From: Haloglomus halophilum
Lineage (GTDB): Archaea > Halobacteriota > Halobacteria > Halobacteriales > Haloarculaceae
Reading direction: 5' to 3'
Assembly (NCBI RefSeq): GCF_024298885.1
Contig: NZ_CP101166.1
Coordinates: 2,291,149 to 2,355,148 of the forward strand
Length of the DNA stretch: 64,000 bases
In this document: positions 1 through 64,000 of the stretch, one piece after another
How positions within the stretch are numbered: position 1 is the stretch's first letter
How the letters are laid out: every line of letters begins with the position of its first letter
The notes under the pieces: model-generated
Databases searched by the model: none
What the model was told of the DNA's origin: nothing
The model's input: the letters and a program-made list of their open reading frames with translations, nothing else
Position numbers and translations under genes: made by a program

Positions 1-44
1 ACTCACCCTGGATCGAGTCACGAAAGGACGCCGCCGCGCCGACG

Positions 45-536
45 GTGGCCGGTCTGCTGGCGCCCCTCAGCCCGGTCGGGAGTGCCCGGGCCGCGAAGGG
101 CGGCGGGGGCGGCGGCCGCGGGGCCACCGGTCGCGGGACCGGCGGTTTCGCCTCCGCGCCACGGACCAGCAAGGGCCGCGCCTGGTGGCACGGCGGCGAT
201 TACGCCGACGACTGGCGCGAGAACCACGAGGACGAGGTCGAGCGCTACCGCGCCACCGTCGCCGCCATCGGGGTCGCCTTCCTCGGCAGCGACGACCGCT
301 TCGAGGACGACCGCCCCGGCGCCGGCGAGGTCCCGTGGGACGAGGTGTATCAGGACCCCGAGCAGGCCAAGACCTACGAGATCTCCCGCGAGGGGTGGTA
401 CCGGGTCGGTGCGAACATGGTCGCCGCGGACGGGTCCACCGATTTCGGCTGGGAGTCGGTCGACATGGAGATCGACCGGACGGCGGGTGGCGACTTCGTC
501 GTCGACGAGAAGTGGAAGGTCTCGCCGCGCCTGTGA
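45..536 (+). CDS. hypothetical protein. The frame is open to the left window edge and the track start is a GTG, so it may be 5'-truncated
   Basis: 163-aa ORF with haloarchaeal acidic composition; no recognisable motif. Confidence 0.35.
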   Translation: MAGLLAPLSPVGSARAAKGGGGGGRGATGRGTGGFASAPRTSKGRAWWHGGDYADDWRENHEDEVERYRATVAAIGVAFLGSDDRFEDDRPGAGEVPWDEVYQDPEQAKTYEISREGWYRVGANMVAADGSTDFGWESVDMEIDRTAGGDFVVDEKWKVSPRL

Positions 537-591
537 CCGGCAGCGCACCGGCCCGCCCGTCGCTCCCCGCCGGTAGCTACTCGACGCCCAC

Positions 592-2469
592 ATGACCGAC
601 AGCCCCGCGCCGGCCGCCAGGCTCCCTGCGGTCGGTGTCCTGCACGCACTGACGTTCGTCGTCGCGTTCTGTAGCTTCGCGTACGAGCTCGTCTACGCCG
701 AGTTGCTGACGGTCGTCTTCGGCGGTACCGTCACCCAGTACGGGCTCACGGTCGGGCTGTTCTTCTCGTCGCTGGGCATCGGCTCGTTCGCCTCGCGGGC
801 GCTCGACGACGACCGGCCGGCGAACTTCCTCCGCGTGGAGTTCCTGCTCGCGCTGGTCGGCCCCGCCGGCTTCCTGTTCGTCCTGCTCGTGACGGCGAGC
901 GAGCCGCCGGCGTACCTCCCGTACGGGGTCGTCGAGGTCGCCGCCCGGCTGCCCGTGGTGGCCGTCGGCCTGCTGTCCGGGTTCGAACTCCCGCTCCTGA
1001 CCGCGCTGGTCGAGCGCGAGGCCACCGACGGTCGCCGGGCGGGTCCGCTCGCCCGGGTTCGCCAGCGCCTCCGGGCGGGGACCTACCGCGCCGCGGGCCT
1101 GCTGTTCCACGTCTCCCGTGACGAGGAGGCCGTCGAAGGCTACCCGACGGTGCTGGGGATGGACTACCTCGGCGGGCTGGCCGGGGCGCTCCTGTACGTC
1201 TTCTGGCTGTATCCCCGGTACGGGCTGGTGGCGACGGTGTTCGTGCTGGGGTTGCTGAACGGGCTGGCCGCGCTGGCGTTCGTCGCCCGGTTCAGCACCT
1301 GGAGCCCGTTCGTGGGCGGGGACGGGACGGGCACGGGCGGGGACGGAACCGGCACGGCCGACGAGAGTGCCGCGGCCGACGGCGGGCACCGCCGGCTCCG
1401 CAGCGAGGAGGCCCGGGCGCTGATACTCGCCACGCTCCTGCTCACCGCGACCTACGCCGGGGTCGTCCTCGCCGCCGACCGCGTCGAGGGCGAGGTGGAG
1501 ACGTTCTACTTCGCGAACCGCATCGAGGCGGAGTACCCCGACGGCACCATCGACGCCACCGTCTCGGCGGTCGAGCGGACCCGGTACCAGCGTATCGTCC
1601 GCTACGAGCGGACCTGGACCGGCACCGGCCCGAACCCGTACTTCGCGGGGGCGAGCGAGGAGTGCCTGCGGCTCGGGACCGCCGTCCAGCTCTGTGAGTC
1701 GTGGGCGGACTCCTACCACCAGGGGCTCGTCGACGTGCCGATGACGATGTACGAGAACGGGAGCGAGACGGAGGTGCTGTTGCTCGGCGGCGGCGACTGG
1801 ATCGCTGCCGACCACCTGCGCGCGTACAACGTCACCGTCGACCACGTCGACCTCGACGGGGAGTTCATGCAGCGGACGAGGAATCGCGAGTTCTACGCCC
1901 GCTACCACGACGACGCCTACGAGTACGACCGGCTGAACACGACGGTCGGCGACGCGTGGCGCTACCTCGGCGAGACCGACGAGACGTACGACCTCATCCT
2001 GCTCGACCTCCCCGGCGCCGAGGACGACGACCTGCTGCGGCTCTACTCGACGGAGTTCTACGACCGCCTCCGGACCCACCTCGAACCGGACGGCGTCGTC
2101 GGGACGTGGGTCTACTCCCGTTACGACCAGGCCCGCCACCACGCCGCCTACGTCGAGACCGTACGGGCGGCCGGTTTCGACCGCCACGTCGCCTACAGCG
2201 CCTGGGAGGACCTCGACGCCGACGGCGAGACCGAGCGCGTCGAGCGGTTCTACCTGCTCTCGCCGGACGACGGCCCCGCGTTCGACCCCGCCGCGGGAGG
2301 GGCCTACGTCCGCCGGCACGCCGACCGCTACCGCGGCCTGCAGTGGGAGCCGACCCCGTCCTACCGCGGCGTCCGACCGAACCGCGTCCTCCACCCGAAC
2401 TACGACATCCTCATCCGGCCGAACCTGCGCAACGAGGACCGACACACCGGGAGGTGGTTGCCGTGGTGA
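592..2469 (+). CDS. membrane-anchored spermidine synthase-like aminopropyltransferase (N-terminal multi-TM domain plus C-terminal PABS domain)
   Basis: N-terminal hydrophobic helices, then LLLGGGDWIAADHL...VDLDGEF...DLILLDLPGAEDD, which is typical of spermidine synthase family AdoMet/aminopropyl binding. Confidence 0.7.
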   Translation: MTDSPAPAARLPAVGVLHALTFVVAFCSFAYELVYAELLTVVFGGTVTQYGLTVGLFFSSLGIGSFASRALDDDRPANFLRVEFLLALVGPAGFLFVLLVTASEPPAYLPYGVVEVAARLPVVAVGLLSGFELPLLTALVEREATDGRRAGPLARVRQRLRAGTYRAAGLLFHVSRDEEAVEGYPTVLGMDYLGGLAGALLYVFWLYPRYGLVATVFVLGLLNGLAALAFVARFSTWSPFVGGDGTGTGGDGTGTADESAAADGGHRRLRSEEARALILATLLLTATYAGVVLAADRVEGEVETFYFANRIEAEYPDGTIDATVSAVERTRYQRIVRYERTWTGTGPNPYFAGASEECLRLGTAVQLCESWADSYHQGLVDVPMTMYENGSETEVLLLGGGDWIAADHLRAYNVTVDHVDLDGEFMQRTRNREFYARYHDDAYEYDRLNTTVGDAWRYLGETDETYDLILLDLPGAEDDDLLRLYSTEFYDRLRTHLEPDGVVGTWVYSRYDQARHHAAYVETVRAAGFDRHVAYSAWEDLDADGETERVERFYLLSPDDGPAFDPAAGGAYVRRHADRYRGLQWEPTPSYRGVRPNRVLHPNYDILIRPNLRNEDRHTGRWLPW

Positions 2470-3047
2470 GCGACGACCTGGCGGGCGAGTCGCTCGGCGG
2501 CACCGACGACGCGCCGGACCACACGCTGCTCCGGCTGGTGCATCTCTCGACCGCGCCCGACCTCCAGGCGATGGACGTGAAACGGCGGGCCGAGGGCCGG
2601 CTGCTCGACGCCCGCGCCGACGTGCGCGTCATCGGGAGCTCGCACTGTCTGAGCCTGCCCGATGCGGGCTTCCACGAGCTCTGCTCCTGCCGGGCCCTTC
2701 CGGAGCTGGGCGTCCACCCCCCCGAGGAGGCGGCCGAACCCGATGGCGGCGTCCCGACCACCGCGGCGGGCGAGCAGGGCGCCGTGTCGCCCCGCCGGAT
2801 TCCGCTCTCGCCCGGCGTCGAGCGGACCCTGACGACCACGACGGGCGAGGTGCGCGCCGCCACGACGGTCGAGGGGCTCGGGCTGGACGCGTTCCCCGCC
2901 GACCGCGACTTCGATGTCCGTTACCGGTTCGGTCCGGATGCCGTCACCGCCATCACGCTCGACGGCGACCGGTTCGAGACCTACCACACCTACCCGGAGT
3001 TCGACCTCGCGCTCCGCTCGGAGACGGTGCTGACCCGGCTGAAGTGA
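2466..3047 (+). CDS. hypothetical protein, translationally coupled to the upstream gene (GTGA start/stop overlap)
   Basis: GTG at 2466 overlaps the TGA of the 592-2469 gene; 193-aa ORF, the tail of track ORF 1701-3047. Confidence 0.45.
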   Translation: MSDDLAGESLGGTDDAPDHTLLRLVHLSTAPDLQAMDVKRRAEGRLLDARADVRVIGSSHCLSLPDAGFHELCSCRALPELGVHPPEEAAEPDGGVPTTAAGEQGAVSPRRIPLSPGVERTLTTTTGEVRAATTVEGLGLDAFPADRDFDVRYRFGPDAVTAITLDGDRFETYHTYPEFDLALRSETVLTRLK

Positions 3048-3087
3048 CCGGGGGATTCACGGCGAACGACGCTGAACGACTCCAGAT

Positions 3088-4053
3088 ATGACCGACGAAC
3101 CCGCGTGGGCGGACGGCCCGGAGGCGACACACTACGACGGGGACGTGACGCTGACGGGTGAGCCCGGTCCCGTCGTCGTGGAGGACCCTGCGGACACGTT
3201 CGTCCGGGCCGACGCCGTGACCGGCGACCTGAAACTGGTCGACGCGGAGTACGTCTTCACCGACACGCCGGTGGAGGGGGGGACGACCGTCGCCCAGCCG
3301 GAACTCCGGGTCGCGGGCGACGTCGAGGACGGCTACGTCGACCGGCGCGGCGTGGAGGGTGACGCCGTCATCGCCGACGCCGAGGACGTGTTCGTCGCCG
3401 GCCGGGCCGCCGGAACGCTGGACGTGACGGGCGCCGAGAGCGTCTTCCGGGCGAGCGGTGACCCGCCGGACACGAGCGGCTTCGAGTCGTTCGTCGGCTG
3501 GCGGCGCTCCGGGAACGTCGAGAACCCCGACGGCATCGTACTGGTCGGCGCCCGCCACGACGTGACCGTCTCCGGTGTCACCGGCGACCTGACCGTCTAC
3601 GTCGTCGGGCACGACCACCGCGTTCGCGTGGACGGGCCACGCGGGACCGATGCCGACGTGACCGTCCGGTTCGTCGGGTACGAGAACACCGTCCGGCTGG
3701 GGCCGTATCTGACCGTCGCCGACACCGTCGAGGGCGGCTACGACAACGTCGTCGACGCCGACCCGTTCCCGGTGAACGACCTCATCGAGACCAGCCACGA
3801 CGAGGCCTACGGGGTCGCCTCCTTCGGCCGCACGAAGGTGACCTACCAGGCAGAGGCCACCGAGGACTGGTGTCCCAACTGCGGTGCCGAGGCCGACGCC
3901 ATCATCGAGCGCCACCAGGAGGAGGTGTTCCTCCTGTTCGGCATCCCGGTGAAGACCTACGACGAGGGCGGCGTCTCCTACGAGTGCGAGGAGTGTGCGG
4001 TCCGGAACGACACGGCCCTCTCGGAGTCCGAGCGGCGGTCGGTGCTGCGCTGA
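3088..4053 (+). CDS. hypothetical repeat protein (beta-strand-rich VTGD/VAGD repeats, bactofilin/beta-solenoid-like) with a C-terminal CxxC...CxxC zinc ribbon
   Basis: Repeated motifs VTGDLKLVDAEYVF / RVAGDVEDGYVD / VSGVTGDLTVYVVG; C-terminal CPNCGAE...YECEECA. Confidence 0.55.
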   Translation: MTDEPAWADGPEATHYDGDVTLTGEPGPVVVEDPADTFVRADAVTGDLKLVDAEYVFTDTPVEGGTTVAQPELRVAGDVEDGYVDRRGVEGDAVIADAEDVFVAGRAAGTLDVTGAESVFRASGDPPDTSGFESFVGWRRSGNVENPDGIVLVGARHDVTVSGVTGDLTVYVVGHDHRVRVDGPRGTDADVTVRFVGYENTVRLGPYLTVADTVEGGYDNVVDADPFPVNDLIETSHDEAYGVASFGRTKVTYQAEATEDWCPNCGAEADAIIERHQEEVFLLFGIPVKTYDEGGVSYECEECAVRNDTALSESERRSVLR

Positions 4054-4069
4054 CGCCCGGTGACGGTCG

Positions 4070-4142
4070 CGCCGCCCGGACGACGACCCGCGCCGCCTGG
4101 ACGACGACCCGCGCCGCCTGGACGACGACCCGCGCCGCCCGG
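4070..4142. repeat. perfect tandem repeat, 21-bp unit GACGACGACCCGCGCCGCCTG x3 plus a partial unit
   Basis: Direct reading of 4079-4141: three units, the third differing by one base. Intergenic, immediately 3' of the 3088-4053 gene. Confidence 0.9.
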
Positions 4143-4217
4143 CGCTCGCTCGCGTCCGCCCGCTCTCGTCGCGCTCGGCCGGACGAACGGGGTCGAATCG
4201 GGGGAACGTATTAGTCG

Positions 4218-6614
4218 GTGAACGCACCAGTCCGTGCCATGTCCGACGAACAGGAGGCAGGTCCCGACCCCGACGCTGGCGGGGGTGGGGGGACGACACC
4301 CGAGGACGGCGACGGCTCGGTCGCCGATACGACTGCCGAGCCCCGCACCGACCCCGGCGACCTGCCCACCTACGACGACGTAGCGACCGCGCGGGAGGTG
4401 CTCCGCGCGTCCCCGGCCGAGCGCGACGAGCGCGGCCTCACCGACGACGACGTGCGGGCAGCGTTCCGGACGGTCATCGACGAGGGTGACCGGGAGGAGA
4501 AGGACCTCTCGGGGGTCACGCTCCCGGCCCTGGACCTCGATTACGAGGTCGTCGACGGGACGAACAAGCACCCAGTCGACCTCCGGGGGGCGACCGTCGA
4601 GAAGCTCAGCGCCGAGCGGGGAACCATCCGGATTCCCCTCCACCTCGAGGACGCCACCGTCGGCGATATCCAGCTGGAGGGCGCGCACGTCACGCAGGAC
4701 CTCATCCTCGACGACGCGACCGTCACCGGCGACGTGGACACGTTCGAGGCCGTGTTCGACGGCGACCTGGAGTGTCGCGGGACCACGTTCGAGGGCGCGG
4801 TCGAACTGGACGAGGGCTCGTTCCACGACGACGTGAGCTTCGACGAGGCGACGTTCGAATCAGGGTTCGCCGCCCGGAACGCGGAGTTCTTCGGCGAGTC
4901 CCATCTGCTGGACGACAGCACCAGCTTCGACGAGGCGACGTTCGCCGGCGAGGCGGACCTCCGGCACACGGACTTCGGCTACGCCCGGTTCGAGGGCGTG
5001 GCCTTCGAGAGCGACGCGACGTTCGAGGAGGCCGACTTCCGGGGCGATGTCGAGTTCGATGGCGCGACGTTCGGTGACGAGGCGGACTTCGACGAGATAC
5101 GCTTCGGCGGGGACGCCTCCTTCGCCGGCGTGACGTTCGGCGGCCTGGCGCACTTCCGTGGCTCCGTCTTCGAGGGCGGGGCCCGAGTGCTGGAGGCCGA
5201 TGCCGCCTTCCAGGACGTCTCCTTCGAGGGCGAGGCGGACTTCACCCGCGCCGGCTTCCGGGTGGCGGACTTCACGGGCACGTCGTTCGCCGGGCCGGCG
5301 ACGTTCACGGAGCTCGCGGCGAGCGACGACCTGACCCTCGCCGACTGCGAGTTCGACGCTGAACTCCACGCCGAGGAGGCGGTTCTCGACGGAGACGTGG
5401 ATGCCACGGGCGCGGCGTTCGCTGCGCCGGTCGTCTTCGAGGAGGCGGAGTTCGGCGACGACGCCTCCTTCGCCGACTGCCGGTTCGATGCGCTGGCGGA
5501 TTTCGACGAGGTGCTGTTCGACGGCGACACCACCTTCGAGGCCGCGACGTTCGAGGACGAGGCCGACTTCCGTGGGACCGAGTTCCTGGGTGACGCCAAC
5601 CACCTCGCCGACGGCATCTCGTTCGCGGACTGTCGGTTCGAGGCGCACACGGACTTCGACGACGCGGCGTTCACCTCCGCGGACTTCGGCGGCGTCACCT
5701 TCGGCGCGCCCGCGGATTTCACGGGCGCGACCTTCGACGACCGGCTCGTCTGCCTGGCCAGCGCGACCACCGCCGCGACGTATCTCGACTTCACCGACGC
5801 GAAGATCAAGCGCGGCCGCATCGTCCAGCCCGAATCCAGCTGGATCCACTACGACATGACCCGTGCCAGCCTGGGTGACGTGGCGCTGGATGCCGAGCGC
5901 GAGTCGGACCGCCGGGAGCTGCTGGACTACTTCCGATTCTGCAACACGGAGTTCGACGAGTTCGACGGCCTGGCCTTCGACTTCTCGGACCACACCGACT
6001 ACCTCGACCGCAACGAGTGGGTGCTCCACGACTTCACCGAGAACGACGCCGCCGACCACGAGTTCGCCGTCGAGATGACGCCGGGGGTGACCGAGACGAC
6101 CTACCTGAAGGCGAAGAACGCCGCCTCCGCGGCGGGGGAGATGAAGGCCGCCGGCGAGTTCCGCGTGAAGCGGCAGGCGTTCTCGCGCCGGAAGCACATC
6201 GACATCGCCAAGGACCCGAGCGTGAGCCTCGGCGCCAGGCTCCAGAACGCCGCGAGAGCCGCCGAGAACGGATTCCTCGGGCTCACCTGCGGCCACGGGA
6301 TGCGCCTGATGCGCATCGCGCTGGTCTTCCTGCTCGCGCCGCTCCTGTTCGTCCCCTTCTACACGTTCGGCGGCCCGGCGTTCGCCACCACCACCGGCCA
6401 GCTGGACTCGCTCTCCGAACTGGCGACCCCTGCCGGGCAGGAGGTGCTGCTCGGCAACATTCACCTCAGCTACATCTCCTACACCACCATCGGCTACGGG
6501 AACGAGGCGCCGACCGCTATCGCCGGGCGGCTGATGGCCAGCAGCGAGGCCTTCCTCAGCACCGTGCTCGCGGCGCTGGTCGTCTATGCGCTGGTCAAGC
6601 GCTCGGAGCTGTAG
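4218..6614 (+). CDS. pentapeptide-repeat beta-helix protein fused to a C-terminal 2-TM potassium-channel pore domain (TTIGYGN selectivity filter)
   Basis: About 350 residues of xxFxx pentapeptide repeats (ATFES/GFAAR/ADFRG...). C-terminus: TM1 LMRIALVFLLAPLLFVPFY, pore helix plus filter HLSYISYTTIGYGNEAPTAIAGRL, TM2 FLSTVLAALVVYALV. Aligns with the KcsA-type TVGYGD...GR pattern. Confidence 0.75.
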   Translation: MNAPVRAMSDEQEAGPDPDAGGGGGTTPEDGDGSVADTTAEPRTDPGDLPTYDDVATAREVLRASPAERDERGLTDDDVRAAFRTVIDEGDREEKDLSGVTLPALDLDYEVVDGTNKHPVDLRGATVEKLSAERGTIRIPLHLEDATVGDIQLEGAHVTQDLILDDATVTGDVDTFEAVFDGDLECRGTTFEGAVELDEGSFHDDVSFDEATFESGFAARNAEFFGESHLLDDSTSFDEATFAGEADLRHTDFGYARFEGVAFESDATFEEADFRGDVEFDGATFGDEADFDEIRFGGDASFAGVTFGGLAHFRGSVFEGGARVLEADAAFQDVSFEGEADFTRAGFRVADFTGTSFAGPATFTELAASDDLTLADCEFDAELHAEEAVLDGDVDATGAAFAAPVVFEEAEFGDDASFADCRFDALADFDEVLFDGDTTFEAATFEDEADFRGTEFLGDANHLADGISFADCRFEAHTDFDDAAFTSADFGGVTFGAPADFTGATFDDRLVCLASATTAATYLDFTDAKIKRGRIVQPESSWIHYDMTRASLGDVALDAERESDRRELLDYFRFCNTEFDEFDGLAFDFSDHTDYLDRNEWVLHDFTENDAADHEFAVEMTPGVTETTYLKAKNAASAAGEMKAAGEFRVKRQAFSRRKHIDIAKDPSVSLGARLQNAARAAENGFLGLTCGHGMRLMRIALVFLLAPLLFVPFYTFGGPAFATTTGQLDSLSELATPAGQEVLLGNIHLSYISYTTIGYGNEAPTAIAGRLMASSEAFLSTVLAALVVYALVKRSEL

Positions 6615-6897
6615 CGGCTCCAGCGGCTCGGGAGCGATGACGTCGAGGCCTCCCTCGTTGACGTCTACCCAGCCATCCAGCGCGCTGGTGACTCCCTCGT
6701 CCGGTGCCGGGACTCGGAGGCGGCCCTCGACTGCCCGAGCTTGGAGGACGAGCGGCGACGCCGGCGCGGCGTTGCGAGAGGCGTAGCCCCAGCGTTCGGC
6801 CCCGCTCCGCGGCACCCGCTCGCGAACCCGGTCCGATTTCGTGCTCGATGTTCCCCGAGTCGGAAGGACTTTCCCGCTCGCACGCCCCACTCCGTCC

Positions 6898-7074
6898 ATG
6901 AGCGAGTATACGGTCAGCGGGCGCTTCCAGGCCCGCGACGGCTGGCAGGAGTTCGAGACGAACGTCGAGGCGCCCAACGAGGACGTCGCCCGCGAGCGGA
7001 CGTACGCGAACGTCGGCTCCCGACACGGCAAGAAGCGCACGCAGGTGGAGCTCCAGGAGGTGCGTGCCGCATGA
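6898..7074 (+). CDS. rplX: 50S ribosomal protein LX (L18Ae/L20A family)
   Basis: 58-aa MSEYTVSGRFQARDGWQEFETNVEAPNEDVARERTYANVGSRHGKKRTQVELQEV, upstream of pfdA-ftsY as in other archaea. Internal ATG of track ORF 6841-7074. Confidence 0.7.
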   Translation: MSEYTVSGRFQARDGWQEFETNVEAPNEDVARERTYANVGSRHGKKRTQVELQEVRAA

Positions 7075-7547
7075 GCCTCGGTGGTGGCGGCGGCGGCGGC
7101 ATGGACCAGCTGCAGCAGCAACTCCAGGCGCTCGAACAGGAGAAGGAGGCCGTTCAGGAGGAGATCGAGGGTGTGCAGGCCGACAAGAGCGACATCGACG
7201 AGGCCATCAACGCGCTCGAGGAGCTCGAGACGAACGACACCGTGAAGGTGCCGCTCGGCGGCGACGCGTACGTCAGCGCCGAGCTCGGGAGCATCGAGGA
7301 GATCGTCGTCTCCATCGGCGGCGGCTTCGCCGCCGAGCGCGATCAGGAGGGTGCCATCGACACGCTCGAGAGCAAGAAGGACGTGCTCGACGAGCGCATC
7401 GCCGAGCTGGAGGCCGAGATCGACGAGATCGAGGAGCAGACCGAGCAGGTCGAGCAGAAGGCCCAGCAGGCACAGCAGCAGCAGATGCAGCAGATGATGC
7501 AGCAGCAACAGCAGATGGAGGGCGGCGAGGGCGACGAGGACGAGTGA
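7071..7547 (+). CDS. pfdA: prefoldin alpha subunit, with poly-Gly N-terminal and poly-Gln acidic C-terminal low-complexity tails
   Basis: Coiled-coil / beta-hairpin / coiled-coil pattern (LQALEQEKEAVQEEIEGVQ...VKVPLGGDAYVSAEL...LDERIAELEAEIDEIEEQ). ATGA overlap with rplX stop. Confidence 0.8.
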   Translation: MSLGGGGGGGMDQLQQQLQALEQEKEAVQEEIEGVQADKSDIDEAINALEELETNDTVKVPLGGDAYVSAELGSIEEIVVSIGGGFAAERDQEGAIDTLESKKDVLDERIAELEAEIDEIEEQTEQVEQKAQQAQQQQMQQMMQQQQQMEGGEGDEDE

Positions 7548-7551
7548 CGCG

Positions 7552-8817
7552 ATGTTCGACGGACTGAAGGAGAAACTCGGGAAGTTCCGCGACGACGCTG
7601 CCGAGGAGGCCGTCGAGGTCGAGGAGACCGACGAGGAGTCGGAAGCGGCGGCCGAGCCGGACGCGGCCGAGCCGGACGCGGCCGGGTCCGACGACACTCC
7701 CGAGTCCACCGAAGCCGAAACGGCGACCGACGCCGAGCCGGAGGCCGGCGCGGCCCCCGACGACGCCGCTGCGGACGAGAACGAGGGGCCCGACGCCGAC
7801 GCCGACGCCGAGGTCGCCGAGGCCGCTCCGGACGGCCAGTCCGAGTCCGAGCGCGAGAGCAACGTCCCCGACGCCCTCTCGCGCCGGACCGAGGAGGTGA
7901 CCGCCGGCTCCGCCGAGGAGACCGGCGGCGAGAGCCTCTTCGGCTCCGTCAAGCGCGCGGCGACGGGGAAGGCGCTCATCAAGCGCGAGGAGCTCCAGCG
8001 CCCGCTGGAGGAGCTGGAGATGGCGCTCATCCAGGGTGACGTGGAGATGAGCGTCGCCCAGGCCATCACCGACCGCATCGAGGAGAAGCTGGTCGGGCAG
8101 ACCCGGGCGCAGGTCCAGACCGGCGAGATCGTCGTTCAGCGGGCCATCGGCGACGCGCTCCGGGACGTCATCAGCGTCGGCCAGTTCGACTTCGACCAGC
8201 GCATCCAGGAGGCCGAGAAGCCCGTCACCATCATCTTCACCGGCGTCAACGGCGTCGGGAAGACCACCACCATCGCGAAGCTCGCGCGGCGGTTCCAGAA
8301 CCAGGGACTGACGCCCGTCATCGCGAACGGCGACACCTACCGCGCCGGCGCGAACGAGCAGATCGAGGAGCACGCCGAGGCGCTCGACGCGAAGATCATC
8401 ACCCACCAGCAGGGCGGTGACCCGGCGGCGGTCATCTACGACGCCGTCGAGTACGCCGAGGCCAACGACGCCGACGTGGTGCTGGGCGACACTGCGGGTC
8501 GGCTCCACACCTCGAACGACCTGATGGCCCAGCTGGAGAAGATCGACCGCGTCGTCGACCCAGACATGACCATCTTCGTCGACGAGGCCGTCGCCGGCCA
8601 GGACGCGACCCAGCGCGCGAAACAGTTCAACGACGCTGCCGAGATCGACGGCGTCGTGCTGACGAAGGCCGACGCCGACTCGCAGGGCGGGGCGGCCGTC
8701 TCCATCGCCCACGTCACGGGCAAGCCCATCCTCTTCCTCGGGGTCGGACAGGGGTACGAGGACCTCGAACGGTTCGACCCGGACGTCATCGTCGACCGCA
8801 TCGTCGGCGAGGAGTGA
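7552..8817 (+). CDS. ftsY: signal recognition particle receptor FtsY (acidic N-terminal domain plus NG domain)
   Basis: IIFTGVNGVGKTTTIAKLA (G1), DTAGRLH (G3), TKADADSQGG (G4). Confidence 0.9.
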   Translation: MFDGLKEKLGKFRDDAAEEAVEVEETDEESEAAAEPDAAEPDAAGSDDTPESTEAETATDAEPEAGAAPDDAAADENEGPDADADAEVAEAAPDGQSESERESNVPDALSRRTEEVTAGSAEETGGESLFGSVKRAATGKALIKREELQRPLEELEMALIQGDVEMSVAQAITDRIEEKLVGQTRAQVQTGEIVVQRAIGDALRDVISVGQFDFDQRIQEAEKPVTIIFTGVNGVGKTTTIAKLARRFQNQGLTPVIANGDTYRAGANEQIEEHAEALDAKIITHQQGGDPAAVIYDAVEYAEANDADVVLGDTAGRLHTSNDLMAQLEKIDRVVDPDMTIFVDEAVAGQDATQRAKQFNDAAEIDGVVLTKADADSQGGAAVSIAHVTGKPILFLGVGQGYEDLERFDPDVIVDRIVGEE

Positions 8818-8820
8818 AGC

Positions 8821-8832
8821 CGGTTTTTCCAT
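8821..8832 (+). terminator. T5 tract immediately after the ftsY stop, a candidate archaeal oligo-T terminator
   Basis: agcCGGTTTTTCC follows TGA at 8815-8817; it opens a 150-bp AT-rich island in a GC-rich genome. Confidence 0.4.
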
Positions 8833-8968
8833 CCTCTCCGTGATATCTGTGGGATAACTATACCTTTAGAATTATTCCGTTCCTATATCATCTCTACAAT
8901 CTATATTTTGTTCTCCGTCGGATATATACTTCCGATAGCGGCTCCCTCTCGGCGAAACGCCTACAGGG

Positions 8969-9193
8969 ATGAATTCAGTACGAATTCATATGAGCCGCAC
9001 CTCCATCCCGGTCGATGCTGCGACCAAGGAGCGACTCGACCGGCTGAAGCGGGACGTCGAGACGTGGGACGAGTTCCTGCGGCGAGTCACTGCCACAGCC
9101 GCCGGTGAGTCGATGGAGGCCGGCGTCTGGTCCGACGAGACGGCCGAGCGTGCTCGGGAGGCTATCCGGGAGTCTCGAGAGAACTGGAGATGA
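8969..9193 (+). CDS. small hypothetical protein, ribbon-helix-helix / antitoxin-like N-terminus
   Basis: SIPVDAATKERLDRLKRDVETWDEFLRRV resembles CopG/VapB-type RHH openings; the start may be the internal MSRTSIPV; no partner toxin gene adjacent. Confidence 0.4.
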   Translation: MNSVRIHMSRTSIPVDAATKERLDRLKRDVETWDEFLRRVTATAAGESMEAGVWSDETAERAREAIRESRENWR

Positions 9194-9213
9194 GGCGTTT
9201 CGAGGACGGACTG

Positions 9214-10218
9214 TTACAATCCGTGCTCCGCGCGCACCTCGTCCAGCCGCTCGCGCGCCCGGTCGTTGACCGGCTCCTCGTTCTCGACGGGGTCGCGGCC
9301 GTGCATCGTCTCGTGGACCATCGCGATGGAGTCCGCGAGCGCGTCGAGGCTGTAGCCGCCCTCCAGCACGAACGCGAGCGCGGCGTCGAGGTCGTCACAG
9401 AGGTCGTCGAGCCGGCGGGTCATCGCGCCGTACCCCTCCGTTGAGACACGCATCCGGGAGATGGGGTCGTGCTCGTGGGCGTCGAAGCCCGCGCTGACGA
9501 TGAGGAGGTCCGGGTCGTACCGTTCGAGCGCGGGCCGGAGCGCCTCGTCGATTGCGGCGAGGTACTCGGCGTCGCCACAGCCGCCCCGATAGGGCACGTT
9601 CAGGATGGAGCCCTCGCCCTCGCCGCGGCCGGGTTCGTCGACGTGGCCGGTGCCGGGGAAGAGGCCGCGCTCGTGGATGGAGGCGTAGAAGACATCGCCG
9701 CGCTCGTAGAACATCTTCTGCGTGCCGTTGCCGTGGTGGACATCCCAGTCGAAGACGGCGACGCGGTCCACGTCGTCGCGCTGGAGGGCGTCGGTGGCCG
9801 CGACGCCGGCGTTGCCGAGGAAGCAGAAGCCCATCGCCTCGTCCGGTTCGGCGTGGTGGCCGGGCGGCCGGCCGATTGCGAAGGGCGTATCGTGGCCCTG
9901 CTGGCCGTCGAGGGCCGCGTTGGCCGCCCAGACGGAGAGCCCGGCGCTGGCGCGGGCGGCCTCCCAGGTGGCACCCACTGCCACGGTGTCGGCGTCCCAG
10001 GTGCCACCGCCGTCGGCGCAGAACTGCTCGACCTCGTCGAGGTAGTCCGGGTCGTGGACGCGTTCGAGCGCCTCGCGGGTGGCCAGCGAGCCCTCCTCGT
10101 ACTCGACGCCGTGGAGGCGCGAGAGTCGCCGGCGGATGGCCCGGAGCCGGTCCGACGACTCCGGGTGCCGGGCGCCGGTCTCGTGTCGTAGACAGGCGTC
10201 GCGGTAGCCGAATCGCAT
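9214..10218 (-). CDS. hdaI: class II histone deacetylase / acetoin utilisation AcuC family protein
   Basis: HDAC catalytic motifs FCFLGNAG...DWDVHHGNGTQ...SAGFDAH...EGGY; start ATG located at 10218 (MRFGYRD). Confidence 0.85.
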   Translation of the reverse strand: MRFGYRDACLRHETGARHPESSDRLRAIRRRLSRLHGVEYEEGSLATREALERVHDPDYLDEVEQFCADGGGTWDADTVAVGATWEAARASAGLSVWAANAALDGQQGHDTPFAIGRPPGHHAEPDEAMGFCFLGNAGVAATDALQRDDVDRVAVFDWDVHHGNGTQKMFYERGDVFYASIHERGLFPGTGHVDEPGRGEGEGSILNVPYRGGCGDAEYLAAIDEALRPALERYDPDLLIVSAGFDAHEHDPISRMRVSTEGYGAMTRRLDDLCDDLDAALAFVLEGGYSLDALADSIAMVHETMHGRDPVENEEPVNDRARERLDEVRAEHGL

Positions 10219-10673
10219 CAGAAGTACTCTGCGAGTCGGAAGTAGACCGCCACATCCTCCTCCTTGATGGTGCGGCGGTCGGCGTGTTCGGCGAGGACGG
10301 CCGCGGCGGCCGCCACGCGGTCGGCGTACCGTTCGAGGACGGTCGCGAGCGCGACCCGGGCGTCCATCGCGACCCGATAGGAGTCGTCGATGTCGAGCCG
10401 GGCGATGCGGTCGACCGGCGCGATGGGCAGTTCCAGCCCTTCCGGGTCGCCGTTCGCGGGTACGCCCCCCTCGGCGAGGTCGGCGAAGTCCTCGGCCATC
10501 AGGGTCTTGCGACCGTCCTCGGTGGCGCGTTCGGCGGCCTCGACCGCCAGTGCGGCCCCACGGGACTGGATACGGCGCGCGAGCTCCTCGGCCGCCTCTG
10601 CGCTCACGCGGAGGTCGCCCGCGTTCCGCCGGATGACGGTATCGACGGGGGCGAACGGTAGCTCGACACTCAT
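10218..10673 (-). CDS. hpyA: archaeal histone, tandem (doublet) histone-fold protein
   Basis: MSVELPFAPVDTVIRRNAGDLRVSAEAAEELARRIQ, then a second fold LELPIAPVDRIARLDIDDSYRVAMDARVALATVLERYAD; its stop TGA overlaps the hdaI ATG (TGATG). Confidence 0.8.
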   Translation of the reverse strand: MSVELPFAPVDTVIRRNAGDLRVSAEAAEELARRIQSRGAALAVEAAERATEDGRKTLMAEDFADLAEGGVPANGDPEGLELPIAPVDRIARLDIDDSYRVAMDARVALATVLERYADRVAAAAAVLAEHADRRTIKEEDVAVYFRLAEYF

Positions 10674-10810
10674 ACCGCGTATCCGGTCCGTTCGACACTT
10701 CAACCCGTCGGTCGTGGGGTGTTCACAGGCCGCCCCCGTGACGACGGCGCTCCTCCCGGTTCCGGCCGGATGCCGGGACTGTTATCGGCACCCCCTGCGT
10801 CGGTGCCACC

Positions 10811-11197
10811 GTGCTTCCCGTACTCCAGTCCGAACTCCCGTTCGCGCTGGTCGCCGGCGGTGGCGTCCTCGTGCTCGTTCTGCTGTTGCTCGGCCGCGCC
10901 ATGCTGGGTGGCGGCGACGGCAAGTACGACGACCCCGAGGCCCAGGCCGCCCACGAGGCGGCCCAGCGCCGCGACGAGAGCGAGGCCGCACCCGTCGGCT
11001 CCGAGCAGACGGCGGTCGTCACCGAGACGAACGACACCGGCCACGGCCGCGAGGCCGTCGTCAAGGTGAACGGGCTGGTCGTGTTCGTCGACCAGAACGT
11101 CCCCGACACGGTCGAGACCGGCGACACCATCCGACTCAAGGTCACCTCCCACAGTGAGAACGCGGCGCACGCGATGTTCGTCACGAAGGTGGAGTGA
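10811..11197 (+). CDS. membrane-anchored TRAM-domain protein
   Basis: N-terminal hydrophobic helix (LPFALVAGGGVLVLVLLLL) and a C-terminal TRAM-like beta-barrel (GREAVVKVNGLVVFVDQNVPDTVETGDTIRLKVTSHSENAAHAMFV). Confidence 0.55.
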   Translation: MLPVLQSELPFALVAGGGVLVLVLLLLGRAMLGGGDGKYDDPEAQAAHEAAQRRDESEAAPVGSEQTAVVTETNDTGHGREAVVKVNGLVVFVDQNVPDTVETGDTIRLKVTSHSENAAHAMFVTKVE

Positions 11198-11291
11198 GCG
11201 CCGCCGCTGTCGCGATGGGGTAACTGCATATGTTTACTTTGATTGTATGAATTCGGAATGAGTAACCGGTAGTAGGAACAACACCCACTCG

Positions 11292-12839
11292 ATGCAGCGC
11301 GAGAACTTCCGCGGGAGCGCCGACGGCGTGAGCGAGTCGGTCCTCGAGACACACCGGTCGACGGCCGAGGAGTTACTGGACGAGGAGTACGGCCTGCTGA
11401 TCGGCGGCGAGTGGGTCGACGGCAGTGCGGAACCGGAGGCGGCCGTCGACGCCGTGACCGGCGAGGAACTGGCGACGTACCAGCGCGGGACGAGCGACGA
11501 CGTGGACCGTGCGGTCGCGGCCGCCCAGGATGCGTTCGAGGGCGCGTGGGGGGACATGGACGGGCGCCAGCGCGCCGAGAAGCTCGAGGAGCTCGCCGAC
11601 CGCATCGAGGAGCGGAAGGCCGACCTCGCGAAGATCGACCCGCTGGAGATGGGCAAGCCCAACCAGCTGTCGCTGTTCGCCGACTTCACCATCCTGCTGC
11701 GCCAGCTCCGACACTTCGCCTCGCTCGCCCGGACCGAGGACGCTGGCCGGAGTCCGAACACGAGCGGCGACAAGCTCGGCTACACGCAGCGCGAGCCGTA
11801 CGGCGTCGTCGGGCAGATCAGCGCGTGGAACTTCCCCGCGATGTTCGTCGCGTGGAAGACCGCCCCCGCGCTCGCCGCGGGCAACACGGTCGTGTTCAAA
11901 CCGTCTCCCCGCGCGGTGCTGTCGACGCTGGAGCTCGCCGACCTCATGGACGACGTGCTGCCCGAGGGAACCGTCAACGTCGTCCCCGGCGACGGGCCGG
12001 AGGTCGGCGCCGCCATCAGCGAACACGACGACGTGCGGAAGGTGTCGCTGACCGGGTCCGAGCGCGCCGGCCGCGCCGTGATGCAGGGCGCTGCTGCGAA
12101 CATGAAGGCCGTCTCCCTCGAGCTGGGTGGCAAGAGTCCCAATATCGTCTGCGCGGACGCCGATATCGAGGACGCGACGGAGGGGGCGATGGTGGCGAGC
12201 TTCTTCAACGCCGGCCAGCAGTGCACGGAGGGCGCCCGCCTCTTCCTCCACGAGGCCATCGCCGACGAGTTCCTGGAGACGTTCACGGAGAAGATGGAGC
12301 GGCTCGAACTGGGCGACCCGCTGGCGCCGAACACCACCGTCGGGCCGCTGGTCGACCACGAGCACCTCGAGACGGTGCAGGGCTACGTCGACACGGCCGT
12401 GGCCGAGGGAGCGGAGGTGCTCGCCGGCGGTGACGCGCCCGACATCGAGGGCTGTGGGGACGCCCCCTTCTTCGAGCCGACCGTGCTGACGAACGTCGAC
12501 CACGACCACACGGTCGCCTGCGAGGAGGTGTTCGGGCCCGTCATCACGGTCCACGAGTGGAGCGACCGCGACGAGATGGTCGCGCAGGCCAACGACACGG
12601 AGTACGGTCTCGCGAGTGCGGTGTGGACGACGGACCTCGAGACTGCCCACACGGTCGCCGACGACCTCGAAGCGGGCACCGTGTGGGTCAACTGCTACAA
12701 CGAGATGGGCGAGGCGATGCCCCACGGCGGCTACAAGCGCTCGGGCATCGGCCGCGAACTCGACGAGGAGGCGTTCGAGGACTACCGTCGGACCAAATCG
12801 GTGCTGGTGAACTTCGGCAAGCCTGCACGACTGGGATAG
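11292..12839 (+). CDS. NAD(P)-dependent aldehyde dehydrogenase
   Basis: ALDH family motifs (FNAGQQCTEGARLF catalytic Cys region, ELGGKSP, GSERAG); 515 aa. Confidence 0.85.
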   Translation: MQRENFRGSADGVSESVLETHRSTAEELLDEEYGLLIGGEWVDGSAEPEAAVDAVTGEELATYQRGTSDDVDRAVAAAQDAFEGAWGDMDGRQRAEKLEELADRIEERKADLAKIDPLEMGKPNQLSLFADFTILLRQLRHFASLARTEDAGRSPNTSGDKLGYTQREPYGVVGQISAWNFPAMFVAWKTAPALAAGNTVVFKPSPRAVLSTLELADLMDDVLPEGTVNVVPGDGPEVGAAISEHDDVRKVSLTGSERAGRAVMQGAAANMKAVSLELGGKSPNIVCADADIEDATEGAMVASFFNAGQQCTEGARLFLHEAIADEFLETFTEKMERLELGDPLAPNTTVGPLVDHEHLETVQGYVDTAVAEGAEVLAGGDAPDIEGCGDAPFFEPTVLTNVDHDHTVACEEVFGPVITVHEWSDRDEMVAQANDTEYGLASAVWTTDLETAHTVADDLEAGTVWVNCYNEMGEAMPHGGYKRSGIGRELDEEAFEDYRRTKSVLVNFGKPARLG

Positions 12840-12908
12840 CGACGACCGCTGACCACACGGCCCTCCACCGGTACGCGCCCTCGCGGGACCAGCTGTCGCC
12901 CCCGGGCT

Positions 12909-13904
12909 TCAGGCCTCGTCTCCCCCCGTGAACCGGAGCCAGTAGTCGAAGTACGTCCCATCGTACAGCACCATCCGACGACCGTCGTCTACCACGCCGG
13001 CGTCCTTCTCGATGTTCCCGTCGAGGTAGGCCCGCCGGTGGAGCGCCCGCAGGACCTCCCGGTAGCCGTCCGAGTAGGGGTGGCTCTCGCTGTACCCGCC
13101 GTTCTCGGCCTCGCGGAGCACGTCCCGGGCCGCCTGCGAGCGGTCGTCACGCGAGAACCGCGCGTCGACGAACTGCGCGCGGAGGATGGCCTCCAGCCGC
13201 TCGGGTGACTCGGCGACCGGTTCGGCGGTCGCGCGGTAGACCGGCTCGTGGAAGGTCTCGCGCGTCACCTCGACGGTGTACACCGTCTCACGGTGGGTGA
13301 CGTGGTCCGGGCCGTCCGCCCCGAGCAGCTCGCTGGTCTCGACGGCCGTCTCGTCGCGGTAGACGTAGCCGCCGCGCTGGACCAGCCCCCAGGGGACACC
13401 GCCCACGTTCCCCCGGGCGCGAGCTGCTTTGTAGGCGATGCGCACCGCCCGCTGGTCGCTGTCCGGAAGCGACTCCATGGGAGCCCCATCGGGCGTGTCC
13501 TCCGCATCGGCGTCTCCGGCCGCCGAGAGACGGAGTACCGGATGGGTGACCGTCTCCTCGTCGACGACGACCGCGCCGAGGCGGTAGTAGGTCCCCTCGT
13601 GCTCGACGTACTCCGGGTCGTCCGCGGTGGAGTAGAACGGCCGGCGGTACTGGGTGGTGTAGGCCTCGCCGTTCACGGCCGCCGCGAAGGCGTCCTCGTC
13701 GTCGGGCGACCGGGTCTCGGAAAGGTCGACGACGAACGACTCGCGGAGCGGTCCGTCCTCGCGGGAGAGCGAGAGCTCCAGTTCGCGCTCCCCGGACTCT
13801 CCTATCGTGTCGCTCTCGATGAGGCCGGTACAGCCGGCCATGACGGCGGTCCCTGCGGCGAGCGTCGCCGTCAGGAACCGGCGTCGGGAGGGCGTCGCGT
13901 CCAT
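12909..13904 (-). CDS. secreted Tat/lipobox lipoprotein, hypothetical
   Basis: MDATPSRRRFLTATLAAGTAVMAGC: twin-arginine motif plus lipobox Cys; start ATG at 13904 inside the longer track ORF. Confidence 0.6.
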   Translation of the reverse strand: MDATPSRRRFLTATLAAGTAVMAGCTGLIESDTIGESGERELELSLSREDGPLRESFVVDLSETRSPDDEDAFAAAVNGEAYTTQYRRPFYSTADDPEYVEHEGTYYRLGAVVVDEETVTHPVLRLSAAGDADAEDTPDGAPMESLPDSDQRAVRIAYKAARARGNVGGVPWGLVQRGGYVYRDETAVETSELLGADGPDHVTHRETVYTVEVTRETFHEPVYRATAEPVAESPERLEAILRAQFVDARFSRDDRSQAARDVLREAENGGYSESHPYSDGYREVLRALHRRAYLDGNIEKDAGVVDDGRRMVLYDGTYFDYWLRFTGGDEA

Positions 13905-14078
13905 GCCCCGACTCGTGGCGCCGGCACAAAGGACGTTCCCGTGGCTCAAACAGCGATTTGGCTGAGACCCCTTGACACGCGGTCGGGGGCGGTACGGTGG
14001 TGGTCGCCGTGGGGAAGTGGGTTCCCGAGCCGGCACGCAACCCGGAGGCCTTTCGACGCCGCCGTCCCAAGCCCGGGT

Positions 14079-14702
14079 ATGTTCACCGGCATCGTCGCGG
14101 AGACCGGCGAGATTCTCGCCCGGGAGGCGACCGTCGAGGGGCTTCGGATGCGCGTCGCGGCCTCGTTCGCGGACGAACTCGCACATGGCGAGTCCATCGC
14201 CGTCTCCGGCGCCTGCCTCACGGTCGAGGCTCACGACGACGAATCGTTCGAGCTGTTCTGCTCGGAGGAGACCATCGAGCGCACCTACCTCGGTTCGCTC
14301 GCGGTGGGCGATGTCGTCAACCTCGAACGGGCGCTGCCCGCCGATGGGCGCTTCGACGGCCACTTCGTCCAGGGGCACGTCGACGGCACCGCCCGGGTGA
14401 CGGGTATCGAGCAGGTTGGGGGGGATTGGACGTTCTCGTTCTCGCTGCCGCGCCCGCTGGCGAAGTACGTCGTCGAGAAGGGTTCCATCGCCGTCGACGG
14501 CATCTCGCTGACCGTCGCGCGACTGGAGAAGCCGGGAACGGGCTACGAGGGCGGCGCCGAGGGCGAGTTCGACGTGGCCGTCATCCCCGCGACCTACGAC
14601 CTGACGAACCTCCGGGAGAAGTCGGTGGGTGACCCCGTCCACCTCGAGGTCGACGTGGTCGCGAAGTACGTCGAGTCGCTCACCGAGGGGTACGTCGAAT
14701 AG
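14079..14702 (+). CDS. riboflavin synthase (alpha-subunit type)
   Basis: MFTGIVAETGEIL...GESIAVSGACLTV...GHFVQGHVDG...GSIAVDGISLTV: duplicated lumazine-binding repeats. Confidence 0.85.
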   Translation: MFTGIVAETGEILAREATVEGLRMRVAASFADELAHGESIAVSGACLTVEAHDDESFELFCSEETIERTYLGSLAVGDVVNLERALPADGRFDGHFVQGHVDGTARVTGIEQVGGDWTFSFSLPRPLAKYVVEKGSIAVDGISLTVARLEKPGTGYEGGAEGEFDVAVIPATYDLTNLREKSVGDPVHLEVDVVAKYVESLTEGYVE

Positions 14703-14815
14703 AGCAGAGATATAGCTGATACTGGCCAGATATCGGTGTAGTGGGCGAAATCCTGCAGTAATTGCGAGGGGATCTCGAGAACACTGCTTTCCCGCCCGAC
14801 GAGTATGCCGCCCTC

Positions 14816-15025
14816 CTACACCGATTTCTCGCTGATACCGATGGAGAGGACGCCGATGACGACGGTGATGACGCCGACGGTTCCGAGGACGATCTGGAGC
14901 GACTCGGACTGGACCCCAGCGAAGGTGAGCAGGCCGAGGATGAGCACTCCCGCGAGGAAGAGCACCGCGCCGCCGCCGACCTTCTCTTTCTCACCCAGTG
15001 CGTCGAACCGTTCGGTCACGCTCAT
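14816..15025 (-). CDS. small membrane protein (2 TM), hypothetical
   Basis: 69-aa ORF with two hydrophobic helices. Confidence 0.4.
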   Translation of the reverse strand: MSVTERFDALGEKEKVGGGAVLFLAGVLILGLLTFAGVQSESLQIVLGTVGVITVVIGVLSIGISEKSV

Positions 15026-15278
15026 AGGGAACCGTTCGTGCTACCCCCTATTTGACGCCCGCGCTTCGGAGCGACGAGTGCTGGTGCCCTCGCGCCCTTC
15101 GCTCCGGGCTCGACGGCCGACCTCATGTTCGTTCGGCCAGTGAGGCCGTCTGACGTTCTCGCACTCTCGAAGATATATCGATAACGTTCGTCGGGATATA
15201 CGGGTATATGGTTGCCATATCGGTTGATATTCTCCGAAAAAGTTATGGGTGTTGGTGGGCTGGATTGGAATGTAACCG

Positions 15279-15473
15279 ATGCGTGCAGATACACTTCGGA
15301 CGGCGGTGACCTTGTACGAGAACGGGACTGTCGACATCGCGGGGGCGGCTCGGTCGGTCGGAGTATCGCAGGCACGGATGCGCCGCTGTCTGCGGGCCAA
15401 CGGGGTCACGGTACGTACCCATCCTCCGGAGGGGGAACCGTCGACCGGGAAGGCGGTCGTCGAGGCGCGGTAG
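15279..15473 (+). CDS. small helix-turn-helix protein; possibly an orphan N-terminal HTH of an IS630/ISH-type transposase
   Basis: TLYENGTVDIAGAARSVGVSQARMRRCLRANGV resembles transposase/resolvase-type HTH; it is preceded by an AT-rich region with repeated GATAT(A/T)CG motifs. Confidence 0.35.
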   Translation: MRADTLRTAVTLYENGTVDIAGAARSVGVSQARMRRCLRANGVTVRTHPPEGEPSTGKAVVEAR

Positions 15474-15495
15474 CTCGCGGCGCTCCGGTTGCCGC

Positions 15496-15615
15496 TCACT
15501 CCCGGCGGACGCCGATGTTCATCAGGTGGCCGCCACAGCCGTTACAGCGCCCGGGGAACCCCTGGGCCATCACGCGGGACCCGCACCCGGCACATTCGTA
15601 GATTCGGATGGACAT
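15496..15615 (-). CDS. small zinc-ribbon protein (39 aa, CxxC-N12-CxxC); not on the ORF track
   Basis: Manual translation: MSIRIYECAGCGSRVMAQGFPGRCNGCGGHLMNIGVRRE, ATG at 15615 and TGA at 15496-15498. Confidence 0.45.
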   Translation of the reverse strand: MSIRIYECAGCGSRVMAQGFPGRCNGCGGHLMNIGVRRE

Positions 15616-15710
15616 GTGTCTGTTAATGACTCGCAAGGAGATAACCGCTGCGCGCGTGGCGTCCCCCGGCCGTGACGTGAATTTAACCTCGCGCCCCTGG
15701 AACGGCCGGT

Positions 15711-16169
15711 ATGTACGCGTTCGAGGACATGACCGTCGGCTGGGGCGAGACCTACGGCAGCCACGAGATGACCGCGGACGGCATCGTCGCGTTCGCCGAG
15801 CAGTTCGACCCGCAGCCGATGCACACGGACCCCGAGGCTGCCGCCGAAACGCAGTACGGGGGCCTCATCGCGAGCGGGCTCCACACCGTCGGCGTCGCTA
15901 CCCGTCTGATGGTCGAGGGGTTCCTCAACGACTCCACCAACAGGGGCGGTCTCGGCCTGACCGACCTCACCTGGCATCGGCCCGTGCGTCCGGGCGATGT
16001 CCTCCGGGTGCGCCACGAGGTGGTCGAGCGGCGTGACTCCGACAGCCACCCCGACGCCGGCGTCGTCGTGCGTGACATCGAGGTGCTCGCGAGCGACGGT
16101 GAGGGCGGTGACGAGACGGTCGTCTGCTCGTGGACGGTAGCCATCCTGATGGGGAAGCGCGACCCGTGA
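15711..16169 (+). CDS. MaoC-like (R)-specific enoyl-CoA hydratase / hotdog-fold dehydratase
   Basis: FAEQFDPQPMHTDPEAAAETQYGGLIASGLHT hotdog motif. Confidence 0.8.
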   Translation: MYAFEDMTVGWGETYGSHEMTADGIVAFAEQFDPQPMHTDPEAAAETQYGGLIASGLHTVGVATRLMVEGFLNDSTNRGGLGLTDLTWHRPVRPGDVLRVRHEVVERRDSDSHPDAGVVVRDIEVLASDGEGGDETVVCSWTVAILMGKRDP

Positions 16170-16459
16170 GCGACGCCGACGACCTCGACCACGGGACGCT
16201 GGAGGCTCTGCACGACCATCTCGCGGCCACGGCCGAGCGACCGGTCGAGCGGACGGCCAGTCGCTGGCTCGGTGAGGCCGAGGCCGTCGCCGCCGACGCC
16301 CGGCACATCGAGGACCCGGCCGTCGTACGCGAGCGAATCGCCGAGGTCGCGAAGCTCCTCTCGAACGTCGGTGGCACGGGCGACGAGGCGGCCGACGAGC
16401 ACGTCGCGGCGGCGCGGTCGCTGGCCGAGGAACTCACGAGCGCGGCCGGCGACGACTGA
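16166..16459 (+). CDS. hypothetical acidic protein, GTGA-coupled to the maoC-like gene
   Basis: GTG at 16166 overlaps the maoC-like stop; C-terminal part of track ORF 16130-16459. Confidence 0.4.
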   Translation: MSDADDLDHGTLEALHDHLAATAERPVERTASRWLGEAEAVAADARHIEDPAVVRERIAEVAKLLSNVGGTGDEAADEHVAAARSLAEELTSAAGDD

Positions 16460-16460
16460 T

Positions 16461-16802
16461 TCAGGGCCGCGTCGTCGCCCAGACGGCGAGCGCGCCGAGC
16501 ACGATGGCCGGCAGCAGCGGCAGGACGAGGAACGCGTCGCGCAGCGAGAGACCCAGCGAGGCGACGAACCCCTGCGCCCGCGGGAGGAAGTACAGCGCGA
16601 CGGGGATGACGACGAACGCGAACAGGATGGCGACGACCAGGACCCACCCGCGCCAGTCGAACTCGCGGGCGTCGCCGCGGGGGATGTCGCCGGGTGCCGT
16701 GCCGCCCGCTGCCCTGGGGCCACCCCCCTTCTCCGCCTCCGCTTCCGCCTCGTCCTCCCCGAAGGCCGCCGGGTCGTGGACGTACCCGTCGTCGTCGCTC
16801 AT
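16461..16802 (-). CDS. small membrane protein, hypothetical
   Basis: MSDDDGYVHDP... acidic N-terminus then two TM helices; ATG at 16802. Confidence 0.45.
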   Translation of the reverse strand: MSDDDGYVHDPAAFGEDEAEAEAEKGGGPRAAGGTAPGDIPRGDAREFDWRGWVLVVAILFAFVVIPVALYFLPRAQGFVASLGLSLRDAFLVLPLLPAIVLGALAVWATTRP

Positions 16803-16852
16803 ACCTCGATATTCGGCGCCAGCCTCCTGAACCTGCCGTGTCGCGGCGGTCG

Positions 16853-17839
16853 TCAGAGGTAGCCCTGCTCGTTGAAGTACAGCGCGAGCACGGCGGCGAC
16901 ACCGGTCATCCCGACCAGCGCGGCGTGGTAGGCGAACGGCCATCCGAGTTCCGGCATCGTCTCGAAGTTCATGCCGAACACGCCGGCGAAGAAGGTGAGC
17001 GGGAGGAAGATGACTGCGACCACGGTGAGCCGCTTCATCACCTCGTTGGTGGACTGGGAGAGCGTGTTGAGGTAGATGTCCCGGGAGCCCCGGACCAGCT
17101 CGCGGTAGGTCTCGATGAGGTCGACGACCTGCACGAGGTGGTCGGCGACGTCCCGGAAGTACTTCTCCGTCTCCGGCTGGACCTGTGGCGGGTCGCCCCG
17201 GGCGAGCACCCCGAGGGCGTCGCGGGCGGGCCACGCCAGCTTCCGGAACGCCAGCAGCTCGCGCCGGAGCCCGTTCACCCGTTCGAGCACCTCGATATCC
17301 GTCGTGACGAGGACGAGCTCCTCCAGCGCCTCGATACTGGTCTCGATGTCGTCGAGTACGTCGAAGTAGCCGTCGACGACCACGTCGAGGACGCGGTAGG
17401 CGGTGAAGTCTGGGCCGCGCTGGAGCAGGCGCTCGTCCTCGCGGGCGACGGCCTGCCGGACCCGGTCGACGGAGGGGAGCCGCGCGGTCGACATCGTCAC
17501 GACCCAGTCCGGGCCGAAGAAGACGCCCACGGGGTCGTCCCGGACGACCTCGTCGAACGTGGGTGTCTCCGCATCGTCGCGCAGGAGTTCCGTCGCCTTC
17601 AGCAGGCAGAACGTGTAGCTCGGGAACTCCTCGACCTTCGGCTGGACGTTGTTGACGACGTCCTCGACGGCCAGTGCGTGGATGCCGAACGTCTCGGCCA
17701 CGCGGTCGAACGTCTCGCGGTCGGTCTCGTGGGCCCGGACCCAGGTCGTCCCGTCGGCGTCCCGGGCCGCCCCGAGCGAGGCGTCGGCGTCGAACTCCCG
17801 GACGCCGTGCTCGCGGTCGAAGACGACGGCGTCCAGCAT
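16853..17839 (-). CDS. corA: magnesium/cobalt transporter CorA
   Basis: C-terminal 2 TM with the GVFGMNFETMPE (GMN) signature. Confidence 0.9.
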   Translation of the reverse strand: MLDAVVFDREHGVREFDADASLGAARDADGTTWVRAHETDRETFDRVAETFGIHALAVEDVVNNVQPKVEEFPSYTFCLLKATELLRDDAETPTFDEVVRDDPVGVFFGPDWVVTMSTARLPSVDRVRQAVAREDERLLQRGPDFTAYRVLDVVVDGYFDVLDDIETSIEALEELVLVTTDIEVLERVNGLRRELLAFRKLAWPARDALGVLARGDPPQVQPETEKYFRDVADHLVQVVDLIETYRELVRGSRDIYLNTLSQSTNEVMKRLTVVAVIFLPLTFFAGVFGMNFETMPELGWPFAYHAALVGMTGVAAVLALYFNEQGYL

Positions 17840-18060
17840 CAGGACCCCTCCTCGGGCTCCTCGGCTGCTGCTGCCGCCTCCGAGGCCGTGGCGGTCAGGT
17901 CGTGGTCAGCGGCGAGGCCGACGGCCAGCAGGGTCAGCCCCACCATCAGCCCCGGGAGCGTGAGTGCCCGCCCCGGGTACGGAGCGACCGTCGCGAGCGC
18001 GTACCCGACCGTCGCGAGCAGGGTCAGCCCCGCGCCGGCGAGCGTGACGGCGTCGGTCAT
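17839..18060 (-). CDS. small membrane protein, translationally coupled to corA (TGATG)
   Basis: MTDAVTLAGAGLTLLATVGYALATV..., two TM; its stop overlaps the corA ATG. Confidence 0.4.
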   Translation of the reverse strand: MTDAVTLAGAGLTLLATVGYALATVAPYPGRALTLPGLMVGLTLLAVGLAADHDLTATASEAAAAAEEPEEGS

Positions 18061-18145
18061 ACTGCTCACGCAGGCGGCGGGGAGAAAAGCGTTGCCGCGG
18101 GCGGCGTGTGGCCGCCGCGTCGGGCCCGCCCGGGTGCCGTGGGCG

Positions 18146-18898
18146 TCAGACGAGGCCGTCGTCGGTCGGCGTGGCGGTGGCGCCGCCGGAACCGCTCCCG
18201 TCGGTTGCGGTCGGGGTGCTGTCGGGGCTGTCGCCGCTGTTGCCGCCGTCTCCACTGCCGCCGCCACTGCCGCCGCCGCCGGGATGCTGGACGCCGTTCA
18301 ACAGCGTGTCGACGTTCTCCTGCTCGCTGTCGAGCTGGGTCGGGTAGACCGCGATGGCGACGACGTAGTCGTCACCGCTCCGGGTCTGGGCGATATGCAT
18401 GAACACCTCGGTGTCCGTGCCCTGCGTCGTCTGTGCATCGGCGCGGAACTTGCTGACGGTCACCTCGTCGCCGAGCATCGTCGCCGTCCGGTTCCCCTCG
18501 AACCGGACGTTGTCGATGGTGTCGTACTGGGCCTGGAGCTGCAGCGCCAGCTGCGTGTTGTTCAGGTCCGCGACGGGGTTGAACGGTCCCTGGCCGGCGA
18601 CCTCGACCGCCGGCGTGGTGAACACGCTGAACCGGGCAACCTCCTGGTCACCGAACACCGGCAGGCTGGTGGAGCGTGAGTACTCGGTGAGCTGGTTGTT
18701 CACCTTCACCTCCTGCCCGGCGAACGAGCGAGTGACCTCCTGTGTATCCTCGTTCGCCAGCGAGTAGTCCGTACTGGACTGTGCCGACTCCGAGACGGTC
18801 CCCCGCTCGGCGGTGAAGGTGGTCGCCCCGGTGAGGGCCGAACAGCCCGCAGTGATGGTCAGTAGCGCGAGCAACGCGGCGACTGCACGTCGTGTCAT
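18146..18898 (-). CDS. secreted lipoprotein, hypothetical (Gly/Ser/Thr-rich C-terminal tail)
   Basis: MTRRAVAALLALLTITAGC signal plus lipobox. Confidence 0.6.
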   Translation of the reverse strand: MTRRAVAALLALLTITAGCSALTGATTFTAERGTVSESAQSSTDYSLANEDTQEVTRSFAGQEVKVNNQLTEYSRSTSLPVFGDQEVARFSVFTTPAVEVAGQGPFNPVADLNNTQLALQLQAQYDTIDNVRFEGNRTATMLGDEVTVSKFRADAQTTQGTDTEVFMHIAQTRSGDDYVVAIAVYPTQLDSEQENVDTLLNGVQHPGGGGSGGGSGDGGNSGDSPDSTPTATDGSGSGGATATPTDDGLV

Positions 18899-18988
18899 CG
18901 GCCGTCGGTTCTCGACTGCCGGGCATAAGTCCGGTGGCATGACCCCGTCAGGGCGTCGAACGGACGGTCAGGATGGCCCTGCGGGCCG

Positions 18989-20488
<1,500 letters not shown>

Positions 20489-20552
20489 GTCCCGGGATTG
20501 CCCCGGTCGGGATTTCAACGATGCGGTCCCTGCGGACGGTGCGAGTCCCTGC

Positions 20553-21041
20553 CTACACCGTCTCCTCGACCACCCGCAGCGCCGTCGGGCCGTCGCGTCG
20601 CGGCACGACCACCACGAGGCTCTCGTCGGTCGCGCCGGCCGCGTTCACGTCGATATCGTCGATGCGGAGGCGGTCGAGGACGGTCGCCAGCTGGACGGGG
20701 TCGAGGTCGCCGGTCGCGACGATACCGGTGTCGTCGCCGCCGGTCGGCGCGAGGATGGTGCCACCGACCGAGAGGACGGCGTCCGCGCGGTCGTCCGTGG
20801 GGCCGATGCCCGAGCGCATCTCGACGCGGGCGCTCGCGTCGGCGGTGGTGGGCTCGTACTCGCCGAGTTCGTCGGCGTAGCGGCGGAGCGCGGCCGCGAC
20901 GGCCTCGTGGTCCTCGTCGCTCCCGTCGCCCACGTCGAGGTAGCGGGCCGCGGCGGTGAAGTTGACCACGCCCGCCTGGAGCGCGGCGTGGAGGAAGGGC
21001 CGCGCGTCGACGGCCTCGCGCGTGTCGGCTGCCAGCGTCAT
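20553..21041 (-). CDS. hypothetical protein
   Basis: 163-aa ORF starting MTLAADTREAVDARPFLHAAL; no known motif recognised. Confidence 0.4.
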   Translation of the reverse strand: MTLAADTREAVDARPFLHAALQAGVVNFTAAARYLDVGDGSDEDHEAVAAALRRYADELGEYEPTTADASARVEMRSGIGPTDDRADAVLSVGGTILAPTGGDDTGIVATGDLDPVQLATVLDRLRIDDIDVNAAGATDESLVVVVPRRDGPTALRVVEETV

Positions 21042-21106
21042 GTGTTGGTGCGCTCGTGGAAGCGTCGTCAACGTGTTGGTGGGGGCAGAACGCTCCTGGC
21101 GATTCC

Positions 21107-21440
21107 GGTGGCGCTGCTTTCGATGGAACCGGATAGAAAGCCCCCGACCGCTCGACCAGCCGCGGCTCGCTGCGGTCCTCGGTCGCTCACTACGTTCACT
21201 CCCTGCGGTCCTTGTGTCGCCGGGGCTGGGTCGAGCGGCCGGCCCCTTTCAGTCCCGCCCTGTGGCCTGTTCGGGGTAGCGCTCGCGCGTGGTGGTTCCG
21301 GCCGAGCAGGGTATCCCCACCCCTCCCCGCGCGGGCGCCGAGAACGGCTCACCCCCTCGGCCGGAGGCCTCGGGGTTCACCGCGAGTGGCGCCCGCGCGC
21401 TTCCTGCTCCCGGAACCGGTCGGCCAACCAACCGCCCCAC
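21107..21440 (-). repeat. hairpin-rich intergenic repeat element, copy R1 (core about 21133-21267 plus extension to about 21440)
   Basis: The reverse complement of 21133-21267 aligns nearly base-for-base with 23713-23836 and 46366-46492 (GGGACTGAAAGGGGCCGG...CTCGAC...GCAGGGAG...GCGCAGCGAG...TCGAGC...GGGGGCTTTC). The extension 21268-21440 matches the reverse complement of 46205-46360. Confidence 0.75.
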
Positions 21441-21537
21441 GGCCGGGAGCGCGTGGCGCAGCGCGGACGCGCAAGCCCGCGCGACACGGGGAAGGGCAGG
21501 GCCGCCGCGAGCCTCCACACTCCACGGTCGGGTGGGA

Positions 21538-21700
21538 ATGGAAGGGGCCGCGGGCTCGACCCTGCCCGGACGACGCAAGCAGCGGGGCGCTACGCGCCCC
21601 GGGCGAACGGCGAAGCCGTGAGCACCACAGGGTGAGCGAAGCGAACCCGAGGAGCGCAGCGAGGCCCGGCAGGTCGAGCCCGCGGGGGCTTCCTATCTAT
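21538..21700 (+). repeat. repeat element copy R2 (degenerate/rearranged), forming an inverted pair with R1
   Basis: Contains GGAAGGGGCCGCGGGCTCGAC...ACGACGCAAGCAGC...GAGCGAAGCGAACCCGAGGAGCGCAGCGAGGCCCGGCAGGTCGAGCCCGCGGGGGCTTCC, matching the core motif order. Confidence 0.6.
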
Positions 21701-21788
21701 CCCACTCTGCGGTCACTGAGTTCGCAAATTATTGTCCAATCTGGCGATTAAATATTTTATTCTATGGTTTCGATAAGATAGAGCCGAA

Positions 21789-22670
21789 TTACGCGATAAC
21801 CAGCCACGCACCGAACACGGCGAGTGCCCCGAGCGCCGTGCTCCCGACCGCGTGCATCCGGAGCCGGTCCAGAAGCTGGTGTGCCTCGCCCTCCATATCC
21901 TCCAGCTCCGCGACCTGTCCGACCTCCCCACCCAGCTCGCACTCGGGCAGGAAGTCCATCGCGAGGTGGAGGAAGATGCCGGCGGCGAAGCCGAACACCG
22001 CCGCACTGACGTTGTCCGACAGCGGCGGCTGGATGGCGGCCACCGGGATGGCCGTGAGCGCGACGCCGGCGGCCGGGAGCAGCAGGAGCGAGATGCGCTG
22101 GCCCTCGTGGCGGAGGCGGCGGGCAGCCGCGTAGCCCGCGGGCCCCTTGTGCGAGACGATGGCGAGGCCGAGCAGGAGGCCGGGGTCCGGGAGCGCGGCG
22201 TAGATGACGCCGATGATGAGTCCCGCGGCCAGCGAGTGCGCGGTGAGCTCGACTGCGGCGGAGTTGACGCCGTCGACGTGCGCGAGGCGGTGACTGACGG
22301 TGTGGGAGGCGTAGCCCGCGAGCAGCCCCGCGGCGACGCCGAAGCCGCCGATCTGTCCGCCGAGACCGAACGCCTGCGGCAGGAGGAAGACGGCGGCGGA
22401 GGTGACCATCGCGCCGGCCGCGAGGCCGTAGCCCCACACCAGCCCGAACGCGTCGCGGGTCCGGGCGGCACGGTTGCCCAGCAGCGCGGCGCCCGCCATC
22501 GCGACGAACGCGACCCAGCCGACGATCAGGAGCTTCCACAGGCCCTCCGAGACCGCTATCGCGGAGACTGCGAGTAGCCCCACGACGGCCACGGCCCCGA
22601 CCGTCGACACGTCTCCGAGGCTCCCCTCGACCACCGACTCGTCACCGTCCGTCCGTGCCTCCGCACTCAT
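21789..22670 (-). CDS. zupT: ZIP family divalent metal (zinc) transporter
   Basis: HSLAAGLIIG, HKGPAGYAAA, FLHLAMDFLPE: ZIP signature helices with His/Asp/Glu metal ligands. Confidence 0.8.
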   Translation of the reverse strand: MSAEARTDGDESVVEGSLGDVSTVGAVAVVGLLAVSAIAVSEGLWKLLIVGWVAFVAMAGAALLGNRAARTRDAFGLVWGYGLAAGAMVTSAAVFLLPQAFGLGGQIGGFGVAAGLLAGYASHTVSHRLAHVDGVNSAAVELTAHSLAAGLIIGVIYAALPDPGLLLGLAIVSHKGPAGYAAARRLRHEGQRISLLLLPAAGVALTAIPVAAIQPPLSDNVSAAVFGFAAGIFLHLAMDFLPECELGGEVGQVAELEDMEGEAHQLLDRLRMHAVGSTALGALAVFGAWLVIA

Positions 22671-22760
22671 GTTGATAATAACTCTATGGCGCTAGTTAAT
22701 AGAACTGTCGGGGTGGCGTGCGTGGAGTTGTTAACCGGCGGGGTCGGTGCGGCGGCCTGG

Positions 22761-23447
22761 TCATCCCGTCGCCTGCTTCCACGCCCGCAGGTCCAGTACG
22801 CCGCCGTCGAGGTCCTCGGCTGGCGCCTCGGTGGCGGCCCAGTGGAACAGGTCCGCGACCTCTTCGGCGTCGCGTCCGGGTCCCTCCCCGGTCAACTCGG
22901 TCGAGACCTGCCCGGGGTCGACGACGCCGACCGGCACGTCGAGGTCGGCGGCGAACTGCCGGGCGAGTGCCTCCGCGAGCCCCTTCGACACCGCGTAGCT
23001 CCCGAACCCGGCCTTCGCGTCGCGGGCGATGCTCCCGGAGGGCACGAGCACCCGCGCGTCGTCGGCGAGGTGGGGGACGGACTCGCGGATGGTGGCGAAC
23101 ACGCCCCGGCCGTTCGTGCGGAGGTGGTCGTCGAACGCGGCGTAGGACTCGTCGGCGAGCGGTGTCGCTCCCGGGTCGCCGTGGTAGACACCGGCGTTGG
23201 CGACGACGAGGTCGAGCGGGCCCCCCGCCCGGGCGGCCGTCTCGGCGAATCGCTCGACATCGAACTCGTCGCGCACGTCCGCGCGCTGGGTCGTCGCCTC
23301 GCCGCCAGCCGAGACGATGTCGGCGGCCACCTCGTGGAGGGGATCTTCCTCGCGGGCACAGAGTGCGACGTGCGCCCCCTTCTCGCCGAATCGACGGGCG
23401 ACGGCGGCGCCGATGCCGCGACTGCCACCCGTGATGAGTACGTTCAT
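22761..23447 (-). CDS. short-chain dehydrogenase/reductase (SDR)
   Basis: ITGGSRGIG Rossmann motif, NAG, YxxxK (YAVSKGLAEALARQ). Confidence 0.85.
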   Translation of the reverse strand: MNVLITGGSRGIGAAVARRFGEKGAHVALCAREEDPLHEVAADIVSAGGEATTQRADVRDEFDVERFAETAARAGGPLDLVVANAGVYHGDPGATPLADESYAAFDDHLRTNGRGVFATIRESVPHLADDARVLVPSGSIARDAKAGFGSYAVSKGLAEALARQFAADLDVPVGVVDPGQVSTELTGEGPGRDAEEVADLFHWAATEAPAEDLDGGVLDLRAWKQATG

Positions 23448-23559
23448 GACCCGGGGGACGGCCGGCGGGGGGATGGTCGTTTTCCCCGCGGCAGTCCAGG
23501 TCGCGGATGAGCCGTGTCCGATAGTGTCGAGGGTGGATGCTCCATCTGGTCGTTAGAGG

Positions 23560-23836
23560 TGATGTTTCTCCCAGTCGTTCCACGGTGGAGCGCGACGAAC
23601 AGAGCGGTTGGAAGTCCCTGGTCCCTTCCATTCCCACCCGAAATGCCCGTTCCACGGAGCGTACGCACCGAGCCAGCACGGTGTGAAGCGCCCCTGGACC
23701 GCCGAACCGAGCGGGACTGAAAGGGGCCGGCTGCTCGACGAAGCACGACGACGCAAGCACTGCAGGGAGCGAGCGAAGCGAGCGACCGAGGCGCGCAGCG
23801 AGGCACGCGAGTCGAGCAGCCGGGGGCTTTCAACAG
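23560..23836 (+). repeat. repeat element copy R3 (core 23713-23836 plus upstream related segment)
   Basis: Core GGGACTGAAAGGGGCCGGCTGCTCGACGAAGCACGACGACGCAAGCACTGCAGG...GCGCGCAGCGAGGCACGCGAGTCGAGCAGCCGGGGGCTTTC; the upstream CCCTTCCATTCCCACCC is the reverse complement of 21524-21540. Confidence 0.75.
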
Positions 23837-24231
23837 GTTCCCGTCACTGTGTCACCGCACCGAACACATCGCTGATAGAAACGCATGCTCGTTCTCACGG
23901 GCGAGCGAAGCGGGGTCCATATCCGGACACCATCCGGAGTCGTGACGTAACGGCTAAGTTCGCGGCTCCTGATTCGGCACGTATGCGACGGCGCGCGCAC
24001 GCTCGGTTCCGCACGACGCCGAGCGGCGCGTCCGCCCGTCCGTTCTCGAAGGCCGGGAAGCGCAAGCGCAAGCGTCAGTGATGGCTCGCGGCGGGTTGCC
24101 ACCCCGTCCCGGGCCGCTCCCGGTCGCCCGAACTACAACTACATAGGGGAGCGACCCGACGACCTCCCCACGAACGGCCTCGGCCCGCTCCGCGGCGCCC
24201 GCGGCCACCGACACACCACACGACACCCACC

Positions 24232-25131
24232 ATGACACACGACACCTTCGACGGCGTGTTCCCCGCGATGACCACGCCGTTCCACGATGACGAGAGCATC
24301 GACTTCGAGACACTGCAGGCGAACGCCCGCCGACTGGAGGAAGCCGGCGTCGACGGCGTCGTCCCCGTCGGGACGACCGGCGAGTCCGCCACGATGACCC
24401 ACGACGAGCACGTCGAGGTCATCGAGGCGGTCGTCGAGGCCATCGAGGACGTGCCCGTCATCGCGGGCAGCGGCTCGAACAACACCCGCGAGGCGCTGGA
24501 GCTCTCCCGGCGCGCCGAGGCCGCCGGCGCCGACGCGCTGCTCCTGATCTCGCCGTACTACAACATCCCCGAACCCGAGGGGATGGAGCACCACTTCCGG
24601 CAGGTCGCTGACGAGGTCGACCTCCCGCAGATCATCTACAACGTCCCCGGCCGCACCGGGCGCAACATCGCCGTCGAGACGGCGGTCAACCTCTCCAGCC
24701 ACGAGAACATCGTCGGCTACAAGGCCGCCAGCGGCGACATGGGCCGCATCTGCGAGGTCATCGAGCGGACGCGCGAGGAGAACTTCACCGTCCTCTCCGG
24801 TGACGACGGGATGACCCTGCCCGTCGTCGCGACCGGCGGCACCGGCTGCATCTCCGTCGCCGCGAACGTCGAGCCCGAGCGCACCGTGGAGATGGCCCAC
24901 GCGGCACTGGCCGACGAGATGGACCGCGCCCGCGAACTCCACCACGAACTGGGGCCGCTGTTCCGCACGCTGTTCGTCGAGACCAACCCCATCCCCATCA
25001 AGGAGGCCATGGAGATGCGGGGCCACCATCCGCGAACGATGCGCTCGCCGCTGTCGTACCTGAGCGAGCCGAACCGTGACCGCCTCCGCGAGGTGCTGGC
25101 GGCGCTCGAACCCGTCGACGCCGAAGCATGA
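24232..25131 (+). CDS. dapA: 4-hydroxy-tetrahydrodipicolinate synthase
   Basis: DapA/NAL fold with catalytic Lys region (GYKAASGD) and TTGESATMT. Confidence 0.9.
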   Translation: MTHDTFDGVFPAMTTPFHDDESIDFETLQANARRLEEAGVDGVVPVGTTGESATMTHDEHVEVIEAVVEAIEDVPVIAGSGSNNTREALELSRRAEAAGADALLLISPYYNIPEPEGMEHHFRQVADEVDLPQIIYNVPGRTGRNIAVETAVNLSSHENIVGYKAASGDMGRICEVIERTREENFTVLSGDDGMTLPVVATGGTGCISVAANVEPERTVEMAHAALADEMDRARELHHELGPLFRTLFVETNPIPIKEAMEMRGHHPRTMRSPLSYLSEPNRDRLREVLAALEPVDAEA

Positions 25132-25889
25132 GAGTGATTGTCACCGGCGCGACCGGCCGGACCGGCGGCGAGGTCGCACGCGAGGTCGCAGAGCGCGGCC
25201 ACGAGCTCGTCCCCGTCTCGCGCGAACCCGCCGGCACGGTCGCGGGCGCAGACCTTCGGCCCGCCGAGGACCTGCCCGCACTCCTCGATGCCGAGGGCAC
25301 CGTTCTGATCGATTTCACGGTGCCCGTCGCGAGCGCCGACTACATCGCGCAGGCGGCCGAGGCCGGCACGCCTGCGGTCATCGGTACCACCGGCTTCGAC
25401 AGTGAGGGGACTGCCGCGCTGGACGCCGCCGCGGAGTCGATCCCGTTGCTGAAGGCCGCCAACTTCGCCCGCGGTGTGCAGGCGCTGCTGAACGTGGTCC
25501 GAGAGGCCGCGACGGCGCTCCCGGGCTACGACGTGGAACTGACCGAGACCCACCACAACGGGAAGCGCGACGCTCCGAGCGGGACCGCGAAGACGCTGCT
25601 CGACGCTCTGGACGACGCCCGCGACGAGGCGCTCGACCGGACCCACGGCCGCGAGGGCGAGGACCCGCGTGAGCCGGGGCAGGTCGGCGTTCACGTCCGC
25701 CGGGCGGGCGACGTTCGGGGCGAGCACGAACTCATGTTCGCCGACAACGACGAGGTGCTCACGCTCGCCCATCGCGCCGAGTCCCGCGGCGTGTTCGCCG
25801 CCGGCGCGGTCGATGCAGCCGAGTGGCTTCCCGGGCACGAGGCGGGCTGGTACGAGTTCGGGGACGTTATCGGGGACGGGGGTGACTGA
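25128..25889 (+). CDS. dapB: 4-hydroxy-tetrahydrodipicolinate reductase
   Basis: MRVIVTGATGRTG NAD(P)-binding, ELTETHHNGKRDAPSGTA catalytic motif; ATGA overlap with dapA. Confidence 0.9.
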   Translation: MRVIVTGATGRTGGEVAREVAERGHELVPVSREPAGTVAGADLRPAEDLPALLDAEGTVLIDFTVPVASADYIAQAAEAGTPAVIGTTGFDSEGTAALDAAAESIPLLKAANFARGVQALLNVVREAATALPGYDVELTETHHNGKRDAPSGTAKTLLDALDDARDEALDRTHGREGEDPREPGQVGVHVRRAGDVRGEHELMFADNDEVLTLAHRAESRGVFAAGAVDAAEWLPGHEAGWYEFGDVIGDGGD

Positions 25890-25895
25890 CAACCC

Positions 25896-26729
25896 ATGAG
25901 CACGCTGGAAGCGGACGTGGCGGAACTGGCAGCGCGGTACGATGCCGGCAACGTCGACGCGGTCGGAAGCGAGGAGCTGGATACGCTGGAGGCCTTCCTC
26001 GATGCCCTCGAGTCGGGCGAGATTCGCGCCGCTGAACCCGGCGACGACGGCTGGGAGGCCAACGAGTGGGTCAAGCGCGGCATCCTGCTCAACTTCGGCC
26101 TGCGCGATATCCAGGCCTACGAACACGGCGGCGTCACATATCACGACGTCCTGCCGCTGCGCGAGACCGGCGACCTGCCCGAGCGCGGGACCCGCAACAC
26201 CCCGACCGGCACCGTCATCCGCCGGGGCGCGTACGTCGGTGCCGACGCCATCATGATGTCGCCCGCGTTCGTCAACATCGGCGCCCACGTCGGCGACGGT
26301 ACGCTGGTCGACTCCTGCGACACGGTCGGCTCCTGTGCCCAGATCGGCGACGACGTGAAACTCGGCGCGAACACACTCATCGGCGGCGTCCTCGAACCCG
26401 TCGAGGCCGAACCCGTCGTCGTCGAGGACGGTGTCTCGCTGGGCGCGGGCTGTCGGGTCACGTCGGGCTTCGAGGTCGGCGAGAACTCCGTCGTCGGCGA
26501 GAATACGCTCCTGACGCCGCGCATCCCGGTGTACGACCTCGTCGAGGACGAGGTCATCTACGGCCAACTCCCGCCGGAGCGCCGGGCGTTCATCCGGTAC
26601 GTCGAGTCGAGCGTCGGCGAGCACGACCTGTTCGACGGCGGCGCGTACAAGCCAGCGGTCGTGGCGACCCACGTCGAGGAGTCGACGCTGGAGGCGACCG
26701 AGCGCGAGGACGCACTGCGGGACAACTGA
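25896..26729 (+). CDS. dapD: 2,3,4,5-tetrahydropyridine-2,6-dicarboxylate N-acyl(succinyl)transferase
   Basis: Left-handed beta-helix hexapeptide repeats (GAYVGADAIMMSPAFVNIGAHVGDGTLVDS...) with a DapD-type N-terminal domain. Confidence 0.8.
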   Translation: MSTLEADVAELAARYDAGNVDAVGSEELDTLEAFLDALESGEIRAAEPGDDGWEANEWVKRGILLNFGLRDIQAYEHGGVTYHDVLPLRETGDLPERGTRNTPTGTVIRRGAYVGADAIMMSPAFVNIGAHVGDGTLVDSCDTVGSCAQIGDDVKLGANTLIGGVLEPVEAEPVVVEDGVSLGAGCRVTSGFEVGENSVVGENTLLTPRIPVYDLVEDEVIYGQLPPERRAFIRYVESSVGEHDLFDGGAYKPAVVATHVEESTLEATEREDALRDN

Positions 26730-26785
26730 GATTCAGTATGGTTTCCACTCGAACGCACAGCGACGACGGACAACGGCGGAACCTC

Positions 26786-27000
26786 GGAAGCCCTCGCGCT
26801 CTCGACTCGCGCGCCTCGCTGCGCGCTTCGGCCTCGCTTCGCTCGGCCTGCAGTGCTTGCGTCGTCCTCAGAATCGAAGATTCTGCTGGGCTGCGGGAGA
26901 GCTTCGCTCTCCCGAACGGCGTGCTTCGTCGAGAGGATTGTCGGCTCCGCCGACAATCTATTAGCTGGCGGCTTCGCCGCCAGCCGCGCTCGCCCTTCCA
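26786..27000 (-). repeat. repeat element copy R4, inside the lysine operon (dapD-lysA spacer), core interrupted by a 52-nt two-hairpin insertion
   Basis: CTCGACTCGCGCGCCTCGCTGCGCGC...CCTGCAGTGCTTGCGTCGTC[52-nt insert]GTGCTTCGTCGAGAGG is the reverse complement of the R3 core; downstream perfect hairpins GATTGTCGG-ctcc-CCGACAATC and CTGGCGGC-ttc-GCCGCCAG. Confidence 0.7.
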
Positions 27001-27059
27001 GTCCGCCAGGACGTCGCCTGTCACACCGAGCGACGCTACTTGCTGGAGAGGTGCGTGCC

Positions 27060-28376
27060 ATGCCTGATGGCGAGGGCTGGCCGTCGACGACGGACAACCC
27101 GGCGGTCCGTCGGCTCTCGGACTGGCCGGCCGAACCGCTCCGGAACCTGGCCGACGAGTACGAGACGCCGCTGTACGTGGCGGACCTGGACCGCGTGAAG
27201 GCCAACGCCTCGCGGTTGCGGTCGGCGTTTCCGGACGCGGACCTGAGCTACGCGGTGAAGGCCAACACCACGCGGCCGGTGCTAGAGACCCTCGCCGACC
27301 GCGGTGTCGGCGCCGAGTGCGCGGCGGCGGGCGAGGTGAAGCGGTCGCTGGAGGCCGGGTTCCCCGCCAGTCGGGTCCGGTACACGGCGGTCAACCCGCC
27401 GGCACGTGACCTCGACTACGTCTGCGGGCTGGACGCCGCGGACGACATGGTGCTCACGGTCGGCGCGATGGACACCCTGAACCGGGTCGCACAGCGCGGC
27501 TTCCGGGGACGGCTCTGTGTCCGCGTGAATCCGGGTGTCGGCGCGGGCCACCACGCGAAGGTGTCGACCGGCGGGGAGCCGAAGTTCGGCGTCCCGTACG
27601 ACCGGACGGCGGCGGTCGTCGAGCAGGCGCTCGAGCACGGCTTCGAGGTGGTCGGGCTCCACGCCCACGCCGGGAGCGGTATCTCCGGCGACGACCTCTC
27701 CGCACACCGCGAGCTCGTCCGGCGAATGGGCGGGCTCGCGGGCGACGTGGAGGAGAGCCTGGACTTCGTCGCCGTCGGCGGCGGGTTCGGCGTCCCGTAC
27801 CACGAGGACGAGCCGCCGCTCGACCTCGACACGGTGGCCGAGGCGACCCGGGAGGCGTACCGCGAGGGGTGGCTGGAGGCCGTGGCGGGCGACGACGGCG
27901 AGGACGCGCCGGCGCCGCCACAGCTCGCCATCGAGCCGGGGCGCTACTTCGTTGCCGACGCCGGCGTCCTGCTGACGACCGTCAACACCGTCAAGCCGAC
28001 GCCGGAGACGACCGTCGTCGGCATCGACGCCGGGATGACGACCCTGGTCCGGCCAGCGATGTACGACGCCTACCACGAACTCCGGAGCCTGGAGCCGGAC
28101 ACGCCACGGCGCGACGCCGTCGCCTGTGATATCTCCGGGCCCGTCTGCGAGACCGCGGACGTCTTCGCAAGGGACCGACCCCTGCCTGACCCGTCACGCG
28201 GCGACCTGCTCGCCATCGGCAACGCCGGCGCCTACGGCTACGAGATGGCCAGCAACTACAACTCTCGGCCGCGGCCGGCGGTGGTCGCGCTGGAGCACGG
28301 CGAGCCCCGGCTGGCGGCGCGACGCGAGCGGCTGGACGAATTAACCCGGCTAGAATCAGAAGCGGAGGACTCTTGA
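27060..28376 (+). CDS. lysA: diaminopimelate decarboxylase
   Basis: PLP fold-III decarboxylase: SYAVKAN (PLP Lys), GLHAHAGSG, CGPVCE. Confidence 0.9.
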   Translation: MPDGEGWPSTTDNPAVRRLSDWPAEPLRNLADEYETPLYVADLDRVKANASRLRSAFPDADLSYAVKANTTRPVLETLADRGVGAECAAAGEVKRSLEAGFPASRVRYTAVNPPARDLDYVCGLDAADDMVLTVGAMDTLNRVAQRGFRGRLCVRVNPGVGAGHHAKVSTGGEPKFGVPYDRTAAVVEQALEHGFEVVGLHAHAGSGISGDDLSAHRELVRRMGGLAGDVEESLDFVAVGGGFGVPYHEDEPPLDLDTVAEATREAYREGWLEAVAGDDGEDAPAPPQLAIEPGRYFVADAGVLLTTVNTVKPTPETTVVGIDAGMTTLVRPAMYDAYHELRSLEPDTPRRDAVACDISGPVCETADVFARDRPLPDPSRGDLLAIGNAGAYGYEMASNYNSRPRPAVVALEHGEPRLAARRERLDELTRLESEAEDS

Positions 28377-28456
28377 GCGCGACTCACATCTAGCCATCAA
28401 CGAACGACGTGTCAGACGGTCTCACGGGTCGGCACGTCACCCCACGCGAGGACACG

Positions 28457-29422
28457 ATGGTACACATCCAGAAATACCACGGAACGGGCAACGACTTCGT
28501 CGTCGTGGACGCCGCCGAGCGGGTCGGTGACCGGCGGGCGTTCGCACGAGCACTCTGTGACCGAACCACTGGCATCAGCCACCCGGACAGCCCCCACATC
28601 GGGGCGGACGGCGTGCTCTTCCTCCATCTCGAGACGGAGTACGCCTCCCCGCGCGTCGTGATGACGCTCGTCCAGCCGGACGGGTCCGTCGCCGCGATGT
28701 GTGGCAACGGCGCGCGCTGTGCGGCCCGCTGGGCCGCCGAACGCACCGGGAGCGACGAGGTGATGATCGATACGCAGTCCGGGACCCGTCGCGCGGTCAT
28801 CGCACGCGAGGCTCCGGACGACGGCAACCGTGGCCACGGCGACGACCGGGGCTTCGGCGACGATGTCACCATCGAGATGGGTCGCCCGCGGTTCCTCCCG
28901 GGCGCGGTCCCGGTCCAGACGGCCGAACCGCTCGTCCAGGAACACGTCGAGGGCCTCACCGTCACGGCCGTCAACACGGGCGTCCCGCACGCGGTCTCCT
29001 TCGTCGAGGACGTGGACGCGGTGGACCTCGAGGACGTGGCACCCGCGGTCCGACACGCCGACGTGTTCCCGGAGGGCGCGAACGTGACTCTCGCCTCGCG
29101 TGTCGCACCGGTCGGGGACGAGGACGCGGCCTTCCGCCAGCGGACCTACGAGCGCGGCGTCGAGGGTGAGACGGATTCCTGTGGGACGGGTGCGGTCGCC
29201 ATCGCGGCGGTCGCCCACCGACTCGGACGAATCGGAACCGGCGAGACCGTCCGGGTCACCCCGCCGGGTGGTGACCTGTTCGTCACGGTCACCGACGACG
29301 ACGCGCTCCTCCGCGGGCCAGCCGTCTTCGAGTTCGAGGCCGAGGTCCCGGAGCCGGGCGTGGGGCCGGACGCCGAACTGGATGTCGATTTGACGGATGC
29401 GGGTACCAACACGGGCGACTAG
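28457..29422 (+). CDS. dapF: diaminopimelate epimerase
   Basis: MVHIQKYHGTGNDFVVVD opening and two catalytic Cys (CGNGARC, SCGTGAVA). Confidence 0.85.
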   Translation: MVHIQKYHGTGNDFVVVDAAERVGDRRAFARALCDRTTGISHPDSPHIGADGVLFLHLETEYASPRVVMTLVQPDGSVAAMCGNGARCAARWAAERTGSDEVMIDTQSGTRRAVIAREAPDDGNRGHGDDRGFGDDVTIEMGRPRFLPGAVPVQTAEPLVQEHVEGLTVTAVNTGVPHAVSFVEDVDAVDLEDVAPAVRHADVFPEGANVTLASRVAPVGDEDAAFRQRTYERGVEGETDSCGTGAVAIAAVAHRLGRIGTGETVRVTPPGGDLFVTVTDDDALLRGPAVFEFEAEVPEPGVGPDAELDVDLTDAGTNTGD

Positions 29423-29426
29423 ACGC

Positions 29427-30533
29427 GTGAGTGCTGCCCCCGGGTTCGACCCGCTCGGCTTCCACGAGCGTGCCGTCCACACCGCATCCCACGAGTCGGT
29501 CAAGGAGATGCGCGACCTGCTCGTCGAGACGCTGATCGATGCCGGCGCCGACCCACGCGTCGACGACGCCGGCAACACGCTCGCCGTCCGCGAGGGCGAC
29601 AGCGACGGGCCCCACCTGGTTCTCAACACGCACATCGATACCGTCCCGCCGCACGTCCCCTTCGAGACGGCCGAGGACGGCGCCGTCGTCCGTGGGCGCG
29701 GGGCCTGCGACGCGAAGGGGCCGCTGGCGGCGCTGGTCGACGCCTTCCTGAACGCGCCGGTCGAACGGGGGCGCCTGACGCTGGCCATCACGCCCGACGA
29801 GGAGACCACCTCGGCCGGCGCGGACGCGCTGGCGTTCGGGGACGACCCGCTCCGGGCCGACGGCTACATCGTCGGCGAGCCGACGGGGCTGGATGTCTGC
29901 GCGGCCGCCAAGGGCCGGTTCGAGGGGACGCTGACCGTGACGGGCGAGGCTGCACACGCCGCCGAGCCCGAGTCCGGGACGAACGCGCTCCGGGCGCTGG
30001 CGCCGCTGCTGGAGGCGCTCGACACGTTCGATCGGGAGCGCGGCCCCGGGACGGACCCGCAGCTGGGCGCGCCGACGCTGACCGCCACGACGGTCGAGGG
30101 CGGCGAGGCCATCAACCAGCTGCCCGCCGAGGTCCGGGTCGGCATCGACCGCCGGAGCGTCCCGCCGGAGACGGCCGACGGCTTCGAGCGGGCGCTGAAC
30201 GCGCATCTCCGTGCAGCCGCGATGGACGACGCGGGCGTCGAGTTCGCGCTGACCGAGCGCGAGACGCCGTTCCTCGAAGCCTTCGCGACCGACCCGGACG
30301 AGCCACTGGTCGAGACGCTCACCGACGCGTCGGGCGGCGAGGTTCGCGCGTTCGGGGCCGCGACGGAGGCCTCGTACTTCGCCGCGGACGCGCCGACGGT
30401 CGTCTTCGGCCCCGGCGTGCTGGCGGACGAGGAGGGGGCCGTCGCACACGCCGAGCGCGAGTACGTCCGTCGCGAGGAGATCACGGCGGCGGCCGACGCC
30501 GTCCGCGAGACGCTCGCATCGCTGCTGGGGTAG
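29427..30533 (+). CDS. dapE: succinyl-diaminopimelate desuccinylase / M20 family peptidase (start ambiguous: ATG 29397 or GTG 29427)
   Basis: LNTHIDTVPP, GACDAKG, GEPTGLD: M20 metal-binding motifs. Confidence 0.75.
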   Translation: MSAAPGFDPLGFHERAVHTASHESVKEMRDLLVETLIDAGADPRVDDAGNTLAVREGDSDGPHLVLNTHIDTVPPHVPFETAEDGAVVRGRGACDAKGPLAALVDAFLNAPVERGRLTLAITPDEETTSAGADALAFGDDPLRADGYIVGEPTGLDVCAAAKGRFEGTLTVTGEAAHAAEPESGTNALRALAPLLEALDTFDRERGPGTDPQLGAPTLTATTVEGGEAINQLPAEVRVGIDRRSVPPETADGFERALNAHLRAAAMDDAGVEFALTERETPFLEAFATDPDEPLVETLTDASGGEVRAFGAATEASYFAADAPTVVFGPGVLADEEGAVAHAEREYVRREEITAAADAVRETLASLLG

Positions 30534-30774
30534 GGCGAACAGGCGGTGCTGTGGTCGGGTCCGGCACGCGTCGCACCACGCACCCGCAGCCGCGTGCCGG
30601 GCAGCGCTCAGGGCACACGGGGCCTTGGTCCCGTTCCGGTACTTGAACCTACGCCGGGCGACCCCCGAAGCCCGACCACTGTCACACGGTTTCGATATAT
30701 GGTGTAATTTGAGATTATAACGACACAATCAACTCGTGTTTCAACATGTTATTGAAGAAAATTTGATTGTACGC

Positions 30775-31302
30775 TTACAACGGCATCGGGTCGCCGGACC
30801 CCTCGTCACCACCAGTTCCCCGGGCCGACGCGAGCATCTCGGAGACGGGCGGCTGGTAGTCGTAGCCCGGGACCACCCCCTCCATGTACGTCCCCTCGAC
30901 GTATTCGGCGAACGCCTTCGCGATGGCGGCGGCACGGTCGGGGTCCCCGGACTCGAACCGGTAGGTCGCAACCGCGTCACCGGCCTCCTCGGTCACATCG
31001 AGGGTGATGTCGACCGAATCGCGGACGGCGCCGGGCGCATCCTCCAGCCGGAGCGCCAGCGTGTCGAACCAGCCCGCCTCGACGGTGGAGCCGACCTCGT
31101 CGGCCGTGGCCGTCGAGAGCATCGGCGCCCGGACCTCCAGCTCGTAGGTCAGCGCCCACTCGGGCTCGCCGTCGTCACGAGCCGTGACGGTGGCGTCGAA
31201 CTTCGTGGTCGTCAGCACGAACGCCGGCCCGCCCGCCGCTCGCTCGTAGGCGTCGTGTGCGTCGAACGCCCGGGTCGCCGCGGCCGGTAACTCGTCAGGC
31301 AT
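30775..31302 (-). CDS. hypothetical protein
   Basis: 175-aa ORF from MPDELPAAATRAFDAHD; no motif recognised. Confidence 0.45.
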   Translation of the reverse strand: MPDELPAAATRAFDAHDAYERAAGGPAFVLTTTKFDATVTARDDGEPEWALTYELEVRAPMLSTATADEVGSTVEAGWFDTLALRLEDAPGAVRDSVDITLDVTEEAGDAVATYRFESGDPDRAAAIAKAFAEYVEGTYMEGVVPGYDYQPPVSEMLASARGTGGDEGSGDPMPL

Positions 31303-31378
31303 TACTGGGGCGTAGACGGGGGAGCGACAAGAGCGCGTCGGGGCCAACCTTCAAGCCCCGTTGCGCCGAAGGCGCCGT

Positions 31379-32623
31379 ATGGCCCTCCCGCTCTATCCAG
31401 CACAGGCCGGCGTCGTCGGCGGTATCGTCACGCTGGTCATCCTGGCCATCGCCATCGTCGCCGTCTACAAGTCCGTCGTCATCGTGCAGGCGTACGAGCG
31501 GAAGGTGTGGACGCTGTTCGGGCAGTACCGCGGTATCAAGGAGCCCGGCATCTCGTTCATCCCGCCGTTCGTCTCGGCCACCTACGCGTTCGACATGCGA
31601 ACCCAGACGCTCGACGTGCCCCGGCAGGAGGCCATCACGCGCGACAACTCGCCCGTGACGGCCGACGCCGTCGTCTACATCAAGGTGATGGACGCCAAGA
31701 AGGCGTTCCTCGAGGTCGACAACTACAAACGCGCCGTTTCGAACCTCGCCCAGACCACGCTCCGGGCGGTGCTGGGCGACATGGAGCTGGACGACACGCT
31801 GAACAAGCGCGGCGAGATCAACGCCCGCATCCGCAAGGAACTCGACGAACCCACCGACGAGTGGGGGGTCCGCGTCGAGTCCGTCGAGGTCCGCGAGGTC
31901 AACCCCTCGCAGGACGTCCAGCAGGCGATGGAGCAGCAGACCTCCGCCGAGCGCCGCCGCCGTGCCATGATTCTCGAAGCGCAGGGTGAGCGCCGCTCCG
32001 CCGTCGAGAAGGCCGAGGGTGACAAGCAGTCCGACATCATCCGCGCACAGGGGGAGAAGCAGTCACAGATCCTCGAAGCGCAGGGTGACGCCATCTCGAC
32101 CGTCCTCCGCGCCAAATCCGCCGAGTCGATGGGCGAGCGTGCGGTCATCGAGAAGGGGATGGAGACGCTCGAATCCATCGGGCAGAACGAGTCCACGACG
32201 TTCGTGCTCCCGCAGGAACTCACCTCACTCGTCGGGCGCTACGGCAAGCACCTCACCGGCAGCGACGTGCAGGGTGACGGCCAGGAGCTGGAGGCGCTCG
32301 ACTTCGACGACGAGACCCGTGAACTGCTCGGCCTCGACGATATCGAGGAGATACTCGGGCAGATCGAGCAGGAGACGGAGATGGACGTCGAGCAGATGGA
32401 GGCCGAGGCCCAGGCGATCAAGGAGGGACAGGACGCGGCCGACATCCGCGACCCCGACGAGGTCATCGAGGAGATGGACCAGGAGATGGGCGCGGGCGCC
32501 GACATCGATGTCGGCGCGGGCGACAACACCGGCGCGGCGACCCCGGAGCGCGGCAGTGATTCGGATGCCGACGGTGACGCCGGCGCGGACGGCGATGGCG
32601 AGCGCGAACCCGAGACGGAGTGA
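31379..32623 (+). CDS. SPFH/band-7 (stomatin/HflK-like) membrane protein with long acidic coiled-coil tail
   Basis: N-terminal TM then YERKVWTLFGQYRGIKEPGISFIPPF...TRDNSPVTADAVVYIKV (SPFH core). Confidence 0.85.
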   Translation: MALPLYPAQAGVVGGIVTLVILAIAIVAVYKSVVIVQAYERKVWTLFGQYRGIKEPGISFIPPFVSATYAFDMRTQTLDVPRQEAITRDNSPVTADAVVYIKVMDAKKAFLEVDNYKRAVSNLAQTTLRAVLGDMELDDTLNKRGEINARIRKELDEPTDEWGVRVESVEVREVNPSQDVQQAMEQQTSAERRRRAMILEAQGERRSAVEKAEGDKQSDIIRAQGEKQSQILEAQGDAISTVLRAKSAESMGERAVIEKGMETLESIGQNESTTFVLPQELTSLVGRYGKHLTGSDVQGDGQELEALDFDDETRELLGLDDIEEILGQIEQETEMDVEQMEAEAQAIKEGQDAADIRDPDEVIEEMDQEMGAGADIDVGAGDNTGAATPERGSDSDADGDAGADGDGEREPETE

Positions 32624-32634
32624 TTCCGCCGCGG

Positions 32635-34464
32635 CTACCGCTGGACCGACCGGGTCAGCGCGAAGACGAACAGGGCGATGAGGAAGCCACCGAGGAACCC
32701 TTCTGACGAGGCGAGCAGTCTGACGGGAAGCGTCGCGCCACGCGGGACGCCGCCGAAGATGAGGCTCACGAACGACTGGAGGCTGAACGTCAGGTTCTCG
32801 AGCGCGACGGTCGCGAGCGACGCGTCCGGTCGCGTCACGGCTCCCAGTCCGGCGAACACCGCCCCGTACCCGGCCACGAGCAGCAGGGAGACCGCGACCG
32901 TTCTGAGCGGCCGCTCGCCGTAGCCACAGCTCAGTCCGAACAGCGCGTTGGTGGCCCAGCCGCCGGCCGCCCGCAGCCGGTCGGTGGCTGTCTCGCCCGT
33001 CCCGACAGCATCCCGTTTGAGCCGGCGGCGGTAGCGCATCTCCCGGACGAAGAACTGCGAGGCCGCGGTCCGGTCGCCGGTGGCATCGGCCCCACGACGG
33101 GCCTTGAGGTACGTCGACTCCAGAACCTTCGGCGCGAGGTCGGCATCGACGGCCCGGCCGCGCCCGGGGTCGTGAACCCGGTGGAGGTTCCACGTCTCGC
33201 CGAGTGCGCCACGGTGGTCCTCGAACGCGAACCCGTCGAACGAGGTCCGGGCCACCCGGAGGTGGTCGAACGGCACCACCCCCGAGTCGCCACCGACGAG
33301 GGTGACATCCGCGATGGCTCCGTCCGTGCAGTCGAAGACGACCCGTTCGTCGTCGGGCAGGTGGAGTTTGCCGTCGGCGACGGTGGCGTCCGTACAGTCG
33401 ACGACGACGCGCTCGTCGGCCGGACGGTCCGGTCCAGGGACGAGCCCCGAGCAGTCGAGGCCACCGTCGATGCTGGCGCCCCGGAGTCCGAGGTCACCGA
33501 CGAGCGTCGCCCCGGCGAACTCCACGCCCGACCGGAACGTGGCGTTCCTGAACTGGAGGTCCGCTCGCGGCCCGGACCGGTGCCGTCGTCCGCCGTGGAT
33601 TCCGACGAACCAGGTCCGGTCGGCGAACGTGGCGTCGAGGAAGTCCGTGCCACCCTCGAAGCGACAGTCGGTGAAGTGTGCCTCCCCGTCGAAGTGGGCG
33701 CCACCGAATCCCGCGTCCCCCTCGAAGCGGGTGTGGCGGAACCACGCGTCGCCGCCGAACTCGACGCGGCGGAACCCGGCGGCCCCGCGGCAGCGAGCCC
33801 CCGCGAATCGGACCGTGCCATCGAAGGCCGCCCCCTTCGCACGGACCGAACCGAACGAACAGGCGTCGAGCCGGAGCTCCGTCCCGAACCGGGCGTCCGA
33901 GAGGTCGGCCCGTTCCGAGACGGTACAGAACCGCAGGTCGACGGGGCGGTTGTACGCCGGGCGATGGACGTAGCCGGCGAGGTCGAGCGTCTCGAACGAG
34001 GCCCCGACGACGACGTGACGCGCCGGGTCGTCGGCCGACAGCGCCTCGTGGAGCGCCTCCCGGACTGCCGCGGGCGATGCGTCGCCGTGGAAGACACAGC
34101 GGTCGCTCCCGTCGGTCGCGGGATGTGGACACTCGGTCGGCAGGTCCTCGTCCGTCCGGTCGTTGCTCCCGCGGCGGACGAGCAGGTCGACGACGTCGTC
34201 CACCGTCCGTCCGAGGACCTCCGCGTCCGCGTCCGCGACGACGCTGGCGGCGCCCTGCGCGAGCAGGTCATCGTCGACCGGACGGTCTGCCGGGAGCGCC
34301 TCCCGGAGCCGTCGTCGCCCCACCTCGACCCCGTTCCCCTCGCGGTCCGCCCCGTTGAACCCCTCCGGAGCCGTGCAGAACGCCCGGACCGTCACCAGCT
34401 CGTCCGCGAGCGCGACCAGGTGGTCGCGCCAGTCCTCGTCGGCGAAGTACGTGCAGCTGTCCAT
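32635..34464 (-). CDS. paralog of the 4218-6614 protein: pentapeptide-repeat domain plus C-terminal 2-TM pore-loop domain with a degenerate filter
   Basis: Shares STYLKA(K/R), FGL(S/T)CG(Y/H)G and ASSE(G/A)FL with the paralog, but has SLQSFVSLIFGGVP where the paralog has SYISYTTIGYGNEAP. Confidence 0.7.
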   Translation of the reverse strand: MDSCTYFADEDWRDHLVALADELVTVRAFCTAPEGFNGADREGNGVEVGRRRLREALPADRPVDDDLLAQGAASVVADADAEVLGRTVDDVVDLLVRRGSNDRTDEDLPTECPHPATDGSDRCVFHGDASPAAVREALHEALSADDPARHVVVGASFETLDLAGYVHRPAYNRPVDLRFCTVSERADLSDARFGTELRLDACSFGSVRAKGAAFDGTVRFAGARCRGAAGFRRVEFGGDAWFRHTRFEGDAGFGGAHFDGEAHFTDCRFEGGTDFLDATFADRTWFVGIHGGRRHRSGPRADLQFRNATFRSGVEFAGATLVGDLGLRGASIDGGLDCSGLVPGPDRPADERVVVDCTDATVADGKLHLPDDERVVFDCTDGAIADVTLVGGDSGVVPFDHLRVARTSFDGFAFEDHRGALGETWNLHRVHDPGRGRAVDADLAPKVLESTYLKARRGADATGDRTAASQFFVREMRYRRRLKRDAVGTGETATDRLRAAGGWATNALFGLSCGYGERPLRTVAVSLLLVAGYGAVFAGLGAVTRPDASLATVALENLTFSLQSFVSLIFGGVPRGATLPVRLLASSEGFLGGFLIALFVFALTRSVQR

Positions 34465-34584
34465 CCGCTCGACGGTGCCGGGGGCGGGGACAACACTGTT
34501 TCGACGAGCGACAGCCCGGGGGGACCTGTATACCCATGCATCACCGCCGACGGGCTTTTATCCGGTGTGTGCCTTGACCCGGCA

Positions 34585-35217
34585 ATGAGCGAGGAGTCGG
34601 TCGACGAGGAGAAACGGGCCACACTCCGCCGGTTCGCCGCGGTCGGCGCCGGCGGCCCACTGGCTCGACTCGCCGGCTCCGACGCGGACGCGAGCGCCCC
34701 CGACGACCGCGAGACCACCAGCGAGGTCCCCGCGGCCATCCGTGGCTACCTCGCCACGACGCCGGGCGCACACTTCTCGAAGCTCCGGGACGACCTCCGC
34801 CTGGGCACCGGCGAGGCCCAGTACCACCTCCGCCGGCTGGCAGAGCGCGACGCCGTGGACTCCTGGAAGGACGGCGACTACCGTCGCTACGCTCCGGCCG
34901 GCCGGTTCTCGGACTTCGAACGCCGGACGCTGGGCTTCCTCCGACGGGACACCGCTCGCGGCCTGCTCGTGGAACTGCTCCGCGACCCGGACGCGACGGG
35001 GGCAGAGCTCGCCGACCGCCTCGGCGTCTCGGCACCCACCGTCAGCAAGTACGCCGCCGAACTCGCGGAGGCGGGCCTGCTCGACCGCTCGGACGGCTAC
35101 GACCTCACGCGTCCGGAGACGACGCTGTTGCTTCTGGTGCGGTACGCCGACTCCTTCGGCCCCGACGCCGTCGCGCTCGCCGCTGACGCCGACGAGCTTG
35201 TGGAGTATTCAGGATAA
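34585..35217 (+). CDS. tandem winged-helix (ArsR/TrmB-like) transcriptional regulator, divergent from the 32635-34464 gene
   Basis: Two wHTH units (GAHFSKLRDDLRLGTGEAQYHLRRL; ELADRLGVSAPTVSKYAAELAEAGLL). Confidence 0.55.
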   Translation: MSEESVDEEKRATLRRFAAVGAGGPLARLAGSDADASAPDDRETTSEVPAAIRGYLATTPGAHFSKLRDDLRLGTGEAQYHLRRLAERDAVDSWKDGDYRRYAPAGRFSDFERRTLGFLRRDTARGLLVELLRDPDATGAELADRLGVSAPTVSKYAAELAEAGLLDRSDGYDLTRPETTLLLLVRYADSFGPDAVALAADADELVEYSG

Positions 35218-35271
35218 CTGCGGGAGAAACCACGAGGTTGGCGGATTACAAACGAATGACGCCAGCTGTCC

Positions 35272-35532
35272 TCAGACCGTGACCTTCCACGTCGTACCCG
35301 AGGAGTATCCCCATTTCTCGACCTCGAACGGGGCGGCCTCCTTCACCGCACGCATGTTCGCGCCGACCTCCTTCGCGCTCATGTCCAGCGCCTCGCCGAC
35401 GAGCCGCGACTTGAAGTAGGCCGTCCCGTCGGCCTCCGTCCGGAGGTAGTCGACGATGCGCTGCTGTTTCTCGTTCAGGTCCTCGGTGAGGTCGGTCTCG
35501 CTCTCGTTCGCCTGTGCCGCCGTCGCGCTCAT
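35272..35532 (-). CDS. small conserved hypothetical, probable winged-helix DNA-binding protein
   Basis: 86 aa; QQRIVDYLRTEADGTAYFKSRLVGEALDMSAKEV. Confidence 0.45.
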   Translation of the reverse strand: MSATAAQANESETDLTEDLNEKQQRIVDYLRTEADGTAYFKSRLVGEALDMSAKEVGANMRAVKEAAPFEVEKWGYSSGTTWKVTV

Positions 35533-35599
35533 ACCTCACTGGATGGGAGAGACACGGATAGTGGGTTTGGTATGATGGGTTAATCGGGTGGTAGAGGTC

Positions 35600-36000
35600 C
35601 TGACGGGCTGTTATTGGCGAATTCAGCGACCGTGGCTGGAGTCGTGGCGTCCATCGAAGCCGGTTGCTTGGTACGGCGGGGAAACTTCCGATCCGCAATC
35701 GGATCAGAATCGAGCGGTTGCGTACGCGCGAGCAGGCGGGAACTCCGTTCCCGGAGCCCGCGGCGAAGCCGCGGACAGGGCGGGACTCCGTCCCGCTTGC
35801 AGTCGGACGTAGTCCGACGACGAAGCGAGCGCGTTTGGGTTCGAGACGGCTTCGCCGTCTCGTCCTCCCGAAAATCTCCGATTTTCGGAGACACCAGCCC
35901 GAGCGACCGAAGGGAGCGAGGGCTGGCATTTTCTCTGAACGTTTTTGCGACGAGCGGTGTCCACAGGCTCACGCCTACGGCGCGAGTCGAGGGCACCCGA
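35600..36000 (+). repeat. hairpin-dense intergenic region, loosely related to the R-family repeats (R5); possible structured RNA
   Basis: Perfect hairpins GTCGGAC-gta-GTCCGAC, CGAGACGGC-ttc-GCCGTCTCG, CGAAAAT-ctccg-ATTTTCG, GCCGCGGC-gaa-GCCGCGGAC; shares GACGACGAAGCGAGCG and GCGCGAGTCGAG with the core. Confidence 0.45.
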
Positions 36001-36012
36001 GGAGAGAAAAGC

Positions 36013-37233
36013 TCAATGGAACGCGATGGGCGTCCCGAGCTCGTCGCCGTCGTGGTCGATTTTCGCCATCGCCTCGTCGAAGTCCTCGCGGCGGACCTCG
36101 GTGCGGTCGTCGCGGATGGCGAACATCCCGGCCTCCGTCGAGAGCGACTCCAGTTCCGCGCCGGTGAAGCCCTCGGTGGCCTCGGCGAGCGACGCGAGGT
36201 CCACGTCGTCGGAGAGGTTCATGTCGCGCGTGTGGATCTTGAGGATCTCCGTGCGGCCCTCGTCGTTGGGTTCGGGCACCTCGATGAGGCGATCGAAGCG
36301 GCCCGGCCGGAGGATGGCCCGGTCGAGCATGTCGAAGCGGTTGGTGGCGGCGATGATGGAGATGTCCCCACGCTGGTCGAAGCCGTCCATCTCCGAGAGG
36401 AGCTGCATCATCGTCCGCTGGACCTCGGCGTCGCCCGACGTTTTGGACTCCGTGCGCTTCGAGGCGATGGCGTCGATCTCGTCGATGAAGATGATGGCGG
36501 GCTCGCGCTCCTCGGCGAGTTCGAAGAGGTCCCGGACGAGCCGGGCGCCCTCGCCGATGAACTTCTGGACCAGCTCGGAGCCGGCCATCTTGATGAAGGT
36601 GGCGTCCGTCTGGTTGGCGACCGCTTTCGCGAGCATCGTCTTCCCGGTGCCCGGCGGGCCGTGGAGCAGGACGCCGGTGGGCGGTTCGATGCCGACGGTC
36701 TCGAACACCTCCGGGTTGGTGAGTGGGTCCTCGACGGCCTCGCGGACCTCGGTGATCTGCTCCTCGAGCCCGCCGATGTCGGCGTAGGTGACGGTCGGGG
36801 AGGCGTCGACCTGCATCGCCTGTGCCCGGGCGTCCTTCTCGGTGTCGAGGACGGTCTGGATGGCGAAGGAGTCGTTGATAGCGACGCGGTCGCCGGCCTC
36901 GAGCTTGTCGGCGAGCCGCGGGGAGACGTCCGTGAGGACCTCCTGGTTGTTGCCGTGCTGTTTGAGGACGACCTCGTCGTCGGCGATCTCCTCGACGGTG
37001 GCGAGGTACAGCGAGGAGGTCTTCAGCGCCTCGTTCTCCCGCTGGAGTTTGTCGACCTCCTCCCGGAGCTCGGACTGGCGGTCCTGGGCGGCGTCGAGCT
37101 GACTCGTCAGCTCCTCGTGGACGCGCGTGACCTCGGCGAAATGGTCCTCCAGCGCGGCCAGCCGCTCGTCGGGCCCCATGTCCGGGTCCAGGTCGAGCGT
37201 GGGTTGGTCTGGTAGTGAGGGACTACGCGACAT
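36013..37233 (-). CDS. pan: proteasome-activating nucleotidase
   Basis: N-terminal coiled coil; AAA module [22 protein letters not shown], and a C-terminal hydrophobic-Tyr-X-like tail. Confidence 0.9.
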
Positions 37234-37349
37234 CAGGTGTATGGAAGTTGGGTGTTCTCGTTAGAAGTGTCTTTGGGTTGCTACAGGTACTCATACCAGC
37301 TGCGGGCTGGGCCGAACGGCCTCCGGACGGCCACGTCGTGAGGGCGGCC

Positions 37350-39143
37350 CTACGTGAGCGACTCGAACTCCGCGACCAGGTCGTCGTAGGCGTCGATGGC
37401 CTGCTCGACCGGCTCCGGCGAGGCCATGTCGACCCCGGCGCCGCGCAGGAGTTCGAGCGGGTACTCCCGGGAGCCCTTCGAGAGGAACTCCCGGTAGTCC
37501 GCGGCCGCCGGCTCGCCCTCCTCCATGATGCGGTCGACCAGCGCGTTCGCCGCCGAGATGCCCGTGGCGTACTGGTAGACGTAGAACCCGTAGTAGAAGT
37601 GCGGGATGCGCATCCACTCTCGCCGGATGCCGTCGTCCATGGCCATCGGCTCGTAGTAGGTCGATTTGAGGTCGCCGTAGATCTCGTCGCAGACGTCCGG
37701 CGTGATGGCCTCGCCGTCCTCGGCGAGTTCGTGGGTCCGGTGCTCGAAGTCGGCGAACATCGTCTGCCGGAACAGCGTCGACCGGAACCGTTCGAGGTAC
37801 TCGTCGAGGACGTGCCGGCGGAACTGCTCGTCCTCGACCGTCTCGAGCAGGTGCTCGGTGAGCAGCGCCTCGTTGACCGTGGAGGCGACCTCGGCGACGA
37901 AGATCTCGTAGCCCGAGTAGACGTGCGGCTGTGTCTCGCTCGTGAGTTCGGAGTGCAGCGAGTGCCCCAGTTCGTGGGCCAGCGTGTACATCGAGCTCAT
38001 GTCGTCCTGGTAGTTCATCAGGATGTACGGCTGGCTGTCGTACGTGCCGCCCGAATACGCCCCCGAGCGCTTGTTGGCGGTCTCGTACACGTCGACCCAG
38101 CGCGAGTCCAGGCCCTCCGCCACCCGGTTCTGGTAGTCCTCGCCCAGCGGCGCGACGGCCTCGACGACGTGCTCGCGGGCCTCCTCGTACGGGATGTCCA
38201 CCTCGCCCTCGGCGAGCGGGGTGTAGAGGTCCCAGCTCCGGAGCTCGTCGACGCCGAGCACGTCGCGCTTGAGTTCGGCGTGCCGGTGGAGCACGTCGAG
38301 GTTCGCCTCGACGGTGTCGACGAGGTTGTCGTACACCGTGACCGGGATGTTGGCGTCGTCGAGGCTCGCCTGGCGGGCGGTCTCGTAGTTGCGCGCCCGG
38401 GCGAGCTTGATGTCGGCCTTCACACTGTTCTTGTACGCCGTGCCGACGGCGTTCCGGAGCGACGCCCACTCCTCGTAGAAGGTGTCGCTGACCCGCTGGC
38501 GGAAGTCGCGGTCGCGCCGCTTCAGGAGCGTCGTGAAGTTCGACAGCGTCGGCCGGACCTCTCCACCCTCGGGCTCCTCGACCGGCGGGAACTCCATGTC
38601 CGCGTTCGTCAGCATGTTGTACACCTCGCCGCCCGCGCCGGTGACCTCCGAGAGGTCCGCCAGCAGCTCCTCGACCTCGGCCGAGCGGGTGTGGGGTTTC
38701 ATCCGGAGCACGTCGTCGAAGTAGTGCTCGTACTGCTCGAGCGCGGGGTTCTCCTCGACGAACGCCTGCAGCTCCTCGCGGGTGCACTGCTGGAGCTCGG
38801 GCTCGATGAACGAGGCTGCCGAGGAGGCGTCGGCCGAGAGCGACTGGGCCCGTGCCGACAGCGCCTGGTAGTGCTGGTCGGCGGTGTCCTCGTCGCTCCG
38901 CATGCGGGCGTACGCGGAGACGTTCGCGACCTGGCGCATGATCTCCTCGCGGGTCTCGAGGACGGCCGCCAGGGTGTCGGCGTCCTCAGTGACCTGTCCC
39001 TCGTACGCTTCGAGGTCGCCGAGACGCTCGCTCACCGCCTCGAAGGCGTCCTCCCACTCGTCGTCGCTGGCGAACAGGGAGTCGAGGTCCCACTTGTACT
39101 GTTCGTCGACCTCCTCCCGTTCCGGAACGTCCGCGACACTCAT
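37350..39143 (-). CDS. pepF: oligoendopeptidase F (M3B family)
   Basis: HELGHSLH zinc motif plus a downstream Glu; about 600 aa. Confidence 0.85.
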   Translation of the reverse strand: MSVADVPEREEVDEQYKWDLDSLFASDDEWEDAFEAVSERLGDLEAYEGQVTEDADTLAAVLETREEIMRQVANVSAYARMRSDEDTADQHYQALSARAQSLSADASSAASFIEPELQQCTREELQAFVEENPALEQYEHYFDDVLRMKPHTRSAEVEELLADLSEVTGAGGEVYNMLTNADMEFPPVEEPEGGEVRPTLSNFTTLLKRRDRDFRQRVSDTFYEEWASLRNAVGTAYKNSVKADIKLARARNYETARQASLDDANIPVTVYDNLVDTVEANLDVLHRHAELKRDVLGVDELRSWDLYTPLAEGEVDIPYEEAREHVVEAVAPLGEDYQNRVAEGLDSRWVDVYETANKRSGAYSGGTYDSQPYILMNYQDDMSSMYTLAHELGHSLHSELTSETQPHVYSGYEIFVAEVASTVNEALLTEHLLETVEDEQFRRHVLDEYLERFRSTLFRQTMFADFEHRTHELAEDGEAITPDVCDEIYGDLKSTYYEPMAMDDGIRREWMRIPHFYYGFYVYQYATGISAANALVDRIMEEGEPAAADYREFLSKGSREYPLELLRGAGVDMASPEPVEQAIDAYDDLVAEFESLT

Positions 39144-39200
39144 GACGCGACCTAACGGTGGGGGCGTGGTAAACGCATCGTCCGGGGTCCTCCCCGCCGG

Positions 39201-40196
39201 TTACGGCCTGGGGGCGGCCTTCTGGAGGGCTGTCTCGGCGATGTTCCCGCCGTAGTCGGCGGCCCGCGTGAGCGAGTCGACGACCAGCCCGAGCAGCTGG
39301 GCCTGCTGGGGGTCGAGGTCGCGGATGAGCGCATCCACCTCGCGGGCCTGGGGATCGATATCCTCGATCTGCCGGCGGGCATCGTTGGCCATGCGGGTGG
39401 CCTCCTCGGAGTCGTCCTCCAGCAGCGCGTCCATCGCCGTCTCGATGACCTCCTCGGCTGCGACGTGGAGGTTCTCCAGTCCCGTCGCGGCGTCCGCTGG
39501 CACCTCGTCGAGCTCCTGGGCGTGGGTGGCGATCTTGGTCGCGTGGTCGGCGACGCGCTCCAGCTGGCGGGCCGACGAGTGGTAGTCGAAGCAGGTCTCC
39601 CGGTCCAGCCCCACGTCCGCGGCCGCCGCGGGATCCCGAAGGACCGACCGGAACACGCGCGAGACCATCGACCAGAGCCGGTCGACGTCGTCGTCGCGCT
39701 GGATCACGTCCGTCGCGAGGTCGGCGTCGTTCTCGACCAGTGCGGCCACGGCGTCCTGCAGCATCGTCACCGCGACCAGCCGCATCCGTGTGATGGCGTT
39801 GTGCAGCGACAGCTCCGAGGAGTCGAGCAGGTCCTGCAGGCGGACGCGCTCGGAGGTCTCGCCGATGACCTCCAGGCCGACCAGCGACTGGACGGCGTCG
39901 CGGATGGTCCGGCGCTGGGCCGCGGTCACGCGCGAACTCTCCAGCGTGATGATGTCGAAGCCGCTGACGTACATCGTCACGACCGCGCGCATGAGGTCGC
40001 GCTCCTCCAGCCCGCTGATATCGAGGGTACCCTCGACCTTCTCCTCGTCGCGACGCGGCGTCAGGAGGAGTGCGTCGTCCTCGGGATGGAACTCCACGAC
40101 GCTCCCGCCGCTGACCCCGTTGTCGGTCGCCCAGTCCTTCGGGAGCGAGACGGTGAACGTCGACCCCCCCGTCACCTGCACCTTGCGCGTCTCCAT
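39201..40196 (-). CDS. phosphate uptake regulator, archaeal PhoU-like (SpoVT/AbrB-type N-terminus plus two PhoU repeats)
   Basis: MKVQVTGGSTFTVSLPKDWA AbrB-like swapped hairpin; PhoU helical repeats. Confidence 0.8.
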   Translation of the reverse strand: METRKVQVTGGSTFTVSLPKDWATDNGVSGGSVVEFHPEDDALLLTPRRDEEKVEGTLDISGLEERDLMRAVVTMYVSGFDIITLESSRVTAAQRRTIRDAVQSLVGLEVIGETSERVRLQDLLDSSELSLHNAITRMRLVAVTMLQDAVAALVENDADLATDVIQRDDDVDRLWSMVSRVFRSVLRDPAAAADVGLDRETCFDYHSSARQLERVADHATKIATHAQELDEVPADAATGLENLHVAAEEVIETAMDALLEDDSEEATRMANDARRQIEDIDPQAREVDALIRDLDPQQAQLLGLVVDSLTRAADYGGNIAETALQKAAPRP

Positions 40197-40766
40197 AGCC
40201 GACGGTGAGTGCCACCGGGTAATAAAATATGGGCATTTCTATATACATTCGAGTACATCTCCAGTCTATGCCGGAGGCGCTCCGCTCGGGGACGGATGGC
40301 CGCGGCTCGCGGGCTATCCGAATCTGGGGATATATGCATCTATACGTCCGTATACTGCTATCTGGGCAGCAGAACGTATGAGGTCATTGCCGAATATTCT
40401 AATATATAGATATGGTTCGGCGCGCGGGATTCGTGGTACTCTCCCGCTCCAGCGTTCAACTGGACCCCGGTGATAACACGACGGGAGCGCGACGCAGTAT
40501 CGTGACGGGGCTTCCCGACCGCGGCGGGGCTTCCCGACCGCGGAGGGGGTACCAACCCGACATCGTCGTGGACGCGGGGGGATACGACGGGTTCCGTCAC
40601 GGAACCGGCCGTGTTCCCCCGGGCGCTCCCCTGGAGTCCGCCCGGGATGCCCTCGTCGCGCTCGTCGGTCGTTCGAGCAGCCCGCCGGTCGGGCGTGACT
40701 GTGTGAGAACATTTCTCTATATAGATGACATAGTAGGATATTTACTTCAACTACCGATACGGTCTG
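40197..40766. promoter_or_regulatory. divergent promoter region of the pst operon and the phoU-like gene; AT-rich islands plus an 18-bp direct repeat
   Basis: AT-rich blocks at 40205-40260 and 40320-40420; GGGGCTTCCCGACCGCGG x2 at 40506-40541; TATA-like ctatatagat at 40707-40716. Confidence 0.4.
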
Positions 40767-41855
40767 GTGATGTCGGACCGCCCCGCCAGCCGCCGCACAG
40801 TACTCGCGGGCGTGGCTGGCACTGCCGCCTCGCTTGCGGGCTGTATCAGCACGAGTCCACAGCCACCCGGCGCCAGCGCCGCCACCGACGACGGCGGCGG
40901 CGGTGGCGGGTCGGCGACTGTTCTCAAGCTCGGTGGCTCCTCGACGGTGTACCCGATAGCGAACCGCGGGGGGTCGTTCTGGAACTCGAACCCACCGCCG
41001 TCCGACGAGGAGTACTGGGGTCCGTCCGAGTACGGGATCGCGACCAACGAGCGCCTCGCCGACTACTTCGCCAGCAAGTACGGGTTCGAGGCGACCGGCG
41101 GCGCCTCGCCGCCGTTCCGCGTCTCGGTCGGCCTGAGTCACTCCGGTACCGGCCTGGAGAAGGTCGAAGCCGGACAGGTGGACATCGGGAACGCCTCGGC
41201 GCCGGTCGCCGCGGAGTTCCCCGAGAGGTCCGAGGAGGAGCTCTCGAAGTTCACGAACCACGTCGTCGGCGTCGACGCCCAGCCCATCGTCGTCAGCAAG
41301 GAGATCTACGACGCGGGCGTCACGGAACTCACCGGCGAACAGGTCCGGGCCATCTACCGCGGCGATGTCACCTCGTGGAGCGAGATCGACGCGTACGACG
41401 GCCCGGACCGGGAGATCCAGGCCATCGGTCGCTCCGTCGGCTCGGGGACGGACACCGCCTTCCGCGCGAACCTGCTTGGGTCGCCCGACGCCGACATGTC
41501 CGGCGTCGACATCCGGCGTGGGCAGAACCAGCAGGTGAAAGCCACCGTCTCCCGGTCGGACAACGCCATCGCCTACATGGCGCTCGCGTTCGTCGACCAG
41601 CAGGCGGCGCCGGCCATCTCACTGACGTTCGAGGGGACCACCTACACCCCCGGAGAGAACCTCTCTGACCCCGGGTACCCGCTCGCGCGTGACCTCCACT
41701 GCTACACCTGGGAGGGCACCTCGAAGAAGGAGGCGGCGTTCCTGCACATGCTCATCAGTGACTTCGGCCAGCAGAACTTCGTCGCGTTCGCGGGCTACTC
41801 GAAGCTGACCGACGAACGGCAGCAAGAAGAACTCGACAAACTCCCGGACCAATGA
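40767..41855 (+). CDS. pstS: phosphate ABC transporter substrate-binding lipoprotein
   Basis: Tat-like RRTVLAGVAGTAASLAGC lipobox; PstS fold motifs (GGSSTVYP, GSGTGLEKV). Confidence 0.85.
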   Translation: MMSDRPASRRTVLAGVAGTAASLAGCISTSPQPPGASAATDDGGGGGGSATVLKLGGSSTVYPIANRGGSFWNSNPPPSDEEYWGPSEYGIATNERLADYFASKYGFEATGGASPPFRVSVGLSHSGTGLEKVEAGQVDIGNASAPVAAEFPERSEEELSKFTNHVVGVDAQPIVVSKEIYDAGVTELTGEQVRAIYRGDVTSWSEIDAYDGPDREIQAIGRSVGSGTDTAFRANLLGSPDADMSGVDIRRGQNQQVKATVSRSDNAIAYMALAFVDQQAAPAISLTFEGTTYTPGENLSDPGYPLARDLHCYTWEGTSKKEAAFLHMLISDFGQQNFVAFAGYSKLTDERQQEELDKLPDQ

Positions 41856-42895
41856 GTACCCACACGAGTCGCCTCGACCGGGTCCGCGACGCCGACCACG
41901 GGCTGAAACTCGTCGGGAGCGTCGGCGGTGTCGCCATCGCCACCGCGCTGGTCGCGTTCCTCGTCGCGCCGGCACTCACCCTCTACCCGCTGCTGGCGTT
42001 CGTCGCCGTCATCGGCTACGGCTGGCTCCGATACCAGGAGTCGACCGCGCGGTTCCTGATGTTCCTCACGACGGTCTCGACGGTCCTCATCCTCGGGCTC
42101 ATCACCGTCTACCTCCTCATCCGGTCGTTCCCCGCATTCGGCGAACTCGGCATCGACATGTTCACCGGAACGGAGTACGGCGCGGCGGGCTACTCGCTGG
42201 TCCCGATGATATGGGGCACACTGCTGACGACGCTCATCGCGATGCTCATCGCCGGGCCGCTGGGCATCGCGGGCGCCCTGTTCCTCGCCGAGATCGCGCC
42301 CGGCTGGGTCCGGGAACTGCTCAAGCCCGCCGTCGAGGTGCTGGCGGGCATCCCCTCCATCGTCTACGGCTTCCTCGGGCTGGTCGTCCTGAGTCAGTAC
42401 CTGTTCGACCAGTTCGACATGCCCGTGTTCGGGAGCCTGCTCGCCGTCGGCCTCGTCGTCGGCGTGATGGCGCTGCCGACGGTCATCTCGGTGGCCGAGG
42501 ACGCCATCACCAGCGTCCCGGACAGCATGAAGGACGGCTCGCTCGCGCTCGGCGCGACCGACTGGCAGACCATCAAGAGCGTCACCGTCCCGACCTCGTT
42601 CTCGGGTGTCTCCGCGGCGGTCATCCTCGGCGTCGGCCGGGCGGTGGGGGAGACGATGGCCGCGACGGTCATCCTCGCCAACATCGCCGACCTGCCGGAC
42701 CCGCTGTACGACGTCTTCGGCAACACCGTCACGCTGACCAGCCTCATCGCCAGCCAGTACGGCAACGCCAGCGGCCTCCAGATGTCGGTCCTGTTCGCGG
42801 CCGGCGTCGTGCTGTTCGTGACGGTGATGACGCTGAGCATCGGCTCGCAGTACGTCGAGGTTCGCATGGAGCGCAAGCTCGGAGGGCGACAATGA
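41852..42895 (+). CDS. pstC: phosphate ABC transporter permease
   Basis: 6 TM; EAA-like loop (AEDAITSVPDSMKDGSLALGATDWQT). Confidence 0.85.
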   Translation: MSTHTSRLDRVRDADHGLKLVGSVGGVAIATALVAFLVAPALTLYPLLAFVAVIGYGWLRYQESTARFLMFLTTVSTVLILGLITVYLLIRSFPAFGELGIDMFTGTEYGAAGYSLVPMIWGTLLTTLIAMLIAGPLGIAGALFLAEIAPGWVRELLKPAVEVLAGIPSIVYGFLGLVVLSQYLFDQFDMPVFGSLLAVGLVVGVMALPTVISVAEDAITSVPDSMKDGSLALGATDWQTIKSVTVPTSFSGVSAAVILGVGRAVGETMAATVILANIADLPDPLYDVFGNTVTLTSLIASQYGNASGLQMSVLFAAGVVLFVTVMTLSIGSQYVEVRMERKLGGRQ

Positions 42896-44514
42896 GTACG
42901 GACACACGCGCGCTCGTCGCGACGGAATCGTCGACGCTGGAACTGGCCGGTGGGGGGCTCGTCGCCCTCTCGCTCCTGTTGGTCGTCGGGGGCCTCGTCG
43001 GGCTGTTCGGGGTCGTCCCGGTCGGCGCGACCGTCGCTGGCGTCCCGTTCGCCACGCTCCTCGGGGCCGGCCTGCTGGTGCTGGGTGCCGGGGTACTCGG
43101 TATCGGTGCGGCCTCGCGGACGGGGCTCGTGGCGACCGACCCGAGTCGGAGCGCCGGGCTGCTCGCCGGCGGCGTCTTCGCGCTGTTCGGCCTCGTCGTC
43201 GGGGGACTCGTCGGTGCGTTCGCGCTCGGCCTCGCGACGGCCTGGCCGGTGACGGCACTGCTCGTCGGAGTCGGCGCGGGCGCGGCCACGGTCCTCCCGC
43301 GCGAGGACCTCGGCAGCACGCTCGTCCCCGGGAGCGTCGCTGTCGTCTCCGGGCTGACCATGCTGTCGGGGCTGGTCGGTCCGGGCTGGTCGTGGCCCAT
43401 CGGTGACCTCTCGGCGACGCTGTACGCCGAGGTGGCCATCCCGCTGCTGGCGGCCGTCGCCGGCCTCCTGGCCGCCTGGACCGCCGCGAAGGCGTACGGT
43501 GGCTTCGGGAGCCGGGGGCGACAGCTCGGCGCGTACCTCCTCATCGGCGCGAACGCGGCCTGGATGGCCGCGCTGCTGGTGGGGCTGGTCGCGTTCGTGC
43601 TCATGAAGGGGTTCGCTCCGATGACCCGTGGCATCCGCTACGGGCTGTTCGTCCAGCCCTGGACCTGGTTCTACTTCCCGCCCATCGAGGAGTACGTCGT
43701 CATCAGCGGGCCCGTCATCTGGTTCTACTGGCCGTTCGTGATGGAGGGGGTCGCGCTGACGAACGATATCAACGGCGTCCTGCCGGCCATCGTGGGGACG
43801 TTCTGGCTGGTGCTCGGGGCGGTGACGTTCGCGGTGCCGCTCGGGGTCGGGGCGGCCGTCTTCCTCACGGAGTACGCCGAGCAGGGCCGGTTCACCGGGC
43901 TCGTCGAGGTCTCGACCAACGGGCTCTGGTCGACGCCGAGCATCGTCTACGGCCTGTTCGGGCTCGCATTCCTCGTTCCGCGGCTCGGGAACACGACCTC
44001 CATCCTCGCGGGCCAGCTCGTGCTCGGGTTCATGCTGCTCCCGCTGGTGGTCATCACCTCGCGCGAGGCGCTCAAGAGCGTCCCCGACGCCTACCGTGAC
44101 GCCTCGGCGGCGCTGGGCGTGAGCAAGTGGGAGACCATCAAGAGCGTCGTCCTGCCGGCGGCGCTACCGGGGGTCATCACGGGCATCATCCTCGGCGTCG
44201 GCCGCATCGCCGGCGAGACGGCGCCCATCCTGCTGGTGATGGTGTCCGACCCGTTCCCCAGCGCGGCAGCGAGGGTCGTCCAGGGGTCGTTCCACTTCAC
44301 GGGCTCGTTCCCGTTCGTGGCTGCCCCGACCATCGACCTCGTGCAGTCCTCGTCGGCGCTGCCCTACCAGCTGTACGCCGTCATCAGCGCCGGACTCGAC
44401 CAGAACATGGCTTTCGCCTGGGGGACGGCGCTCGTGTTGCTGCTCGTGGTGCTGAGCTTCTACGCGGTCGGTATCGCGTCGCGGGTCTACTTCCGGAGGA
44501 AACTCAACCAATGA
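42892..44514 (+). CDS. pstA: phosphate ABC transporter permease with extended N-terminal membrane domain
   Basis: [28 protein letters not shown] loop; ATGA overlaps on both sides. Confidence 0.85.
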
Positions 44515-45452
44515 GCGAATCATCACTCACCGACAGCGAGATGGAGACGGGAGAACTGGACGAGAGCACCGCCGGCATCGACGCCGGGGGCTCGACCACG
44601 ACCGACGGCGAGACCGAGGAGGAGGTTCAGGCGGAGTGGACCGACTACAGCTTCGACGGCGAGCCGAAGATCTCCGTCGAAGACCTCGATGTCTGGTACG
44701 GCGACGACCACGCCATCCAGAGCGTCTCGATGGATATCCCCGAGGAGTCCGTGACGGCGCTCATCGGCCCCTCGGGCTGTGGGAAGTCGACGTTCCTGCG
44801 GAGCATCAACCGCATGAACGACCGTATCAACATCGCCCGGACGGAGGGGCGGGTCGCCATCGACGGGCAGGACATCTACCAGGACGGCACCGACCTGGTC
44901 GAGCTCCGCAAGCGCGTCGGGATGGTGTTCCAGTCGCCGAACCCGTTCCCCAAATCCATCCGCGACAACATCGCCTACGGCCCGCGCAAGCACGGCGACA
45001 TCGAGCGCGGCCTGCTCGCCCGGCTCCTCGGGCGTGACGAGAAAGCGGAGGAGGACCGACTCGTCGAGCGCTCGCTCCGGCAGGCGGCGCTGTGGGACGA
45101 GGTGAGCGACCGCCTCGACGACAACGCCATCGGCCTCTCCGGCGGGCAACAGCAGCGCCTCTGCATCGCGCGCTGTCTCGCCGTCGACCCCGAGGTCATC
45201 CTGATGGACGAGCCGGCGTCCGCGCTGGACCCCGTCGCCACCTCGAAGATCGAGGACCTCATCGAGGAGCTGTCCGAGGACTACACGGTCGTCGTCGTCA
45301 CCCACAACATGCAGCAGGCCGCCCGCATCTCCGACCAGACGGCAGTCTTCCTCACGGGCGGCGAGCTGGTCGAGTACGGCGACACCGACCAGATATTCGA
45401 GAACCCGGAGAGCCAGCGCGTCGAGGACTACATCACCGGGAAGTTCGGCTGA
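44511..45452 (+). CDS. pstB: phosphate ABC transporter ATP-binding protein
   Basis: GPSGCGKST Walker [10 protein letters not shown] signature, ILMDEP Walker B. Confidence 0.9.
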
Positions 45453-45453
45453 C

Positions 45454-46122
45454 GTGCCCCGCGAGGAGTTCCAGGCCGAACTCGACGACCTCCGAACGGA
45501 GATCGTCGAGCTGGGCCGCACGGTGCTGGCAGGGTTCGAGCGGGCCGCGGTCGCGCTCGTCGAGAACGACACCGAGGCCGCCCGCGCCGTCATCGATGGT
45601 GACGCGACGGTCAACCGGCGCTACCTCGACCTCGAATCCCGCTGTATCGACCTGCTCGCCCTCCAGCAACCCGTCGCCGGTGACCTCCGGTTCGTCGCCT
45701 CCTCGTTCAAGATTCTCACCGACATCGAACGCATCGGCGACCTCGCGGTCAACCTCGCCGAGCGCGCCCGCGACAAACGCGAGGACTACCTCCCCGAGGT
45801 GAACGTCGACGACCTCACCGGCATCGCCGCGGAGATGCTCGACCGCGCGCTGGACGCCTACGCGGCCGGCAACGCCGCTGCCTGCCGCGCGGTCGCGGAC
45901 CAGGACGACGAACTCGACGGGCTCTGTGAGCGCGTCGCCGGCCTCGTCATGGAGGATCTCGTCGGCCGCGAGGTCGGCCACGAGATGGCGGACGACCTGC
46001 TGGCCGGTGTCCGCCGCCTGCTGCTGACCGTGCGGGATATCGAGCGCGTCGGCGACCACGCCGTCAACATCGCCGCGCGGACGCTGTATATGGTGGAAGG
46101 GACCGAGACGTTGTTGTATTAG
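45454..46122 (+). CDS. phoU: phosphate transport system regulator PhoU
   Basis: Two PhoU repeats (E/D-x-x-x-D: ERIGDLAVNLAE, ERVGDHAVNIAA). Confidence 0.85.
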   Translation: MPREEFQAELDDLRTEIVELGRTVLAGFERAAVALVENDTEAARAVIDGDATVNRRYLDLESRCIDLLALQQPVAGDLRFVASSFKILTDIERIGDLAVNLAERARDKREDYLPEVNVDDLTGIAAEMLDRALDAYAAGNAAACRAVADQDDELDGLCERVAGLVMEDLVGREVGHEMADDLLAGVRRLLLTVRDIERVGDHAVNIAARTLYMVEGTETLLY

Positions 46123-46204
46123 GTTGTGAATTTCACTCGTACGCTCTGTGCAGCGAGATTTCTGCTATGCTTGAGCACTAAAACGGAAATTTCGAAGAGA
46201 ATAA

Positions 46205-46492
46205 TCAGGCTGGTTCCGAGAACAGGAAGCGCGCGAGCGCCCACCACCGAGACCGCGACCGGGGGGAGCGTGTCGAGGTAATCGGCGCTCGCGCGGGGAG
46301 GTGTGGGGACCCCGCGCTCCGCTGGAACCGCCACACGCGAACGCTCGGTGCAACCAGCCACAGGGTGGGACTGAAAGGGGCTGCACGCTCGACGAAGCAC
46401 GGCGACGCAAGCACCGCAGGCCGAACGAAGTGAGGCCGCGGCGCGCAGCGAGCCGCGCGAGTCGAGCGTGTAGGGGCTTTCTACAGTCGCTG
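46205..46492 (+). repeat. repeat element copy R6 (extension 46205-46360 plus core 46366-46492), upstream of rpl15e
   Basis: Core CCACAGGGTGGGACTGAAAGGGGCTGCACGCTCGACGAAGCACGGCGACGCAAGCACCGCAGG...GCGCGCAGCGAGCCGCGCGAGTCGAGCGTGTAGGGGCTTTC, over 85% identical to R3; extension equals the reverse complement of the R1 extension. Confidence 0.75.
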
Positions 46493-46698
46493 TCCACCAC
46501 TTGCGGCTCCACCTCTCTCACGCCCACGTTCCGAAGCCCTTAGAAGCCCGAACCAAGAAGATAGCTCCAACTCGTCGGTCGCGGGCACCGACGGGCACCT
46601 GCTACGGCAGGATGGAATGTGGCCAGCGGGGGCGAAGCCCCCGGAGAGGCGGCGCAGCCGCCGATGGGCTGAACCACGCAACGCCCGCGGTGACACAC

Positions 46699-47289
46699 AT
46701 GACACGAAGCTTCTATTCGCACATCCGGGAGGCCTGGAACTCCCCGAAGGAGGGCAAGCTCGCGGAACTGCAGTGGCAGCGCCAGCAGGAGTGGCGCGAC
46801 CAGGGCGCCATCGAGCGCATCGAGCGGCCAACCCGACTGGACCGCGCGCGCTCGCTGGGCTACAAGGCAAAGCAGGGTATCGTCGTGGCCCGCGTCGCCG
46901 TCCGGAAGGGCGGGGCGCGCAAGCAGCGGTTCAAGGCCGGCCGGCGCTCGAAGCGCCAGGGTGTGAACAAGATCACCCGCCGGAAGTCCATCCAGCGCAT
47001 CGCCGAGGAGCGCGCTGGCCGGAAGTTCCGGAACCTGCGGGTCCTGAACTCCTACTGGGTCGGTGAGGACGGCTCGAAGAAGTGGCACGAGGTCATCCTC
47101 GTGGACCCCGAGCACCCCGCCATCGAGAACGACGACGACCTGAACTGGATCTGCGACAGCAGCCAGCGCGGGCGCGCCTACCGCGGGCGAACCTCCGCGG
47201 GGCAGAAGGGTCGCGGCCAGCAGGGTCGTGGCAAGGGCACCGAGCACACGAAGCCCAGTCTCGGCGCCGACCGTCGGCGCGGGAAATAA
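46699..47289 (+). CDS. rpl15e: 50S ribosomal protein L15e
   Basis: [16 protein letters not shown]...[27 protein letters not shown]: L15e family. Confidence 0.85.
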
Positions 47290-47442
47290 CGGATACCGCG
47301 GCCGTTCCTCCGGAGTTCTTCGAGCGCTCTAGCGACAGCCACGACGATAGGCTGGCGACAGTCCCACATCGACTCGGAGTCCCGCCGTGACCGTCGAGGC
47401 GGGTCACGGAAGAATTATCTGAAGACTTGCTCAATCGAGAAT

Positions 47443-47850
47443 ATGGCCGATGCCGAACCCGCGGTCGACACCGAGCGGCTCCGGCGGTTGCTGGGCGACC
47501 AGCTGGGGGAGTGCTGTGAGGGTGATGTGGAGGACCGGGTGGCGGAGCTCCGGACGCTGGAGCGCGAGACCACCGCGCCCGGCGGCGACCTGACGGCGCT
47601 CCAGGCACTCGGCGGGGAGACGCGCTACCGACTGACCCGGCTGCTCGCCGCGGGGGGCGAGCGCTGTGTCTGTGAACTCGCGCCGCTCGTCGATGTCTCC
47701 GAATCCGCGGTGAGCCACGCGCTCTCCTCGCTGGCTGACGCCGGGCTGGTCGAGCGTCGGAAGGCGGGCCGCTGGCGCTACTACCGCGCCACCGACCGCG
47801 CGACCGCACTGCTGGACGCGCTCGACCGGACCCGGGAGGTGCCGGCATGA
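47443..47850 (+). CDS. arsR: ArsR/SmtB family metalloregulator
   Basis: LAAGGERCVCELAPLVDVSESAVSHALSSLADAGLV: metal-sensing CVC plus HTH. Confidence 0.8.
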   Translation: MADAEPAVDTERLRRLLGDQLGECCEGDVEDRVAELRTLERETTAPGGDLTALQALGGETRYRLTRLLAAGGERCVCELAPLVDVSESAVSHALSSLADAGLVERRKAGRWRYYRATDRATALLDALDRTREVPA

Positions 47851-48275
47851 GCCGCCGGACGCTGGGCTTCGTCTGCGTGCAGAACGCCGGCCGGTCGCAG
47901 ATGTCGGCCGCCTTCGCCGAGCGCGAGCGCGCACGCCGCGGGCTGGCGGACGAGGTCGATATCGTCACCGGCGGGACCGACCCCGCCGACGCGGTCCACC
48001 CGGAGGTCGTCGAGGCCATGCGCGAACTCGACATCGACCTCTCGGACCGCACGCCGCGTGCGGTCACCGACGCGGAGCTCGCCGAGTGCGATGTCGTGGC
48101 GACGATGGGCTGTTCGACGCTGTCGCTCCCCGAGGGCGTCGAGGCCCGGGACTGGGCGCTCGCGGACCCGCACGGCCAGGACATCGAGCGCGTCCGCGAG
48201 ATCCGCGAGGAGATCGAGGGCCTCGTCGTCGACCTGTTCGACGAGGTCGAGGCCGACCTCGCCGCCGGGCAGTAA
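47847..48275 (+). CDS. arsC: arsenate reductase, LMW-PTPase type
   Basis: LGFVCVQNAGRSQMSAAF (CX5R P-loop) plus downstream Cys; ATGA overlap with arsR. Confidence 0.8.
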   Translation: MSRRTLGFVCVQNAGRSQMSAAFAERERARRGLADEVDIVTGGTDPADAVHPEVVEAMRELDIDLSDRTPRAVTDAELAECDVVATMGCSTLSLPEGVEARDWALADPHGQDIERVREIREEIEGLVVDLFDEVEADLAAGQ

Positions 48276-48290
48276 CGCCCACGAGAGACC

Positions 48291-48350
48291 GCTTCTCTCG
48301 ACGGCGCTTCTCTCGATGCCGCTTCTCTCGACGGCGCTTCTCTCGATGCC
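48291..48350. repeat. perfect tandem repeat, 30-bp unit (GCTTCTCTCGACGGC GCTTCTCTCGATGCC) x2, equivalent to a 15-bp unit x4
   Basis: Direct reading; 16 bp 3' of the arsC stop. Confidence 0.9.
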
Positions 48351-48547
48351 CGACCTCCCGTGAGCCGGCGCGCCAGCCACCGCCCGTCCGGGGTATAATA
48401 CCCCACCTCACAACTGCGGGGGACCACCTACCGTGGTCGCCCCGTAGAAACGAGTATGAACCGACGAAGGATTCGTCCTGAATCGTCTCACAGTGTCTCC
48501 AGTCGGAATCGAGTACCACGAAACGGCAACCATCGGAGGGGGGACCG

Positions 48548-49867
48548 ATGACGGAGACGGTCCCGTTCACCCCGCTGGACGAGGCCGTGTTCCACCTCGA
48601 GGAGGAACTCGAACCCTGGAACGTCCAGATCGAGATCGGCTCGGCGGCCAGTCTGGACGGCGAGCGCCTGTACGACGCCGTCGAGGCGGCCGCGGCGGCG
48701 CACCCGCTCGCACGGGCGCGTCTGCGCGACTACGGTGCCCTCGACGACGAGTACGTCTGGGAGATCCCCGACGAGCCCGACACGGTCCCGCTGAAGCGGA
48801 CCGAGGCGGCCGATGCCGGGGCGCTGGCCGACTTCCGGACGCAGTTCTACAGCCCCCGCGTCGAACTCCGCGAGTCGCCGCCGTTCCGGGTCGCGCTGGC
48901 CCGCGGCGGCGGTATCGACGGCGGCGACCGGCTCATGGTCTGCGGGAGCCACGTCGCGATGGACGGCGTCGGGACGCTCCGGCTCGCGCGCTCGATCTGT
49001 CAGGCCTACCGCGGCGGCCCCATCGACGAGGACCCCGTGGGGCTGGCCGAATCCCGTGCCGTGCTGGCCGAGAACGGCCCGAGCTCGCTCGCCGAGGCCG
49101 GGACCCGCCTTGCCGAGGGACTGGGTCGGCTCCCGGACGCACTGGACGAGCCGACCCGTATTGCCGTCGACGGCGGGACGGACGACTCCGGCTGGGGGTT
49201 CGTCCACCGGGAACTGGACGACGACCTCGTCGCGGCGGTCGTGGGGAACCGGCCGGATGGCGTGTCGGTCAACGACTGCTTCCTCGCGGCGCTCCACCTC
49301 GCCATCGACGGCTGGAACGCCAGCCACGGCGAGGAGCGCGACCGCATCAGCCTGATGATGCCGGTCAACGCCCGGCCGCCGGAGTGGTTCTACGAGACGG
49401 TCGGGATGTACGCCCCGTTCGTGAGCATCGACACGAAGCCGTGCCACCGCACGAGTCCGGGTGCGGCCGTCGAACGCGTCGTCGAGCAGACCAGCCGGCA
49501 CAAGCGCCACGACGGCGCCGGCTGGGTCACGGATGCGCTGGGCCCGCTCTCATCGAACCTCCCGGTCGGCATCAAGCGCCTCGTCCCGGGGCTGCTCGGC
49601 GCGACGCAGTACCGCTTCGTCGACAGCGCCGTCCTCTCGAACCTGGGGCGGGCTCCCGAACTCCGGGCACTGGGCGGCGACGGCGACGCGACGGACCTGT
49701 GGTTCTCGCCCCCGTCGATGATGCCGCTCGGCGTCGGCTTCGGCGTCGCGACCCTGGACGGCGACGTGCGGCTGGTCACCCGCTACAGTCAGCAGCAGTT
49801 CGACCGCGACGCCGCCCGTCGGTTCACGGACCGCTACCTCGACCGGCTCGGCGCGACGGTCCCGTGA
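48548..49867 (+). CDS. condensation-domain-like acyltransferase (HxxxDG superfamily; WS/DGAT- or PapA5-like)
   Basis: N-terminal FTPLDEAVFHLEE like WS/DGAT LSPLDxxFL; catalytic-site-like CGSHVAMDGVG (HxxxDG) at about residue 135; 439 aa. Confidence 0.55.
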   Translation: MTETVPFTPLDEAVFHLEEELEPWNVQIEIGSAASLDGERLYDAVEAAAAAHPLARARLRDYGALDDEYVWEIPDEPDTVPLKRTEAADAGALADFRTQFYSPRVELRESPPFRVALARGGGIDGGDRLMVCGSHVAMDGVGTLRLARSICQAYRGGPIDEDPVGLAESRAVLAENGPSSLAEAGTRLAEGLGRLPDALDEPTRIAVDGGTDDSGWGFVHRELDDDLVAAVVGNRPDGVSVNDCFLAALHLAIDGWNASHGEERDRISLMMPVNARPPEWFYETVGMYAPFVSIDTKPCHRTSPGAAVERVVEQTSRHKRHDGAGWVTDALGPLSSNLPVGIKRLVPGLLGATQYRFVDSAVLSNLGRAPELRALGGDGDATDLWFSPPSMMPLGVGFGVATLDGDVRLVTRYSQQQFDRDAARRFTDRYLDRLGATVP

Positions 49868-49945
49868 CGCGTTCGGGAGGTGTTTCGAGCGCAGGCGGCG
49901 CTGGAGCGCCACGTCCGCCTGGTCGGACTGGTGGACCGGCCGGTT

Positions 49946-50353
49946 CTACCGCTCGATGTCCCCGTCGTCGGGCCCGAACTCGTCGATGCGCTCGTGGACG
50001 TAGTCGGTCCACTCATCGAGCGTCTCGTGCATCAGTTCACGGGCCTCCTCCAGTGGCGTGGCGGTGTACTGGTAGACGTGCCCGCCCGAGTCGAGCAGGC
50101 GGCGTTCGCGGGTTGCGAGGTTCTTCTCGCGGAGCGTCGCGAGCGAGCGGTTCACGTTCGAGCGGTCGCGGTCCAGCGTATCAGCCAGCTCGGCGACCGT
50201 GCTCCCTGGGGTCTCCAGCAGCGTGAGATAGGTCCGGGCCTCGTGGCTCTGGATACCGAAGACACAGGCCATCACGTCCGTGACGCCCGGCTCGTCGTCG
50301 ATCATCAGCTCGCGGAACCGGCCGGGGTCGGGGTCGGAAGCGGGCGTGTCCAT
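49946..50353 (-). CDS. HTH transcriptional regulator (TrmB/MarR-like)
   Basis: ARTYLTLLETPGSTVAELADTLDRDRSNVNRSLATLREKNL. Confidence 0.55.
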   Translation of the reverse strand: MDTPASDPDPGRFRELMIDDEPGVTDVMACVFGIQSHEARTYLTLLETPGSTVAELADTLDRDRSNVNRSLATLREKNLATRERRLLDSGGHVYQYTATPLEEARELMHETLDEWTDYVHERIDEFGPDDGDIER

Positions 50354-50626
50354 CTGTGCCCGGTACTACCGGCGAGACTGGAATAAATCCCGCCGTTACC
50401 TCGGATTCACCTAGAATCACCCGTGTCACCACCCCATGCACGGTGTCCCCGAACCGGGAGCACAGGTGAGCGGGCATCGCCACGTCACACGCCGACGGCA
50501 CCGACCCGCCGATGCCGGCGCTCGTGCGTCTCCGGCGCGCTCGCGCCCGTGTGCGCGAATGTGACCGTGATGCCCATCCACGCAGCCGCGGTGCCACTAA
50601 CAGGGAACCAGCGGAACCGGCGGCCG

Positions 50627-51106
50627 ATGGCAGAGACACAGACCGCGAACGCCACCGGACTGACCGATATCGAAGCACCGTCGTGGAAAGGCGGCGTCGT
50701 CGCCGGGGTTGTCGGGGGCGCCGTCATGGCCGCCGTGATGCTGATGATGAACCCTGCCCCGATCGAGGTCGCGATTCCGAGCCTCTACGGGCTCGCACCG
50801 CCCCCCAACGGAGCGGCCGGACTCGTCGTCCACCTCTCGCACGGCGCGGTCCTCGGGGTCGCCTTCGCCGGCCTGGTCGGCGTGGCGGACATCGGCGACT
50901 CGCGGGGGACGCTCCTCGGTGCAGGCGTCGTCTGGGGCGTCGTGACGTGGGTCGTGCTCGCGGCGCTGGTGATGCCGGCCTGGCTGTCCGTGGTCGGCTC
51001 GCCGGCCCAGCCGCCGCTGCCCAACTTCGCGCTCCCGAGCCTGCTGTGGCACGTCGTCTACGGCGTCGTCGCTGCCGCGGTGCTCCCTGCGGTCGACGAG
51101 CTGTAA
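50627..51106 (+). CDS. membrane protein (4 TM), hypothetical
   Basis: MAETQTANATGL then hydrophobic helices; internal ATG of track ORF 50423-51106. Confidence 0.45.
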   Translation: MAETQTANATGLTDIEAPSWKGGVVAGVVGGAVMAAVMLMMNPAPIEVAIPSLYGLAPPPNGAAGLVVHLSHGAVLGVAFAGLVGVADIGDSRGTLLGAGVVWGVVTWVVLAALVMPAWLSVVGSPAQPPLPNFALPSLLWHVVYGVVAAAVLPAVDEL

Positions 51107-51124
51107 TCGGGGTCGCGGAGCCGC

Positions 51125-53932
51125 TCAGGCCTCCAGCTTCTGCCGGAGCACGTCGGGCGCCGCGGCCAGCGCGTCGTCCAGCGCATCGGCGTCGGGACCA
51201 CCACCCTGCGCGAAGTCCGGCGGACCACCTCCGCCACCGCCGACACGCCCCGCGAGGTCGGCGACGACCTCGCCGGCGTTGATGCCGACAGCGTCCGGGA
51301 CGGCGACGACGAACGTGGCGCCGTCGATGCCGGAGCCGATGACGGCCACCTTCCCCTCCTCGGCCAGCGCGTTCGCGGTTGCGCGGAGTTCGTCCATGTC
51401 GGCGTCGAGCCGCTGGACGACCGCGGTCGTCTCGCCGAGGTCGACCTCCTCGCCGGACTCGCCACCCTGGGCACGCGCCTCGGCGAGCTGCTCTTTCAGC
51501 TCGTCGATGCGCTTGCCCCTCTCTTTCCACTCGACGAAGAACCGCTCGGCCGTGTCGGGGACCTCCTGCGGGTCCACGTCGAGCGTGTCGGCCGCGTCGT
51601 AGAGGGCATCCTCCGTGCGCTGGGTGGCCTCGACGGCGGCGTCGCCGGCTGCGAAGACGAGCCGCTCGACCCCGTCCTGGACCCGCTCCGTGCCGAGGAC
51701 CTTGATGGCGCCGATCTCGCCGGTCCGCTCGACGTGGGTACCCGCGCAGGCCTGCACGTCCTCGCCGACGGTGATGACCCGGACCTCCGTGCCGGCGGGG
51801 ATACCCCCCTGGAACAGGTCGAAGCCGTACTTCGCCTGCGCGTCGTTCCGGTCGAGCCACTCCTGTTTCACGGAGAGGTTCTCGCGGACCATGTCGTTCG
51901 CGACCCGCTCGATGGCCTTGACCTGCTCGCGGTCGATGCGGTCGTAGTGGGTCACGTCCAGCCGCGAGGAGTCGGTCCCCTTCTGCGCCCCGGCCTGCCG
52001 GATGTGGTCGCCCAGCACCTCGCGGGCGGCGTGCCCGATGACGTGCGTCGCGGTGTGGTGGGCCATCAGCCGACGGCGGCGAGTCCCGTCGACCTGCCCG
52101 CGGACGAACTCACCCTTGCCGGGGTCGGCGTCGGTCCGGTGGAGGACCACGCCGTCGACCTCCTGTACGTCGCGCACCTCGGCGGTGACGTCCTCGGTCG
52201 AGAGGGTGCCGGTGTCGGCCGGCTGACCACCGCCCTCCGGGTAGAACATCGTCTGGTCCAGCGCCACGTCGTACAGCGTCTCGCCCTCCTCGCCCGCGTC
52301 GGGACGCTCGATGACATCCAGGACGACGGCCTCGAACTCCGTGCGGTCCTGGTCCTCGTAGAACAGCTTGTCCGTCTCGGGCAGGTCCGCGACCTGCTCG
52401 TCGATACCCTCCGAGTCGTCGTCGAAGGCCGTCCCGCCGCCGTGGCGCGAGGCGACCAGCGAGTAGAAGTCGTCGGGGACCTCCACGTCGGCGCCGCGCT
52501 GGACCGCGATCTCCTCGACCATGTCCGGCTGGATGCCGTGGCTGTCGTACAATTCGATGACCTCCTCCAGGGGGATGGGCTCGTCGCGCTCGGCGTAGTC
52601 CTCGGCGAGTTGCTCGACACGGCGCCCGCCGCGTTCGAGCGTCTCGCGGTACTTCTCGACCTCCGTCCGGACGATGTCCCGGACGGTGTCGCGGTTCCGG
52701 TAGCCCAGGCGCTCGGCCTGCATGTCCACGAGTTCGTCCAGCGGGGCGTCGACGCCGACGCTGTCGACGAGTCGCTTCGTCCGCCGCAGGACCATCCGCG
52801 CCAGGTAGCCCGTCCCCGCGTTGGAGGGGACGATGCCGTCGCCCAGCATGTAGGCGAGGGTGCGGCAGTGGTCGGCGATGGCGTAGAGCTCCTCCAGCGG
52901 CTCCATCAGCGTCTCCAGCCGCTCGACCTCGACGTCGAGGCGCTCGGCGATCTCGCGGCGAGCAGTCTCCATATCCTCGGCCTCGTCGATGTCCATCCGG
53001 CCCGCCAGTTTGGCGGCCCGGTGGACGAGGTCCTCCTGGGCCTCGGTGTGCTCGATGCCGGCGTTTGCCTTGAGGAAGTCGATGGTCTCGGGGTAGACGG
53101 CCTCGTAGACGGTGGGCGTGCCCTGGCTCATCCAGGTCCACCGCTCCAGCCCGTAGCCCGTGTCCACGATGTACGTGTCCATCGGGCTGTACCGGTTGCC
53201 GTCCTTCAGTTCGTACTCGCCCTCGGGGTCCTGCTCCATCGACATGAAGACGAGCGTCGCCAGCTCGGCACCCTTGTAGATGACCTCGATGGCGGGCCCG
53301 GCGTTGCCGCCGCCGACCCACGGGTCCTCGATGTAGGTGATCTCCTCGATATCGGCGCCGAGCTCCTCGAACAGCCCCTCGCAGAGCTCGACGGTGCGGT
53401 CCTTCCAGTAGACCTCGCCCTCGTAGGCGTACTGGTCGGGGTCCTCGATGTCCTCGCGGGCGTTGAACGCGTGGTGGGCCATCATCTCGAACGCCATCGT
53501 GTGGCGCCCCGTCTTGCCCACGTTGTCGATGTCCTGCATCCGGATGCAGGGCTGAGAGATACACAGCGGGTTGGCCGGCGGCGGCGTCTTCCCGCTCGTG
53601 ACGAGCGGCTGGAAGTCGTAGATGGAGGCCTGTGTCAGCAACACGTCGTCGCGCCAGCGGTTCGCCGCGACCGGGTACGGCTCGATGCGCTCGTGGTCGT
53701 GGCCCTCGAAGTACGAGAGGAACGCCTCGCGCATCTCCGAGAGGGAGAGCTCCTCCTCGAACCCGGGATCGTCGATGAAACCGTACTCCTCGCAGGGGGG
53801 TTCACCGCACAGCTCGCGGTCCTCGTCGCGTGTCCAGAAGTGGTCGCCACACTCCGGACACTCCCGCCGGACGAACCCCTCCTCCCGGAAGTACTCCAGT
53901 TGATACTCCTCCGTGAGGTCACTCATTACCAC
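51125..53932 (-). CDS. alaS: alanine--tRNA ligase
   Basis: Archaeal AlaRS opening, [10 protein letters not shown] editing-domain His motif, C-terminal DHHA1-like [15 protein letters not shown]. Confidence 0.9.
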
Positions 53933-54019
53933 TACGTGGCCCGGGTTCGTCTAAAAGGGTTCCGAAGGGGTGGGTTGGCTTCGAGACCGACATCCACGGC
54001 CGATTCTCCCGGAGTTCGG

Positions 54020-56263
54020 TCACGGCCGCGGCGGGGCCTCGTCGTACGCGTCCAGCTCCTGGTAGAAGTTCAGCATCGCGAACTTCAGCTTCTCCGGCGC
54101 CACGTCCACGAGTTCCTCGCGCTCCTCCTCGGGGAACGTGTCGTGGACGGAGTACTGGCCCAGGTCGCCGGCTCGTGAACGGGCGTACCGCTCGTCGACC
54201 AGGGCCCGCACCCCGAAGTCCTCCGGCGAGCGGACGACGCGCCCGAGCGCCTGCCGCGTCTTGCGGACGGTCGGAATCTCGACGGCGTAGCGCCAGCCCT
54301 GGTCCTCGCTGCCGAATGCGCCCGCGAACGCCTCCTCGACGGCCTCCATCCGGTCGTCGAGATGGGGGTACGGCACCCCCACGACGAGGACGGTGCGGGC
54401 GTCGTCACCGTCGTAGCTCACCCCCTCGGCGAGCGTGCCCCACAGCGAGGTGAACAGGACACCGTCGTCGTCCGCGGTGAACCGCTCGCGCAGGTCCTCG
54501 GCGCGCTCGCCGGGCCGGTCGAGGTACGGCGTGGAATCGGTCCCGACGCGGTCGTAGTAGCGCTCGGCCTCGGCGTACGAGGGACAGAAGACGAGCGTGT
54601 TGCCCGGCGTGAAGCGCACGGCGTCCTCGATGGTCCCCGCCACGGTCGACTGCACGCCCGGGTCGTCGCGCTTGCTGGCGAACAGCGCCGGCGAGGTGAC
54701 CGCGAAGGTGCGGCGGCGTTCCTCGGGGAACTGGAGCCCGTAGGCCATCGTCACCGGGTCGTCGAGGCCCAGCACGTCGCGCTGGACATCGAACGGCCGG
54801 AGCGTCGCACTCATCAGAACCGAGGCGTGGAGGTCGTCGAACAGCGGCTCGGTCACCTGCCGCGGGATGCACGTGTACAGTTCCGCGCGACCGCGCACCC
54901 CGGCCTCCGTCCGGCGGACGCTGACGACGGGGTACGTGCCCGGTTCCGCGGAGCCGTCCATCCAGTCGTCGATGAACGCGGCCGCCGCCAGCGTCTGACA
55001 CTCCTTGCGCGTCGTCGTCTCCCCCTCCTTGTACGCCTCCTGATAGGACTGGTCGAGGGTCTGCCCGAGGTTCAGGGCGTGTTCGAGGTCCTGCTTGTAG
55101 CCCGGGCCCTCGTAGCGTTCGAGGAATGCCATCGTCAGGTCGTCCCGACCGGTGTCGGCGTCGATGGTCACGTCCTCCCAGTCCTCGCCCAGTGACTCGC
55201 GGGCGCCGAATCCCATCCCGGCCTCGTAGACATCCACGAGCGCGTCGTGGAACGCGCGGACGACGCGCTCGGCGGCCTCGACCCGGAAGTCGTCGGTCTC
55301 GTCGAGTTCGTCGAGCGCGCTCGAGAGGGTCACCTCGTTGCAGGTCCGGGTGGCGTGGTCGCGCGCCGCGTCCTCGATGTTGTGGGCCTCGTCGAACACC
55401 GCCACGATGTCCTCCGGGTCCCGGTCCAGCCACCGGAAGAACTGCTCGCGGATGTTCGGGTCGAGCAGGTGGTGGTAGTTGCAGACGACGAGGTCGACAC
55501 CCTCAATCCCCTCCTTCAGCAGTTCGTAGCCACAGAGCCCGGCCTCGTGCGCGGCGTCGTAGATCTCGTCGGGTGTGCGCACGTCCGCGTACAGCCAGTC
55601 GTAGAAGTCGCTCGTGTCCTGGGTCAGGTTCCGGTGGTAGCGGTCACACACCGTCGCGTCGGCCTGCACCTCGTCGAGCTGGTCCTCGGCGGACTGGAGT
55701 TCGTCCAGCACGGCCGCGCGGGCCTCGGCGACATCGCTGCCGCCGGCCGCCGGCTCGGTCGCCTCCCCGCCGCCCGCGGACACACCGCCCTCGTCGGTCG
55801 CGGCCTCCCGCAACTCGGCGGCCTGCTGTTCCAGCGCCGCCACCTCCTCGGCCTGGTCGACCACCTCGCGGGTCGCGTCGCGGAGCGCCTGGCACTCCTT
55901 GTAGTCGACGTCGATGTGGCACATCGACCCCTTGCCCCGGAAGACGACGGTCCGGATCGGCTCGCCCGTGTTGATCGCGCGGGCCTCCTCGATGAACTGG
56001 CGGGTCTGCTGGTGGACGTTGGTCGTGATGACGACCGTCTTGTTCGCGGCCCGGCCGTACTCCAGCGCCGGGGCGAGCGCCGCGAGCGTCTTGCCCGTCC
56101 CGCAGGCCCCCTCGAACAGCACGTCACGCTCCGTGACCAGGGCCTCGCGGATGGTCTCCATCGCGTCGTGCTGGTGGTCGTACGGCTGGTCGTACGGGAA
56201 GAAGCGCAGGTAGCCCGGGCCGTCACTCGTCGCCACACCGGCGGGTTGTTCGCTCTCGGGCAA
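54020..56263 (-). CDS. Rad3/XPD (DinG) family ATP-dependent DNA helicase
   Basis: FEGACGTGKT Walker A, VCNYHHLLD, VFDEAHNIED (DEAH), 4-Cys Fe-S insert (C..C..C..C) in HD1. Confidence 0.8.
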   Translation of the reverse strand: MPESEQPAGVATSDGPGYLRFFPYDQPYDHQHDAMETIREALVTERDVLFEGACGTGKTLAALAPALEYGRAANKTVVITTNVHQQTRQFIEEARAINTGEPIRTVVFRGKGSMCHIDVDYKECQALRDATREVVDQAEEVAALEQQAAELREAATDEGGVSAGGGEATEPAAGGSDVAEARAAVLDELQSAEDQLDEVQADATVCDRYHRNLTQDTSDFYDWLYADVRTPDEIYDAAHEAGLCGYELLKEGIEGVDLVVCNYHHLLDPNIREQFFRWLDRDPEDIVAVFDEAHNIEDAARDHATRTCNEVTLSSALDELDETDDFRVEAAERVVRAFHDALVDVYEAGMGFGARESLGEDWEDVTIDADTGRDDLTMAFLERYEGPGYKQDLEHALNLGQTLDQSYQEAYKEGETTTRKECQTLAAAAFIDDWMDGSAEPGTYPVVSVRRTEAGVRGRAELYTCIPRQVTEPLFDDLHASVLMSATLRPFDVQRDVLGLDDPVTMAYGLQFPEERRRTFAVTSPALFASKRDDPGVQSTVAGTIEDAVRFTPGNTLVFCPSYAEAERYYDRVGTDSTPYLDRPGERAEDLRERFTADDDGVLFTSLWGTLAEGVSYDGDDARTVLVVGVPYPHLDDRMEAVEEAFAGAFGSEDQGWRYAVEIPTVRKTRQALGRVVRSPEDFGVRALVDERYARSRAGDLGQYSVHDTFPEEEREELVDVAPEKLKFAMLNFYQELDAYDEAPPRP

Positions 56264-56330
56264 AAGGGTTCGTGCGGCGGAGTGGAAGTGGTCGGGGCCG
56301 GATGGTCGGGCGGGCGCCGCGACGGCGCCG

Positions 56331-57596
56331 TCAGTCGCGGCGGATGACCAGTAGTGCCACGGCCAGCAGCCCGCCTACCGCGGCCAGCAGCCCGAACCCG
56401 GGACCCGACCCGGCCGTGGGCGTCACCGGCCCCGAGTCCTGTTGCTGCTGGTTGCGCTGTTGTTGCTGGTTCTGTTGCTGTTGCTGGTTGCGCTGTTGTT
56501 GCTGGTCCTGCTGCTGTGGTTCGGACGTGGCGGTCGGTGTCGCCGGGTCACTGCTGGCGGGGGAGGATGTCGGCGTAGCGGTCGGCGTCGACTGGCCGCT
56601 CCGCTCCGGGGTCGGCGTGGCGGTCGGTGTCGCCGGGTCACTGCTGGCGGGGGAGGGCGTCGGCGTCGACTGGCCGCTCCGCTCCGGGGTCGGCGTGGCG
56701 GTCGGCGTCGAGCCGCCTGGCGGTGGAGTCGCGGTCGGCGTCGAGCCGCCGCCTCCGCCGCCGCTGGAGGGGTCCTCCCCGCGCTGGTAGTACGTGCCGT
56801 CCTCGCTCCGACAGCGCCACGGCTTGTCCGTTATTCCGGTCGTCCCGCTCGGCATGACGCCTGCCGCGGGGCAGGTCTGTGGCGGCGGGCCGAGTTTCTC
56901 GATGGCCTGCTGGCGGCTGTCACAGCCCTCGCAGATGTAGACGTAGTCCATGACAGCGACGGCGAAGTCCGTCTGCGTGTCCATCGCCGTCGACCCGTTG
57001 CTGCGGGCGTACGCCCGGTACCAGCCCGGCTCGGACGGGTTCTTCTGACAGCCGTTCAGCCCAGCGATGACCTGGTCCTCGACACCGATGTCGATAGGCT
57101 CGCCGGCCAGCTTGCTCTCCTTGTAGTAGCCGGTGTAGATGCCGTCCGAACGGAACTTCAGCACCTTGGCCGCCGACAGGAGCGAGACGTCCGTCTCGGT
57201 CCCGGCGTTGTCGTTCCCGCGGTCGACACCGTAGGCGGCGGCGTTGCTCGCGGTACAGCTACTCCAGCTGAAATCGGGCTGGTAGAGGATGTTCCAGTGG
57301 AGCCGGATGTCCTCCTGGAACCCCGAGGCGTAGAGGGCGAACCCCGACGACGCTCCCGGATTGTGGTTCTTCACCCCGATGGTGAAGTTCCCCACGTACT
57401 GCATCTCCTCGTCGTCCTCGCGCCCGGCGACGAACTTCCCGCCACCGCCCCGCGTGAGCGCGGTGCCGTTGTCCAGCCGCTCGTCCTGTGTCTGCAGCCG
57501 TTGCTCCGCCGTGGCGCCCGTTCCGCCGGCGGTCACGACCGGCGCGACCAGAACCACGGAGACCATGATAGCAAGTGCCACGTTGGTGTGTTGCAC
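56331..57596 (-). CDS. secreted surface protein with PGF-CTERM archaeosortase signal, Pro/Thr-rich tandem repeats and a poly-Gln block
   Basis: Signal peptide; repeated ERSGQSTPTxTPxSSPASSDPATPTAT; QQQDQQQQRNQQQQQNQQQQRNQQQQ; C-terminal GPVTPTAGSGPGFGLLAAVGGLLAVALLVIRRD. Confidence 0.7.
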   Translation of the reverse strand: MQHTNVALAIMVSVVLVAPVVTAGGTGATAEQRLQTQDERLDNGTALTRGGGGKFVAGREDDEEMQYVGNFTIGVKNHNPGASSGFALYASGFQEDIRLHWNILYQPDFSWSSCTASNAAAYGVDRGNDNAGTETDVSLLSAAKVLKFRSDGIYTGYYKESKLAGEPIDIGVEDQVIAGLNGCQKNPSEPGWYRAYARSNGSTAMDTQTDFAVAVMDYVYICEGCDSRQQAIEKLGPPPQTCPAAGVMPSGTTGITDKPWRCRSEDGTYYQRGEDPSSGGGGGGSTPTATPPPGGSTPTATPTPERSGQSTPTPSPASSDPATPTATPTPERSGQSTPTATPTSSPASSDPATPTATSEPQQQDQQQQRNQQQQQNQQQQRNQQQQDSGPVTPTAGSGPGFGLLAAVGGLLAVALLVIRRD

Positions 57597-57798
57597 GTCG
57601 CTCCCCTCCGGTGGTTCCGGCGAAACCTTTCTGCCGGGGAGAGCCGGGGATTTTTACTGAATGGTTAGTCACCCGTCGCGCCCGACACCGTCCCACGAAC
57701 GCCACCGTGGTGACCACGCCCGGCGCCCGCAAGCGGCCCGTGATACCACGCCGCGACCCACCGCAAGACCGTTGCCGCGGGGGTCGCAAGTGGGGGGC

Positions 57799-58458
57799 AT
57801 GACGGGGGACGACGACGAAGCCGAGGTGGAGCCGCCGCGGACGTTCGTGGAGCCGTTCCTGGAGCGCGAGCGCGCGGCACGGGACGTGCTCGACGAACTG
57901 GAGGCGGACCTCCTCGTGGGGGAGGCCGAGAGCGTCCGCGAGCGCCTCCGGGAGATGGCCCACGCGGACCACGACACCTTCCTCACGCTGTGTCTCTGCT
58001 GTAACGGCAACGACCAGTTCTTCGAGGACGTGGCCGAGCAGTTCGACGAGGAGACCGCCGACCGACTGGAGCGGCTGGGCGAGTCACACGACCAGCTCGC
58101 CGACGCGTTCCGCATCGTCCGTGAGGAGGTTGACATGGGTCGGGAGAACCCCGTGACGGGCGTGAACTTCTCGGGCGCGTACCGCGAGCGCGAGCAGGTG
58201 CCGCTCATCCGCTACCAGCTCTACTCCGGCGGCGTCGAGCTGCTGGAGTCCCGGGAGTCGCCCGACGAACTCCTGCAGGTCGCGTCCTTCCTCGTCGGCG
58301 CGACCTCGGAGACCCTGGAGAACGCCGTCGAACACGGCGACACCGTCAACACCGAGGAGCTGAGCGACCTGCTGGACCGCCGGGACGACCTCGAGACGCG
58401 GCTGGGTGAACTGGAGGACACGCTCGACGACCTGCGGACCCAGCCGATAGAGGACTGA
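57799..58458 (+). CDS. hypothetical acidic protein
   Basis: 219-aa ORF from MTGDDDEAEVEPP; contains CLCCNGND; no family recognised. Confidence 0.45.
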   Translation: MTGDDDEAEVEPPRTFVEPFLERERAARDVLDELEADLLVGEAESVRERLREMAHADHDTFLTLCLCCNGNDQFFEDVAEQFDEETADRLERLGESHDQLADAFRIVREEVDMGRENPVTGVNFSGAYREREQVPLIRYQLYSGGVELLESRESPDELLQVASFLVGATSETLENAVEHGDTVNTEELSDLLDRRDDLETRLGELEDTLDDLRTQPIED

Positions 58459-58562
58459 ACCGGGTCGCTACGACATCGAGAACCGATGTTCGGTGGTTAC
58501 CACTCGTTACTGTTCGGAAATCTGGACATCTTGGGAGGAATGGGGGCTCTCTCGGAGGAAAC

Positions 58563-59510
58563 CTACACTTCGGGTTCGATGTACACCTTCCGGATACCGC
58601 CCTGTGACTCCTTGAGCGCGCCCTCGATGGCGGTGATGTGGTCGTCGATCTCCTCGGTGCCGAGCGTCCCGGCGAACTCGATGTCGGCCATCACGACGAC
58701 CTTCTCGGGCCCGAAGTAGACGGTCCGGAAATCGACGACCCGCTCGACCCCGTCCCAGCCGGCGACGATTTCGCGGAGTTCCACCTCGTCCTCACGCGGC
58801 ATCGACTCGCCGAGCAGGAGCCGCTTGTTCTCCCAGGCGAGCGCCACCGCGAACCCCATCAGCATGATGCCGATGAGTGCGGCGGAGACGGCGTCGTAGA
58901 TGGGGTTGCCGGTGTAGCGCGAGAGGAAGACGCCGAACAGGGCGATGCCCGCGCCGGCCATCGCGATGAAGTCCTCGGTGAGCGCGGTCAGGACGGTCAC
59001 GTCCGAGGTCTTGCGGAACGCCTCGCGGAGGCCGCTCCAGTCGTTCTCCTCGATCTGTCGGCTCATGTTGGCGTACGCCTTCTTGAACGCCCACGCCTCG
59101 AAGACGATGGCACCGATGAGGACGCTGTAGTTGACGAAGACGGCGGGGAAGGTGATGTTCAGCACCGGGAGTGTCGCGCTCCCCGTCCCCGGCGGGTGTG
59201 GGTTGACGATAGCGCTGTAGCCGTGCTTGAGCGACTCCCAGCCGGCGATGCCGAACAGGAACACGCTGACGAGGAAGGAGTAGAAGAACTGTGCCTTCCC
59301 GTAGCCGAACGGGTGTTCCCGGGAGGCGTCCTTCCCGCTGTAGCGGATGCCGATGAGGAGGAACACCTGGTTGCCCGTATCGGAGATGGAGTGGTAGGTC
59401 TCCGAGAGCATCGCGGCGCTCCCGGTCAGCAGGAAGCCGACGAACTTCATGATCGCGATGAGTCCGTTGGCGACGAGCGCGGCGAGGACGACGGATTTGC
59501 TGCTGGCCAT
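58563..59510 (-). CDS. cation diffusion facilitator (CDF) family metal efflux transporter
   Basis: 6 TM with HSISDTGNQ (HxxxD metal site) and the C-terminal cytoplasmic domain. Confidence 0.85.
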   Translation of the reverse strand: MASSKSVVLAALVANGLIAIMKFVGFLLTGSAAMLSETYHSISDTGNQVFLLIGIRYSGKDASREHPFGYGKAQFFYSFLVSVFLFGIAGWESLKHGYSAIVNPHPPGTGSATLPVLNITFPAVFVNYSVLIGAIVFEAWAFKKAYANMSRQIEENDWSGLREAFRKTSDVTVLTALTEDFIAMAGAGIALFGVFLSRYTGNPIYDAVSAALIGIMLMGFAVALAWENKRLLLGESMPREDEVELREIVAGWDGVERVVDFRTVYFGPEKVVVMADIEFAGTLGTEEIDDHITAIEGALKESQGGIRKVYIEPEV

Positions 59511-59594
59511 CGGTTGTGCGAGGCCTCACGCGACGGTGCAAAAGACCTTGCCGTCCGACCGGGGCTTTAGTCATCCCCCGTCGAACGCCCGACC

Positions 59595-60128
59595 ATGCTC
59601 ACCGTCGTCTCCGACACGCACGGCACCGACGACCCACGCCTCGACGGCCGGACCGCGACCGCGGTCGCCGACGCCGAGGCCGTCGTCCACGCCGGGGACT
59701 TCACCACCGAGCGGGTCCTCGATGCCTTCCACGACGCTGCCGGAACCCTCCACGCGGTGTCCGGCAACCGCGACACGGCCGGCGTGACCGACCGCCTGCC
59801 AGCGCGACGCGTCCTCGAGTACGGTGGCGTCCGGTTCGTCGTCGTCCACGGCCACGAGCACAGCGAGCAGGCGCTCTCGCTGGCGGCCCGCGAGGCCGGC
59901 GCTGACTGCGTCGTCGTGGGCCACTCCCATCGGCCGACGCTGCGGGCGCTCGGTGACGTGACGCTGCTCAACCCGGGGAGCCACGCGGACCCACGGCGGT
60001 ACCGGCCCGCCCACGCCGAGCTCGAAACCGACGGCGACGGACTGGCCGGCCGGTTCGTCCAGCCGGACGGGACGCTGCTGGAAGAGTTCAGAATCGACCC
60101 GAGCGCGGGGCCGGCGGGGACCGAGTGA
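59595..60128 (+). CDS. metallophosphoesterase (YfcE/MJ0936-like)
   Basis: VVSDTHG, HAGDF, GNRD, VHGHEH, GHSH metal-ligand motifs. Confidence 0.8.
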   Translation: MLTVVSDTHGTDDPRLDGRTATAVADAEAVVHAGDFTTERVLDAFHDAAGTLHAVSGNRDTAGVTDRLPARRVLEYGGVRFVVVHGHEHSEQALSLAAREAGADCVVVGHSHRPTLRALGDVTLLNPGSHADPRRYRPAHAELETDGDGLAGRFVQPDGTLLEEFRIDPSAGPAGTE

Positions 60129-60304
60129 CGGCGCCGCGACCGGGCGATGCACCGAACCGGGGGACGGTAGGGGAGAGGGCCGAGTGGGGGACCGGGGGGG
60201 AGGGCCGAAGCGTTCGGCGCAGATTCCGATACGGAGGGATATAGAAAATAGTCGCCGGAAGCTCAAAGAGACGTTTTACCAACGAGAGGGGCGCTCGCGG
60301 CGGT

Positions 60305-61312
60305 TCAGCGGTAGGTAAGCGCGACCGCGACGCCCAGCACGATGGCACCGCCCAGGAAGAACGCCACGCCCGGGGGGAGCCCCATGGTCGGGTCGCCGGC
60401 CCCAGCCGCCGCCTCGGTCGTCATCCGGACCGTCTCCGTCACCGTCTCGTTGACCGGGGTAGGCGTCGGGGTCGCCCCCGTCGCGGCACCGTCGGCCGCC
60501 GCCTGCGTGGCGGTCGAGGTCGCTTCGGGGGCCTCGGTCGCCATCGTCGGCTCGGCGGTCGCTTTCGGTGTCCCGGCCGGCGTGGCCGTCGCCGACGGGT
60601 CCGCGGTCGCGGTGGCGCTGCCACCATCGCCTCCGCCGCCGCCGCCGGCGGCAGCCGCCGTCTCGGTGGCGGTAGCGCTCTCGTCTCCCGTGTTGAAGAT
60701 GCCCACGTCGCCACCGCCGCTGGTCGTCTCCGGTGGGGGTGTTCGGGTGGGTGTCTGCTGGGGCGTCTGCGTGGGCGTTCCCGCCCCGGTCACGTTGCCC
60801 GACAGGTCACTGCCGCCCGCGCCACCACCGTCCGAACCGCTCGAGCCGGTGCCGAACAGCGATGGCGCGAGGCGGCCGACGCCGCGGCCGAACACCTCCT
60901 GTACCGCGACCGCACCGAACAGGAGCGCGAAGAGGCCCCCCACAAGTCGCCGGAGCGCCGCACGGATTCCCGAGGCCTGGTCCTCGCGACCGGCGAAGAT
61001 GACCAGCGGCTTGTCCGCCGGTGCGTAGACGTCCATCTCGCGGCCCTTCTCGGAGTAGGCGGTGCCGACGACCTCGATGGCGCCGGCGTCGGAGAGCCGC
61101 TCGAGGTGGTACTGGGCGTTCTGGAGCGTCGTGTCGACCTCGTCGGCGAGCTTCGACGGCGGCAGAGGCTCCTCGTGGAGCGACGACAACATCTCGCGCG
61201 CGGTGTCGGAGGAGAGCGCACGCATCAGCGCGTCCGCCTCGTCGCTGTCGAGGCCGACCACCCGCGGGTTCTCCTCGACGGACACCTCCGGGCTGGAGGG
61301 CAGGAGGCTCAT
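60305..61312 (-). CDS. membrane-anchored winged-helix protein with Thr/Pro/Ala-rich low-complexity region and a PGF-CTERM-like C-terminal helix
   Basis: N-terminal wHTH (TLQNAQYHLERLSDAGAIEV); internal TM LVGGLFALLFGAVAV; TPTQTPQQTPTRTPPPETT...; C-terminal GLPPGVAFFLGGAIVLGVAVALTYR. Confidence 0.5.
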   Translation of the reverse strand: MSLLPSSPEVSVEENPRVVGLDSDEADALMRALSSDTAREMLSSLHEEPLPPSKLADEVDTTLQNAQYHLERLSDAGAIEVVGTAYSEKGREMDVYAPADKPLVIFAGREDQASGIRAALRRLVGGLFALLFGAVAVQEVFGRGVGRLAPSLFGTGSSGSDGGGAGGSDLSGNVTGAGTPTQTPQQTPTRTPPPETTSGGGDVGIFNTGDESATATETAAAAGGGGGGDGGSATATADPSATATPAGTPKATAEPTMATEAPEATSTATQAAADGAATGATPTPTPVNETVTETVRMTTEAAAGAGDPTMGLPPGVAFFLGGAIVLGVAVALTYR

Positions 61313-61447
61313 CACCCGTTCAAACCGGGTGGTCGCGCATGAATCTTGTGTGCGCACGGTCCACTGTGACGGCGCACAGGGCTCCGGACCGGGAGACTGG
61401 CCGCAGGTGTCGAAACGCCTTTGCGCGCGCCGATACCACCGGCGCGT

Positions 61448-61582
61448 ATGGTACAGGTGGACCCGGTACTGGTCGCCATCGTCGCCGTGCTGCTGTTCAT
61501 CGTGTTCGCCCTCTTCCTCCTGTTCCGCCGCACGGTCAAGGGGTTCACCGACGGGCTCCGTGACGGACAGCGCCGCGACTAG
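61448..61582 (+). CDS. possible 44-aa single-TM micro-protein (not on ORF track)
   Basis: Manual translation: MVQVDPVLVAIVAVLLFIVFALFLLFRRTVKGFTDGLRDGQRRD. Confidence 0.3.
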   Translation: MVQVDPVLVAIVAVLLFIVFALFLLFRRTVKGFTDGLRDGQRRD

Positions 61583-61612
61583 CACGCCGACGGCCGGCGC
61601 CACCGACCCGCT

Positions 61613-62524
61613 TCAGCGCAGGTCCCGGTCCCGCTCCCAGGCGCACAGCAGGTCGGCCAGCGTCCGGAGCGTCGGGGCCGCCACACCGTGTGCGTCGGCG
61701 CGGTCGAGCGCCATCCCGAGGATGGCATCGACCTCCGTCCGCCGCCCGGCGAGCACGTCCTGTTGCATCGAGGAGGTGTTCGCAGCGGTCGCGGCCGCGA
61801 CCCGTTCGACGGCCGCCGTCGCCGCCCCGTCCCCGAGGTCGACCCCCTCGGCCCGGGCGACGCGAGCCACCTCGCGCGCCGCACGCCGGGCCACGTCGTT
61901 GCCCGGGCCGTCCAGCAGGGCCCCGTTCTCGACCCGGGCGAGCGCGGTCGGGGCGTTGATGCCGGCGTTGACGGCCAGTTTCTCCCACAGCCGCCGGGGC
62001 ATGTCGGCCGCCACGGTCGTCTCGATGCCGGCGTCGGCGAAGGCGGCCTCCACACGGTCGGCCGTCGCCGAGGCGCCTCCCTCGTGGGGGCCGAGTACCA
62101 CCTCGCCGACGCCGGTGCAGCGGACGACCCCTGGTCCGGGCGACATCGCGCCGTAGGTGCAGGTGCCCGCGAGCACCTCACAGTCGTCGGCCAGCGCGTC
62201 GGCCAGCACCGCCTCGTTGCCCAGTCCGTTCGAGAGCGACAGTGCCGCCCCGAGGTCGAGGTTCGCGTCGGCGAGGTCGCGGGCCGCGGCTCCCGTGTCG
62301 AACGCCTTCGTCGTCACGAGCGCGCAGTCGAACCGGCCGTCCGGGACCGCCGTCGCAGCCGCCGGGTGGACGTGGGTCTCGATGGCCCCCTCGACGGCGA
62401 GCCCGGACGCGCGGATGGCATCGACGTGGGGCGCACGGCCCACGAGCGTCACGTCGTGGTCACGGGCCAGCAGCCCTCCGAGGAGGCTACCGAGCGAGCC
62501 CGCACCGACGACGAGGAACTCCAT
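61613..62524 (-). CDS. panE: 2-dehydropantoate 2-reductase (ketopantoate reductase) family
   Basis: MEFLVVGAGSLGSLLGGLLA Rossmann N-terminus; ApbA/PanE length and conserved Lys/Glu region. Confidence 0.75.
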   Translation of the reverse strand: MEFLVVGAGSLGSLLGGLLARDHDVTLVGRAPHVDAIRASGLAVEGAIETHVHPAAATAVPDGRFDCALVTTKAFDTGAAARDLADANLDLGAALSLSNGLGNEAVLADALADDCEVLAGTCTYGAMSPGPGVVRCTGVGEVVLGPHEGGASATADRVEAAFADAGIETTVAADMPRRLWEKLAVNAGINAPTALARVENGALLDGPGNDVARRAAREVARVARAEGVDLGDGAATAAVERVAAATAANTSSMQQDVLAGRRTEVDAILGMALDRADAHGVAAPTLRTLADLLCAWERDRDLR

Positions 62525-62628
62525 ACCCGTGGGTCCGGGCGAGCGAGTAAAGACGTGTCGTCAGCGACGTGGCTGGAGGCCAGTCGGATAAACGGAGGTG
62601 GTGGCGACGGCCGCACACGATGCCCGCG

Positions 62629-62928
62629 TCAGTCCTGCGCCCAGTAGTAGAGCTCCTCCTCGGCCGCGCCACACGAGGGACACTGCTCGGGCATCTCGTC
62701 GAGGTTGCCGATCTCGCCGCACTCCCAGCACCGCCAGTGCAGTTCCTTGTGGCCCGAGCGTGCGTCGGCCTCGTGGTCGACGGACATCGCCGTCACTCCC
62801 TCCGAGGTGGCGACGTAGAAGCCGTGCTCGTCCAGGCCGCGTACCCGACCGAGTTCGTTCCCGTCCTCGTCGTACACGGTCTCGCCGAACGGTACCTGCC
62901 GCTCGGTGTCTGCCTGTTCGCTGGACAT
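62629..62928 (-). CDS. small hypothetical protein with C-terminal CxxC...CxxC zinc ribbon
   Basis: HWRCWECGEIGNLDEMPEQCPSCGA. Confidence 0.5.
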   Translation of the reverse strand: MSSEQADTERQVPFGETVYDEDGNELGRVRGLDEHGFYVATSEGVTAMSVDHEADARSGHKELHWRCWECGEIGNLDEMPEQCPSCGAAEEELYYWAQD

Positions 62929-63013
62929 GATGCACGGTACCATACGGCGTGCTGCGGCAAAAAGCTATCCGCGCCCACGGCGCGACGGCTGAGGCAGACG
63001 CCGCCCGCGGCGC

Positions 63014-63430
63014 TCACTCCTCGGTGGTCGTCTGGTCGAGATCCTTCTCGCCGAGGTGGATGGCCGCGCCGTCCTGGGCCACCTTCTCCGCGAGCACCGC
63101 GCACTTGACCCGCATCGGGTTCACGTCGATACCCAGCAGTTCGAAGATGTCGTCGCGGTCCATCTCGCGGATCTCGTCGAGCGTCTTCCCGTGGAGGTCC
63201 TGCGAGAGCATGCTGGCCGAGGCCTGCGAGATGGCACAGCCGTCCCCGACGAAGGAGACCCGCTCGACCGTCTCCCCGTCGTCGTCGAGCTTCACGTACA
63301 TCTTGATCGTATCGCCGCACATCGGGTTCTCCCCGACGTGTTCGAAATCCGCATCCTCGAGCTCCCCGTAGTTGCGCGGGTTCTTGTAGTGGTCGAGGAT
63401 CTGCTGGCGATACATGTCACGGCCGCTCAT
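63014..63430 (-). CDS. Fe-S cluster assembly scaffold, SufU/IscU (NifU N-terminal) family
   Basis: NPMCGD...VGDGCAISQASASM...DVNPMRVKCAVL: three conserved Cys of the U-type scaffold. Confidence 0.8.
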   Translation of the reverse strand: MSGRDMYRQQILDHYKNPRNYGELEDADFEHVGENPMCGDTIKMYVKLDDDGETVERVSFVGDGCAISQASASMLSQDLHGKTLDEIREMDRDDIFELLGIDVNPMRVKCAVLAEKVAQDGAAIHLGEKDLDQTTTEE

Positions 63431-63545
63431 TGTCGTCCGTGGATAGTGGACTGCGGCGCAAAAGGCTTCGCTTCCGGACACCGCCATCGCCACCCGCGGC
63501 ACGCGGTGTCGCAAGGCACATACGCCCCCATTCCGACCCGCAGGT

Positions 63546-64000
63546 ATGAGCGACGGGGACGTCGAGGCGGACGGAGATGCCGAGAGCGACGGGGGGCTCT
63601 CGGCCGAGGGCGACTTCATGCTCATCTTCGGGCTCTCGGCGGCAGTCGTCACCGGACTCTACGCCCTCGGCGGCGGCCTCCCGACGGCCCTCCTCCTGGG
63701 TACCATCGCGTCGGTCGCCTCGCTGGGCGCCGTCGTCGCCGACCTCACCCGCCCCGACTTCCGCCCCTCGACCGGCCTCCACAGCCTCATCACGCTGTCG
63801 GCTGCCGCGGGCGCGCTCGTCGCGTACGTCTACAGCAACGCCCTCCTCACCGCGACCGGCCTCGGCGTCGTGGCCATCGCCAACGCCGGCCGCGTGTTCG
63901 AGGTGGACTTCCGTGACGACGACTCGCTGCTCGACCCGCTGGAGGAGGACGGGGACGAAGACGAGGCCGAGGACGGCGAACCGACCGAGGCCGCCGAAGA
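63546..64000 (+). CDS. membrane protein, 3'-partial (runs off the window)
   Basis: Manual translation MSDGDVEADGDAESDGGLSAEGDFMLIFGLSAAVVTGLYALGGGLPTALLLGTIASVASLGAVVADL...; no stop codon before position 64000. Confidence 0.4.
   Translation, partial: MSDGDVEADGDAESDGGLSAEGDFMLIFGLSAAVVTGLYALGGGLPTALLLGTIASVASLGAVVADLTRPDFRPSTGLHSLITLSAAAGALVAYVYSNALLTATGLGVVAIANAGRVFEVDFRDDDSLLDPLEEDGDEDEAEDGEPTEAAE

Follow-up and report, generated by a model that had tools for sequence, protein, structure and literature searches.

A haloarchaeal pentapeptide-repeat protein with a predicted P-loop pore and a conserved alternative filter sequence

Known channels with related parts

Canonical two-transmembrane (2TM) K+ channels such as KcsA and KirBac (Ion_trans_2, PF07885) carry the K+-selectivity signature T-x-G-[YF]-G, followed by an aspartate. 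Non-selective P-loop channels, including NaK, HCN and CNG/SthK, retain at least one filter glycine at the equivalent position (TVGDG, CIGYG).

In Hailong, an anti-phage system of bacteria, the effector HalA (PDB 9nyi) places a channel membrane domain above a cytoplasmic crown (Tan et al., Nature 2025, as summarised in PMC13434031). In that system, HalA is encoded in a two-gene operon with the HalB nucleotidyltransferase, and is gated by bound oligodeoxyadenylate.

The gene described here lies in a 64-kb stretch of the Haloglomus halophilum genome (the window) and encodes a 609-residue protein. It belongs to a large, mostly haloarchaeal family that comprises 366 sequence clusters at E<=1e-30. 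Family copies also occur on a Haloarcula plasmid, and Halorubrum carries multiple copies. Haloferax elongans and H. larsenii have homologs too (loci L041 and L049). The window itself contains two only, 26 kb apart.

Architecture of the 609-residue protein

32635..34464, minus strand: gene for the 609-residue protein, an intact reading frame with an ATG start, whose product joins a 2TM P-loop pore module to a pentapeptide-repeat domain
34444..34455, minus strand: first cysteine, C4, of the Cys/His motif at the N terminus (C4-T-Y-F), with almost no variation in alignment A3
34141..34443, minus strand: insertion found only in the Haloglomus clade, which separates C4 from C112 by about 100 residues (8-108) and is predicted helical at low confidence
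34087..34131, minus strand: C112-P-H-x8-C123-x-F-H126 knuckle, a putative zinc-binding motif; A3 shows no variation at C112, C123, F125 or H126
33280..33924, minus strand: pentapeptide-repeat right-handed beta-helix, residues ~181-395 (Pfam PF13576; regular short strands in the AlphaFold2 model, pLDDT ~90)
32917..33132, minus strand: three cytoplasmic linker helices, residues 445-516, with the motifs STYLKA, FFVREMRYRRR and CGYGERP (AlphaFold2)
32845..32910, minus strand: outer transmembrane helix M1, residues 519-540 (hydropathy peak 2.02 at residue 532; AlphaFold2 helix)
32731..32817, minus strand: pore helix 550-566 and P-loop 567-578 (alignments, column statistics, and fold matches to HalA, HCN, NaK and KcsA)
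32641..32730, minus strand: inner transmembrane helix M2, residues 579-608, including ASSEGFL (hydropathy peak 1.91 at residue 592; AlphaFold2 helix)
4218..6614, plus strand: paralog of 798 residues, canonical-filter subfamily with TTIGYGN (Pfam, BLASTP, ortholog P0012)

Orthologs of the 609-residue protein are 73-94% identical to it, and start and end at identical positions. Pentapeptide_3 (PF13576) matches it in three stretches (2e-24; 85.9 bits, cutoff 27), and this score above the gathering threshold, along with the regular beta-helix over residues 181-390 of the model, places it among the pentapeptide-repeat proteins. The Cys/His knuckle is present in 56 of 62 full-length non-canonical representatives and in 26 of 43 canonical ones. 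The insertion at residues 8-108 is confined in alignment A1 to the window protein and four others (P0001-P0004); its pLDDT is mostly below 55, and falls below 50 in segments 15-46, 67-79 and 81-106. The family order, from N to C terminus, is: the Cys/His knuckle (C...C-P-H...C-x-F-H); the pentapeptide beta-helix; the three-helix linker; and the M1, pore helix, loop and M2 elements.

The paralog shares this domain order, along with the linker motifs (S/T)TYLKA, CG(Y/H)G and ASSE(G/A)FL. In the 609-residue protein the motifs are STYLKA (450-455), FGLSCGYG (509-516), SLQSFVSLIFGGVP (561-574) and ASSEGFL (585-591); the paralog has near equivalents of each (TTYLKA, LGLTCGHG, SYISYTTIGYGNEAP and ASSEAFL). 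BLASTP aligns the two proteins over 440 residues reaching the C-terminus (31% identity, E 6e-34), and the C-terminal membrane modules alone align over 177 residues (35.6% identity, E 1e-17). Moreover, Kyte-Doolittle analysis finds two hydrophobic helices in each protein. The original prediction that these are true paralogs of common architecture is thereby borne out; it had hinged on the C-terminus of the second copy aligning with the first and on its having transmembrane helices.

The two proteins nevertheless differ. The paralog keeps TTIGYGN, lacks the N-terminal Cys/His knuckle, and has a longer repeat domain. It is also far more acidic (D+E 20.9%, K+R 7.0%, compared with 14.9% and 11.5%). 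Pfam finds both Pentapeptide_3 (7.7e-48) and Ion_trans_2 (6.3e-6, residues 750-794) in the paralog, whereas Ion_trans_2 has no match in the 609-residue protein at E<=0.1. The real start of the paralog is probably the ATG at 4239, as its ortholog P0012 (77% identical) begins MSDEQE. Source annotations in the paralog subfamily include 'potassium channel family protein', 'Ion channel fus...' (a truncated UniRef name) and 'pentapeptide repeat-containing protein'.

Pore homology and the likeness to HalA

Searches with single sequences do not reach known channels: phmmer against PDB sequences returned nothing for the 609-residue protein or for its bacterial homolog P0265, and K+ channels were reached by profiles only. 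The family profile matches TOK, K2P, KirBac and KcsA at 1e-8 to 1e-5, and a profile of filter-less bacterial members matches KcsA at 0.003 across M1-P-M2. The case for homology of the pore in the 609-residue protein is therefore a transitive one, through the module it shares with the paralog, the Ion_trans_2 match of the paralog, and these profile matches.

In AlphaFold2 models, which are of monomers and were built from shallow alignments (16-18 sequences), helices 519-540, 550-566 and 579-608 form M1, pore helix and M2; together with the hydropathy profile they reproduce the topology and fold of P-loop cation channels, with a re-entrant pore helix and loop between two membrane helices. Structural neighbours of the modelled pore are almost exclusively tetrameric P-loop cation channels, among them HalA, HCN, NaK and KcsA. 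The linker is modelled as helices 445-461, 465-489 and 493-516, in which Y452 and G516 are invariant in alignment A1.

Both the whole protein and the C-terminal module find their best structural match in HalA, on which the linker helices superpose too. With the full-length model, HalA is the sole Foldseek match at E<=1e-3 (2.4e-4; 362 aligned columns against a 333-residue target), and the model shows the membrane domain and cytoplasmic crown that characterize the HalA fold. The likeness is structural only, without significant sequence similarity. The NCBIfam HalA model (NF051894, cutoff 250 bits) has no match in the 609-residue protein, and scores just 17.1 bits in the paralog (E 0.0025, repeat region) and 10-12 bits in three bacterial homologs. 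Compared with HalA, the protein is roughly twice as long, extends its beta-helix much further, adds a Cys/His knuckle at the N terminus, and is an archaeal protein encoded in a housekeeping gene context. Its large N-terminal pentapeptide domain likewise sets it apart from 2TM K+ channels, where RCK, CNBD or voltage-sensor modules are found instead.

A conserved alternative pore loop

In place of T-x-G-Y-G, the loop reads S561-L-Q-S-F-V-S-L-I-F-G-G572. The residues aligned with the K+-selectivity signature are S567-L-I-F-G571: Ile569 replaces the first glycine, Phe570 replaces the tyrosine, and a glycine occupies the position of the post-filter aspartate. The original reading of a non-canonical filter in this copy was thus correct (VSLIFGG, compared with TTIGYGN in the paralog). 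To call the filter degenerate, however, was not. The signature S-x-[QE]-S-F-[VI]-[TSA]-[LF]-[VI]-[LF]-G is carried by 76 of the 152 sequences analysed (the best 150 cluster representatives and the two window proteins), and within this class conservation is high at Ser561 (75/76), Phe565 (73/76) and Gly571 (73/76). When the filter columns are removed, the nearest neighbour still belongs to the same class for 75 of the 76. Sequence comparison thus indicates that the loop is a strongly conserved alternative signature which marks an ancient subfamily split, not local decay. Further branches are without any filter-like loop (for example, LSLTD and TALLRGP).

A change or loss of K+ selectivity, as originally proposed, is a reasonable expectation given the replacement of the signature glycine and tyrosine by isoleucine and phenylalanine; that it came after duplication is not, as the subfamilies separated anciently. 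The first filter glycine adopts a backbone conformation that would be open to glycine only, and with a beta-branched isoleucine at this site a four-site K+ filter could not be expected to form. We know of no characterised counterpart of the S-L-I-F-G loop. The hydrophobic L-I-F segment might alternatively leave the pore closed or lost rather than non-selective.

Selection and gene integrity

The gene evolves under purifying selection, as judged from coding sequences. In pairwise comparisons, dN/dS is 0.17-0.28 for the whole gene, stays below 0.4 in all regions, and is lowest in the membrane module (0.10-0.17). Moreover, orthologs of the two paralogs are similarly diverged (73-76% and 77%). These values contradict the suggestion of a family under diversifying selection.

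The window copy and those of four other lineages are intact (609-617 codons), with the C-terminal motif set fully conserved. The ortholog in the complete genome of H. salinum (CP101153.1) has a CAG to TAG nonsense change at codon 403, and the gene is thus dispensable in at least one strain. Within Haloglomus the channel gene is polymorphic for presence and absence. It also evolves much faster than its neighbours: at locus L003, the channel is 74% identical and Band_7 98%. GC content bears no foreign mark (about 72% in the channel gene, 69.6% in the window), so composition gives no support for recent transfer.

The divergent wHTH gene

34585..35217, plus strand: HVO_0163-family tandem winged helix-turn-helix (wHTH) protein, 210 residues (PF24266 and MarR_2), probably not functionally linked to the channel gene
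31361..32623, plus strand: Band_7/SPFH (stomatin-like) gene (PF01145, 1.8e-43), convergent with the channel gene across an 11-nt gap
34465..34584, between the channel and wHTH genes: intergenic spacer of 120 bp, with a TATA-like element and a 9-nt inverted repeat

Pfam and the coordinates confirm a protein with two winged-helix domains encoded on the opposite strand, 120 bp from the channel gene. The first domain is HTH_HVO_0163_N (PF24266, residues 48-116, 4e-24; 84.9 bits against a cutoff of 31), and the second is MarR_2/HTH_24 (residues 121-170; MarR_2 41.9 bits), which together assign the protein to the HVO_0163 family. The inference that this is a classic regulator-target arrangement is not supported by comparison with other genomes. 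The wHTH gene belongs to the haloarchaeal core, with about 1985 homologs and 64-70% identity across haloarchaeal families. Beyond the Haloglomus salinum-like clade, Band_7 immediately precedes it at six of six loci, and each of these lacks a channel gene within 5 kb; the locus of the wHTH protein annotated as H. irregulare (P0034) counts among these six. The Band_7 orthologs at loci L008-L010 and L061-L063, directly upstream of the wHTH gene, are 82-96% identical. Conversely, 50 loci of channel homologs were drawn from the genome collection, 44 of which encode the membrane module of the channel, and within 6 kb of them neither this wHTH gene nor Band_7 nor DUF7123 was found at any. Across these loci, co-occurrence of the divergent pair does not reach beyond close relatives.

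The spacer agrees with this picture. The TATA-like element TTTTATC (34557-34563) lies some 25 nt before the ATG at 34586 and was assigned to the wHTH gene; it is invariant in four Haloglomus loci, and a G-TTTT(A/G)(T/C) core is retained at wHTH loci of other genera that have no channel. The sole repeat in the spacer, a 9-nt imperfect inverted repeat (34466-34474 and 34502-34510), is indistinguishable from chance. (A scan for sigma-70 promoters and terminators returned nothing, as expected for an archaeal host.) A literature search on the channel family and on HVO_0163 found nothing relevant.

On this comparative evidence, the wHTH gene was ancestrally partnered with Band_7 on its upstream side. 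The simplest view of the channel gene is that of a lineage-specific accessory insertion between the two; the wHTH gene would adjoin it only through that insertion, and is probably not its dedicated regulator.

What the protein may do

We favour, with a probability of about 60%, the view that the 609-residue protein is a functional family member with a remodelled P-loop pore and a beta-helix crown, encoded by an accessory insertion, and that the wHTH protein is not its regulator. Judging from the models and alignments, it is most likely a tetrameric pore, either not K+-selective or otherwise remodelled, and gated by the cytoplasmic beta-helix. Four subunits would form the membrane pore, and the beta-helices beneath it would make up a crown on the cytoplasmic side, like that of HalA, which is the nearest among solved structures. 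Cations would probably pass such a pore without selectivity, if it is not remodelled in some other way, and its gating would depend on the ligands, of whatever kind, of crown and Zn-knuckle.

Alternatively, the non-canonical pore module may have lost conduction and become a membrane anchor, which tetramerises and tethers the beta-helix and Zn-knuckle so that they can bind a protein or nucleic-acid partner. We consider this possible but unlikely. The bulky hydrophobic residues Ile569 and Phe570 at the first filter glycine and tyrosine fit such a role, as do the branches without a filter-like loop and the missing Ion_trans_2 match. However, conservation within the subfamily is strongest in the re-entrant helix and loop (by the serine, phenylalanine and glycine counts above); the low dN/dS of the module implies constraint beyond the need of a simple anchor; and the nearest structures (HalA, HCN and NaK) are conducting channels without strict K+ selectivity.

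A second alternative, which we rate as rather improbable, takes the likeness to HalA further. The protein would be a stand-alone defence or stress effector: an accessory, conditionally toxic cation channel, closed as long as its crown binds a cytoplasmic ligand and opening upon virus infection or stress, like Hailong without HalB. Consistent with this are the HalA match for whole protein and module; the presence/absence polymorphism and the insertion into a conserved block; the rapid evolution relative to neighbours; the nonsense allele in one strain; and the Haloarcula plasmid and multiple Halorubrum copies. Gene context argues against it. Neither a HalB nucleotidyltransferase nor any other conserved partner lies near either window copy or recurs at 45 family loci, where clustering of neighbours returned only alternative-frame open reading frames of the channel gene and synteny among close Halorubrum species. 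Neighbours in the window are of a housekeeping kind (Band_7, wHTH, DUF7123, DUF5813, M20 peptidase and PAN-type AAA ATPase). PADLOC matches neither paralog, and the HalA profile score is far under its cutoff.

A broader version of this idea is just as doubtful. The signature branch might constitute a class of P-loop channel that has so far gone unrecognised, its pore loop hydrophobic and glycine-less, and might form with its canonical sisters the archaeal counterpart of HalA; crown and Zn-knuckle would sense a cytoplasmic nucleic-acid or protein ligand, and the protein would serve as a conditionally lethal effector of virus defence or stress, acting alone without a HalB-type partner.

The original prediction as a whole (a recent K+ channel duplicate with a decaying filter, under diversifying selection and controlled by the divergent wHTH protein) is now very improbable and largely refuted by the comparative data: the divergent genes and 120-bp spacer are conserved among close Haloglomus relatives, and the paralogs lie within 26 kb, but the paralogs are only 31-36% identical, each with its own orthologs and subfamily, dN/dS is low throughout, and the core wHTH gene, a partner of Band_7, is never found beside channel homologs elsewhere, the channel being missing from the same site at the H. 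irregulare-annotated locus. That the gene is a pseudogene or decaying is scarcely credible, as the H. salinum nonsense codon stands against the intact copies in the window and four lineages, their fully conserved C-terminal motifs, and the purifying dN/dS.

Implications

For genome annotation, the locus advises caution: a divergent gene pair does not amount to a regulator and its target without comparative evidence.

For the family, the broader picture is one of hundreds of mostly haloarchaeal clusters that join a pentapeptide-repeat beta-helix to a K+-channel-type pore, in about half of whose best-scoring clusters the universal T-x-G-Y-G has been swapped for an equally conserved motif. This is a natural experiment on the fate of a P-loop pore after glycine loss, with the canonical sister in the same genome as a built-in control. 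Moreover, the structural resemblance points to the Hailong effector HalA as a single offshoot of a far wider, uncharacterised family, and to the beta-helix crown as a possible gating device of general use.

Paralogy and filter loops

W609 and its larger paralog are members of a pentapeptide-repeat channel family; a third copy was not found within the 64-kb window. The features concerned are:

32635-34464, minus strand: W609, an ATG-started 609-aa open reading frame
4218-6614, plus strand: the 798-aa paralog
34087-34455, minus strand: N-terminal Cys/His motif of W609, covered by no Pfam model

The pairwise alignment of the proteins covers 440 residues and reaches the C-terminus (31% identity, E 6e-34), which upholds the common architecture and true paralogy of the original prediction; the motifs it quoted are found in the proteins. 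The refutation set beforehand, that the C-terminal region of W609 would not align with the paralog or would lack predicted transmembrane helices, fails: the last ~170 residues, taken by themselves, still align (35.6% identity, E 1e-17), and each protein has two hydrophobic helices. Pentapeptide_3 is the sole Pfam match for W609 (2e-24); the paralog matches Pentapeptide_3 and Ion_trans_2 (6.3e-6, residues 750-794).

Among haloarchaeal proteins, W609 is unusually basic (K+R 11.5%, D+E 14.9%; paralog, 7.0% and 20.9%). The paralog probably starts at ATG 4239 (MSDEQE...) rather than GTG 4218 (window 4218-4241), the ATG being where P0012, an ortholog with 77% identity, has its start.

Searching 1.84 billion cluster representatives with a profile identified 366 clusters at E<=1e-30; loops were analyzed in the best 150 of these and in both window proteins, 152 sequences in all. 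The potassium filter T-x-G-[YFL]-G is retained in 61. Half of the set (76/152) carries a non-canonical loop, [TSA]-h-[VIL]-h-G, embedded in S-x-[QE]-S-F-[VI]-[TSA]-[LF]-[VI]-[LF]-G, in which Ser561 (75/76), Phe565 (73/76), and Gly571 (73/76) are conserved. W609 (VSLIFGG) is a typical non-canonical member; the paralog (TTIGYGN) falls in a canonical subgroup, with its own ortholog at 77% identity. When the filter columns are excluded, the nearest neighbour is of the same class for 75/76 non-canonical and 56/61 canonical sequences. Mean identity is 45% within the non-canonical class, the more cohesive one, and 32-34% between classes. Since each window protein falls in its own class, and the classes are coherent without the filter columns, sequence comparison identifies W609 and its relative as ancient paralogs. 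The supposedly degenerate filter is a conserved signature, not the product of decay following a recent duplication.

The remaining 15 sequences have other fixed loops (ITLEYV, TALLRGP, LSLTD), which replace the filter in further branches of the C-terminal module (cluster representatives P0165, P0167, P0214, P0215; P0216, P0252, P0263; P0284, P0289). Bacterial branches among these share the linker motif GAADFYYGEMEMRR...WLVSGYGLRAWR. Family members occur in named genomes of Haloarcula, Halorubrum, Halobellus, Haloferax, Natrialba, and Natranaeroarchaeum, and in a few planctomycete and other bacterial metagenome-assembled genomes (MAGs). One is plasmid-borne (L011, Haloarcula salina plasmid p5). 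Several Halorubrum species (loci L016/L023, L021/L039, L026/L037) and Halolamina salina (L029/L035) carry at least two copies; such genomes often pair canonical and non-canonical loops, as the window does.

Predicted structure and pore function

The AlphaFold2 model of W609 has a mean pLDDT of 79 at full length and 86 for the C-terminal module:

N-terminal ~110 residues: poorly predicted
Residues ~181-390: regular beta-helix
Residues 445-516: three cytoplasmic helices
Residues 519-540: M1
Residues 550-566: re-entrant helix
Residues 567-578: loop
Residues 579-608: M2

A profile of family C-terminal modules matches the solved potassium channels TOK, K2P, KirBac, and KcsA at 1e-8 to 1e-5. A profile built only from bacterial members without a filter-like loop still matches KcsA across M1-P-M2 (0.003). 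These matches identify the W609 membrane module, by sequence, as a true homolog of the potassium channel pore, despite its failure to score on Ion_trans_2. The identity and architecture of W609 are assigned with considerable confidence.

Most family members carry the N-terminal motif C-x-[YF]...W-x-C-P-H-x(6-9)-C-x-F-H, whose C...C-P-H-x(6-9)-C-x-F-H part does not vary in close or in distant relatives; the motif likely forms a zinc knuckle. The motif is present in 56/62 full-length non-canonical and 26/43 canonical representatives, and in W609 but not its window paralog. In the Haloglomus clade, a low-confidence insertion of ~100 aa separates the first Cys from the remainder.

Presumably W609 assembles as a tetramer, because characterized P-loop channels form four-fold pores. 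The N-terminus, beta-helix, and linker would be cytoplasmic; the sequences RPLR before M1 and TRSVQR after M2 agree with the positive-inside rule. W609 has Ile569 in place of the first filter glycine and Phe570 in place of the tyrosine. Work with KcsA established that the backbone at the first filter glycine must be left-handed, so the canonical four-site potassium filter probably cannot form. The pore would consequently not discriminate among cations, as in NaK or HalA, or would be remodelled in another way, and could be gated by the crown and zinc knuckle through the linker helices. Conduction with altered selectivity is the tentative reading, at a probability of roughly 0.4. The main rival, in which the membrane module no longer conducts and serves as a tetramerising anchor, seems rather unlikely.

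HalA, the channel effector of the bacterial Hailong anti-phage system, is the only Foldseek match to the full-length model at E<=1e-3, in an alignment covering nearly its entire 333-aa chain; it also ranks first for the C-terminal model alone. HalA forms a homotetrameric channel that bears a cytoplasmic crown and is kept closed by oligodeoxyadenylate, the product of HalB; once released, the channel causes sodium influx (review PMC13434031). The kinship is structural, whereas the sequence-level link is not significant: the HalA model NF051894 gives no match in W609, 17 bits in the paralog, and 10-12 bits in three bacterial homologs (cutoff 250). A HalA-like defence effector role is possible but improbable; no partner gene or defence context goes with it.

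Selection

The W609 gene is under purifying selection. Pairwise Nei-Gojobori dN/dS against orthologs is 0.17 (94% identity) and 0.28 (74% identity), falls to 0.10-0.17 in the membrane module, and stays below 0.4 in every region, with no indication of the diversifying selection originally proposed. The gene evolves faster than its neighbours; at locus L003, identity is 74% for the channel, 98% for Band_7, and 89% for the winged-helix (wHTH) protein. In the complete Haloglomus salinum genome (CP101153.1), codon 403 of the ortholog (L006 3052-4881, minus strand) is a premature stop, TAG instead of CAG, and gene calling splits the ortholog into two open reading frames (402 and 206 aa). An intact copy in a MAG differs from it at only 7/1824 nt.

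Genomic setting

31361-32623, plus strand: Band_7/SPFH gene
34585-35217, plus strand: wHTH protein, PF24266 HTH_HVO_0163_N then MarR_2/HTH_24

The original prediction correctly placed a tandem wHTH protein (two wHTH domains by Pfam) divergent from the W609 gene at 120 bp, but their pairing as regulator and target did not hold up. The 210-aa protein has ~1985 homologs (64-70% identity across haloarchaeal families). Six loci outside the H. salinum-like clade were compared (L008-L010, L061-L063): Halorhabdus utahensis, Natranaeroarchaeum sulfidigenes, a Salinirubellus and a Haloferacaceae genome, the nearest outgroup contig (75% identity), and a contig with a Haloglomus irregulare-annotated wHTH (86%). 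In all six, wHTH lies directly downstream of Band_7 on the same strand (gap 46-207 nt in gene calls), without a channel homolog within 5 kb. A DUF7123 gene follows on the opposite strand, adjacent in four and 1-5 kb off in two. Conversely, neither this wHTH nor Band_7 or DUF7123 turns up within 6 kb at any of 50 channel-homolog loci from other genomes (44 encoding the membrane module), and no recurrent neighbour was found beside family loci.

A W609 gene placed between Band_7 and wHTH, and oriented against them, is confined to the window, H. salinum, and metagenomic contigs of close relatives; it is accessory there. The simplest reading is that it was inserted into, or differentially lost from, an ancestral Band_7-wHTH-DUF7123 block, so that the divergent arrangement is incidental. 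The wHTH TATA-like element, ~25 nt upstream of the start, is kept with or without the channel gene. The window is haloarchaeal, with 69.6% G+C and a wHTH protein 95% identical to its H. salinum counterpart. Base composition does not mark the W609 gene as foreign, so any transfer was not recent.

The Band_7/SPFH, HVO_0163-type wHTH, and DUF7123 block (window 31361-35532) is conserved across haloarchaeal families, and the wHTH may be functionally tied to the stomatin-like protein. The motif at residues 6-25 of the wHTH protein, V-D-E-x-K-R-[AT]-T-L-R-R-F-A-[AT]-[LV]-G-A-x-x-P, shows no variation across orthologs of seven named haloarchaeal genera and an unclassified Haloferacaceae genome. It resembles the consensus of a twin-arginine (Tat) signal with an Ala-rich stretch behind it, which is unexpected in a regulator presumed to bind DNA in the cytoplasm. 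Elsewhere, the window's sole Rfam match is an eL15-Euryarchaeota ribosomal-protein leader (46598-46680, plus strand; 38.7 bits, gathering score 33.7); no tRNA genes were found in the window.

Significance

The family kind is already known at annotation level, because databases name its members "pentapeptide repeat-containing protein", "potassium channel family protein", or "Ion channel fus..." (a truncated UniRef name). A literature search for the family found no paper. Judging by these searches, the branch with the conserved glycine-less P-loop and the structural kinship with HalA are both undescribed so far, and the underlying pentapeptide-channel family is moderately interesting.

Follow-up and report, generated by a model that had tools for sequence, protein, structure and literature searches.

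Miniature palindromic repeats in bacteria and haloarchaea

Miniature palindromic repeats have been much studied in bacteria but hardly in archaea. The bacterial CGTC-tagged REPs are short G+C-rich palindromes that carry a conserved 4-nt tag and, at the opposite end, a 3-nt tail. They occur mostly as dimers, are extragenic and sometimes within genes, are sometimes found inside other palindromes, and are unevenly distributed among close strains (PMC3733652). No dedicated transposase is associated with the CGTC-tagged REPs, and no archaeal REPs were reported in the survey of Di Nocera et al. (2013; PMC3733652).

The only close archaeal description concerns the "enigmatic" small mobile repeats of one Haloquadratum species. 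SMR-A of Haloquadratum walsbyi is ~110 bp long, has prominent terminal inverted repeats and shows >95% identity within a type. It is without a transposase gene, produces no target duplication and strongly prefers to insert in palindromes near the ends of IS605-type transposons and PATEs; its mode of mobilisation is unknown (Dyall-Smith et al. 2011; PMC3119063). The PATEs are terminal-only derivatives of IS200/IS605 elements with a minimal size of 52 bp. They are tiny, non-coding, palindrome-based haloarchaeal elements without terminal inverted repeats or target duplication, and at the left end a 4-5-nt target word is followed by ~18-20 nt and then the palindrome, while a conserved 3' end (TTCAC or GTCAA) lies 8 nt beyond the right palindrome (PMC3119063).

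Hairpin modules that have some but not all of the defining features of CGTC REPs and of SMR-A, their closest described relatives, are reported here from a 480-bp intergenic spacer of Haloglomus halophilum. The spacer belongs to a 64-kb stretch of DNA that was analysed as a whole and is called the window. Comparison with related sequences suggests that the spacer is probably a conserved intergenic backbone that has been repeatedly colonised by miniature REP-like, non-autonomous palindromic elements. Literature searches on the sequence words of the repeat, on archaeal GNA triloops and on REP/RAYT systems in Halobacteria returned no description of such elements.

The spacer between pan and the DUF7123 gene

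The spacer (35533-36012) separates the pan gene (36013-37233, minus strand) from a small gene (35272-35532, minus strand) encoding an 86-aa protein with the Pfam domain DUF7123. The sequence and coordinates given for it in an earlier note on this DNA are correct. In a homologue search, the PAN protein was 100% identical to Pan2 of Haloglomus halophilum and 99%, 98% and 92% identical to its counterparts in H. salinum, H. litoreum and H. irregulare, respectively.

The earlier note described a hairpin-dense spacer far longer than a promoter plus a terminator would require; the spacer is indeed hairpin-dense, and its structure goes far beyond the needs of these two signals. Seven perfect hairpins (stem of at least 7 bp, loop of 3 nt) are present against 0.05 expected. 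In 2000 dinucleotide shuffles the mean was 0.05 and the maximum 2, and the other 480-nt stretches of the window contain at most five each. The RNA folding z-scores of the spacer are -3.4 (plus strand) and -4.2 (minus strand). The perfect hairpins begin at 35737, 35758, 35780, 35802, 35842 and 35868, with a seventh, overlapping one at 35875, and nearly all loops are closed by C-G and read GNA or TNC. Four of the five perfect stem-loops listed earlier are indeed perfect, whereas the first, CGGGGAAAC...TTCCG, has a stem of only 4 bp. Four hairpins had been overlooked, namely h1, h3, the hairpin at 35894-35926 and the terminator-region hairpin at 35956-35997. The features of the spacer are given in Table 1.

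Table 1. Features of the pan-DUF7123 spacer (window coordinates; "listed" and "overlooked" refer to the earlier note)
Feature	Position	Strand	Sequence and remarks
DUF7123 promoter-proximal conserved block	35541-35585	-	TATA-like GATTAACCC at 35577-35585
Conserved block	35662-35685		GGTTGCTTGGTACGGCGGGGAAAC; 18/24 identical to both H. salinum and H. litoreum
Imperfect hairpin	35686-35709		TTCCGATCCG-caat-CGGATCAGAA; 9/10 pairs; adjoins the listed 4-bp stem; H. halophilum-specific
Backbone hairpin, second arm	35724-35733		GCTCGCGCGT (minus strand), then conserved TA(C/T)GCA
Module M3 (h1 + h2)	35733-35775	-	43-bp double hairpin; H. halophilum only
h1	35737-35753		CGGGAAC-tcc-GTTCCCG; overlooked
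h2	35758-35774		CCGCGGC-gaa-GCCGCGG; perfect; listed
Module M2 (h3 + h4)	35780-35823	-	Double hairpin; TCGTC tag on minus strand
h3	35780-35796		GCGGGAC-tcc-GTCCCGC; overlooked
h4	35802-35818		GTCGGAC-gta-GTCCGAC; perfect; listed
Backbone hairpin, arm	35825-35834		ACGCGCTCGC (minus strand); pairs with the 35724-35733 arm in L231 and L236
Module M1 (h5 + h6)	35836-35891	-	56-bp double hairpin
h5	35842-35862		CGAGACGGC-ttc-GCCGTCTCG; perfect; listed
h6	35868-35888		CCGAAAATC-tcc-GATTTTCGG; perfect; listed
Hairpin with G/A-rich interior	35894-35926		CCAGCCC-GAGCGA-CCGAAGG-GAGCGAG-GGCTGG; 33 nt; mini-hairpin tip
Two T-runs	35927-35947	+	CATTTTCTCTGAACGTTTTTG; conserved in every orthologue (all seven spacers, plus L233)
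Terminator-region hairpin	35956-35997		Outer stem GGTGTCC/GGGCACC; inner CTCACGCC-tac-GGCGCGAG at 35968-35986
pan T-run	36003-36012	-	GCTTTTCTCT (minus strand); immediately follows the pan stop codon; probable termination signal of pan

Oligo-T is a termination signal for archaeal RNA polymerase. The T-run after the pan stop codon, which had been noticed earlier, is retained across all orthologous spacers in the alignments and is likely the termination signal of pan. A scan for sigma-70 promoters and hairpin-plus-T terminators found no terminator; this type of scan is uninformative for an archaeon. One pair in the inner stem of the terminator-region hairpin is G.U, and it is so only on the minus (pan-sense) strand. 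The position of this hairpin is occupied by a different hairpin or hairpin set in each species.

A second array, composed of four such hairpins, is located at 26869-26984 in another intergenic region of the window. Pairwise alignment revealed no colinear similarity between this array and the spacer.

Backbone and modules in orthologous spacers

The spacers of H. halophilum, H. salinum, H. litoreum and four metagenomic relatives were aligned and their hairpins mapped. The alignment has eight rows, which represent seven distinct spacers. At the DUF7123 end, the stretch 35533-35597 is identical at 60 of 65 and 52 of 65 positions to the two other Haloglomus species, and the motif ATTAAC in the promoter-proximal block is invariant in 8/8 rows. 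The position of this block, with its TATA-like element ~45-53 nt before the ATG, suggests that it may act as the DUF7123 promoter. Part of the conserved block at 35662-35685 is also invariant in 8/8 rows. The adjoining region at 35686-35709 is replaced by unrelated sequence in the other species (8-12/30 identical), and 35716-35732, which covers most of the second backbone arm and the adjoining motif, matches each of H. salinum and H. litoreum at 15 of 17 positions. The hairpin at 35894-35926 is kept in the three species with a sole difference in the middle base of its tip loop (GAA, GGA and GTA on the plus strand). The hairpin and T-runs together (35894-35947) are 50/54 identical to H. salinum and 51/54 to H. 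litoreum.

Within this otherwise near-identical DNA, hairpins come and go as whole double-hairpin blocks of 43-56 bp. M1 is identical in H. salinum at 56/56 positions and is missing as a single block from H. litoreum. M2 is present in H. halophilum, H. salinum, H. litoreum and the relatives L226 and L234, and is absent from L231 and L236. In the latter two the backbone hairpin is unbroken (ACGCGCTCGC-tcc-GCTCGCGCGT, with a 3-nt loop), which indicates that M2 occupies the loop of a hairpin older than itself. M3 is absent as a single block from the six other spacers. It has CCCGCC(C)TG at both edges and is 72% similar to the adjacent unit at an offset of 43 nt, so that M3, instead of being an insertion, may be a local tandem duplication or may have been lost from the other lineages by deletion between short repeats. 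H. salinum, L226, L234 and L231 each have extra hairpins of their own at other points.

No target duplication was found at the filled sites in the compared spacers, where the filled/empty pairs of M1 and M2 were examined. The earlier note had suggested a covariation analysis with orthologous spacers; in the spacers compared, stem h4 has compensatory changes in L226 and L234. Two one-sided changes, in h3 of L226 and in the closing pair of h4 of L234, leave a G.U pair only on the plus strand.

Architecture of the hairpin units

The unit of the family is a hairpin of 17-25 bp with a perfect stem of 7-11 bp and a 3-nt loop, often of the form C-GNA-G or C-TNC-G. Across the family, units carry a short tag at the 5' end (SGTT or CGTC) and a tail at the 3' end (TSA), and they are usually arranged as tail-to-tail double hairpins of 43-60 bp with a 4-9-nt linker. 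The flanks are enriched in GGTT (10-24x), CGTT (6-14x) and ATGA/ATCA (10-34x); the enriched words are GGTT, CGTT and CGTC at one flank and TSAT at the opposite one. Stems are perfect in 47 of 54 tagged units (87%).

Loops of 3 nt number 267, against 30-82 for other lengths, a figure inflated by ~120 loci that were gathered with a 3-nt-loop pattern. The loop triplets show free variation, with no fixed relation to the orientation of the module. Between H. halophilum and H. salinum, a loop is inverted from GAA to TTC on an identical stem. The types of mismatch gave no bias towards one structural strand among the 7 tagged units available, a number too small to infer that strand from.

C-GNA-G triloops are unusually stable in DNA, and inversion of the loop together with correction of both arms is typical of template switching within palindromes. 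Chloroplast non-coding hairpins and bacterial quasi-palindrome mutation provide known cases of small loop inversions and of template-switch correction of palindromes. The modules share with these systems the inverted loop on an unchanged stem and the changes in both arms that keep stems perfect. Such correction covers the upkeep of hairpins, but not their arrival at new sites or in other genera. The perfect stems, the 3-nt loops, the variable and inverting loops and the tagged flanks point to a process at the DNA level. Local formation of palindromes from flanking DNA, as a footprint of hairpin-end repair, was considered and discarded, since identical stems turn up in other genera.

Dispersal of the modules

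Several units of the spacer were found at unrelated loci. When the spacer was compared with plasmids by blastn, double hairpins resembling M1 were detected in Halomicrobium, Natrinema and Natronorubrum. The stem of h5, with any loop, occurs at no fewer than 120 metagenome loci in at least six different flank contexts. Relatives of M1 with the same partner hairpin are found on many metagenome contigs. The metagenome loci listed contain a recurrent module of ~55-60 bp, (S)GTT-[CGAGACGGC nnn GCCGTCTCG]-T(G/C)AT(G/C)(A/C)-[CGARA... nnn ...TYTCG]-AAC, and the commonest context of h5 among them is the double hairpin with the linker T(G/C)AT(G/C)(A/C). The h5 module is also found in either orientation, paired with several different partner hairpins, and in several other contexts. 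The canonical 60-nt double hairpin is present at 70 places on 43 plasmids, all haloarchaeal and representing at least 19 genera; one plasmid contains eight such places, and the plasmid copies are 77-97% identical.

The other stems are also dispersed. The h6 stem was detected at six other loci (one Halomicrobium plasmid and five metagenome contigs), and the h4 stem of M2, with the same linker and flank, was detected in a Halolamina plasmid. The hairpin with the stem CAGAACGC, which is specific to H. salinum among the pan spacers, recurs in eight unrelated contigs. The GCTGGCGGC hairpin at window position 26964 is also present in the pan spacer of L231. A search of viral contigs for the h5 stem gave 4 matches, none of them informative.

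Modules also occur inside other elements. The ISNph12 sequence printed by Dyall-Smith et al. (2011; PMC3119063, Table S9) has, without comment by the authors, a 54-nt double hairpin in the loop of its 3' palindrome. ISNph12 belongs to Natronomonas pharaonis, which with Natrinema and Halobacterium hubeiense is among the hosts of these modules. IS605-type end palindromes like that of ISNph12 carry the module in five contigs (L121, L152, L177, L216 and L219). In three others (L091, L186 and L217), tnpB is interrupted by a 55-nt module, each time at one and the same codon, which throws the gene out of frame. Modules are further found within copies of a ~125-nt repeat family, at 21583-21625 of the window, in the 26.8-kb array and in Halomicrobium. 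Copy B of this family holds a module in H. salinum and is intact in H. halophilum.

Comparison with bacterial REPs, SMR-A and PATEs

Short dispersed extragenic palindromic units, which are 20-40 bp long in REP/BIME systems, are found here with a length of 17-25 bp. Dimers and clusters are likewise present: the 64-kb window contains seven double modules against 0.26 expected, six of them intergenic and the other one being the eL15 leader. A tag (GTAG or CGTC in REP/BIME elements) plus tail may be reflected in the enriched flanks of the family; in the pan spacer the tags are degenerate and only h4 (CGTC) and h5 (GGTT) conform. The modules share with the CGTC REPs the short G+C-rich palindrome, apparently also with a 4-nt tag and a 3-nt tail, the predominance of dimers, the extragenic and occasionally intragenic location, the occasional position inside other palindromes and the uneven occurrence among close strains (PMC3733652). 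They differ in their archaeal host, in loops of 3 nt rather than 4-5, and in a tag of SGTT or CGTC and a tail of TSA, whereas the REPs have CGTC and CCA. The dimers are tail-to-tail here and head-to-head in the REPs, and many stem types here share one architecture.

The modules resemble SMR-A in their haloarchaeal host and in being without a transposase gene; absence of target duplication and insertion into IS605-type and PATE hairpins were both found. Other hallmarks of SMR-A were not found, namely its ~110-bp length, its prominent terminal inverted repeats and an identity of >95% among members of a type. By the published description, SMR-A is a larger and uniform element, whereas the modules are 43-60 bp long with very diverse stems. 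With PATEs the modules share small size, lack of coding capacity, a palindromic basis, the haloarchaeal host and the absence of terminal inverted repeats and target duplication. Identity with PATEs was rejected after comparison with Table S9 (PMC3119063), as the modules extend 4-5 nt past each hairpin and are without the PATE end words; they sit inserted in PATE palindromes and are not PATE ends.

Origin and possible function of the hairpins

At fourfold-degenerate sites in pan and the neighbouring genes, the Haloglomus species differ from one another by 10-30%. The core of the spacer (35780-35947) is 93-100% identical in the three species, apart from the M1 block missing in H. litoreum, and the adjacent parts of the spacer are just 27-57% identical. 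Between-species identity is 100% for M1 and 98-100% for M2. Both modules are thus conserved beyond what is expected of neutral selfish inserts, and the hairpins may therefore have a function at the pan spacer.

The earlier note offered two readings of the spacer, a degenerate copy of a repeat and a structured RNA. The repeat in question is the ~125-nt long-hairpin family, which has five copies in the window. A covariance model (R1) was constructed from two window copies aligned with relatives from eleven other genera; compensatory changes were found at 17 of the 31 predicted pairs. The model scores jointly the 5' GGGACUGAAAGGGGC, a 13-bp covarying stem, the boxes GACGCAAGCAC and GCGCAGCGAG, and the 3' GGGGGCUUUC. 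The spacer has short G/A-rich motifs in common with this family (GACGACGAAGCGAGCG, GCGCGAGTCGAG and GAGCGA-xCGAAGx-GAGCGA), and the family itself often hosts the same hairpin modules. The motifs noted earlier as similar to the repeat core are indeed present (35816-35831 and 35980-35991), but the 12-mer GCGCGAGTCGAG is not enriched above chance (6 occurrences with up to 1 mismatch against 4.35 expected, not significant). The five window copies scored 30-116 bits with R1, whereas the best score in the spacer was 5.6 bits with filters off, and pairwise alignment gave no colinear similarity. R1 finds nothing in the spacer, and the degenerate-copy reading therefore fails; that the spacer is a decayed member of the ~125-nt family can hardly be credited. 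The spacer is nevertheless repeat-related, through the modules of the palindromic hairpin family. The Infernal/Rfam scan proposed earlier was also carried out. At gathering thresholds, the only match in the whole window was the eL15 leader (46598-46680). A permissive search of 35200-36100 gave three matches of 12-17 bits, against thresholds of 39-178 bits, and the spacer matches no Rfam family.

As a structured RNA, the spacer would encode a plus-strand small non-coding RNA, antisense to the flanking genes and extending from ~35680-35720 to the T-runs at 35927-35947, in which the hairpins would be helices and the inserted modules tolerated loop expansions. The identity of the core stands against 10-28% fourfold-site divergence and the low identity of the neighbouring parts, and its last hairpin is followed by the two plus-strand T-runs, which are kept in all orthologues and even in L233, whose downstream DNA and gene are unrelated. 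The compensatory changes in h4 and the two one-sided changes that pair only on the plus strand agree with such a transcript, but the strand assignment is backed by these two wobble cases only. The orthologue alignments contain no conserved TATA- or BRE-like element upstream on the plus strand, and the perfect stems and 3-nt loops, the free variation and strand-flipping of loops elsewhere in the family, the missing modules of some orthologues and the presence of the same modules in unrelated DNA, coding genes included, all count against it. The conserved core and the plus-strand T-runs speak for a structured RNA; the negative Rfam search and the modules, which vary between species and contexts, speak against it. 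A plus-strand small RNA appears unlikely; this, or a terminator of an antisense transcript, is retained as a live minority reading. Even less probable is a role in cis on the minus-strand pan and DUF7123 messages, in which the hairpins would have been kept as 3'-end stabilisers, processing sites or terminator boosters. Such roles in 3' untranslated regions have been proposed for bacterial REP elements. The location of the hairpins directly downstream of pan, the position of the related 125-nt repeat, across its family, at 50-140 nt past genes of the same orientation, the pan-sense G.U pair of the inner terminator hairpin and the above-neutral conservation speak for it. The pan T-run, however, precedes all hairpins, so that most of them lie beyond the likely 3' end of the message; the hairpin set also differs between close species, and the two one-sided changes break pairing on the minus strand.

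The reading preferred here remains colonisation of a conserved backbone by REP-like elements. The backbone would comprise the pan T-run and terminator hairpin, the pair of plus-strand T-runs, one or two older hairpins and the DUF7123 promoter, and the load of the H. halophilum spacer would consist of M1, M2 and M3 plus single hairpins. Repeated insertion of modules into this backbone would explain the density of hairpins. Mobility of the modules is supported by the filled and empty sites and by their wide dispersal. The units may fold into hairpins in single-stranded DNA and may be mobilised by a trans-acting enzyme that works on such hairpins, for example a Y1/HUH transposase of the IS200/IS605 kind. 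Mobilisation in trans would parallel that of bacterial REPs and REPINs by RAYT enzymes. Alternatively, they may be copied from hairpin to hairpin by template switching. Template switching within a palindrome would keep the arms matched while the loop flips. Any effect on the expression of pan or the DUF7123 gene, through protection of RNA 3' ends or through termination, would be secondary.

A wider and more tentative proposal is that Halobacteria, and perhaps some methanogens, harbour undescribed REP-like units that home to other DNA hairpins, at their loops or feet. The targets would include the end palindromes that IS605/TnpB elements have in the guide-RNA region. These units might spread by a single-stranded DNA mechanism unlike that of characterised transposons, or by transposase-free template switching, and might both decorate intergenic DNA and disable TnpB elements.

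The modules are tiny elements with diverse stems, distributed over many haloarchaeal genera and with filled and empty sites between sister species. They offer a concrete system in which to study the movement of hairpin-shaped DNA elements in archaea, the question of whether such elements restrain TnpB-type transposons, and the upkeep of perfect palindromes. For annotation, structure alone is insufficient for such hairpin arrays to be called RNA genes.

Motifs resembling the plus-strand T-runs of the spacer come after hairpins in other genera as well.

The 125-nt long-hairpin repeat family

A repeat family of about 125 nt is represented by five copies in the 64-kb window. The repeat begins with GGGACTGAAAGGGGC at the 5' end, terminates with GGGGGCTTTC at the 3' end and is predicted to fold into a long hairpin with abundant GA mismatches in its interior; covariation was found in 17 of the 31 predicted pairs. 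The repeat also occurs, without annotation and with 69-81% identity, on 44 plasmids that represent more than 20 genera of haloarchaea, and Rfam contains no entry for the family. The family may represent a novel structured RNA or else a MITE-like element.

Copies of the 125-nt repeat and double hairpins located in tnpB
Feature	Position	Strand	Sequence
125-nt repeat copy	46363-46485	+	window
125-nt repeat copy	23709-23835	+	window
125-nt repeat copy	21132-21260	-	window
125-nt repeat copy	21530-21697	+	window
125-nt repeat copy	about 26790-27010	-	window
55-nt double hairpin in tnpB	1496-1552		L091
55-nt double hairpin in tnpB	about 1748-1800		L186
55-nt double hairpin in tnpB	about 3992-4046		L217

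The only Rfam match in the whole window is the eL15 ribosomal-protein leader (46598-46680). This leader consists of two adjoining hairpins with 3-nt loops (46627-46662) and was therefore also detected by the double-hairpin scan.

Double-hairpin modules within repeat copies

A second hairpin array (26869-26984), located between dapD and lysA, comprises two double-hairpin modules inserted into one 125-nt copy; the corresponding site of H. litoreum is occupied by another, non-palindromic sequence. The eL15-adjacent repeat of H. salinum also contains a module (L084 793-841), at the same relative position as that in the 26.8-kb copy. Its H. halophilum counterpart (46363-46485) is uninterrupted, and similarity within this 'orthologous' pair is only about 70%. 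H. halophilum (26894-26914) and H. salinum (L084 20244-20264) have the stem CGGGAGAGC/GCTCTCCCG in common, but its 3-nt loop is inverted between them, GAA versus TTC in the same orientation.

Hairpins at other sites

In three different contigs, the tnpB reading frame is interrupted by a 55-nt double hairpin at one shared codon (HSQS|AQRV), resulting in a frameshift. Single copies of h5, one hairpin of module M1 in the pan spacer (35842-35862), are flanked by T-runs and a CCACGGGCGAC...GTCGCCCGTGG palindrome in L122, L132, L139, L157, L158 and L174, and on the reverse strand in L104, L134, L165 and L198. A similar palindrome lies near the end of IS605 elements of the ISNph6/8 type.

Similar hairpins with 3-nt loops, together with a linker reading TCATGC and the motif GCGAGCGAAGCGAGC, are present on a contig of the methanogen Methanoculleus sediminis (L005 4181-4325), and because of this similarity the element type may extend beyond Halobacteria.

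Two contigs (L233 1331-2211 and L231 2640-3330) encode the same PAN protein. They are identical across pan and the T-run motif and diverge completely beyond it, and the downstream gene of L233 is a different one. The point of divergence falls within the hairpin region.

Follow-up and report, generated by a model that had tools for sequence, protein, structure and literature searches.

Related enzymes and archaeal WS/DGAT

AzeD founds the "C_standalone" clade of condensation-family proteins and is a dehydratase that acts on a free small molecule in the azetidomonamide NRPS pathway. Its clade comprises 35 close homologues, one-third of them in NRPS/PKS clusters, and lies near the E and Cyc clades (bioRxiv 10.64898/2026.07.17.738954). 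Free-standing proteins of the condensation fold also include PapA5 and PapA (PDB accession numbers 1q9j and 6aef), which in mycobacteria (Actinomycetota) transfer acyl groups to lipid alcohols to form esters, as well as SgcC5 (4znm), CmnI (9uay), and VibH (1l5a), which use carrier-protein-bound donors and belong to secondary-metabolite clusters; the locus described here has no such cluster.

Archaeal WS/DGAT and wax esters have been reported in the same haloarchaeal genera as the protein described here (Grossi et al. 2025, PMC11948995). According to that report, these genera have WS/DGAT, many copies of fadD, and β-oxidation, and Natronomonas pharaonis produces wax esters. Only NH and HH variants of the archaeal WS/DGAT motif were reported, and the gene usually lies within or beside the ATP synthase (atp) cluster. 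TIGR02946 was used in the hmmsearch; Haloglomus halophilum ZY41, Natronomonas gomsonensis YCN60, and Natronomonas sp. CBA1123 were scored WS/DGAT positive, whereas the single Halorientalis scored, H. salina, was negative. The supplement consists of presence/absence tables without accessions for WS/DGAT (PMC11948995).

The gene, its fold, and its catalytic motif

The window, i.e., the whole stretch of H. halophilum DNA that was analyzed, is 64 kb long. The gene and the conserved segments of its product are as follows.

48548-49867, plus strand: coding sequence of a stand-alone condensation-superfamily protein (439 amino acids, ATG start, WP_254821019.1)
48572-48580, plus strand: P9-L10-D11 of the FTPLDEAVFHLEE segment, a C1-like N-terminal motif, from the translation; the segment is conserved in the family
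48947-48967, plus strand: SHVAMDG, the xHxxxDG catalytic motif, from the translation and alignment, with the His135 codon at 48950-48952
49268-49285, plus strand: VNDCFL, the start of a C-lobe helix; N242-D243 is invariant in the family alignment
49361-49375, plus strand: PVNAR, at the aligned position of SPVADR in the FscG C domain; P272, N274, and R276 are invariant
49637-49651, plus strand: SNLGR; S364, N365, G367, and R368 are invariant

The ORF call and the translation agree with the 439-residue frame of the sequence-only reading, and no other in-frame start is present between the upstream stop and the ATG. Its sequence matches WP_254821019.1, which is annotated as a "hypothetical protein" in H. 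halophilum, with 100% identity. The GC3 of the gene (0.93) is similar to that of the remaining genes in the window, and the protein has a pI of 4.68, with 15.7% D+E and 0.9% K. When the gene is compared with its 81%-identical orthologue, the identities at codon positions 1, 2, and 3 are 0.89, 0.90, and 0.66, respectively; the gene is therefore under purifying selection, and it is a real gene.

Pfam Condensation (PF00668) matches the protein with 39.4 bits against a gathering threshold of 30.6 (E = 4.2e-10) and is above threshold in 24 of 24 family members; 78 homologues were collected down to an E-value of 1e-29. The AlphaFold2 model (pLDDT = 89.6, pTM = 0.91) takes the shape of a V-shaped pseudo-dimer of two CAT-like lobes, which is the fold of the superfamily, and Foldseek matches it to C/E domains with an E-value of ~1e-23. 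The assignment to the condensation superfamily that had been made from the sequence, along with the two-lobed CAT-like structure expected there, is borne out by the profile and the model; the match is far above chance.

SHVAMDG is aligned on HHIAADE of the solved NRPS PCP-C didomain (7kvw/8fx7), and H135, D139, and G140 are invariant in the 24-member alignment, in agreement with the earlier placement of this segment at the catalytic HHxxxDG position. The xHxxxDG pattern, which contains the second His of the superfamily motif, is retained in 75 of the 78 homologues, whereas the first position varies (SH in 43, NH in 20, and HH in 7). The N-terminus of the protein is MTETVPFTPLDEAVFHLEE; the PLD noted there in the sequence-only reading is P9-L10-D11 of the family-conserved segment. 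E12 is nearly invariant across the family alignment, and we take the FTPLDEAVFHLEE segment to resemble the N-terminus of WS/DGAT. VNDCFL, which lies inside the region matched by TIGR02946, corresponds in the alignment to NDLLLxAL, a motif found in NRPS epimerization domains. The Arg of PVNAR presumably forms a structural Asp-Arg pair with D139, as in C domains. Like R276 and R368, R412 is invariant. A peptide pattern from the SNLGR region was the query with which 52 related loci were retrieved.

Relationship to NRPS domains, AzeD, WS/DGAT, and PapA5

The family profile matches NRPS C/E domains with E-values of 3e-15 to 2e-13, compared with 4.5e-3 for AtfA, and the best match of the C-lobe profile is to E domains; this order of similarity was counted against an acyltransferase function. 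The best-matched domains (FscG PCP-C 7kvw, TycB3 E 6ta8, and PvdL E2) share with the family the HHxxxDG position and the PxxxR motif, and the NDxLLxAL helix is common to the E domains. They differ in that the protein studied here is a single domain outside any multidomain synthetase, with Ser in place of the first His. The closest structural relative of the model is AzeD (PDB 8s6l), with 16% identity; that the nearest solved structure belongs to a dehydratase and not to an acyltransferase was also counted against an acyltransferase function. In both profile and fold, NRPS C/E domains and AzeD stand closer to the family than WS/DGAT and PapA5 do.

The "WS/DGAT-PapA5 type" proposed in the sequence-only reading did not survive the profile comparison. 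TIGR02946 matches the protein with 34.2 bits (E = 1.3e-8), ~275 bits short of the curated cut-off of 309.95; PF03007, PF06974, and PF16911 gave no match in Pfam (at E ≤ 1 for PF03007 and PF06974), nor did the NCBIfam PapA5 models. Across the 24 members, TIGR02946 matches 23, all weakly (best E = 1.6e-24), and WS_DGAT_cat (PF03007) is weak in 4; PapA_C (PF16911) is weak in 8 and NF006787 is found in 3, all far under the cut-offs, and the five families that were reported in these members do not include PF06974. Similar to WS/DGAT (PDB 6chj and 7nxg), the protein is stand-alone and predicted to be cytoplasmic, it has the catalytic His-xxx-DG, and its C-lobe contains motifs of the ND and SNxxG types. 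PapA5 and PapA are structurally farther from it than C domains are, and a PKS partner of the Mas/Pps-like kind is found neither in the window nor among the top bacterial neighbor families. The protein lies outside WS/DGAT and outside PapA5, and its family is a distinct, uncharacterized sister family, neither a true wax-ester synthase nor PapA5.

Distribution and origin

The family contains about 650 clusters at 50% identity, mostly from Actinomycetota, so the earlier description "typical of actinobacteria" holds. Some bacterial members bear a hydrophobic N-terminal extension; the Pfam-less N-terminal domain that is fused to some bacterial members was sought by tblastn as a separate gene near the archaeal copies, with no match in any locus or in the window. 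Haloarchaeal carriers are Haloglomus, Natronomonas, several species of Halorientalis, and Halovenus, and their copies form one clade nested among bacterial ones in an NJ tree. The gene is of actinobacterial origin and is an old acquisition. Its acidic composition, its GC3, the monophyly of the archaeal copies, and purifying selection point to long residence in archaea; a single acquisition from bacteria by an ancestor of the Haloglomus/Natronomonas/Halorientalis/Halovenus group, with later retention under purifying selection, would account for the distribution. Our literature search found no relevant work on condensation-domain proteins in Halobacteria or on stand-alone condensation acyltransferases. 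The view that such a protein is "unusual for an archaeon" is correct insofar as the family is limited to a few related haloarchaeal genera, but WS/DGAT and wax esters had already been published there (PMC11948995).

Genomic context

The features surrounding the gene in the window are as follows.

47443-47850, plus strand: arsR (NF033788, 81 bits against a cut-off of 55)
47847-48275, plus strand: LMWP-type arsC (LMWPc, 88 bits), overlapping arsR by 4 bp
48289-48350, no strand: tandem repeat just past the arsC stop, 2 × 30 bp, perfect
48390-48547, plus strand: conserved upstream region, a putative promoter and leader, from its conservation in loci L062, L063, and L064
48390-48404, plus strand: palindrome GGGGTAT-A-ATACCCC with a TATA-like TATAAT, part of the conserved upstream region
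48414-48447, plus strand: possible hairpin in the upstream region, with weak structure support
about 48455-48480, plus strand: conserved block TATGAACCGA..TTCGTC in the upstream region
48535-48539, plus strand: SD-like GGAGG in the upstream region
49946-50353, minus strand: TrmB/Sta1-like winged-helix regulator, from an ORF and profile matches

The position of the gene after arsR-arsC, as read earlier from the sequence, was confirmed by the profiles of both ars genes. A functional link with them was rejected, because in L062, which carries the 81%-identical orthologue, this orthologue directly follows rpl15e with no arsRC between them, and because no ars genes are found beside the orthologues in other genera; the adjacency is accidental. 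The tandem repeat is present as the earlier reading stated but is perfect only as two 30-bp copies, since the 15-bp units are two alternating variants with 90% matches, and not a perfect 4 × 15-bp array. Its 12-bp core, CGCTTCTCTCGA, occurs in four copies at a spacing of 15 bp and nowhere else in the window. We likewise rejected the idea that the repeat regulates the gene as an array, because all three close relatives (L062, L063, and L064) lack it and its RNA fold is unremarkable (z = -0.37). The TrmB-like gene, which is retained in L062 and not in L063 or L064, had been described as divergent; as a minus-strand gene 3' of a plus-strand gene, it is convergent, in a tail-to-tail arrangement.

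The first ~45 nucleotides of the upstream region are 96 to 100% identical among L062, L063, and L064, compared with 66 to 71% at third codon positions of the coding sequence. The fold of the leader has a z-score of -1.3, and covariation was checked on three distinct sequences only. An Rfam search of the leader (E ≤ 1) gave no known element; the only matches were to the eL15 leader and, spuriously, to an miRNA.

ORF clustering of the 52 loci gave no conserved operon partners in haloarchaea, and synteny is maintained within genera only. No lipid genes are near the haloarchaeal copies at the loci examined; this lack of conserved neighbors and of nearby lipid genes was counted against an acyltransferase function. 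NRPS, PKS, and carrier-protein genes are absent from the 64-kb window, which agrees with the stand-alone character of the protein, and from the annotated genes at five other haloarchaeal loci. The atp genes are also missing, both from the window and from the annotated surroundings of five other orthologues in haloarchaea.

The bacterial neighborhood is of a different kind. The top neighbors (census n = 121) are ACAD, TetR, alpha/beta hydrolases, PlsC-type acyltransferases, AMP-binding proteins, enoyl-CoA hydratase, WS/DGAT, and DAGAT, and in 17 loci a gene for a FadE-like acyl-CoA dehydrogenase is located no more than 8 kb away. In L056, the gene order is ACAD-ACAD-AMP-binding-[C-like]-alpha/beta hydrolase, and the C-like gene overlaps both of its neighbors; in P0123, the C-like domain is fused to an alpha/beta hydrolase. 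PKS and carrier families are not in the top 25 neighbor families of 34 bacterial loci.

Predicted function

Taken as a whole, the protein is best explained as a stand-alone, bacterial-derived enzyme of the condensation superfamily that is an acyl-CoA-dependent acyltransferase for a hydrophobic acceptor, to which we assign a probability of about 0.5. This activity is predicted because the bacterial neighbors are lipid and acyl-CoA genes. The enzyme would work in the cytoplasm without a partner domain, and His135 would sit between the two lobes and serve as the general base that activates a hydroxyl group (or, less likely, an amine) of the acceptor. Attack of the activated acceptor on the acyl-CoA thioester would then release CoA and yield an ester lipid, which is the course of the reaction in WS/DGAT and PapA5. 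Because long-chain fatty acids are used and wax esters are made in these genera, the most plausible acceptor is a lipid hydroxyl, such as that of a fatty or isoprenoid alcohol. The weak similarity of the C-lobe to WS/DGAT and PapA is consistent with the acyltransferase proposal. More specifically, the protein may be a second, noncanonical lipid acyltransferase of haloarchaea that joins a fatty acyl-CoA to an archaeal acceptor, such as a fatty alcohol in those Halorientalis species that may lack WS/DGAT or an isoprenoid, archaeol, or carotenoid hydroxyl, an idea that we put forward only tentatively. N. pharaonis, the wax-ester producer, is not among the named homologues; wax-ester synthesis therefore does not depend on this family.

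An enzyme comparable to AzeD, in which the conserved His serves a dehydration, an isomerization, or a similar reaction on a free small molecule, seems unlikely. Both proteins are free-standing, consist of about 430 to 440 residues, and take the V-shaped two-lobe fold; both keep the second His and the DG while the first His is replaced (PHxxxDG in AzeD and SH in the protein studied here). Like the C_standalone proteins, the family consists of discrete proteins in which the first His is often substituted. The position of the AzeD clade near the E and Cyc clades also parallels the preference of the C-lobe for E domains. On the other hand, the sequence identity is only 16%, and the high structural Z may stem in part from a similar inter-lobe opening of two free-standing proteins. 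The family is also much larger than the AzeD clade and lacks the NRPS context of the latter, having acyl-CoA and lipid genes as its bacterial neighbors, and the weak C-lobe matches to WS/DGAT and PapA argue in the same direction.

We also regard as improbable an N-acyltransferase or amide synthase similar to VibH, which would transfer an activated acyl group onto a free amine of an amino acid, a polyamine, or a peptide. The nearest sequence profiles are indeed those of amide-forming NRPS C domains, and an AMP-binding gene, adjacent at a few bacterial loci, lies directly upstream in L056 and a few kilobases away in L019 and L020. However, none of the haloarchaeal loci examined has a carrier protein or an adenylation/PCP partner gene, and the bacterial neighbors belong mostly to fatty-acyl metabolism, lipid acyltransferases, and lipases rather than to amino-acid or polyamine genes.

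It is very unlikely that the protein is itself the archaeal WS/DGAT that Grossi et al. (2025) scored in H. halophilum. Their positive result for strain ZY41 was obtained with TIGR02946, the model that also matches this protein, and one member of the family bears the NCBI name "wax ester/triacylglycerol synthase domain-containing"; the two families occur in the same haloarchaeal genera, and the first His is often replaced in archaeal WS/DGAT as well (NH). The match is nevertheless far below the cut-off (34 versus 310 bits), and the protein keeps the second His but has Ser at the first position, a state unreported for archaeal WS/DGAT (PMC11948995). The atp-cluster context is missing from the window and from the five other haloarchaeal loci with annotated genes. 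In the positive strains YCN60 and CBA1123, the neighbors of the orthologues would be genes for an Mrp antiporter and a GHMP kinase, as judged from synteny with L054, an annotated locus. The phyletic pattern differs too, with the family present in several Halorientalis species while H. salina was scored negative (PMC11948995). One bacterial contig carries a family member together with a separate gene that matches PF03007 and PF06974. An hhalign comparison of the family profile with a 153-residue N-terminal WS/DGAT fragment (Pfam annotated, contig L057) gave no significant match (E = 0.56) but carries no weight, since the motif of the fragment is itself degenerate.

A trans-acting condensation or epimerization partner of an NRPS/PKS, with its carrier-bound substrates encoded elsewhere in the genome, is the least probable of these readings. 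Embedded C and E domains do give the strongest matches in sequence, but NRPS, PKS, and carrier genes are missing from the window, the five haloarchaeal loci, and the top bacterial neighbor families, and the second catalytic motif of E domains appears, on reading of the sequence, to be absent.

Implications

The present result is a solid improvement of annotation and no surprise: the protein is an uncharacterized member of a known superfamily. Archaea were long believed to lack fatty-acid-based neutral lipids, until wax esters and a WS/DGAT of bacterial type were demonstrated in 2025 in precisely the genera with this gene (PMC11948995). A further enzyme of the WS/DGAT fold in these genera, divergent and derived from bacteria, is a concrete candidate for additional archaeal acyl-lipid chemistry, and the gene is also present in Halorientalis, whose one scored species was WS/DGAT negative (PMC11948995). 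If the protein is a second lipid acyltransferase, hybrid fatty-acid/isoprenoid ester lipids would be expected, and the recently discovered capacity of a few archaea for fatty-acid-based neutral lipids would be wider. If it instead resembles AzeD in function, stand-alone enzymes of the condensation fold would be spread far outside secondary-metabolite clusters. A function for this large actinomycetotal family would close an annotation gap of about 650 clusters.

The condensation-like gene and its product

The open reading frame at 48548-49867 (+) is a real gene: it starts with ATG, has no in-frame start between the preceding stop and that ATG, carries GGAGG 8 nt upstream of the start, and has a third-position GC content of 0.93, like the other genes of the ~70% GC window. 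The 439-aa product matches WP_254821019.1, annotated as a "hypothetical protein" in Haloglomus halophilum, at 100% identity, and H. salinum and H. litoreum have orthologues with >90% identity. Identities to an 81%-identical orthologue are 0.89, 0.90, and 0.66 at codon positions 1, 2, and 3, respectively, the pattern typical of a protein under purifying selection. The motif SHVAMDG lies at 48947-48967.

The protein is a member of the condensation superfamily and, on the results of the family, structure, and profile searches, falls outside all of its named families. The Condensation profile (PF00668) matches the N-lobe (residues 17 to 161) with 39.4 bits against a gathering score of 30.6, while the NCBIfam WS/DGAT model TIGR02946 matches the C-lobe (residues 234 to 408) weakly, with 34.2 bits against a cutoff of 309.95. 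Among the 24 members of the family alignment, Condensation matches 24, PapA_C 8, WS_DGAT_cat 4, and TIGR02946 23 (best E = 1.6e-24). All 24 share H135, D139, G140, N242-D243, W256-N257, P272, N274, R276, S364-N365-x-G367-R368, and S387-P388-P389; the position preceding the catalytic His is variable (Ser in 43, Asn in 20, and His in 7 of 78 homologues).

AlphaFold2 gives a confident model (pLDDT = 89.6, pTM = 0.91), which matches 284 PDB chains in Foldseek at E <= 1e-3, those listed being all condensation, epimerization, cyclization, or stand-alone C-like proteins, so that the predicted fold is that of the condensation superfamily. A profile search against PDB sequences retrieved FscG C (3e-15), PvdL E2 (1e-14), TycB3 E (2e-13), AzeD (2.9e-12), and AtfA at just 4.5e-3, and the C-lobe profile alone matched epimerization domains via the NDxLLxAL..W helix. 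The sequence-only reading, which had assigned the protein to the WS/DGAT-PapA5 type, is thus upheld at the superfamily level by PF00668 and the fold but is wrong at the family level, where the TIGR02946 score is far too low. The superfamily is known, this member of it uncharacterised; databases call the protein only hypothetical or NRPS condensation-like, and the JGI label, "NRPS condensation-like uncharacterized protein," is a fair description.

Genomic context

The 64-kb window is a housekeeping region, in which ftsY, aldehyde dehydrogenase, MaoC dehydratase, CorA, SDR, lysA, PAN-type AAA ATPase, pepF, pst/phoU, rpl15e with its eL15 leader, arsRC, alaS, XPD-like helicase, and panE genes were identified. 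The features discussed here are as follows.

4218-6614 (+) and 32635-34464 (-), two large pentapeptide-repeat proteins (Pentapeptide_3), the former with a weak C-terminal ion-channel match (Ion_trans_2)
46598-46680 (+), eL15-Euryarchaeota leader (Rfam RF03144; 38.7 bits, gathering score 33.7)
46699-47289, rpl15e coding sequence, downstream of the leader
47443-48275, arsR-arsC (compared with L062 5021-6001)
48289-48350, tandem repeat
48390-48480 (+), conserved upstream region (L062 5847-5930, L063 656-740, L064 622-706)
49946-50353 (-), TrmB/Sta1-like gene
50627-51106 (+), small membrane protein, borderline DUF6789 (26.6 against 27.1 bits)

Because of the RF03144 match upstream, the real rpl15e start is ATG 46699, not the listed TTG 46501. 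The TrmB/Sta1-like gene had been described as divergent from the condensation-like gene; the two are convergent, and the gene divergent from this regulator is that of the small membrane protein, which may be its actual partner.

The product of arsR is a true regulator of the ArsR/SmtB type and that of arsC an arsenate reductase of the low-molecular-weight-phosphatase type; the two genes share a 4-bp overlap. The pair lies between rpl15e and the condensation-like gene in the window and is present in L063 and L064, two loci of Haloglomus-lineage relatives, where arsC is kept and a DHH phosphoesterase gene lies downstream of the orthologue. It is absent from a third, L062, with the order pstSCAB-rpl15e-[orthologue]-TrmB-alaS. 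These gene orders suggest a lineage-specific insertion (or loss) of arsR-arsC; the adjacency is accidental, and the argument once drawn from it falls, the neighbours in other genera being different as well. The tandem repeat starts immediately after the arsC stop. It is not the perfect 4 x 15 bp array first described but a perfect 2 x 30 bp one, in which alternating 15-bp units match at 90%; its core, CGCTTCTCTCGA, occurs four times at 15-bp spacing and only here in the window, and the first copy is able to pair with the preceding CGAGAGA. None of the three relatives has the repeat.

Directly upstream of the condensation-like gene, a block of ~45 nt, GGGTATAATACCCCACCTCACAACTGCGGGGGACCACCTACC (about 48390-48435), is 96 to 100% identical in the same relatives, against 66 to 71% for the synonymous sites of the gene. 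Its TATA-like TATAAT lies inside a 7-bp palindrome, GGGGTAT-A-ATACCCC; beyond the block come a GC-rich hairpin, in which one change is compensatory, and another stretch of conserved sequence, TATGAACCGA..TTCGTC. Upstream of the orthologues from other genera, no such block was found. The region is probably the gene's own promoter, operator, and start of a ~120-nt leader, in which secondary structure is weakly indicated.

Distribution and neighbours of the family

When 1.84 billion representative proteins were searched in full with an HMM, 647 clusters (50% identity) passed E <= 1e-30 and 5798 passed E <= 1e-10. A scan seeded with a motif, in which each species was represented by one genome, found 52 loci, a lower bound since a single peptide pattern was used and H. 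halophilum itself was missed. Haloarchaea account for 13 of them (Natronomonas, Halorientalis, and Halobacteriales MAGs), and the others are mostly from Actinomycetota (Solirubrobacterales/Thermoleophilia, Nocardiaceae, Actinomycetospora, and Acidimicrobiales), with a few from Myxococcota, Binatia, and others; the protein search adds Halovenus and Halorientalis halophila (two copies). In the NCBI taxonomy, Haloglomus belongs to Natronomonadaceae and Halorientalis to Haloarculaceae, whereas the taxonomy used by Grossi et al. (PMC11948995) has Haloglomus, Natronomonas, Halorientalis, and Halovenus all in Haloarculaceae. A neighbour-joining tree without bootstraps groups the main haloarchaeal copies in a single clade inside bacterial sequences, which fits one transfer from a bacterium to an archaeon, with vertical descent and some duplication thereafter. 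The transfer is old, judging from a protein that has become fully "halophilised" (pI 4.68, D+E 15.7%, K 0.9%).

Tandem family members occur in Natronomonas amylolytica (L012 5110-9296), the upstream copy being highly divergent and grouped with bacterial outliers in the tree, and in a Natronomonas MAG (L011 3-2906); P0087 (883 aa) is a tandem double protein. About ten bacterial members (P0096, P0098, P0100, P0113, P0114, P0120, P0159, P0163, P0171, and P0179) have N-terminal extensions of ~130 to 220 residues. The five that were read share a domain without a Pfam match (…RFxRDTxLGGIxHxGKxSxRE…SLHV…AHxDxxSPL…), which was found as a separate gene neither in any fetched locus nor in the window.

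The neighbours of haloarchaeal orthologues vary from genus to genus: the orthologue lies between GHMP kinase and phosphopantothenate-synthetase-family genes in Natronomonas, and follows a triose-phosphate isomerase gene in Halorientalis and a DUF5820 gene in Halovenus. On two Natronomonas metagenome contigs (L054 5168-8551 and L055 2135-5518), a small Ig_halo protein accompanies the orthologue between the GHMP-family kinase and PPS_PS genes, the two coenzyme A biosynthesis genes specific to archaea, which as a rule lie side by side. The link to CoA is intriguing but comes from a single genus.

The bacterial context is informative. A FadE-like acyl-CoA dehydrogenase gene lies <8 kb away in 17 loci, often adjacent, and a PGAP1-like serine esterase gene is nearby in 9. 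Among 121 genes within two positions of the family gene in 34 bacterial loci, the top families are acyl-CoA dehydrogenases, TetR, alpha/beta hydrolases, aldo/keto reductases, and PlsC-type acyltransferases; AMP-binding, enoyl-CoA hydratase, acyl-CoA oxidase, WS/DGAT, and DAGAT genes also occur. On contig L056, TetR precedes DUF5938-ACAD-ACAD-AMP-binding-[family gene]-alpha/beta hydrolase, and the family gene overlaps both flanks; P0123 (763 aa), with a C-terminal alpha/beta hydrolase fused to the condensation-like domain, mirrors the overlapping pair. On another contig, the family member is accompanied by SDR, P450, Rieske, and FMO genes, and a separate gene that matches Pfam PF03007 and PF06974 lies at a distance of 5.5 kb.

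Proposed reaction and relation to archaeal wax ester synthesis

The protein has an intact condensation-type active-site motif, stands alone, and has no carrier partner; NRPS, PKS, and carrier genes were not found in the 64-kb window. Given the absence of carrier proteins and the production and use of acyl-CoAs by the enzymes encoded next to the bacterial members, the donor would be a CoA thioester; His135 would deprotonate or position the nucleophile of a hydrophobic acceptor, giving an ester (less likely an amide) and CoA. We put this reading at about 0.5. Non-acyl chemistry is improbable, although it has a precedent in AzeD, a stand-alone condensation-fold dehydratase in which the same His is the general acid in E1 dehydration of a free metabolite (bioRxiv 10.64898/2026.07.17.738954). 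Formation of an amide on a free amine is just as improbable.

Bona fide WS/DGAT genes have been reported in 26 Halobacteriales, including Haloglomus, Natronomonas, Halovenus, and Halorarius, with the motif NHxxxDG or HHxxxDG and often in an atp cluster (Grossi et al., ISME J 2025, PMC11948995). That the present gene is one of these is very unlikely, given the TIGR02946 score (34.2 against 309.95 bits), the SH motif, the lack of an atp context, and the occurrence of the family in Halorientalis; atp, fadD, fcrA-like, and WS/DGAT genes were not found in the window. That the protein is a trans-acting NRPS/PKS partner is likewise very unlikely.

The same study demonstrated wax ester synthesis in N. 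pharaonis and described FcrA, a new fatty acyl-CoA reductase (PMC11948995). With these findings, the WS/DGATs included, a condensation-fold acyltransferase in these archaea is no longer unprecedented. The gene had been called unusual for an archaeon; few haloarchaeal genera carry the family, but WS/DGATs were already published for overlapping genera. Compared with them, the present family is different and more C/E-like, and no description of it was found in the literature searched. N. pharaonis is absent among the named homologues in the protein search; therefore, the family is not needed for wax ester synthesis there. Its interest is moderate and lies in its coincidence with the newly discovered neutral-lipid metabolism of archaea.
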